In this document: in pieces, positions 1-64,000 of the stretch
Numbering within the stretch: the stretch's first letter is position 1
How the letters are laid out: each line of letters starts with the position of its first letter
NCBI RefSeq assembly: GCF_001194135.2
Contig: NC_068981.1
Coordinates: 57,275,121 to 57,339,120 of the forward strand
Direction: 5' to 3'
Source of the DNA: Octopus bimaculoides
Taxonomy: Eukaryota
DNA length: 64,000 bases
The notes under the pieces: model-generated
What the model saw: only the letters and a program-made list of their open reading frames with translations
Database searches by the model: none
What the model was told of the DNA's origin: nothing
Made by a program: the position numbers and the translations under genes

Positions 1-66
1 TATATATATATATATGTATATATATATATGTATATATATATATGTGTATATATATATATATATATA

Positions 67-495
67 GGCACAGATTTGACTATAGATAAGTAGCTTGTTT
101 CCCAATCATGTGGTCTTGGGTTCAGTCCCACTGCACGGCACCTTGAGTGAGTGTCTTCTACTATAACCCGGGGCAAAACAAAACCTTGTGAGTGTGTGAG
201 TGGATTTGGTAAACAGAAACTGAGAGAAGCCCAATGCACACACACACACTCATATATACATATATGTACATATCTATGTGTGTTTCGTGTATATACCCCA
301 CCTCTGCTTCACAGTTAGTGTTGGTTTTTTTCCATTCCCATGATCTAGCAATTCAGCAAAAGAGACCAATAGAATAAGTACTAATCTTTAAAAAATATAA
401 CAACTTGGGGTCAATTTATTCAACTTGTACCCTTCAAGGCAGTGCTCCAGTAAGGCCGTAGTGCAATGGCTTAAACAAGTGAAATATTAAAAATA
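67..495 (+). mobile_element. SINE family A (tRNA head, CORE-like CACCTTGGGCAAGTG, internal microsatellite)
   Basis: Colinear with the copies at 21295, 39080 and 43815. It carries an internal (CA)/(TA) tract at about 235-290. Confidence 0.8.
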
Positions 496-603
496 GAAGA
501 TTCTTACTTTCATCTCTTCTACCAGGTGATTCTACAAATTCTGGGATTTTTAAGAAACTTTCACCTGCAATATTACTTTTATAAATTTAACCATTCAGCT
601 TAA

Positions 604-820
604 CCCTTCAGCAGTTGAACTGACAATACCCAGCACAAAAAGCCTACTTGTTTTATTTTCAAATCAGCCAGATCTGGCCACTTAGACCTACCCTCGATAT
701 ATTCCTGAAAATAAACAATTACCTCATCAAAATCTCAAAGCTATGAGTGTGCTTGGTTAATTAAAAACAATGTGAATAAATAAGTGTTACATTTGAGAGA
801 GTAATCTGAATGCTTAATGG
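604..820. mobile_element. piggyBac-like MITE (TTAA-flanked)
   Basis: TTAA|CCCTTCAGCA...TGCTTAATGG|TTAA. A related copy in reverse orientation lies at about 38444-38658. Confidence 0.55.
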
Positions 821-3800
821 TTAAATAACAGTGGTACCTATTTTCACATAAGTAGACTGCATCTGGAAGAATGATTGTCTTCTGTTTTTTTCTAAACTTA
901 ACAAAGATTAGTTCAGCATTTTAACCCACTTGATTCCAACCCACTTGAAACTACTCCTGGTTCTATGATACAAACTTCCATCAAAATTTCAGGTGAATTT
1001 ATGATCAACACACAAAATTCATAAAGAAAGTACGATTTTACTAAACTCTTCATTATTTTCTAAATTAAAATAAATCGTGCAGTGACAATGGGAGCGAGAA
1101 TACCTTTGTAGTGATGATGCCATAGTAAACTCCAAAAAGTGGTATCAGGAAAGGCACTCTGCTGTAGAAATCATGCCAAAACTGAAACGTTGTAGCATGA
1201 CATGGTCCTCCAATAAGTGCAGGAGTGACTGTGGTAAGAAGCCTGCTTCTCAATCATGTGATTCCAGGTTCAGTGCCACTACCTGGCACCTTGGGCAAGT
1301 GTCATCTACTATTGCCTCAGGCTGACCACAAAGCCTTGTGAGTGGATTTGGTAGATGGAAGCTGAAAGAAGCTTGTCTACTGTAGAAATCATGCCAAAAC
1401 TGAAACATTGTAGCATAACATGGTCCGCCAACTTTTCATATCTTATTGACCCATCCAACCCATTCCCAGCATGGAAAAAGCTGATGTAAAATAATGATGA
1501 TGATAATGACAGCAGCAGTAGTTTCTTCTTATATATGTATTTATGTATGTTCTCTGGTCGTCCATGCAAACAAGTCCTCTGTTGCTTCTACACATTAAGA
1601 AATGCATTCTGTATAGAAAATGTATGTAATACAAAGTAATTTACTTAACTATTGAATGTGTTTTGAGAGATCAGCAAGTGGCTAGTAGCCACAAGATACA
1701 AAGTGTTACAAAAGACCAAATATAGAAAAGTTTTAATAGGAAGAAAACTAATTCATTGGGTTAAGTAAATACCTGTTTCCTAAATGTGATGCTTTTTATG
1801 AGTGAGGAGACTATAAGGATGGAGTAAGGGGCAAGCAAATTTACCATGTTTAATAAAATTAAAGTAGTTTCTTTGAACTTGATCACCCTTATGAATTAGG
1901 ACCTATATGGACGCTAACTCTATTTAGTTTACTCCTTATTGAAGAGGAGTGGAAGACAAAAATTTTACACTTGTGACTCTTTCTGGGGATGGAGTAAGTG
2001 TAGATATTGGTCTTTGTTAGTTTGAGAACCACTTGTCTTTTTTTTTCCAGTTAATGTGCAGTATCTCATTGCGTGATATATTTGAGCTTTGTAGGGGAAT
2101 CAGAGAAAACCTGAATCTCCTTGAAGTAGGTTTATTTGTGTGTATGATGCCTCAAAGAAAGGCTTTGTTGGGTATAAGCCATCATCCTTGAAACTAAACA
2201 TTTGACATTGTCAAATTTGCTATTTGTTCTAGCAATGTCACACACCTCAATTGAATTGTTTATTGAAGGTCTATATTGATGTAAGTTGATCTAAAGATTA
2301 TACGAGAATGAAGAGTTACACCACCTGTGTGACACACTATGAAGTTAATAGTGAATAATAAAAGAATGCTATTAAATTTTTACCGGAAGCATTATGATTA
2401 CAGCTGCTACAAGAAGTATACTGATTAGCTTATCTGCTAATCAATAACCACAAGGACACTATTCAAATATTTACTTATAAACTGAATACCCAATGTTCAT
2501 TACAAACTTAAATTCATACCTTTATTTTACTTTGAAGTAGTATCACTAAAAATATAATTCATTTTCAGCACATTTTTCTGTATATACCATCTGAGATGTT
2601 ATATGTTGTTAATTTGCTTTCTTTTTAGGAGTAACACCTTTGGAGAAATCCAAGACTTTTTCCTTAACTTTTGTTCCCCCTCAAGATCTGAATGCAAGTT
2701 TTGTTATAATATGAAACACAAGTAAATTACTTGTAGCAAGAAGATGGGATTTTTCTTTTGTTTGTTTCAAAACAAATGCACAAGTTCCATAATGTGCATT
2801 GTATTAAAAAGTAATGATGGTTGTGAATGTCAACCCTTGGGAAGTGACTGAACACATTCTGTTTCAACTTTTATGCAACTGGCACCAGCAAAGTTGTCTA
2901 AAAACGAGTCATCTTATTCAAAAGTTGATGGCTATCCAAGCCAAGGTGCTGAAACAGCATGAATAAATATCATCTGGGAACTGAGTTCATTGCACCTTAC
3001 GCGATATAATGTTTCAAAAATTTCTTTTGAGACTGTCTGTTTTCCCATATAATTTCATAGGTGCCACTGTAGCTGTGATCACAATCATTGTATTTCAGTT
3101 TCAGCAAATAGAAATAGACTTTTTATTTCCCATAAACTCATTCGCCCCTCTTATTTTCTTTCCCTCTATTTTCAGAAATACATATTTGTCTAACTTTAAT
3201 TTATGCATATTTTCAGAGCTGTTTCTCTTAATATCCACTGTCTATATATCTATCTTTTATCTCACTTTTTTTTTCTCTCAGTTCCTTTTTCATTATTATC
3301 ATATCATGTTTATATAAAACAAAATATGACAGTATAAATACAATTAAAACAATATTGACAACTTACATGTAGAATATATTAAGCATAGGAAACTTATATT
3401 AAAGCAGTCATACAAATATAGTTTTAAAGGATTAATTCATTTTTCACATTTATATTTAATTAAGTCTGGTATAGATAATATGAACATAAGTATAGGTATA
3501 GCCCTACGTAATTAAGAATGTTTGAATTACAGCTACATCATTTCTGGTTCAATTCTAGTGTGCGAAATGATGGACATGTCTTCTACTTCAGCCTCAGTAA
3601 CAAATGTTTTCTGAGTAGAATATGATAGACTGTAACTGTGCATAACTCAACATGTGTATTGTGTATCCTTTTATGTTGTGTCCCTTCATATCACTTAGTG
3701 GTTCAGCAAAGACAGATTGATAAAATAAGTAGTGCAGTCACTACATGATTAAGTAAACACTTGAAGATATTGACTCTTGCAAAGATTTCAAATAATGATA

Positions 3801-3909
3801 AAATGGTCAGTTGTCCAATTCCTTAATATCACTACCATTATGACTAACCTTTTCTTAAATATGTATGTGAGTCTTTGTAATATATATATACATATATATA
3901 CATACATAC

Positions 3910-4589
3910 CATAGGTGTGCAGTCCATAGAAGCAAGGAAAGCATTGCTTCCTTCAAAAATCATAGAAACAAACCTGACACTATATTACTTATTTTTCATA
4001 AGATCGTTCTTCTAATGTTCTGTAAAATTAATATAAACTACATGACATCATAGACTTCAGACTTTTGTTGTTGGAATTAGCATGAGGCGACAAGCAGTGG
4101 CAGATGACACAAAAAAAATCTGTGCAAGGGAAGCAACACGAGCTGTTGCATCATTTCCAGTGTAATATTTTAACATTTTTTCCAATAAAAATGCCACAAA
4201 GACATTTTTTTTCCTAATAAGAGCTGATAACAAATAGTTTTAGATGCTAATAAATACTTATACGTTTAGATTCAGTTTCTGTCAATTCGCAATACCTATG
4301 GTATATATACTCTTTGTTATGCAACACTTACATAGGAAAAGGGAAGCAAGTTGACATTTTGCTTCCATCAGAAGAACAGTGAGAAGATAACACGTGTAGT
4401 TTTCAGCATTTATTTAACAAATATCTTATACTTTTTCAAATTACAGAACACCCTTAATATAAAATGTGATTTAAAAAAAAATTTTTTAATAGCTGTATAA
4501 TATGAACATGTCAATTTGATTCAAATATCTATGTGACAGAAAATTTTGGTCATTACTTCCCCAGCCAGAAAGATCACTGCACGCCCCTG
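3910..4589. mobile_element. hAT-like non-autonomous element
   Basis: The ends CATAGGTGTGCAG and CTGCACGCCCCTG match at 10/13. The 8-bp flanks are ATACATAC and ATACATAT, but they lie in low-complexity sequence, so the TSD evidence is weak. Confidence 0.5.
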
Positions 4590-4622
<33 letters not shown>

Positions 4623-5103
4623 NNNNNNNNNNNNNNNNNNNNNNNNNNNNNNNNNNNNNNNNNNNNNNNNNNNNNNNNNNNNNNNNNNNNNNNNNNNNNN
4701 NNNNNNNNNNNNNNNNNNNNNNNNNNNNNNNNNNNNNNNNNNNNNNNNNNNNNNNNNNNNNNNNNNNNNNNNNNNNNNNNNNNNNNNNNNNNNNNNNNNN
4801 NNNNNNNNNNNNNNNNNNNNNNNNNNNNNNNNNNNNNNNNNNNNNNNNNNNNNNNNNNNNNNNNNNNNNNNNNNNNNNNNNNNNNNNNNNNNNNNNNNNN
4901 NNNNNNNNNNNNNNNNNNNNNNNNNNNNNNNNNNNNNNNNNNNNNNNNNNNNNNNNNNNNNNNNNNNNNNNNNNNNNNNNNNNNNNNNNNNNNNNNNNNN
5001 NNNNNNNNNNNNNNNNNNNNNNNNNNNNNNNNNNNNNNNNNNNNNNNNNNNNNNNNNNNNNNNNNNNNNNNNNNNNNNNNNNNNNNNNNNNNNNNNNNNN
5101 NNN

Positions 5104-5144
<41 letters not shown>

Positions 5145-5147
5145 TAC

Positions 5148-5196
<49 letters not shown>

Positions 5197-5248
5197 TATA
5201 TATATATATATATATAAACGTATATATATGTGTGTGTGTGTGTATATA

Positions 5249-5483
5249 CAGTAATCCCTCAACTATCATGAGTGTTATGTTCCAAAACCTCCCATAGAAA
5301 TAATTAAAATCTAAGATAATATAAATACTTATCAGCCACTGAAACCCAGATGTACTGAGGAGTCTGTGATATAAATTTACATATATTAGCCAGAAAAATC
5401 CACAATGGACTGAGTGCATGATAGGTGAGCTGCAATATACTGAATGTGTAATTGGTGAACCATGGTTTGGCAAGGGATTACTG
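5249..5483. mobile_element. Tc1/mariner-type (Tigger/pogo-like) MITE
   Basis: TIRs CAGTAATCCCT...AGGGATTACTG with TA flanks. A second copy lies at 21080-21275. Confidence 0.8.
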
Positions 5484-6160
5484 TATAGTATTTAACAATA
5501 CCTTATGAAGGCATTTAAAGTGTTTCTTTTAATTAATGATGAAATGTTTCTTTAAAAGTAACAATGTAAAAGAAAGAAATTAGGATGTGAACCTTCTATA
5601 GAACCATTATGTGGGTGTTTTATCTATAGTTGTGTGTGTGCATGTGTCTCATCGATGTATATGTGTGTGTATACATGCAAACACATACACCCACATACAT
5701 TACTTATTTCAAAGCGTCTTTTTTACCTTCCTGTCCCTATCAGAGTTCTTAGGACATGTTTCATTTATTCATGATTTTCCTTTGCTTCAGATAGTGCTCT
5801 GTAAGCTTTATCACTTCTGCTTCCCCACACATGCTGCATTAAGGTTTTGGGCTAGTCCTAGTCTCTTGGGGTACATTGTGAAGACAAACCAAAATTGGCT
5901 ACTGAAAGCAATATAGATAAAGGTAAATGATTACAAAGTAAAACAGACCAAGAAAGTGACAAATTCTCTCAGATCACCAGGAAAATTATGTTATGTACAA
6001 GTTATGCAAAACTGTTTCTCTAGCAAAGTAGACATAGCTAATCTAAAGGAAGATGATTAAGAGGCTTTTCAAATTGCTTCAATAGAAAGATAGCATATGA
6101 AATAAATAATTCCATGTATGGTATTGTGTTTGTGTGTGTGTGTGTGTGTGTGTATATATA

Positions 6161-7446
6161 GGGTCATCCCATAAATAATGCTGTTTTTTCAATTGCATGA
6201 ATTAAAAGTCGGAAGGGGATGGGATAAACTACCTGCATCAACTTGCTATAAAAGCAGGTAATAATTTTACTGTGTACTTATTCTAAGTGTAAGCTTTGAA
6301 GAGTGCAGTTCAATTTTAACAGTTATGTTTTCAAAGTTATAATGGAAGTGACAAAGGAGCATATTTGGAATATTTTGCTTTATGAGTTCAATAAAGGCAA
6401 CAACACAATGGAAAGTGCAAGGAATATTAATGTAGTATATGGGGATTAGACAATAAGTGTAAGCCAGTGTCAATGGTGGTTCCAGAAATTCCTAGTCAGA
6501 AACTACAGCCTAGGTGAGCCTCATCCTGGAAGATCTGTAGAGCTTGACAAGGACATCTTGCAAACCCTAGTGGAACAAAATCCCATCATAACTGTTGAAG
6601 AACTAGCAGAGAAGCTTGGATTTAGTCATTCAACCATTCATCAATACCTGCATACCATCGGAAAAGTCAGCAAATTAGGGAAATGGGTTCCTCACAAACT
6701 TTCCAAGTCTAATCACGCACAGAGAATGAACGTGTGCTCTTCCTTGTCACTTCTCATGAATGAACCTTTTTTGGACAAAATAGGGACTGGTGACAAGAAA
6801 TGTGTTCTCTATAAAAAATGTCAAGCGCTGAAGACAGTGGGTAGGGAAAGGAGAATCACTGGCACCCCAGGCTAAAGTAGGTCTTTACCCATGTAAGGTG
6901 TTGTTATCTGTTTAGTGGAATATGAAAGGTTTAGTCCATTTTAAACTTTTAAACCCAAACCAAATGATAACTAAGGAGATCTACTGCAGGCAGCTTGAGT
7001 GGCTTAAGTCAGCACTAGAAGAAAAACAACCGTCTTTGGTTCCAAGATGAAAGGTGTTCTTCCATCAGGATAATGCTCAGCCACATACAGCAAGGGTAAT
7101 ATTCCTAAGGCTGGAGCAGTTTGAATGGGAAACGATGCCCCACCCACCATNNNNNNNNNNCGGATTATCATATTCACCCATCTGATTATCATTTATTCCG
7201 CAGTCTGCAGAATTATCTGGATGGAAAAAATATAAAACTCTGTAGACGAGGTCACAACAGTACTGTAGGAGTATTTTTCATCATGGACAAGTGAGTTTGG
7301 AAAGAGAAGCCTTGCATTTTTACTAGATAGTTGGAAGAGCATTGTAGAAAATGAAGGAGAGATTAAAAAAGAATTCTGTTTATCTTAATTTTGAAAAATA
7401 AAAGAAGTATAAAGTATAAAAAACCTCATTATTTATGGTATGACCC
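6161..7446 (+). mobile_element. Full-length (1286 bp) mariner DD34D transposon with decayed transposase
   Basis: 20-bp TIRs GGGTCATCCCATAAATAATG (6161-6180) and CATTATTTATGGTATGACCC (7427-7446) differ at one base, with TA on both sides. A pseudo-ORF from ATG 6342 reads MEVTKEHIWNILLYEF...WVPHKL...TGDKK...HQDNAQPH, with stops and frameshifts. Confidence 0.92.
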
Positions 7447-7659
7447 TAAACTCAGCTGTAGAAATGAGTTGTGACATCACTTGTGCCAAGCTGTATCGGT
7501 CTTTGCCTTTCCTTTGGATAACATCAGTGGTGTGGAGAGGGAAGGCTGGTATGCATAGGTGACTACTGGCCTTCCAGAAACAACCTTGCCCAGACTTGTA
7601 CCTTGGAGGGTAACTTTGTTGGTGCAATCCCATGGTCATTCATGACCAAAGGGGGTCTC

Positions 7660-7691
<32 letters not shown>

Positions 7692-7694
<3 letters not shown>

Positions 7695-8562
7695 GGTGTG
7701 ATGGGTAAATTATCACCATTTTATATTTTTAATTTTGTGCATGTGCATTGTTTGTTTTCGATTTTGTTGACTACACAGTATAGTAGGATCAGTTGGGCAC
7801 TCTCTGTGAGAAAACAGCAGCATGATGCAATTCACTCTGCCAGAAATTCGGAAACAACATACTGTACTGCATGGTATTTGCGCTGGAAGCTCCAATACAA
7901 ACATTTCAGAGTGTTTGAGTGTCAATCTGAGGACAGTGCAATCTGAGGACATGTACCAAGAGTGATAAAAATCAAACATCCAGTCAATATCATGGTGTTT
8001 GGAGTGATCACTAGTGATGTTGACGTTATGCCTTCATTCATTTTCCCACATGACCTCAGACTCAACACAGAGGCCTTCGTCAAGTGCCTGGAAGAGGGAG
8101 GGCTATCCTATGGCTGCTGTCTATTGCTGACAACAGGATTCTGCATCATGCTATACAAGCAGGAGAACCCAATCATGGCTGTCAGACAAATGCTGCAACC
8201 ACATCACCCCTAACATCTGGCCACCTAACTCCCCAGACTGCAACCCCCTTGATTATTATGTGTGGGGCACAGTTGAGCGAGAGACCAACAAAACTCCTTA
8301 TAACACCAAAGATGAACTTAAGGCAAGGATTATGGCAACATTCACCAACTTAAACAAGGAGACCACTGAGAAGAATTGCAGGAAATTCTAAAGTCATCTG
8401 GAGGCTGTGGTTGAAGCCAATGGCGATTTAATTGAATAAATTTACTCTTTAGTATTTCTAGATATTTTTATGTAATTTTGGTACATATATCTGTTAAAAT
8501 GAGATGTCAGTGTTATTTTCATTTTTGCATAACTTAGACGACAGTTTATTCACCACACCCTG
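7692..8562 (+). mobile_element. Internally deleted DD37D (maT-type) Tc1/mariner element inserted in a (TA)n tract
   Basis: The ends read CAGGGTGTGATGGGTAAA and TTTATTCACCACACCCTG, with (TA)n on both flanks. Residual frame QQD(8137)SASCYTSRRTQSWLSDKCCNHITPNIWPPNSPDCNPLD(8251)YYVWG has 37 residues between the 2nd and 3rd Asp. Confidence 0.88.
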
Positions 8563-8564
8563 TG

Positions 8565-8652
<88 letters not shown>
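8563..8652. repeat. (TA)n microsatellite
   Basis: Directly visible. Confidence 0.95.
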
Positions 8653-8656
<4 letters not shown>

Positions 8657-11600
8657 AAAAGATGCATAGATAGATATATACATATACAAATACACACATA
8701 CATTTGCATGTGTGAACACAACCATGTAATTGTTCTTTTGATTTACATCTGTATTTCTATACTTGCATAGGTTTGATAGGAAGTGAGTCAGTACTTCATG
8801 ACCAGGCTCTGTTCCTGTTGCCACCAATAACATTTGCAAGCACACAAGTACAGAACCTAATATAAACATGACAACACTGCTTTTCCATTAGATAGTGTGT
8901 TGGGTGGGAGCATTCAGAAGTGTTCCAGAATGCCCAAACATGTTAGGCATGCTACAAATGTTCTACACTCCACTCCAATGTCAGTGCAGGATCCAAGCCA
9001 TCATAAAGAGTAAAAAGGAACACAGAAAATATAACTGGTATTTTATGCTTTATATAATATACATATTTTCACATTTTCCAGGAAGCTGATTAGAGCTTGT
9101 GATTTTATTGATGCTTTATTTTTGCTGATAATGCTGAAGGAAGAAGTCAACTGTTATTGTATAACATCACCAACTGGCTTACATAATAACTGGTTTGCTT
9201 ACTGAAATACGTGTTATTTACATGAAGTATAAAATAATTACATTTTCTATGTTCCGTGTGTGTGTCTGTGTGGGTGTGTGTTAGGTAAGCTGGCAGAAGT
9301 ATTTGTACAATGGACAAAATGCTTAGCAGCATTTTTTCCAAATCTTTATGGTCAGAATTTAAATCCTGCCAAAGTCACCTTTGCCTTTCTTCCCTTCAGG
9401 GTTGATAAAATATGTACTAGTTGAACATTAGGAGTGACATATTCAGCTAACCCTCTGTTCCTTTATTGCTGGCCTCATACCAAGATTTGAAACCATATAT
9501 GTATGTGTGTGTGTGTGTGTGTCCTTGTCTTCACATCATGGGATAATAGTTATAAACGAGTGTCACTGTCATTCCAGCTAAGTCCCTCATTTGCTGTTTA
9601 CCTTGAAAATATGTTCAGTCATTTGCTTGGAAACAAATAAGGGCTGGCAACAGGAAGGGGATCTGGCCATAATAAACTCTGTCCAACCATGTAACCATAA
9701 AATATGATAGACAGATATCGTTTAGAAATATATTCTTGAAAGATATCTGATGATGGGACATACTCACGTAAACTATTTTATCTCATTAAACTATAGCAAT
9801 ATGAAAAGTAGACTTAAAGAGAATGCTTTCACATAGCATTTCACAAAGCATGGTAATATTTCTCTTCCGTTACTTTCTAACCACAGTACTTTGGCTACTT
9901 TCTCATCCTGTGATCTTCACACACACACATACATATACAATCACAGGTTTTCCTATCCTCTCAGTGCTGTAGTCAATCTGATTTTCCTGTTGCTCTCAGG
10001 AGAATTCATTTCATATTTCTATACCCCCACCAACTTTATGTTTTGTTTTTTTTTCTGCTTTTGGTTTTGCTCCCACCACACTTTTTCTTACTCCTTTCAT
10101 GTTAATACAGCAGTGTTCATTGACTAGAATTAGGTGTTGCTCTCTGATTAAACACTGATTTTTTTTTGTTGTTGTTGTTTTCATAAAACTAGTGACATAA
10201 ATAAAGATAATAGCAGCAATATTAATGATGATAATATTAATAATATATTTGTTTTATATTTGATTTTGATTTTTCTCACTTTTGACTATCTTGTCAGTTT
10301 TATACTTGTCATCTTTGTGTCATCTGTGTTATTTTATTATCATATATACTATGATATTTATTAATACTATAAACAAAAATATAGAGGTAGCATATTGCCT
10401 TTTATTATATTTGTTATACATTAATTGCCTTGATCTCTGCCACTGCTGCACACTGTACATCACTTTTTTGGTCATTATCTTTCAGATTCATTCTACTTGT
10501 TTAGCAAAACTATGCACTAAAGTCTAAAAATCATAGGTTCCAATCTGTCTCTATTTTTAGCATTATTTTAATATTCAATTAGCGGTAACATCACCATCAT
10601 CAATCAACTACAGTTTCCATTTGCAAGATGACAGATTTGTGGCATAACTCATTGCATCATCAGTGTCTTAAGTTTATCAACAGTCACAACACTATTGAAT
10701 GCCATCAAGATTTTTAAACCATGGTTTTAGAAGTATGTTCACTTTTCATCTTCCCATGGGATAGTTCCCAGATGATCCCTTTACTGATGGCCACCCTTTG
10801 GTGTCACTGATGATACCCAGCAATTTTCAGCCATTCATCTGCTATCTTGATGGTCATATGGAGCATGTTGCCACAGAGTTGTTGTTACTCAGTCATTTTG
10901 TACATCCAGTTGATGTGATTTTAAAAGGCAACCTGGTGCATTCAAGCTGCATTGATTGCATCCTTTATTAATAATGCATAAATACCTATATATTTATGTG
11001 TGTGTCTCTGTGTAAGGAGCATCCACATAGTTGTGCTCTGCCAAATTCTGTTGGTCAACCCAAGGCCATCGTAGAAGGTGACTTGCCCAATGATGTACTC
11101 CAGAGCAAGGCAAAACCCAGAACCATATGGCTGGAAAGCAAACTCCTTTACCTTATTGGTATATCCATGCTTGCACCCATATAGGAGACTGAAATAAAAC
11201 TGAATTATGTACTTTGACTCATTAGATATAAAAATATTAACTTTTTTTCCCACAATGCTTCTATATTTCTTTTAGTTTCTGTAATTGGTGCTTTTTTTCA
11301 CCTCTCACCCTACTCCTTTCTCTAGCACTTTTTCTTGCTATGGTTCAGCAAAATTAAATATACCACATGAACTTATGCAATATAAATGCACACACAAATC
11401 TAGCACTATAAGAATTTGTTGCATGAAAAGAAATACCCACAAATTATTGTTTATAGATTACATACGTAGGTAATATATATTTCATTTCATTTATTTATAC
11501 ACATTTCAAGGTCTGTTTTATTGTTAGTCTTCTCATTGTTAATGTAATTGTTATTGTGGTTATGGTTAACAAGCAGTTTATCATAATATTGCATTAAAAT

Positions 11601-11684
11601 ATTTTTTAAAGTTAATATTCAAATAAAAAAAAAAACATAGGAAAACTGTACAGATGCACCCATTGCCCACTATTGAACCCCGTG

Positions 11685-12172
11685 ACCCCAGAAGGCAGCA
11701 CCCCCTGCCCACCAGAGGGCTATATCACTTATCCACCTGGTGGCTATACCCTCCATCCACCAGAGGGCAGAACCCCCAACTACCAGAAGGCTATACCACC
11801 CAACCACCTGAGGACAGTACTACTCAACCACCAGAAGACAGCACCACTCAGCTTCCAGTAGGCAGTACCACCCAGCCATCAAAGAGGGCTGTACCATTCC
11901 TTCTCGAGTTATGCTAACTCATAAGGGCCAGTTTCATGGTGTATATACTCCCCACCTAGGTGGAACACCGGTCTACTGCAGGATTACTCATTTTTGCCAG
12001 CTGAGTGGACTGGAGTAACATGAATTAAAGTGTTTTGTTCAAAAATACAATGCATTGCCCAGTCCAGGAATCAAAACCACAATATTACAATCATGAGCCC
12101 AACACCCTTAACCACTAAGCCACGCACCTCCACAGCCGTACCACTCACCTGCCAGAGGGCAGTATCACCCAC
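11685..12172 (+). repeat. Degenerate 24-bp tandem array (9 units, plus 1 beyond a SINE); consensus CCACCAGAGGGC-AGTACCACCCAA
   Basis: Unit starts are 11685, 11709, 11733, 11757, 11780, 11804, 11828, 11852, 11876 and 12149. Confidence 0.9.
11899..12133 (-). mobile_element. tRNA-derived SINE (family E) interrupting the 24-bp array
   Basis: The minus strand begins GGAGGTGCGTGGCTTAGTGGTTAAG (A box) and has GGTTTTGATTCC (B box-like). Array-like sequence resumes at 12136. Confidence 0.75.
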
Positions 12173-13704
12173 TTTGAGAATCACTGTTGTAAATTTTCAC
12201 AGCATCAAATTTAATATTCTTTAACCTTCCATTCATTTTACTTCAAATTTTATTATCAAGTGGAACCTAACAGACAATATTTTAGCAATAGTATTAATTC
12301 TGTCTCTAAGTTATGAGTTCAAACCCTGACACTGTCGACATTATGTTCTTTCTTGTCAGATTGTTAAAATAAGTAATATTAGTTTATTGGAGATGATTCA
12401 GTTGTCTATACCCACACACTCTGCTAATATTTTAATGTGTGCTAATTTGCAATCTAGCTCGGGCTGCAAGCTTTGGTATTATTATTCCAAAAGGTTTAGA
12501 TCCATGCAATAATTTATTGCATAACAAACCAGTGAATAAGCCAAGAAAGAGTGTAAAACAAAAGTATGGAGACTAGAATCATACACTCCTAGCTCTATCT
12601 TCTGCCTATTCTTTTGATCATTCACACCTATCTACCCCAAAATTACTACTACTACTACTGCTACTGCTGCTGCTACCACAACCAGCACTACTACCACTAC
12701 TATCACCACCACTATCATTATATGATGATAGTGATGACTTTTCACATCACTACAAATCCATAGTTACTAGGCATTTAATTAACCCCAATGTGTCAATGAT
12801 ACTTATTTTAACCAGTCCTGCAAGAATGAGCATAACATTGATCCTGGTAGGATTTGAACTCAAAACTTAGTGTCAGAACTAAGTGCTAGAAGCTTTTACT
12901 TCTACAACTCAGTAGCACTGCCACCATTTCTATCATTACTACTGCAACTATTTCTATGACAACAATAAACTGAACTACTACTACTACTGTCACCACCACC
13001 ACACCACTACTACTACTACCACCACCATCACTACTACTATTGTTTAATATACAAATAGTGTAGGCCCTTTATAAAATCTTACGTCATATACAATTTGTTT
13101 GTTCTTTAATACAGAAACACATTTTTTTTCCCTTTACAACCTATTGTGTTCTAAAACCACAGGGAATCATTCTTAATAGAGCAGAACAACCTTGTCTCTT
13201 TCTTGTTCCACCACACACACACACATACACACAAACTGCCCCCTCACCCCCCAAAAAATAGTAGACCACTTGGGGCTTTGTGAGTCATGCAAGCTTCAAC
13301 TTTATTACAGGACTATAACACACCATGGGGTGTATTTATAAACTACTGGTACTACTTAGTTTGGTCATTCTTACTGCAGCTGCTGCTAGCATTTCACTGC
13401 AAAGCTAACTTGGCAACTGTTCTCGTGACTTATCTTAATTCAAAACATTCTAGCCGAAAGTTATTTATCATCTGTTGTCTTCATTATTATTATTGAGCTG
13501 GTAGAATCAGTAGAGCATTGGATAAAATACCTTGTAGTATTTCTTCTGACTATTAACGTTCTGAGTTCAATTCCAACTAGCATCAACTTTGCCTTTCATT
13601 TTTTCCAAGATCAATAAAATAAAATACTGGTTAGGTACTGGGGTTGGTTGTATCAACTAGCTCTCTTCCTTTCAAAATTTTTGGCCATGTACCTAAATCA
13701 GAAG

Positions 13705-13940
13705 TTATTATTATTATTGTTCGGTAGTTTTATTTTTATAACGTGCTTTCACTTCACTACCAAGCGCAGCTCTGTGCGCCTTGGGTATGTGCTGTGGTTT
13801 GCTGTGGTGCTCTTATGGTTACTGTATTGAAAGTGTTTTGCGTAGGATGTGTGCAGTGCCCAGTAGTGCAATTTTCTGTATGTTATACATATTTGTAAGT
13901 CCTGGCGTTTTTGTTATGTATTTATCTGAATATTTTTTTA
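13705..13940 (-). mobile_element. 5'-truncated R4/Dong-like LINE 3' end in an (AAT)n tract
   Basis: The minus-strand frame ends KKYSDKYITKTPGLTNMYNIQKIALLGTAHILRKTLSIQ*, a QK.ALLGTA.ILR C-terminal motif I associate with R4-clade elements. A short 3'UTR and (AAT)n tail follow. The other flank is (ATT/ATC)n at 13940-14045. Confidence 0.68.
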
Positions 13941-14574
13941 TTATTGTTATTATTATTATTATTATTATCATCATCATCATTATTATTATTATTATCATCA
14001 TTATTATCAGTATTATTATTATCACCATCATTATCATTCTCATCAGCATCTCAGACATATCAGATGGCATTATTGTGATCACAAATTAGCTGTCGTTATT
14101 ATCATAATTGTTAAAGTGGCCATCATTATTGTCATCATTTTGGGGTTATGGGGATGTCATATAGACAGTTGAGAGCAGATTATGGAGATGTCCTTGACAG
14201 TACAAAGTTATACCTGATCATTTGTTAGCATGTTCAGAGTTACATTATTCTGAGTTTATTAAATTCATTAGATGTTTGTTTTATCTATCATTCTTATGAT
14301 CAATAGAAATAGTTGTTGGCAATAAACTAAAATTGATATAGTTAACTTAATTTCTTGACGCACAAAACTGGCCTTGTGCCTAGTCAAAAGCTGTCTTTGA
14401 TTTCATTTCAGACAGTCTGTAAAAATGGAGAGATTTTCCTCAGTCAACATTACAGAAACAAGAACAAAAATAGAAACTAATAACTATAGTGAGCTGATTG
14501 TTTTTCGTGTCAGTTAGATAGGCCACAAAATTATTATTTTTTAAAATTCCCTCCCATGAATTCTTTTATGTTTT

Positions 14575-15548
14575 ACTTGTTTTTTTTTTCTGTGGCCATG
14601 CTTGGGCACCGCCTTGAAGGGTTTTAGTTGAACAAATTAACCCCAGGACTTATTTTTTAAAGCCTGGTACTTATTCTATTGGCCTCTTTTACCAAACTGC
14701 TAAGTTACGGGGATGTAAACACACCAACACCAGTTGTCGAGTAGTGGTGGGGAACAAACACAGACACAGGCACACACACACACTATATATATATATATAT
14801 ATATATATATNNNNNNNNNNNNNNNNNNNNNNNNNNNNNNNNNNNNNNNNNNNNNNNNNNNNNNNNNNNNNNNNNNNNNNNNNNNNNNNNNNNNNNNNNN
14901 NNNNNNNNNNNNNNNNNNNNNNNNNNNNNNNNNNNNNNNNNNNNNNNNNNNNNNNNNNNNNNNNNNNNNNNNNNNNNNNNNNNNNNNNTATATATATAAC
15001 AGTTTAGCTAGGTGTAAAATACACCTAAGGGATATTAAATATTTACTGGTTTATATTACCTATATCAATAACAACATTATTTCTATAGGTAAATAAAATA
15101 AACCTACAGATTATTAATATATAAATATAAATCAGAAATGGAAAAACAAAACAATAAATTAAACAATTATAAATTCAATTCAATTTAAATTTTTTTGTGC
15201 AAACAAATGGCACATCTCATGTCATTTGTTTGTATAAAATATTTAAATTTAAATTGAATTTATAATTGTTCAATTTATTGTTTTGTCTTTCCATTTCTGA
15301 TTTGTGTGTATGTGTGTGTGTGTGTGTGTAGATGATGCTTCACCCATGCCAGCACGGAAGGCAGACATTAAACAATGATGGTGGTGGTGGGCTTCTTTCA
15401 GTTTCTGTCTACCAACTCCCCTCACAAGACTTTGGTCAGCCCAAGGCTATAGTAGAAGACACTTGCTCAAAGTGTTGTGCAATGGGACTGAACCTAGGAC
15501 CATGTGGTTGAGAAGCAAGCTTCTTACCACACAACCAGGCCTGTGCCT
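14575..15548 (-). mobile_element. SINE family A split by about 600 bp of internal cargo
   Basis: The 3' half lies at 14575-14775 and the 5' half at 15386-15548. Between them are (TA)n, a gap, a 175-bp hairpin, (TG)n and a family-C tail. Confidence 0.7.
15129..15303. repeat. 175-bp AT-rich fold-back (arms about 84 bp, 7-nt loop)
   Basis: AAATCAGAAATGGAAAAACAAAACAATAAATT...TGGCA[CATCTCA]TGTCA...AATTTATTGTTTTGTCTTTCCATTTCTGATTT. Confidence 0.9.
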
Positions 15549-15955
15549 ATTCACTATGCTTGTGCCTGTACATATTTGATAAAATTACGTATGTGTGTGT
15601 GCATGTATGTATGTACAACAGGCTTCTTTTAGTTTCTGTTAACCAAATCCACTAATCCACTCAAAAGGCTTTGGTCAGCCCAGGGCTTTAGTAGCAGGTA
15701 TTTACTGAAGGTGCCACACAATAGAATTGAATACAAAATATCTGTAGTTGGAAAACAAACTTCAACACAGCCGGCCTTCACCTAATTATCCAGGCTCAGG
15801 CATGGTTGTGTGGTTGAGAAGTTAGTTTACAAACTATATGGTTTCAGCTTCAATCCCACAACACCTTGGGCAAATGTATTCTACTATAGCTCCAGGCCAA
15901 TCAAACTCTTGTGAATGGATTCAGTAGATGGAAAGTGAAAGTACCCCATTGTGTG

Positions 15956-15993
<38 letters not shown>

Positions 15994-17810
15994 ATACACA
16001 CACTGTACACATATGGTGGGCAGCTTGCAACTTTTTCTACCCAAAGGATTCTTGTAACCTAATATTTTCACGCTAGTATTTATAGCTTTATTTACTTTTG
16101 AGTTCAACTGTTAAAAACAAATGAATGTTATGCATGCATATACATTTACATATTGTATATATTTAAGTATTATTGTTATATATTTTTATTTTATACAACA
16201 TATAAATGTCATGAAATCAGTCAGTGCTGATAATAAACTTCAAGATTCAACTGTTTTATATCTATAGCTCCATCCTAATATGTTTTAATTGTAGTTAGTC
16301 TTTTGTGTTCCCATTCTACTAACCTTAGTAAATCTTTATGTAAGAACAAGTCTTCATACATCTAACATCCTCTAAGCATACAATTATAAGATATATAAAA
16401 TATTTTGGCATTGTCCATCATCTTTTCTGCAAGTTCATGTCTGTTACATATATTGCTTCCCTGGCTTCATTTAGATTCATTGAATATATATATATACTTA
16501 GCTCATTTTTCTCTAACTGTCAATGCTTTAGTAAAATTATATACTTAGTCATATTATACACTTCTGTCAAAGATAGTGGATTGACAGAATCAGACAAAAT
16601 GACTTGCAGTATTTAAGTACAGCCCTGTCTTTATTCTTCCACATTCAAATCCAACTAAAACAACTTTTCATTTCATTTTTCTAGAATGAAAAAAAAAGTC
16701 ATACCTGGTGAGTCATACCTGGAATGCCTTGCATTAAAGAGTGGGGCTAACTTTTTCTGCTAAACAACAACACACATTCAGTGTTCTTTTTGTATGTATT
16801 CATGTATTAGATTTAAGTGATCCACAAAGGCTATATAGAATCAGTAAGTCAAGAACACATTCTTATAAACCTGATTGTTTGCTTGCTTTATTACCTATTT
16901 CTTTTTTAGATGGTAAATGTGGCAATCTTTTTTCTTATGTTACAAAAACAACGATTGCTTAAACCAACAAGCCATCATATTTTGCCACATTTTTAGCTGA
17001 TTATCCATTTTCTACAAAGAGATCTATGATTTTTGTGACTTTCTCTAAAAAACAGACAACTATATTTTCTTTATATATATATAGTTTTTATGCCTTATTT
17101 GGGTGGATTAGTCCATCTTTTATATCTTATATGGGTGGATTAGTCCATCTTATTCCATCCATATTTCTTGAATATCAGCCTATTATTTTTGATAATCTTT
17201 CATATTATTTGTCATTATTAATCATTACATAATCATATGTGCAACTTCCTCTTAATTCTCTCTGATCTCAGAAACACTCTCCTGCATTATTTACTTATAA
17301 TCTCTCCATGGAACACCTTCAAACAGAAGTATTGTTTCCAAGGCTATATTTTTGCTAAATCATTATAATTTATGTGAATGAGTCTATTTTAGTTTACATC
17401 ATCAAATTTTATATTATATATAAGTAGTCACATACTAACATAATTTCCAAAATCAACACTATAACATGTACACATGATTGAAAGAGCTATTAAAAGTACA
17501 TTATATATCATCTCCAATGTTTTAATGTCCATTACCTCATGCTTACATAGTCAGATGAAACTTGTGGGGGCAAAACGGCCAAGTGCTTTTCATGTTGCCA
17601 GTCATCACCTGTTTCCAACTAAGATAATGTTTCCACTGGTTCTTCAAACAGTGAAAAGCTCAATGGTCAGACATGCTCTTGTAGAGCATTGTAAACAAAT
17701 GGCATAACAGTGTATAACAGTAACTTTTGCTTATAACTAGTGCACTCATGTCAAGGTAAAGGAGAATATACAAACATATATAAACACACACACACACATA
17801 CACACATACA

Positions 17811-17841
<31 letters not shown>

Positions 17842-18610
17842 GTGTGTATGTGTGTGAACATGTGTGTGTTCATTCACAAGGGATTGATCAACTTGCATCT
17901 ACAGTAGAAGACACTAGCTGACAGTGTCATGCTTTAGGAATGGTTTTGAAGGCAACTTCTCAACCACACAGCCATATATACACCTATATATGGCAGCGGA
18001 TACAGATATGACCAAGTGGTTGCTTTGCAATCATGAAATTCTTGGTTTAATCCTGTATCTTCAGCAAACACTCTCATATCAACCCAAGCTTTGGCAATGA
18101 AACTGAACAAGCAAAAGCTTTGAGGAAACCTATTAAATAGCTTGTACCTGCAATTCAATGGTCAGCCTTGTCATAAATCCTATGATGCTGATTTTGGCTT
18201 AGAATTTAGACTGAAGATCCAAGTATCTATGGAATACTCAGCCAGTTGTACATTAATTTAACTAAACAATAGCTTACTTAATCAAACAATCAAATGCTCA
18301 TCGTTGATAGTGATAAAGAATGAATTGATCCAGTAGTATTAAAATATTAAGACACCTAAGGAAGTATAAAAACAATAAAAAAAGGAATCTTAAAATATTT
18401 TTCAGAGGGGAAAATTGAATTAATTCACAGGTTTAAAGCTCCATTCCTCATTATTCTATCAATTGCTTTATATTTTATTCCAATAAATAATTTTTTTCCT
18501 TCAACTTTGATTTATTTGTTGCATTGAAGACATTTTTACTAACTAACCACCCGTTGAGAGGGTTTTAGTTTTTGACAAGCCATGATTTAAGTTTTTACTC
18601 AAATAAGTTA

Positions 18611-19075
18611 TTCGTTTTTAGTTTAAGTTCCGTTTCCACACGACGTCACTAATTCCACTGCAGGATTCCATATATCTCTTATGTAAAATCAAATATGTGT
18701 GCGTGCGTGTGTGTGTGTGTGCATGTTATTTCTCTTGAGAATTCTTAGATATAACGACACAAAAGGTATAACCCGCTGAACGGTTTCCTAGCAAGTACCA
18801 GGCGTGCCAGTAGGTAACATAAAGCTTGAGTCATTAACTCAGCGGGATGTTTTTACTGCACTACATACACCTAACAAGTTGGCACTAGATAGATAGGCCG
18901 TGCTAAACAGTCGGCTGCAAACTGAGAATTAACCTGGTTTTTGGTGCTACTGGAGTTCACTACCTCACGAATCATGTCATACTAACAAAGCGAGTGCAGA
19001 TAGCTTGTTTGCTGTCATTGTTGCTGTTGTTGCTATTGATGTTCTTGTTGATGCTACCAACGTTGTTGCTGCGAA
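18611..19075. promoter_or_regulatory. Unique CpG-retaining block; candidate promoter or enhancer
   Basis: 17 CpGs in about 465 bp, against 2 in about 1 kb at 16.0-17.0 kb. It is not similar to any repeat in the window. It contains CGACGTCA (18641) and TGAGTCATTAA (18827) and is followed by (CT)n. Confidence 0.4.
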
Positions 19076-19076
19076 A

Positions 19077-19915
<839 letters not shown>

Positions 19916-20185
19916 ACCTATAAATACATGTATGTGTGTATACTTATATTAGTGTATATATTCTGTTATTCCTTTCCTGGTTTTAGATTGCAGAGCCATG
20001 CTGAGGTAGTGCCTTCAAATGTTTTATTCAATTATATTGATCCCAGCACTGATTTCAGTCTGGAACTTAATAACGATTTTTATTTTGTCAGATTACTAAA
20101 TTACTGGACATTAAAATGACTCGACATAAATGCCACCAGGTTTTAGACTGGTGTGCAAATGCAGACATGAACAAGTGGACACACA

Positions 20186-20216
<31 letters not shown>

Positions 20217-20515
20217 TCAGCTACATATATAACAGGCTTCTTCATAGTTTTCATCTAAAGAAATTCACTCACAAGGTATTGAGTTAACTTGATACTATAG
20301 TGGAAGACATGTGTCCAGTGTGTCACACAGGAAAAGTGAATCACTTGGAACCATGTTGTGAAGTGAATGTCCTGTGGTTAAGAAAGTTGCTTTCCAAGCT
20401 GTGTGGTTAGGGGTTCAATTCCACTGCGCAGCACTTTAAGCAAGTGTCAGTATCTTGTCTTATAGCCCAGGCTAACCAAAGCCTTGTGAGTTGATTTTGT
20501 TGACAGAAACTGAAA

Positions 20516-20749
20516 AAAAGCAGTGAGCTGGCAGAAACATTAGCACGGCGGGCAAAATGCTTAGCAGTATTTCGTCTGCTGTTACGTTCTGAGTTCAAAT
20601 TCTGCTGAGGTCGACTTTGCCTTTCATCCTTTCGGAGTCGATAAATTAAGTACCAGTTACGCACTGGTGTCGATATAATCAACTTAATCCGTTTGTCTGT
20701 CCTTGTTTGTCCCCTCTGTGTGTAGCCCCTTGTGGGCAGTAAGGAAATA
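20516..20749 (+). mobile_element. SINE family B nested in a family-A SINE
   Basis: Body GAGCTGGCAGAA...TTCTGAGTTCAAATT...GTCGACTTTGCCTTTCATCC. The 11-bp TSD AGAAACTGAAA lies at 20505-20515 and 20750-20760. Degenerate copies lie near 9.3, 12.3, 12.8, 13.5, 16.6, 23.8, 27.7, 29.8, 31.9, 32.1 and 58.6 kb. Confidence 0.85.
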
Positions 20750-21079
20750 AGAAACTGAAAGAAGCCTATTGTATATCTACAAGTGTGTGTGTGTGTGTGT
20801 GCACATGCATGTATAAACGTATGTGTGTGCCTTTGTCTTAACATCATGTGATGGTTGCAAATGAGCATCAGTCATGCAAATGATGTTGTTTATGTCTAGT
20901 CTTCTGTGAAAAACATTTCTGGCAATGGGGAAGTATTAACTTGCTTGAAAATAAGTGGGGGTTAGTGACAAAAAGGGCATCCAATCATAGAAAATCTACC
21001 TCAACAAATTCCATCTAACCCATACAAGCATGATGATGGTGATATATTTTCACTCACACATGCATATATTAATAATATA

Positions 21080-21275
21080 CAGTAATCCCTCAACTATCAC
21101 CGATGTTACATTCCAAAACCTCCCACTGAAATAAATAAAATATAAATACCTATTGGCTGCAGAAACCTGCGATATATTGAGGATTCCACAATATAAATTT
21201 ACATATATTAGCCAGAGAAATCCACAATGTTCTGAGTGTGCGATAGGTGAACCACAATATGCTGAGGGATTACTG
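21080..21275. mobile_element. Second copy of the Tigger/pogo-like MITE
   Basis: Same TIRs and colinear internal sequence as 5249-5483. Confidence 0.8.
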
Positions 21276-21294
21276 CGTGTGTGTGTGTGTAGGT

Positions 21295-21750
21295 GAAGGC
21301 ATGGCTGTGTGCATATAGGAATAAGCATGGCTTTGTGGTAAGGAGCTTGCTTCCCAACCACATGGTTCCAGGTTCAGTCCCATTGCATAGCACCTTGGTC
21401 AAGTGTCTTCTTCTATAGCCTCAAGCCAACCAAAGCCATGTGAGTGGATTTGGTAGATGGAACTTGAAAGAAGCCCTTTACTCATATGTGTGTGTGTGTG
21501 TGTGCGCTTGTGTATGCTTGCATGTGTGTGTATGTCTTTGTATCTATGTTTGTCCCCCACCACCACTTGACAACCAGTGTTGGTGTGTTTACATTCCCGT
21601 AACTTAGTGGTTTGGCAAAAAAAGATCGCTAGAATAAGTACCATGTTTAACCAAAATAAAAATTACTTGGGTCAATTCATTTGACTAAAAATTCTGCAAG
21701 GTGGTGCACCAGCATGGCTGCACTATAATGACTTAGACAACTAAAAGATA
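21295..21750 (+). mobile_element. SINE family A, full length
   Basis: GGCTTTGTGGTAAGGAGC...GGTTCAGTCCCA...CACCTTGGTCAAGTG...internal (TG)n...CAGCATGGCTGCA tail. Confidence 0.85.
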
Positions 21751-22982
21751 AAATATATATATACATATTGTATATATGTGTGTATGTGTTCGTGTCTATT
21801 TTTAAATATACCAAATTCATTGTTTCCCTAGCAGGGTACACCACATTGTTCTGACTGAAATGTAACCCAGCTACATTGGACTTACATTTTACATATTTTA
21901 TGCAAAAACGAAAACAGCTAATCTGTTAATAAAGTCTGACCTGTCACTGATATGTTTGCATTGAGCCCCATTATTCTACTCTATAGTTTTAGTGTCCAGT
22001 TGGTAATGTTTGTGTTTGTTAGCAGTATGGCAGCTTATTGCAGAATACTGGACATTTTTATTATGATGTCTCTCTGGGGAGTTCCTTTTTCCATCTAATG
22101 ATTTTCCCATTCTCCCTGTGCTATTGCCTTTCTTCCATACTTTCTCCTATCCTCACAACTTTCTTTCTTTCTTTATCTAGCTCTGATACTACTATGACTT
22201 CTTTTTGTTACTCTTTGTGTTCCTTCTGATTCATTCCCTTTCTATTCACTCTTATCTAGCTTTTGTCTTCTCATAGCTAGTCCCTTCTCTCAAGTTAATC
22301 TCTTATGTCTTACCTCATTCTACTTCTTTCACAAGTTTTTTCCTCATGTCTTTTAGCAGAAGTTCTGATCACTCTTTTTTTTTTTTATATCTCTTTTCCA
22401 TTTATAAACCATGCCTCTTTGTTCCCAGACTCTGTATTTCACATAATACTCTAAGTCACACAATTTATTACATAGTCATATTTATGCAATTTATTGTATA
22501 ATCATATATTATATAAGTGTTAGAAATTGTTGGATGTTAGTACAACTTCCTTGAGTGTCTTCTATCCATATCATGACCACTATGATTCCCCTTTAGTTGG
22601 CATTCTCTTTCTAAAGTATGTATAAGACACCCTTTATATATAATGTATCTGTAATAGAAGAATGATTAATTTGAAGAATTTCATAGAATCTTATCAAGAA
22701 CATGAGAACCTCCCTAGTGCAGGTTCCATAATAAAATGCACCCAGTGCAGTCTGTAGAGAGTTGGTAACAGGAAGAGCATCCATTCAAAAATGTAACATA
22801 CAAATGAAACAGGGTTCCCTGATCCATCTAGGAAGGTAGTAACTCTGAATAAGAACTGACTCAGAACATGTTGACCTCTCCATCAAGGAAAGGACAAAAT
22901 GATGAAGATGAACTGATATGACAAATCGAACAGTCAGCAAAGTGATCCTCTAAATACTATTGCTGCCTTACACTCCTTGTAT

Positions 22983-23470
22983 CTATTACCTCTGCTGAGA
23001 AGTGGAATTTCTCTCCAAGTGGAAGGTAGATTGTACTATGCATGTGTAATGAATTGCAATGTTGCATAATGGTGGAACATGGACACTAAGTGCAGAAGAT
23101 GTGCAAAGGTTGAGAAGAAACAAGGTATGCATGATCGCCAAAATCTGTAATGTTGCTGTACATAAGCAATGAGATATAGATTAGTTTGCAAAAAGAAAAA
23201 AAAAAACTGAAGAATCAACTGCAGAGTGTAAGAGTGACAGCTGTGCTGGTATGAACATATAATGCTTATAAATAACAGACAAGTTGCGGGAGATTCATAT
23301 GAAAGGACCAACCGGAAGAGGAAGACCAAAGAAGACATGGGCAGAAGTGGTGAAAGTCGATTTCAAGAATCTGAATCTCACAAAAGAGATGACAAAAGAA
23401 GACAAGCAGCTGGATACTGCGTTGGAGAAGACTTATCCGTCCCATGCAAGTACAGAAATACAGACATGCC
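22983..23470 (+). pseudogene. RTE-clade LINE, decayed 3' part of the ORF plus tail
   Basis: Reading across frameshifts gives LLPLLRSGISLQVEGRLYYACV..MLHNGGTWTLSAEDVQRL...EGPTGRGRPKKTWAEVVKVDFKNLNLTKEMT, which is typical of RTE post-RT and C-terminal motifs. It ends in CCCATGCAAG. Confidence 0.75.
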
Positions 23471-23863
23471 AACTGTTGTGGTTTGGCCTCTTAGACCATA
23501 AATTAAGATTTGATATCTTGTTATAGATTGTGGTGGGCTGAACACAGTTTATGCAAACTGGCTGTTAACACTGAGCTCTGCTTGAAAACATTATAATGTC
23601 AAACAAGTCTGCCCACCTGTTGGGTAGTTGGCCATTTAATGTTTTAAAAAGGAAGATAACCACTGAGTTTGTTGGCATCACATTTTCTGTTTGAATATTG
23701 AACTGTGAAGATTTTTTAAAATGTACTTGATATAAGGGATTGTATGTGAGTATTTATATTTATCTGTGAATATGTGTGTAAGTACCAATTGAACACTGGA
23801 GTTGATCTAATCAACTTACTCCCTCCCCGAAATTGCTGGCCTTGTGCCAAAATTTGAAACCTA

Positions 23864-23906
<43 letters not shown>

Positions 23907-25467
23907 NNNNNNNNNNATATATATATATATATATATATATGACCATATAGGTAACATTAATTTTTTTATGTATATAATTATAAAAATATAGTTAAGAGCT
24001 ATGACTATCACCAATGCTTAGAGTGGATTGTAGGTATTTGACATCTACTTCTAGCATTGGTGATGGTCATTTCCAGTAGCCCTTAACTATAATTATATTT
24101 TCATAATTATATACATAATATATATACACATAGATAAATAGACAGACAGATAGATAGATATAATATGAACTCTATGTTCAAATTTGTTTGGGCAATATTT
24201 CAACTTCTACAGGCAGTTTCATTGCAGTTTACCATGGAGAAAAAATTCTCTGTTGTAATAAAAGATGTAAAGACATTATTATCAGCTCAAAGTGTCCTCT
24301 GTGAACCTTGCAGATGGACATTTCTGGTTCCTTTGCCATCTCCATTGTAGATACCAAAGAGAGGCAACTCTGAGCTGACCGAAATCCTTGACTTTATAAG
24401 AAATCAGTAAATGCTAGTTACTGATTTGTGCCCATAGACTGCCTAGTCTAATCAAATACATAAGTAGTTGTGCAAAGTAGTGATGGAAAATGAACAGTCT
24501 TTCTTTGGTGTCTACTACTGCAGATGGCAAAAAAAAAGGACAAGAAATGTGCATCTAGAGGCCCATAGAGGACGTCTTGAGCTAATAATGATGTCTTTAT
24601 ACCTTTTACCATTAGGTTGTTTGCTGATAGGAAGGGTATCCAGCCATAAAAACCCTATCAAAATAGACACTGAAGTTTGGTGCAGTCTTCTGCCTGGCCA
24701 GCCCCCAGTCAAACCGTCCAACCCATGCCAGCATGGAAAACAGATATTAAACGATGATGATGATGATGATAATATATACATGATGAATTTCTTCCAGTTT
24801 CTGTCTACCAAATCCACTCACAAGGTTTTGGTCAGCCTAAGGTGTAGCAGAAAACACACTTGCCCAAGTTGCACACAGAACCATGTAGTTCAAAAGCAGT
24901 CTTCTTACCACACAGCGACACCTGCACCTGCAAAATATTAATATACATACTTACATATATATACACACGCAAACACATGTGTATATGCATGTATGTATGA
25001 GTATATCTGAGTGTGTATTTACATAAATTTTCCCACCCCAGCCTTCTGTCATTTTGTTTCTGCCATTATATTATGATATTCTGTCCTCCTTACAATTCTT
25101 TAACTTTTATCATAACAGTAATTCCATGGTTGTTCAATTATTTTGTACCTATCTATCTTCCAATCCTCATCCTTCTCATCAAACTTTAACTCATCTTTTT
25201 GAAGCAGGTTTCTATTTAGCTTCATGTCCATCTGTTTTACTTTTCTCCACTGTTACCTCACTTTCTTGGCTTCTCGTTTTCTCATACAACCCTTCTTTCT
25301 CTCCCCCTCCTACCAAATCAATTCTTCAACTTCAATTTTCCCTGTTTCTTTCTTCTTTTTAGATGAAACGCCAAAGCAGCATAACATTACATGCTATAAT
25401 TCATATAGCAAATAAACTTTACTGACCATCTAAACATTATTAACTCATTATCTAAACATTATTTACT

Positions 25468-25678
25468 GGTTTCAGATTTTGGCACAAGGCTAGTAATTTT
25501 GGGGTGAAGTAAGTCAATTACATCAACACCAATGTTCAACTGGTCCTTACTTTATCAACCCCGAAAGGCTGAAAAGCAAAGTCAACCTTGGCAGAATTTG
25601 AACTCAGAACATAAATATAGATGAAATACTGCTAAGCATTTTGCTTGGTGTGCTAACGATTCTGCCAGCTCGTTGCCT
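25468..25678 (-). mobile_element. SINE family B
   Basis: Reverse complement of the 20516-20749 head and body. Confidence 0.8.
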
Positions 25679-52915: not shown

Positions 52916-54051
52916 AATGCAGTTTTTTCAGTTGCATGAACTAAAAGTTGGAGAGGGATAGGATAAACTACCTGCATCAACTCTCAACTCGCTATAAAAG
53001 CAGGGAGTAATTTTACCTTATGCTTATTCTTAGTGCAAATTTTGAAGAGTGTAATTCAATTTTAACAATTAATTTTTCAAAGCTATAAAGGAAATGACAA
53101 AGGAGCATATTCAGTATATTTTTCTTTATGAGTTCACTAAAGGTAACAATGCAACAGAAAGTGCAAGGAATATTAATGCAGTATATGGGGATCAGACAAT
53201 AACTGTAAGGCAGTGTCAATGATGGTTCCAGAAATTCTGAGCCAGAAACTACAGCCAAGAAGATAAGCCTCATCCTGGAAGATTTACAGAGCTCAATAAG
53301 GACATCCTGCAAACCCTGGTATAACAAAATCCTATCATAATTGTTGAGGAACTAGCAGAGTTCCTCACAAACTTTCCAAGTTTAATTGCACACAGAGAGT
53401 GAATATGTGCTCTTCTTTGCTGTCACATCTCACGAATGAACCTTTTTTGGATCAAATAGTGACTGGTGACGAGAAATGGGTTCTCTATAAAAATATCAAG
53501 TGTCGAAGACAGTGGGTAGGTAAAGGAGAAACACTGGTACTCCAGGCTAAATAAGTTCTTCACCCACATAAGGTAATGTTACCTGTTTGATAAGATGGTC
53601 CACTTTGAACTTTTAAACCCAAGCCAAATTATAACAAAGGAGATCTACTGCAATCAGCTCGAGCGGCTTAAGTCAGTGCTAGAAGAAAAGCGACCGTCTT
53701 TGGTTTGAAGACGAAAGGTGTTCTTCCATCAGGATAATGCTCAGCCACATACAACAAGGATGACATTCCAAAGACTGGAGCAGTTTAAATAGGAAACGAT
53801 GCCCCACCCACCATATTCACCAGGTATTGCTCAATCTGATTATCATTTATTCCGCAGTCTTCAAAATCATTTGAACAGAAAAAATATGAATTCTGTAGAC
53901 AAGGTCAGAACAGTACTGGAAGATTATTTTTTGTCACAGACTAGTGAATTTTGGAAGGCGGGGGCCTTGCGAGTCTACCAGATAGATGGAAGAGCATTCT
54001 AGAAAATGAAGGAGAGTATATTTTAGACTAAAAAAAGAACTTTGTTTACCT
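52916..54051 (+). mobile_element. Second copy of the DD34D mariner family (pseudogenised; left end in a gap, right TIR not found)
   Basis: Colinear with 6177-7385. It contains VTGDEKWVLY, HQDNAQPH and PHPPYSPGIAQSDYHLF, with 34 residues between D2 and D3. There is an internal deletion at about 53360, and the right end is replaced by a family-C repeat. Confidence 0.88.
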
Positions 54052-54054
54052 TTG

Positions 54055-54485
54055 TTTCCATGCTAGCATGGGTTGGACGATTTGACTGAGGACTGGTGAA
54101 CCAGATGGCTACACCAGGCTCCAATCTGATTTGGCAGAGTTTCTACAGCTGGATGCCCTTCCTAATGCCAACTGCTCCGAGAGTGTAGTGGGTGCTTTTA
54201 CGTACCACCGGCACTAGGGCCAGTCAGGTGGTACTGGCAATGACCACACTCAAAATGGTGTTTTTTACGTGCCACCTGCACAGGAGCCAGTCCAGCGGTA
54301 CTGGCAATGACCTCGCTCCAATGTTTTTTCACGTGCCACCGGCACAAGTGCCAGTAAGGCGACGCTGGTAACGATCACGCTCAAATGGTGCTATTTACGT
54401 GCCACTGGCATGGAAGCCAGACAGCTGTTCTGGCAATGATCACGCTCGGATGGTGCTCTTAGCACTCCACTGGCACAGGTGCTAG
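54055..54485 (-). mobile_element. Family C element with an internal array of about 65-bp repeats
   Basis: The tail segment is near-identical to the reverse complement of 27026-27110. It is followed by about 4.5 units of TTTTACGTGCCACCGGCAC...CTGGCAA(T/C)GA(C/T)CACGCTC...ATGGTG (54194-54485). Confidence 0.78.
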
Positions 54486-54814
54486 TCATCGAATTTGGTT
54501 AGTCATCAACATATTTAGTTTTGATCTTGAAATATTATATAAAACTTATTGTTCTGCAGCAAGGTATGTAATTCTGCTTATGTATTTGTTATTAAATTTA
54601 CAAATTTACATGCCTACAAATCCTATCTAGTCTATCTAACAAGAAAATATGTAAGTTTTGACTACACAGAGTTGAATGAGAACCAACAAGGTTAAAATTA
54701 CTTTCATGAATTGTATCAACATATTCTTTGTGAGGTTTTTAATCTGAAAATTGTTTTAGAACAAGAATAAATATTGTTGTCATCATGATAATTTTTATGC
54801 CTTCTCCTTGTTTG

Positions 54815-55000
54815 GATAGTAATGGATGGGTCTTCTCTTGCATAATCTCTCGCTATTTGTTGTAAACTCTTGTCATCTCTTTCATGAGATTCAGCTTCTT
54901 CAGATTAGTTTTCAAGCCTTTTTCATATTCTTCTTCAGTCTTCCTCATCTAGGATTGCTTGATACTTCTTTGCCTAGTTGCCATCCTAGAATTATATTTC
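54815..55000 (-). pseudogene. RTE-clade LINE 3' remnant
   Basis: The minus strand reads ..GRLKKN..LKTNLKKLNLMKEMTR..GAGAAGACCCATCC, homologous to 23300-23450. Confidence 0.55.
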
Positions 55001-58000
55001 TTGGTCGTGTTATAAGAGATTGAACAAAAAGTACATACACATTCAGTAAATCATCATGATGGCATTCATGATGCCTCTGTTTCAGAAATGTCGGGAAAGA
55101 CAGTCTACAAAATGTAAATGATGTTTTGTAATAGCTGTTGTTTAGCACCAAGTCTGTCTTGGTTCAATAGACATAAACAAATGAATTCTAGCTGTAGCCA
55201 CTCTTGTCTTTTTCCTTCCTTATTTGGATATGATAGTGTGCTATTTGGTTGCTACTTCTACCAGGTCAAACAACCCTTGTCGACTTAAAACTTGAAACAG
55301 CTTTTTTTGTTGTTTATGCTGATTGTCAGCAAGAAAATCAGATTTTCCCTACTTTGATTACATACATAGTCCAAATTTACTAAAATTGTATTGATCTATA
55401 TGTTTGGGGCATCACTTTCTTTTTAATATATGTCTGCTGTGGGTAAATTGCTGTTTCAAGAGAAAAAATAAACACAAGAAATCTAAGTAAGCTATGTACT
55501 TCTTTTAGTAAGATGAGTTAATTTGATATCTGTGATATCTACTTCATGTAGTGAGGCTGACTTCAGCTTGAACAAAATAACTGTCACAGTGAATTTCTGC
55601 TGATAATCAAAATCCTATTTTGCTTGACACTATTGTTGATATACTGTGTTAAAACTAAATGTTTGTTATTTCTGTTGCATCACTAAGAATAGGAATGTAT
55701 ATTTGATAAAACAGTTAAAATAAAAATAGGAACCCACTTTTCCTACTACCATGTCTTGATGTTCTATTCCTTCCCTGTTGGAAGATATGTAAAAAAAAAA
55801 TTGTAAATAAAACTGGGAGGTCTATTTTATATTTATTTTCCTCTCTTCTGGCAAATATCATAAGATAGAAATGAGATAGTAATGTATGTCAGCTAAAGCA
55901 ATAGGTGGTCTTAAATGATACCTCCTGGGTAGGCTTGCATGAAAACTGGCCTGAAACTCTATATCCACTGGGAAAAAGATCTAGATCCCTGGTTTGCAAT
56001 ATGAGCTTTATCTGAACTGATGCATAAATCAGGCATCCAAGCCAGCTCACTGGGTGGCCATCTTTCTTGTCCAGAGGGATTCAGCTTGTGAGAAATCTTT
56101 TCTTCTCAATACGTCTTTCCCTGAAAATACTTTACTTTTTAACCATTACATTTTATAACACCTGTCAGCTTGGGTTTGTTCTAAAAATAATTATATTTTG
56201 AATAGGTTTCTTTCTCTTTAACTGTCAAGAATATGAATCTAAAGTGAATGAAGTCACTCCTGTTGAAAAGTTATGTCTTTACTATGCAAAGTATATATAG
56301 TGATATTTATAACAATATATGCAAAGACATATTTTATAATAGTCATATCAATTGATATCTCAATTAGTTATTCCCACCAGTAAATAGCAAATTTTATCTA
56401 AAAATTGGTCTAATGAGTTCTATTAATTTTTTCTTTGTTTTTCTGTATTTGAAATTTTTACCTATTTTGTTCATATACTTCAATTATATTTTTAAATACA
56501 TGAAAATTATATTCTTTATTCATACCAGTTTCCAGGGTTTTCACTAGAAATAATTCTGAATTTGTGAATGCTTGACACCTTGGATAAGTTTCTTAAACTA
56601 TATCCCCAAATCAATCAAAGCCTGAGTGGATTGGTAGACAGAAACTGAAGAGAGAGAGAGATGTGTGTGTATGTGTGAGTGTATCTCTGTTTGCATTTCG
56701 TCATCTAATCAGTGTCAATCATTTCTAATATTCTGCAAGAATATTTCTGGTCAAAGAGAAATATTACCTTCAAGTGAAGGTCAGTGACAGGAAGGATGTA
56801 GCTGTAGAAAATCTGCCTCTGTGAACTCCATCCAACCCATGCAAGCATGGAAAAGTGGACATAAAGTTATATATATGTGCAGGGTGTCCCAAAAAGATGT
56901 ACTCACTCTTTGACAGACGATTACTAATGTATTGTTTTTTTGTGATGTACGGGCTTACCTCGATGCAACAAATCCAAACAGACCTCTTTTAACTCCTGTG
57001 TTTTACCATTTTGCCCAGTGAATATTCATTGGAAAATTTTAATGATATTTAATTTAATCAAACTTTATCCTACAGAAAAAGTGTTAAAAATATGCTCAGT
57101 AAAATCAACGTTAGGAAAAACTTACTACTTCATTGAGTTTCACTATTTCCATCTGAAACAAATTTTATTAAAAAAAAATATTCGTTTAATGACCTTAGCT
57201 TAAAAAGATATAGTTTTATGAAATCAGCATGAAAACAAGATTTGCATCAAACATCATTATTGTAACAAACACAATTACTAATTCCCAAAGTGACAGCCCC
57301 CTCTACTCAATCAGCACATTGCTTGCTTATATCATAACATATAATATCTGTGGTGGTAACTACTTATTAGAATGTTTTTGTTTTATGGGACTTGTAATAC
57401 CATTTTTGGAAATATAATTAGAAATTTTTTTATTTCATATAAAATTAAAATTAGCTGTCATTCAATTAGAACTTATTTGATTTATGACCTTTGTAATTTT
57501 GGCTAACTTGGTTGTAACTCAGGCAGCATTCATATTTTTCTAAATATATCTTTTATGAAGTGGAAATTTGTTAACCTGAAAACAAAGAACTATTCAATCC
57601 ATAGCAATCCATAGCGGTTGTGATTGTTAAAAACATTTCTAATCAATCACCTTTACTTCCTTCTCTTTGGCAGAATTTTTTTTTTTTTTCTTAATATTTT
57701 GGCAAATGTTTTAAATTTATCAGTGCACCAACATCCAAAATTTCATACTGTTTCCTATAGTTAAATATGCAAACTTGACATCTTTGTTTTCATCTTCACA
57801 TATTTATCATGTCCTTCAAATTTTGCAACTATTTCATGAAGATAATTTTCTTGTTTCTTTTGATTTTCCTCTTTGATTTACCATTTATAAGGTCTAATTT
57901 TCTGTTGACTTTGCTCAGTAGCTGGTGTGATTAAAATTTTTAAGGTCCTATGTTTATACGTCATAAAACCCCCAAATATTTTGTAGTTGGATTTTATACA

Positions 58001-58172
58001 AAATATATTATTGTTTCCATATATTTTTTAAAGTTTCTGGGAGCATTTTTGCAGCTTTAACTTGGGAATCTGTGTATCAGGAGTTTTATGTTCTCTTTAT
58101 TTTCTCAAACCTTATTAAAATTATAAATTTTGTATTTTAGACGTTTAAGTGACTTAGCTTGTTCTTTTGCAG

Positions 58173-58429
58173 AACACTCCGATGATTTAGTTTGTGATAT
58201 GGACCTGAGTGAGCCCAGTGGCTCTGCTACACCATCATCATCTTGTTCATTAGATCATGGTGGTCAGAGTCCAAGTGGCATGAGTGAATCTCCAGCTTCT
58301 CCAGGAGTTGAAAATATCTCTCCAGACCAGCTCCCTTTCAGCATTGGAATTTCTGAAACAAATCCTTATGGTTGTCCACATTGTGACAAAGCATTTCCTC
58401 GTCATAGTTACCTGAAGCTACATGAACAA
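58173..58429 (+). CDS. ZNF423: Internal coding exon of a multi-C2H2 zinc-finger transcription factor, ZNF423/ZNF521/Oaz-like (Ser/Pro-rich linker plus first half of a finger)
   Basis: The acceptor CTTGTTCTTTTGCAG ends at 58172 (phase 1) and the donor CAA|GTAAGT lies at 58430-58435 (phase 0). The frame is open: EHSDDLVCDMDLSEPSGSATPSSS...ETNPYGCPHCDKAFPRHSYLKLHEQ. From memory, human ZNF423 has [23 protein letters not shown] and ZNF521 has [23 protein letters not shown], both also preceded by a Ser-rich linker. The exon call is strong. The orthology rests on one finger recalled without a database search. Confidence 0.8.
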
Positions 58430-59306
58430 GTAAGTCCACAACTGATGTAATTTATTCTACAATATGATATCCTTCTAGAAATAATTTCATGATATATATG
58501 TATGTATATATATTTATATATATATAAAATCATATATAAAATTAGCTGTTTTGTGTAAGTACAAAGTAAACAGCAGGTTTGAGTTTTACTTTACAACATG
58601 CGACTTTAAGTGTCATTCTTTCTTACATTGTGGCCTCAATTCTACTTATTTTCTCTAAAGCATAGTTCATAATCACTTTGTTGTTTATACTCCACTCTCT
58701 GAGTCCAAATCCCAGAAAAAGCAGCTTTTCATTTTATCTTTTTTTGAGGTCAATTAAAAAGTACTGATCCAGAGCAGTAGAGTAATAGAAATGTTTGAGG
58801 GTTGGGTAAGATGATTTGTGATATCTCTTCCAACTTTTTACATTCTAACAAGAACAGCCGTGATGACACTGGCGAGAGGCTGTATTGGCTCCAGGCCTGC
58901 ACATACATGTATAGAAGAATGGTCAACCTTGGACATTGGTGGTTCCCATATATGTGTGTGTGTCATTTAACATCCATGTTTCGTGCTGACATGAGTTGGA
59001 CGCTTTGCCAGGATCTGATGGGTCCAAGGACTGCATTCCGTCCCATGTCATTTTGACATGGTTTCTATGGCTGAATGTCCTTCATAACACCAACCACTTT
59101 ACAGCATGTACTGGGTGTTTTTTTTTTTTTTTTGTGCTCCCAGCATTATTTAGATTGACATGCAGCTTGCAAGACTGTGAAATCCAAGGAAGGGTGGACA
59201 GCTTTATACCAGCAGAAGAGGAGTTAAATTAGGAGAGGAGGTGGGACAGAGCAGTTTCTTTTTGAGAAACTGCTTGGCTACTCATATATATATATATATA
59301 TATATA

Positions 59307-60079
59307 NNNNNNNNNNNNNNNNNNNNNNNNNNNNNNNNNNNNNNNNNNNNNNNNNNNNNNNNNNNNNNNNNNNNNNNNNNNNNNNNNNNNNNNNNNNNNN
59401 NNNNNNNNNNNNNNNNNNNNNNNNNNNNNNNNNNNNNNNNNNNNNNNNNNNNNNNNNNNNNNNNNNNNNNNNNNNNNNNNNNNNNNNNNNNNNNNNNNNN
59501 NNNNNNNNNNNNNNNNNNNNNNNNNNNNNNNNNNNNNNNNNNNNNNNNNNNNNNNNNNNNNNNNNNNNNNNNNNNNNNNNNNNNNNNNNNNNNNNNNNNN
59601 NNNNNNNNNNNNNNNNNNNNNNNNNNNNNNNNNNNNNNNNNNNNNNNNNNNNNNNNNNNNNNNNNNNNNNNNNNNNNNNNNNNNNNNNNNNNNNNNNNNN
59701 NNNNNNNNNNNNNNNNNNNNNNNNNNNNNNNNNNNNNNNNNNNNNNNNNNNNNNNNNNNNNNNNNNNNNNNNNNNNNNNNNNNNNNNNNNNNNNNNNNNN
59801 NNNNNNNNNNNNNNNNNNNNNNNNNNNNNNNNNNNNNNNNNNNNNNNNNNNNNNNNNNNNNNNNNNNNNNNNNNNNNNNNNNNNNNNNNNNNNNNNNNNN
59901 NNNNNNNNNNNNNNNNNNNNNNNNNNNNNNNNNNNNNNNNNNNNNNNNNNNNNNNNNNNNNNNNNNNNNNNNNNNNNNNNNNNNNNNNNNNNNNNNNNNN
60001 NNNNNNNNNNNNNNNNNNNNNNNNNNNNNNNNNNNNNNNNNNNNNNNNNNNNNNNNNNNNNNNNNNNNNNNNNNNNNNN
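59307..60079. other. Largest assembly gap
   Basis: N-run. The other gaps are 4623-5103, 7151-7160, 14811-14988, 19439-19715, 23907-23916, 28033-28042, 34638-34647, 37295-37466 and 52775-52915. Most abut microsatellites. Confidence 0.99.
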
Positions 60080-60120
<41 letters not shown>

Positions 60121-60464
60121 TTTTCCTTACTTATATAAAAAATATTGTTAGTAGGTTTCATTCAAAGTCTTATAGTAAGTAATCATATCTTATCCTGTTA
60201 TTTTTAATGACTACCCTTTGCTACAGTTATTTAATCAGAGTACTAGAGAATTATGTTAAGGATATCCTGTTGTTCCATATTCAATCCAAGTTAGCAAACC
60301 CTGATACCAATGCCTATTAAAGGGTTCCAAGAAATAAAGATTTCACAAAGAAAGTATGATACTAAATAGGAAGAAATACAAACCTGAGTGTACCACATAT
60401 TGAATTTTGTGCAAACCTGTTAATACTATATTCCCAATCCTAAAGATTTTTTTTTGTCTTCTAC

Positions 60465-61100
60465 TTGTTTCAATCATTGGATTGTGGCCATGCTGGGATA
60501 CTACTTTGAAGGGTTTAGTCAAACAAATTGACCCCATAACTTATTTTTAAGTCTGGTACTTATTCTACTGGTTTCTCTTGCCAAACTACTAAATTATAGA
60601 GATGTAAACACACCATCACCAGTTGTTAAGTAGTGGTAGAGCACAAATACAGACACACATATATATATATATATATGTGTATTAGTTTAACACTCAGGAA
60701 GTGAAAAAGTCTTTAATGTTTCGAGCCTAGGCTCTTCCACAGAAAGGAACACAGAAAGAAACAAGGAGAGAAAATAAAGAATGTGTAGTGGCTAGCAATC
60801 TATCATGGTGAAGCCTTCTTTCAATTTGTCTACCAAATCCACTCACAAGGCTTTGGTCAGCCCAAGGCTATAGTAGAAGGCACTTACCCAAGGTGCCACA
60901 CAGTGGGGCAAAACTTGGAACCATGTGGTTGGGATGTAGGCTTCTTACCATACAGCCTTCCACCGGTTTCCATCGACCAAACTCACTCACAAGGCACTGG
61001 TCAGCTCAGGGGTATAGTAGAAGACACTTGCCCAAGGTGTTGTGCAGTAGGACTGAACCCAAAACCACATGATTGCAAAACAAGCTTCTTAATCACATAG
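60465..61100 (-). mobile_element. SINE family A with Penelope-like cargo, followed by a second 5' half
   Basis: Tail at 60465-60655, insert at about 60680-60805, head at 60815-60960, second head at about 60961-61100. Confidence 0.72.
60711..60746 (-). ncRNA. Degenerate minimal type-I hammerhead ribozyme motif in a Penelope-like fragment
   Basis: The minus strand reads CTTT-CTGTGGA-A-GAGC(CTAG)GCTC-GAAA-CAT-T-AAAG. The layout helix I / CUGANGA box / helix II / GAAA / short helix III / helix I is present, but the box and helix III are mutated. Confidence 0.5.
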
Positions 61101-61714
61101 TAAAAAGAGAAAAGAAAAAACAAGTCACATTTATCTGTAGAATTATTCACAGTCTTTCATAGACATATTCTGAGCCACATATTTAAACCAGTTCATGCAA
61201 ACATTAAGAGCACATGTACTACTCTCTTTCAATTTATCTCATTTATTCCCAATAACATACCAAACCTGTATACTCTAGGACAATTTCAGCTCAACAGATG
61301 GGATATGGAAAATTTACTATTTCTTACTTAACTAGAAGCTTGAGTGGCTGCTTGGTCTGCTAGAAATAGTACCCCAAATTTCCCTCAAAATATATCTGTT
61401 GCCTTCACAAAAAGGTCACGTTTTGTTTTATAATTTGGAATGTATTTTGTCTGGAGAAAAGACGGGGTGATTACAGTTGGAATTCTGTTGATCCTAGGTC
61501 TGTTCATTCAGTGCTGATCTATGTTAAATTAAGCATAAAAGTAAAGGCTTCCACTTACTATGATTGAAAGTTTCCTTCTTTTTAACTTTACCTAGAATAG
61601 CTGCTCTTTCTATATTTTCTAATCACATCCAATTTATTGATCACATCACTGACCAAAATCACTATGAAAAAAAGACAAATTGTGACAAATGTACATACTG
61701 CCCAGCACTTTTAA

Positions 61715-61931
61715 CAGTTTTGTTAACATATTTCTGTCAAAACTCACAGCCTTTATTTCATTTAAATTTTTAAATAATGGAGAATTTAGTAAAATAACTT
61801 TGTCATTATGAAGCTAGTATTTAGGACACAAATTAATATGGAATTTTAATAGAAAGTTTTAAGCTCACTTTAAAATGAGAAGTTTGTATCCTAGAACCAG
61901 AGGCAGTATCAGCAGGTTGTTATCAAAAGGG
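61715..61931. mobile_element. piggyBac-like MITE related to 49978-50197
   Basis: Shares GAATTTAGTAAAATAA and AGCTAGT with 49978-50197 and ends AAAAGGG|TTAA. Confidence 0.55.
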
Positions 61932-62610
61932 TTAATGTTTTTAATCGTTTCTGCTAGCTCCACTTGTAATAATTTCTAAACTGTATTGATCGTGTTATAT
62001 CCATTTACTACTGTTAATGCTCTCTCCCATCCAATTTTGCAGGAGCCTATACGTGATCACTCAATCTGCTAGAAATACTCTCCAACTCTCTCTCAAATAA
62101 CACCCTTCTCCCTTTAATAAAAATAAACACATTCAATATAGCTGAATAAAAGATGGGATGATCAATGCTTGAACATCTTTAGATTTGCTTGATTAGAGTT
62201 AACAGAGCTAAATAAGAGCAATCACTCTCAATACTGTCCCTTTTCTTCATTAACTACATTCAAGATGTCCTTCATATTCAGTATATAAATTAATAAATTA
62301 ATTTATGGAAATTTTTTAATGCCTATCTAGATAGCTTTCTTTCTTTCCCTATTTATTTGTTTATTTATACCTTCCCTTTACAAGTAAGATCATGTTATTG
62401 CCAGCATAGTGCAAGAAAAGCTATAACAGTCCCTGTCCATTTGATGCGCTGTGTTGGAGTAGTAGGTAGAGGTAGGGTATGGGCTCTTTACTTTTGACTG
62501 AAGAGTTGATGCTTCACTCTGTCTATAGTGATATGTAACAAAACATGTTTCTTTAAGTAATTCTAAGATGCAACTTTGTTTGTAAATAACCAGCTTGTGT
62601 TTATTTATTT

Positions 62611-62654
<44 letters not shown>

Positions 62655-62812
62655 TTGCAAGTGTTATCATTTTTGGCCTTGAGTGGTAAAGAAGAAATCA
62701 TTTTTTGTAAACAATTAATTTTTACAATATTTACATACATGCACACACTCTCTCTCTCAAACACACACACACAACATGGAGAAGGTAACATAAATTTATC
62801 TTACCTTCTTGC

Positions 62813-62912
<100 letters not shown>

Positions 62913-63779
62913 CTCTCACTCACTCACTCATAACTACTGCCTCTATCACAAATCCTTTGAGCTTTTCTGTCATCTGTCAGTTCCTTATCTGCTGCTAATA
63001 CCAAATTACTTCTCACTGCAAGTCAGTTGTCAAAAATGATATCTATTTACTCACCTGAGATCAATCTAGATAACTGTAGTGTTCAAATATCTTCAAACTT
63101 ACTGGCAAGTGGATGGTGGGGAGCATCAACACATTGATTCAATTTTTCTTTTTATCTTTATTTTGTAGTTCCTATAACATGACAATTACACAAATTTTTA
63201 ACCAAATCATCACCTTAAAACGTTCTCTCTTTATTTTTTTTTGTTCTTTGTTTTTTTGTGGTGGTGGGAGTGTCATTGATTGTGTGTGGATGACTGTTGT
63301 TACAAGTGGAATGATGCCTTTGTATTGAATATTTACTGCTATTGCTGCTGTTGTTCTTGCAGTCTTGTACGAGTTACATTTCAGAACATTCACTGTTAAA
63401 ACAGTTTCAAATTTCTGATAACCATTTTAAGTATATTTAAGAAAAACCTCCCTGTGTTGCTTAGTAAACCTTTATGTGACATGTGTACTGCCACAACTTT
63501 GATCAGAGAAAATACACTGCAAAACAGAATGCGTGTGTGCATGTGTGTGTGTCATCGTCATCGTCATTTAACATCCACTTTCCATACTGGCATGGGTTGT
63601 GTGTGTGTGTATTTCATTATCATCATCATTCCATTTTTCCATGCTGGCATGAGTTGAACAATTTGACAGGACCCAGCTAACCACAGGGCTGGATGCACTT
63701 CCTAATACCATCCACCTTACTGCATGTACTGGGTGCTTTTTCATCCCGCCTGCTTTTTCCTTGCCATATTTGCATGCAT

Positions 63780-63816
<37 letters not shown>

Positions 63817-64000
63817 TTGGGAATGAGTTATCAGCAAGAGGAATTAGATAAATTGCTTTTGTTCAGATTATTTACACAGCTAATCCTCTCAGAAAAAGTG
63901 CAACTATCACAACATATTCCATTTACCTCTCTCTAAAGTTTACCACTTATTGATAGGTACAGATACCCCTGGTTGAAATTAAACATTTGATGTTTGAGAT

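What the first reader, a model, noticed from the sequence alone, without database searches (positions are those of the whole stretch)
11685..12172. Co-oriented tandem array of CTCF-motif-like 24-mers
Seen: ten units share the core consensus CCACCAGAGGGC, often followed by AG. Units at 11709 and 11757 match it exactly, and 11757 (CCACCAGAGGGCAG) and 12149 (CTGCCAGAGGGCAG) carry the AG extension. All units face the same way, in a GC-rich island. A SINE splits the array, so the array is older than that insertion. By hand, core halves deviate less from consensus (18/108) than spacer halves (28/108), which is a weak difference. Known: the CTCF core is CCASYAGRKGGCRS, CTCF is present in bilaterians, and clustered same-orientation sites act as strong loop anchors in vertebrates. 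Inference: this may be a repeat-built insulator or loop anchor near a developmental zinc-finger gene, and possibly a dispersed family that seeds CTCF clusters in cephalopods. Alternative: a mucin-like coding repeat (PPEGSTTQ, AG at 11652-11653) broken by the 23-bp unit.
Basis: partly seen in the sequence, partly recalled or inferred. Interest (0 to 1): 0.75.

Follow-up and report, generated by a model that had tools for sequence, protein, structure and literature searches.

The report
Single-copy minisatellite with CTCF-like units
This is an ordinary, single-copy, untranscribed 24-bp tandem repeat in repeat-rich non-coding DNA of a cephalopod genome; four of its ten units look like the vertebrate CTCF site, but nothing I could test suggests it is selected, dispersed or working as an insulator.

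Summary
The sequence observation holds. A 24-bp tandem array runs from about 11685 to 11899. One further unit lies at 12147-12172, behind a 235-bp high-copy SINE-like insert (11900-12134) flanked by an imperfect 12-bp target duplication.

Three units are marginal (about 1e-5) and three fail, so "ten CTCF units" is too generous.

The functional reading gains nothing from the tests I could run:
- The array is single copy, even at 80% likeness, so it is not a dispersed family.
- It is identical in six samples of the species.
- Two sister species are about 3% diverged over it, the same as over the flanks and the SINE. One of them carries 48 extra bases (two units).
- It has one CpG where 19 are expected.
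- Three RNA-seq runs give zero depth on it.
- The "developmental zinc-finger gene" 28 kb away is an ORF inside a repeat with thousands of copies.

The coding alternative fails too. The frame breaks are shared across species, no protein homologue was found, and the third-codon-position excess is not significant (P about 0.07).

Best reading: a neutral minisatellite whose founder unit happened to resemble a CTCF site. CTCF occupancy was not testable here and remains possible.

The parts
11654..11684 (+). Degenerate leading edge of the C-rich block (decayed unit or units). It begins abruptly after an A/T-rich stretch that ends ...aaaaaaaaaaacataggaaaactgtacag.
   Evidence: Direct repeat D4: 11656-11670 is 87% identical to 11698-11712. 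Sequence read.
11685..11899 (+). Nine head-to-tail units of a 24-bp minisatellite, with consensus CCACCAGAAGGCAGTACCACCCAA (conceptual peptide PPEGSTTQ). Unit starts are 11685, 11709, 11733, 11757, 11780, 11804, 11828, 11852 and 11876. Unit 11757 is 23 bp. Unit 11876 carries a 2-bp insertion.
   Evidence: TRF period 24; units in register; single-copy depth and identical contigs in six samples.
11706..11724 (+). Strong CTCF-matrix match (unit 11709): score 17.6, p 4.5e-7.
11754..11772 (+). Best CTCF-matrix match in the window (unit 11757): score 21.6, p 3.4e-8.
11801..11819 (+). CTCF-matrix match (unit 11804): score 14.2, p 2.8e-6. It scores 18.6 with the base carried by the sister species at 11809.
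11825..11843 (+). CTCF-matrix match (unit 11828): score 16.2, p 9.8e-7.
11888..11899 (.). Left copy of the target-site duplication (GCTGTACCATTC). It is part of unit 9.
   Evidence: Compared with 12135-12146 (GCCGTACCACTC), 10 of 12 identical.
11900..12134 (-). High-copy SINE-like interspersed repeat inserted into the array. Read by eye, it has tRNA-like box A and box B sequences on the minus strand.
   Evidence: Word depth 1e5-1e6 against about 50. Other copies diverge at 11899/11900. Contigs of both sister species run from the array into the insert. ARAGORN and Rfam find no tRNA.
12135..12146 (.). Right copy of the target-site duplication (GCCGTACCACTC).
12147..12172 (+). Tenth and last unit (core CTGCCAGAGGGCAG). 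It is in register once the insert and one duplication copy are removed. Marginal matrix match, p 1.5e-5.

Best explanation
This is a lineage-restricted, single-locus, non-coding minisatellite with no detectable function.

Origin (inferred): one C-rich seed of about 24 bp was amplified by replication slippage or unequal exchange to about ten units. The units then decayed by point changes and small indels: one unit has 23 bp and one has two extra bases.

History (shown): a SINE-like element inserted into the ninth unit before the present species separated from its sisters. The array has since drifted at the local neutral rate, and two units were gained or lost between species.

CTCF resemblance (inferred): the founder unit happened to read CCACCAGAGGGCAG, and tandem copying multiplied it. 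Copying also explains why all sites face the same way. The most likely functional consequence is none.

Shown: anatomy, copy number, the shared SINE, the interspecies divergence and length change, and the absence of RNA and of protein relatives.
Inferred: the mode of amplification, neutrality and lack of function.
For: - Period-24 array with decayed units.
- Single-copy word depth in seven DNA-like runs of the species and in two sister species, also at 80% likeness.
- Six samples carry one identical contig of about 890 nt across 11115-12005.
- Sister species B has 5 substitutions in the 212-nt array part. Sister species C has 7, which is 3.3%. In species C the comparison values are 4.9% and 3.7% in the flanks and 3.7% in the SINE part. 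The seven changes fall 2-3 in the core and 4-5 in the spacer.
- The species C contig carries 48 extra nt at 11688-11691. The species B alignment breaks at the same point.
- Core versus spacer deviation is not significant.
- RNA depth is 0 over 11671-11837 in three RNA-seq runs. No indexed RNA run holds words from the array.
- There is 1 CpG against 19 expected.
- The neighbourhood consists of SINEs, microsatellites and assembly gaps.
- Look-elsewhere estimate: a random 24-mer unit reaches the consensus unit's matrix score with probability 1e-5 (composition-matched shuffles) to 1.4e-4 (50% GC). The window holds 19 arrays of period 10 or more per 62 kb. A genome of a few gigabases should therefore hold a handful of such arrays by chance.
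Against: - Within this one window the match is improbable, roughly 2e-4 to 3e-3 given 19 arrays. Four units match at p<3e-6.
- CTCF exists in coleoids, and CTCF-like motifs are reported enriched at squid TAD boundaries (PMC9023564) and detected at loop anchors of three coleoids including an octopus (PMC13652810). Occupancy is therefore plausible and was not tested.
- The array shows no length variation in six samples, which is less unstable than a classic hypervariable minisatellite. Contigs do drop rare variants, though.
- The neutrality test has little power, with only 5-7 substitutions.
- In the sister species the two changes inside strong units raise the matrix score, while weak units lose score. 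That could hint at selection, but the numbers are far too small.
Confidence: 0.65

Rival explanations
1. Functional cluster of CTCF sites. On this reading, octopus CTCF binds the four to seven competent co-oriented units, and the array acts as an insulator or a loop-extrusion barrier born from a tandem repeat.
For: - Four hits at p 3e-8 to 3e-6 and three near 1e-5, all within about 200 bp. No other hit below 5e-6 occurs in the 64 kb window.
- A unit-level shuffle reaches the consensus score with probability about 1e-5.
- CTCF-like motifs are reported at coleoid boundaries and loop anchors (PMC9023564, PMC13652810).
- The strong units keep or improve their score in the sister species.
Against: - Substitutions are no fewer than in the flanks or the SINE.
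- Core positions that CTCF needs (the CC of CCA) are lost in three units.
- Core versus spacer deviation is not significant.
- Unit number changed between species.
- It is not a family.
- In four runs of unknown library type, the signal lies on 11115-11663 and drops about tenfold on the array.
- No CTCF binding data exist for any cephalopod, as far as the two papers show.
- Same orientation follows automatically from tandem duplication.
Confidence: 0.1
2. Relic of a coding repeat. On this reading, the array began as an exon or gene fragment encoding a Pro/Thr-rich octapeptide repeat (PPEGSTTQ). It later lost its frame and expression. The CTCF likeness would be a by-product of the CCA-CCA-GAG-GGC codons.
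For: - The period is a multiple of three.
- One frame reads PPEG[S/Y]TTQ in 8 of 9 units.
- Deviations from consensus by codon position are 8, 14 and 23. pN/pS is 0.57 in that frame against 1.45 and 0.71 in the other two.
- An 87-codon ORF is open across the array.
Against: - The periodicity is not significant (permutation P 0.07), and neither is pN/pS (P 0.12).
- No protein among 5.8 billion clusters shares even three 5-residue words with the frame-corrected peptide.
- There is no Pfam match.
- There is no paralogous DNA at 80% likeness.
- The sequence upstream of the AG at 11652-11653 is A-rich rather than pyrimidine-rich.
Confidence: 0.15
3. Live coding exon of an unannotated mucin-like gene.
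For: ORF 11654-11917 is open in one frame, and an AG lies just upstream.
Against: - RNA depth is 0 in three deep RNA-seq runs, and no indexed RNA run holds the array's words.
- The repeat peptide changes frame at the 23-bp unit and again at unit 9. These breaks are fixed in six samples and no indel was listed there in the sister species.
- A SINE interrupts it.
- Contigs that cover it run straight on into the SINE, with no splice.
- No homologue was found.
Confidence: 0.03

Closest known systems
Ordinary minisatellites (tandem arrays of 10-100 bp units; VNTRs when copy number varies, as catalogued genome-wide in human, PMC8096271)
   Same: Head-to-tail units of 24 bp in about ten copies. It sits at a single locus, the units have decayed, the strand composition is skewed, and the unit number changed between close species.
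   Different: No length variation was seen among six samples of the species. It is therefore a minisatellite but not a demonstrated VNTR.
CTCF-binding tandem repeats of mammals, such as the DXZ4/Dxz4 macrosatellite (PMC3491370, PMC5899087)
   Same: Tandem copying multiplies one CTCF-like site into a co-oriented cluster. In Dxz4, orientation matters for long-range contacts.
   Different: DXZ4 has kilobase-sized units in tens of copies, proven CTCF occupancy and a proven structural role. Here the units are 24 bp, so adjacent sites would overlap the footprint of a bound CTCF protein (my own knowledge). Only four units are strong matches, and neither binding nor any structural role is shown.
Retrotransposon-borne CTCF site expansions (mammalian B2/SINE waves; recalled from my own knowledge, not checked here)
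   Different: Those are dispersed families with thousands of copies. This array is single copy. The SINE inside it carries no hit at p<1e-4.
Pro/Thr/Ser-rich coding tandem repeats (mucin-type PTS domains)
   Same: Octapeptide periodicity rich in Pro and Thr, with a weak third-position excess.
   Different: The frame is broken, it is not transcribed, and there is no homologue.

Membership tests
Minisatellite / VNTR | Head-to-tail tandem units of about 10-100 bp in several copies | tested here: met
   TRF period 24, 5.3-5.5 copies per row. Ten units in register, counting the decayed ones.
Minisatellite / VNTR | Unit number varies between individuals or close species | tested here: inconclusive
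   Between species: the species C contig has 48 nt more, which is two units. Within the species: six samples are identical, but contigs hide rare alleles.
CTCF site cluster / insulator / loop anchor | Sequence matches the CTCF core motif above chance | tested here: met
   Four units at p 3e-8 to 3e-6, three near 1e-5, three fail. Whether it applies to octopus CTCF is assumed, not shown.
CTCF site cluster / insulator / loop anchor | CTCF protein occupies the site in vivo | not testable with these tools
   No ChIP or CUT&Tag run could be found. A search for runs with ATAC in the library description listed none.
CTCF site cluster / insulator / loop anchor | Open chromatin or a footprint on the motifs | tested here: inconclusive
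   Four runs of unknown library type pile up on 11115-11663 (depth 8-31) and drop to 2.4-2.9 on the array. The library type is unknown, so this cannot be read as accessibility.
CTCF site cluster / insulator / loop anchor | Domain boundary or loop anchor in contact maps | not testable with these tools
   Octopus Micro-C exists (PMC13652810), but the window's genomic coordinates are unknown and no contact maps are available here.
CTCF site cluster / insulator / loop anchor | Purifying selection on motif positions | tested here: not met
   Array divergence is 2.4-3.3%, against 3.1-4.9% in the flanks and 3.7% in the SINE. Of 7 changes, 2-3 are in the core. Within the array, core versus spacer gives P 0.16. 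Power is low.
Dispersed repeat family that seeds CTCF sites | Many related copies elsewhere in the genome | tested here: not met
   Depth over 11694-11855 equals that of the single contig in every run, also at 80% likeness. There are no other copies in the window.
Coding tandem repeat (mucin-like exon) | One uninterrupted reading frame through the repeat peptide | tested here: not met
   The PPEG.. peptide lies in the frame starting at 11655 up to the 23-bp unit at 11757-11779 and in the frame starting at 11654 after it. It is broken again in unit 9 and then by the SINE.
Coding tandem repeat (mucin-like exon) | Transcribed and spliced | tested here: not met
   Depth is 0 in three RNA-seq runs, with about 6% of each run read. 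No indexed RNA run holds the array's words.
Coding tandem repeat (mucin-like exon) | Protein relatives, or selection at the codon level | tested here: inconclusive
   No homologue and no Pfam match. Codon-position deviations are 8, 14 and 23 (P 0.07), and pN/pS is 0.57 (P 0.12).

The most novel reading that the evidence does not exclude
A young, octopus-lineage minisatellite has created four to seven co-oriented consensus CTCF sites that octopus CTCF occupies. That would make it a repeat-born boundary or loop-extrusion barrier in an invertebrate, whose strength changes with unit number between sister species (10 versus 12 units).
Probability: 0.07. Interest if true: 0.55.

Novelty: new member of a known kind. 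Interest (0 to 1): 0.2.

Why it matters
As it stands it matters little. It is one more minisatellite in a repeat-rich genome.

It does show that motif clusters inside tandem repeats should be scored per founder unit, not per hit. They also need a genome-wide correction before they are read as regulatory.

If the minority reading were true, the locus would be convenient for asking whether cephalopod CTCF uses oriented site clusters as vertebrates do. It would offer a natural 10-unit versus 12-unit comparison between sister species.

Tried and rejected
- Coding exon. I translated all three frames, scanned Pfam and searched the frame-corrected peptide against 5.8 billion protein clusters. Nothing was found. 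RNA depth is 0.
- Dispersed family. I checked depth at 95%, 97% and 80% likeness in eleven runs with DNA-like, even coverage (the tool marks them 'DNA?' or '?'), and ran BLAST and a pattern search within the window. The array is single copy.
- Structured RNA or tRNA origin. ARAGORN found none. Rfam gave only chance-level hits, with E 0.39 and 0.83, far below the gathering scores.
- Accessibility. A search for ATAC libraries listed no run. The four runs of unknown type that are enriched next to the array could not be classified.
- Intra-array statistics. Neither the CTCF core versus spacer contrast nor codon periodicity reached significance.
- Polymorphism. The first attempt gave depth 0 over the array. 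That was an artefact of submitting a stretch shorter than the contig that contains it. Repeating it on 1.7 kb showed identical contigs.
- CpG island or promoter. Rejected, with 1 CpG against 19 expected.
- Developmental zinc-finger neighbour. Rejected as evidence, because the ORF lies in a high-copy repeat.
- Recombination-hotspot or minisatellite-core motifs. I considered these from memory only and did not test them, so I make no claim.

Full report
**What is there.** The window is draft-quality animal DNA, with about 34% GC, 2062 N and many (TA/TG)n tracts. Public runs labelled with one species hold the region almost word for word, and three other species hold it in part. I did not establish the species independently.

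Between an A/T-rich stretch that ends in an A11 run (11625-11636) and another A/T-rich stretch from about 12175 lies a C-rich block. Tandem Repeats Finder calls period-24 arrays at 11709-11835 and 11757-11885. The repeat finder puts the copies in register with spacings 24, 23, 24, 24, 24 and 297.

Read in register, the units start at 11685, 11709, 11733, 11757 (23 bp), 11780, 11804, 11828, 11852 and 11876 (2 extra bases), and then 12149. The consensus is CCACCAGAAGGCAGTACCACCCAA.

**The insert.** Positions 11900-12134 have word depths of 1e5-1e6, against about 50 for the flanks. Other genomic copies part from this sequence exactly at 11899/11900. The insert is bracketed by GCTGTACCATTC and GCCGTACCACTC. 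Removing the insert and one copy of that duplication joins unit 9 to unit 10 in register.

Contigs of two sister species run from the array into the insert, so the insertion predates their split. ARAGORN and Rfam do not recognise a tRNA in it.

- Units 11709, 11757, 11804 and 11828 score 17.6, 21.6, 14.2 and 16.2, with p 4.5e-7, 3.4e-8, 2.8e-6 and 9.8e-7.
- Units 11685, 11733 and 12149 are marginal, with p 1.2-1.6e-5. Unit 11733 is palindromic and scores better on the minus strand.
- Units 11780, 11852 and 11876 fail, with p 2e-4 or worse. They have lost the CC of the core or carry an indel.
- Elsewhere in 64 kb only two hits reach 1e-5 and none goes below 5e-6. About 1.2 hits at 1e-5 are expected by chance.

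So the cluster is real, but it has four good sites, not ten. The hits are also not independent, because they are copies of one founder.

The fair null is per unit. Shuffles of the consensus unit reach its score (20.3) once in 1e5 trials. Random 24-mers at 50% GC reach it 1.4 times in 1e4. The window holds 19 arrays of period 10 or more in 62 kb. The match is therefore unlikely for one window, at roughly 1e-3. Across a genome of gigabases, a handful of such arrays is expected by chance.

**Tests that bear on function.**
- Dispersal. Over 11694-11855 the depth equals that of the single contig that spans it in every DNA-like run. This holds at 95%, 97% and 80% likeness. There is no family.
- Stability within the species. 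Six samples give one identical contig of about 890 nt across 11115-12005.
- Constraint between species. Sister species B differs at 5 positions in the array part and sister species C at 7 of 212 nt (3.3%). In C the left flank differs by 4.9%, the right flank by 3.7% and the SINE part by 3.7%. In B the flanks differ by 3.5% and 3.1%.
- Where the changes fall. The seven changes are at 11789 and 11809 (core), 11864 (first base after the core) and 11803, 11824, 11827 and 11851 (spacer). 11809 T>A improves a strong unit. 11789 G>A destroys a weak one. There is no sign of constraint, though power is low.
- Length change between species. The species C contig has 48 more bases between the anchors at 11691 and 11688, which is two units. 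The species B alignment breaks at the same place.
- Variation within the array. The core deviates from consensus at 18 of 108 positions and the spacer at 27 of 108 (P 0.16-0.18).
- Composition. The array has 57% GC but 1 CpG against 19 expected, so it is not a CpG island.

**Transcription.** Three RNA-seq runs, with about 6% of each read, give depth 0 over 11671-11837. The depth on the insert comes from other copies of it. None of the indexed RNA runs holds words from the array.

Four runs from one study, of unknown library type, cover 11115-11663 at depth 8-31, the array at 2.4-2.9 and 10379-10969 at 0. The RNA runs show the same faint patch at depth 0.1-0.7. The patch ends at AATAAA followed by the genomic A11 run. 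I therefore suspect a weak polyadenylated or oligo-dT-primed transcript rather than open chromatin, but I could not settle the library type. Either way the signal is beside the array, not on it.

**The coding alternative.** The unit reads PPEG[S/Y]TTQ. The peptide lies in the frame starting at 11655 up to the 23-bp unit and in the frame starting at 11654 after it. It breaks again in unit 9.

Deviations by codon position are 8, 14 and 23. pN/pS is 0.57 in that frame, against 1.45 and 0.71 in the other two. That is suggestive, but column permutation gives P 0.07 and 0.12. A search of 5.8 billion protein clusters with the frame-corrected peptide found no sequence sharing even three 5-residue words. 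Pfam finds nothing. A live exon is close to excluded. A decayed coding origin stays possible and would explain the CCA-CCA-GAG-GGC core as codons.

**Surroundings.** The "developmental zinc-finger gene" is the ORF at 39990-40532. It has only sub-threshold C2H2 matches, at 16-21 bits against cut-offs of 25-30. Its DNA is present at 9e4 to 9e6 word depth, against about 55 for single copy. It is part of a high-copy repeat, not a unique developmental gene. The flanks of the array are other interspersed repeats, triplet arrays and assembly gaps.

**Literature.** CTCF and cohesin genes are present in the squid Euprymna scolopes, and a CTCF-like motif is enriched at its TAD boundaries (PMC9023564). 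[quoted passage not shown] Neither paper reports CTCF binding data. Tandem repeats that bind CTCF are known in mammals, for example DXZ4/Dxz4 (PMC3491370, PMC5899087).

**Verdict.** Two of its parts, the dispersed family and the developmental zinc-finger neighbour, were tested and not met.

The most likely account, at about 0.65, is a neutral single-locus minisatellite whose founder unit resembled a CTCF site. A decayed coding repeat as the origin gets about 0.15. A functional CTCF cluster gets about 0.1. CTCF occupancy, accessibility and contact-map data at the locus would decide.

Noticed in passing
window 11115-11663: Four runs from one study, of unknown library type, cover this single-copy patch at depth 8-31. 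Neighbouring single-copy DNA is at 0-5 and the array at about 2.5. Three RNA-seq runs show the same faint patch. It ends at AATAAA (11621-11626) followed by a genomic A11 run. It may be a weak polyadenylated or internally primed transcript on the + strand.
   Followed up: partly
It lies in DNA at more than 1000 times single-copy depth, so it is probably transposon-derived.
   Followed up: partly
window 11688-11691: A sister-species contig carries 48 extra bases here, which is two 24-bp units. A second sister species' alignment breaks at the same point. The letters of the extra units could not be read.
   Followed up: partly
window 12500-13250: A strongly C-skewed stretch (GC skew down to -0.58) holds (TAC)n and (ACC/ACT)n triplet arrays at 12644-12717 and 12974-13039. 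They are high copy in the genome and present in RNA reads.
   Followed up: no
window 54196-54455: A tandem array with a 64-bp period and about 4 copies (unit begins TTTTACGTGCCACCGGCACAGGAGCCAGTAAAGCGGTACT...). It is the only other array of four or more long units in the window.
   Followed up: no
window 11728-11748: Unit 11733 contains the palindrome CCACCTGGTGG. It scores as a CTCF-like site on both strands, and better on the minus strand (p 3.9e-6). It is the one exception to "all units face the same way".
   Followed up: yes
window 11500-12000 (tool behaviour): read laying reported depth 0 over the array when the submitted stretch (501 nt) was shorter than the contig of about 890 nt that contains it. 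A 1.7-kb stretch restored the signal. Zero depth from contig runs on short stretches should not be read as absence.
   Followed up: yes
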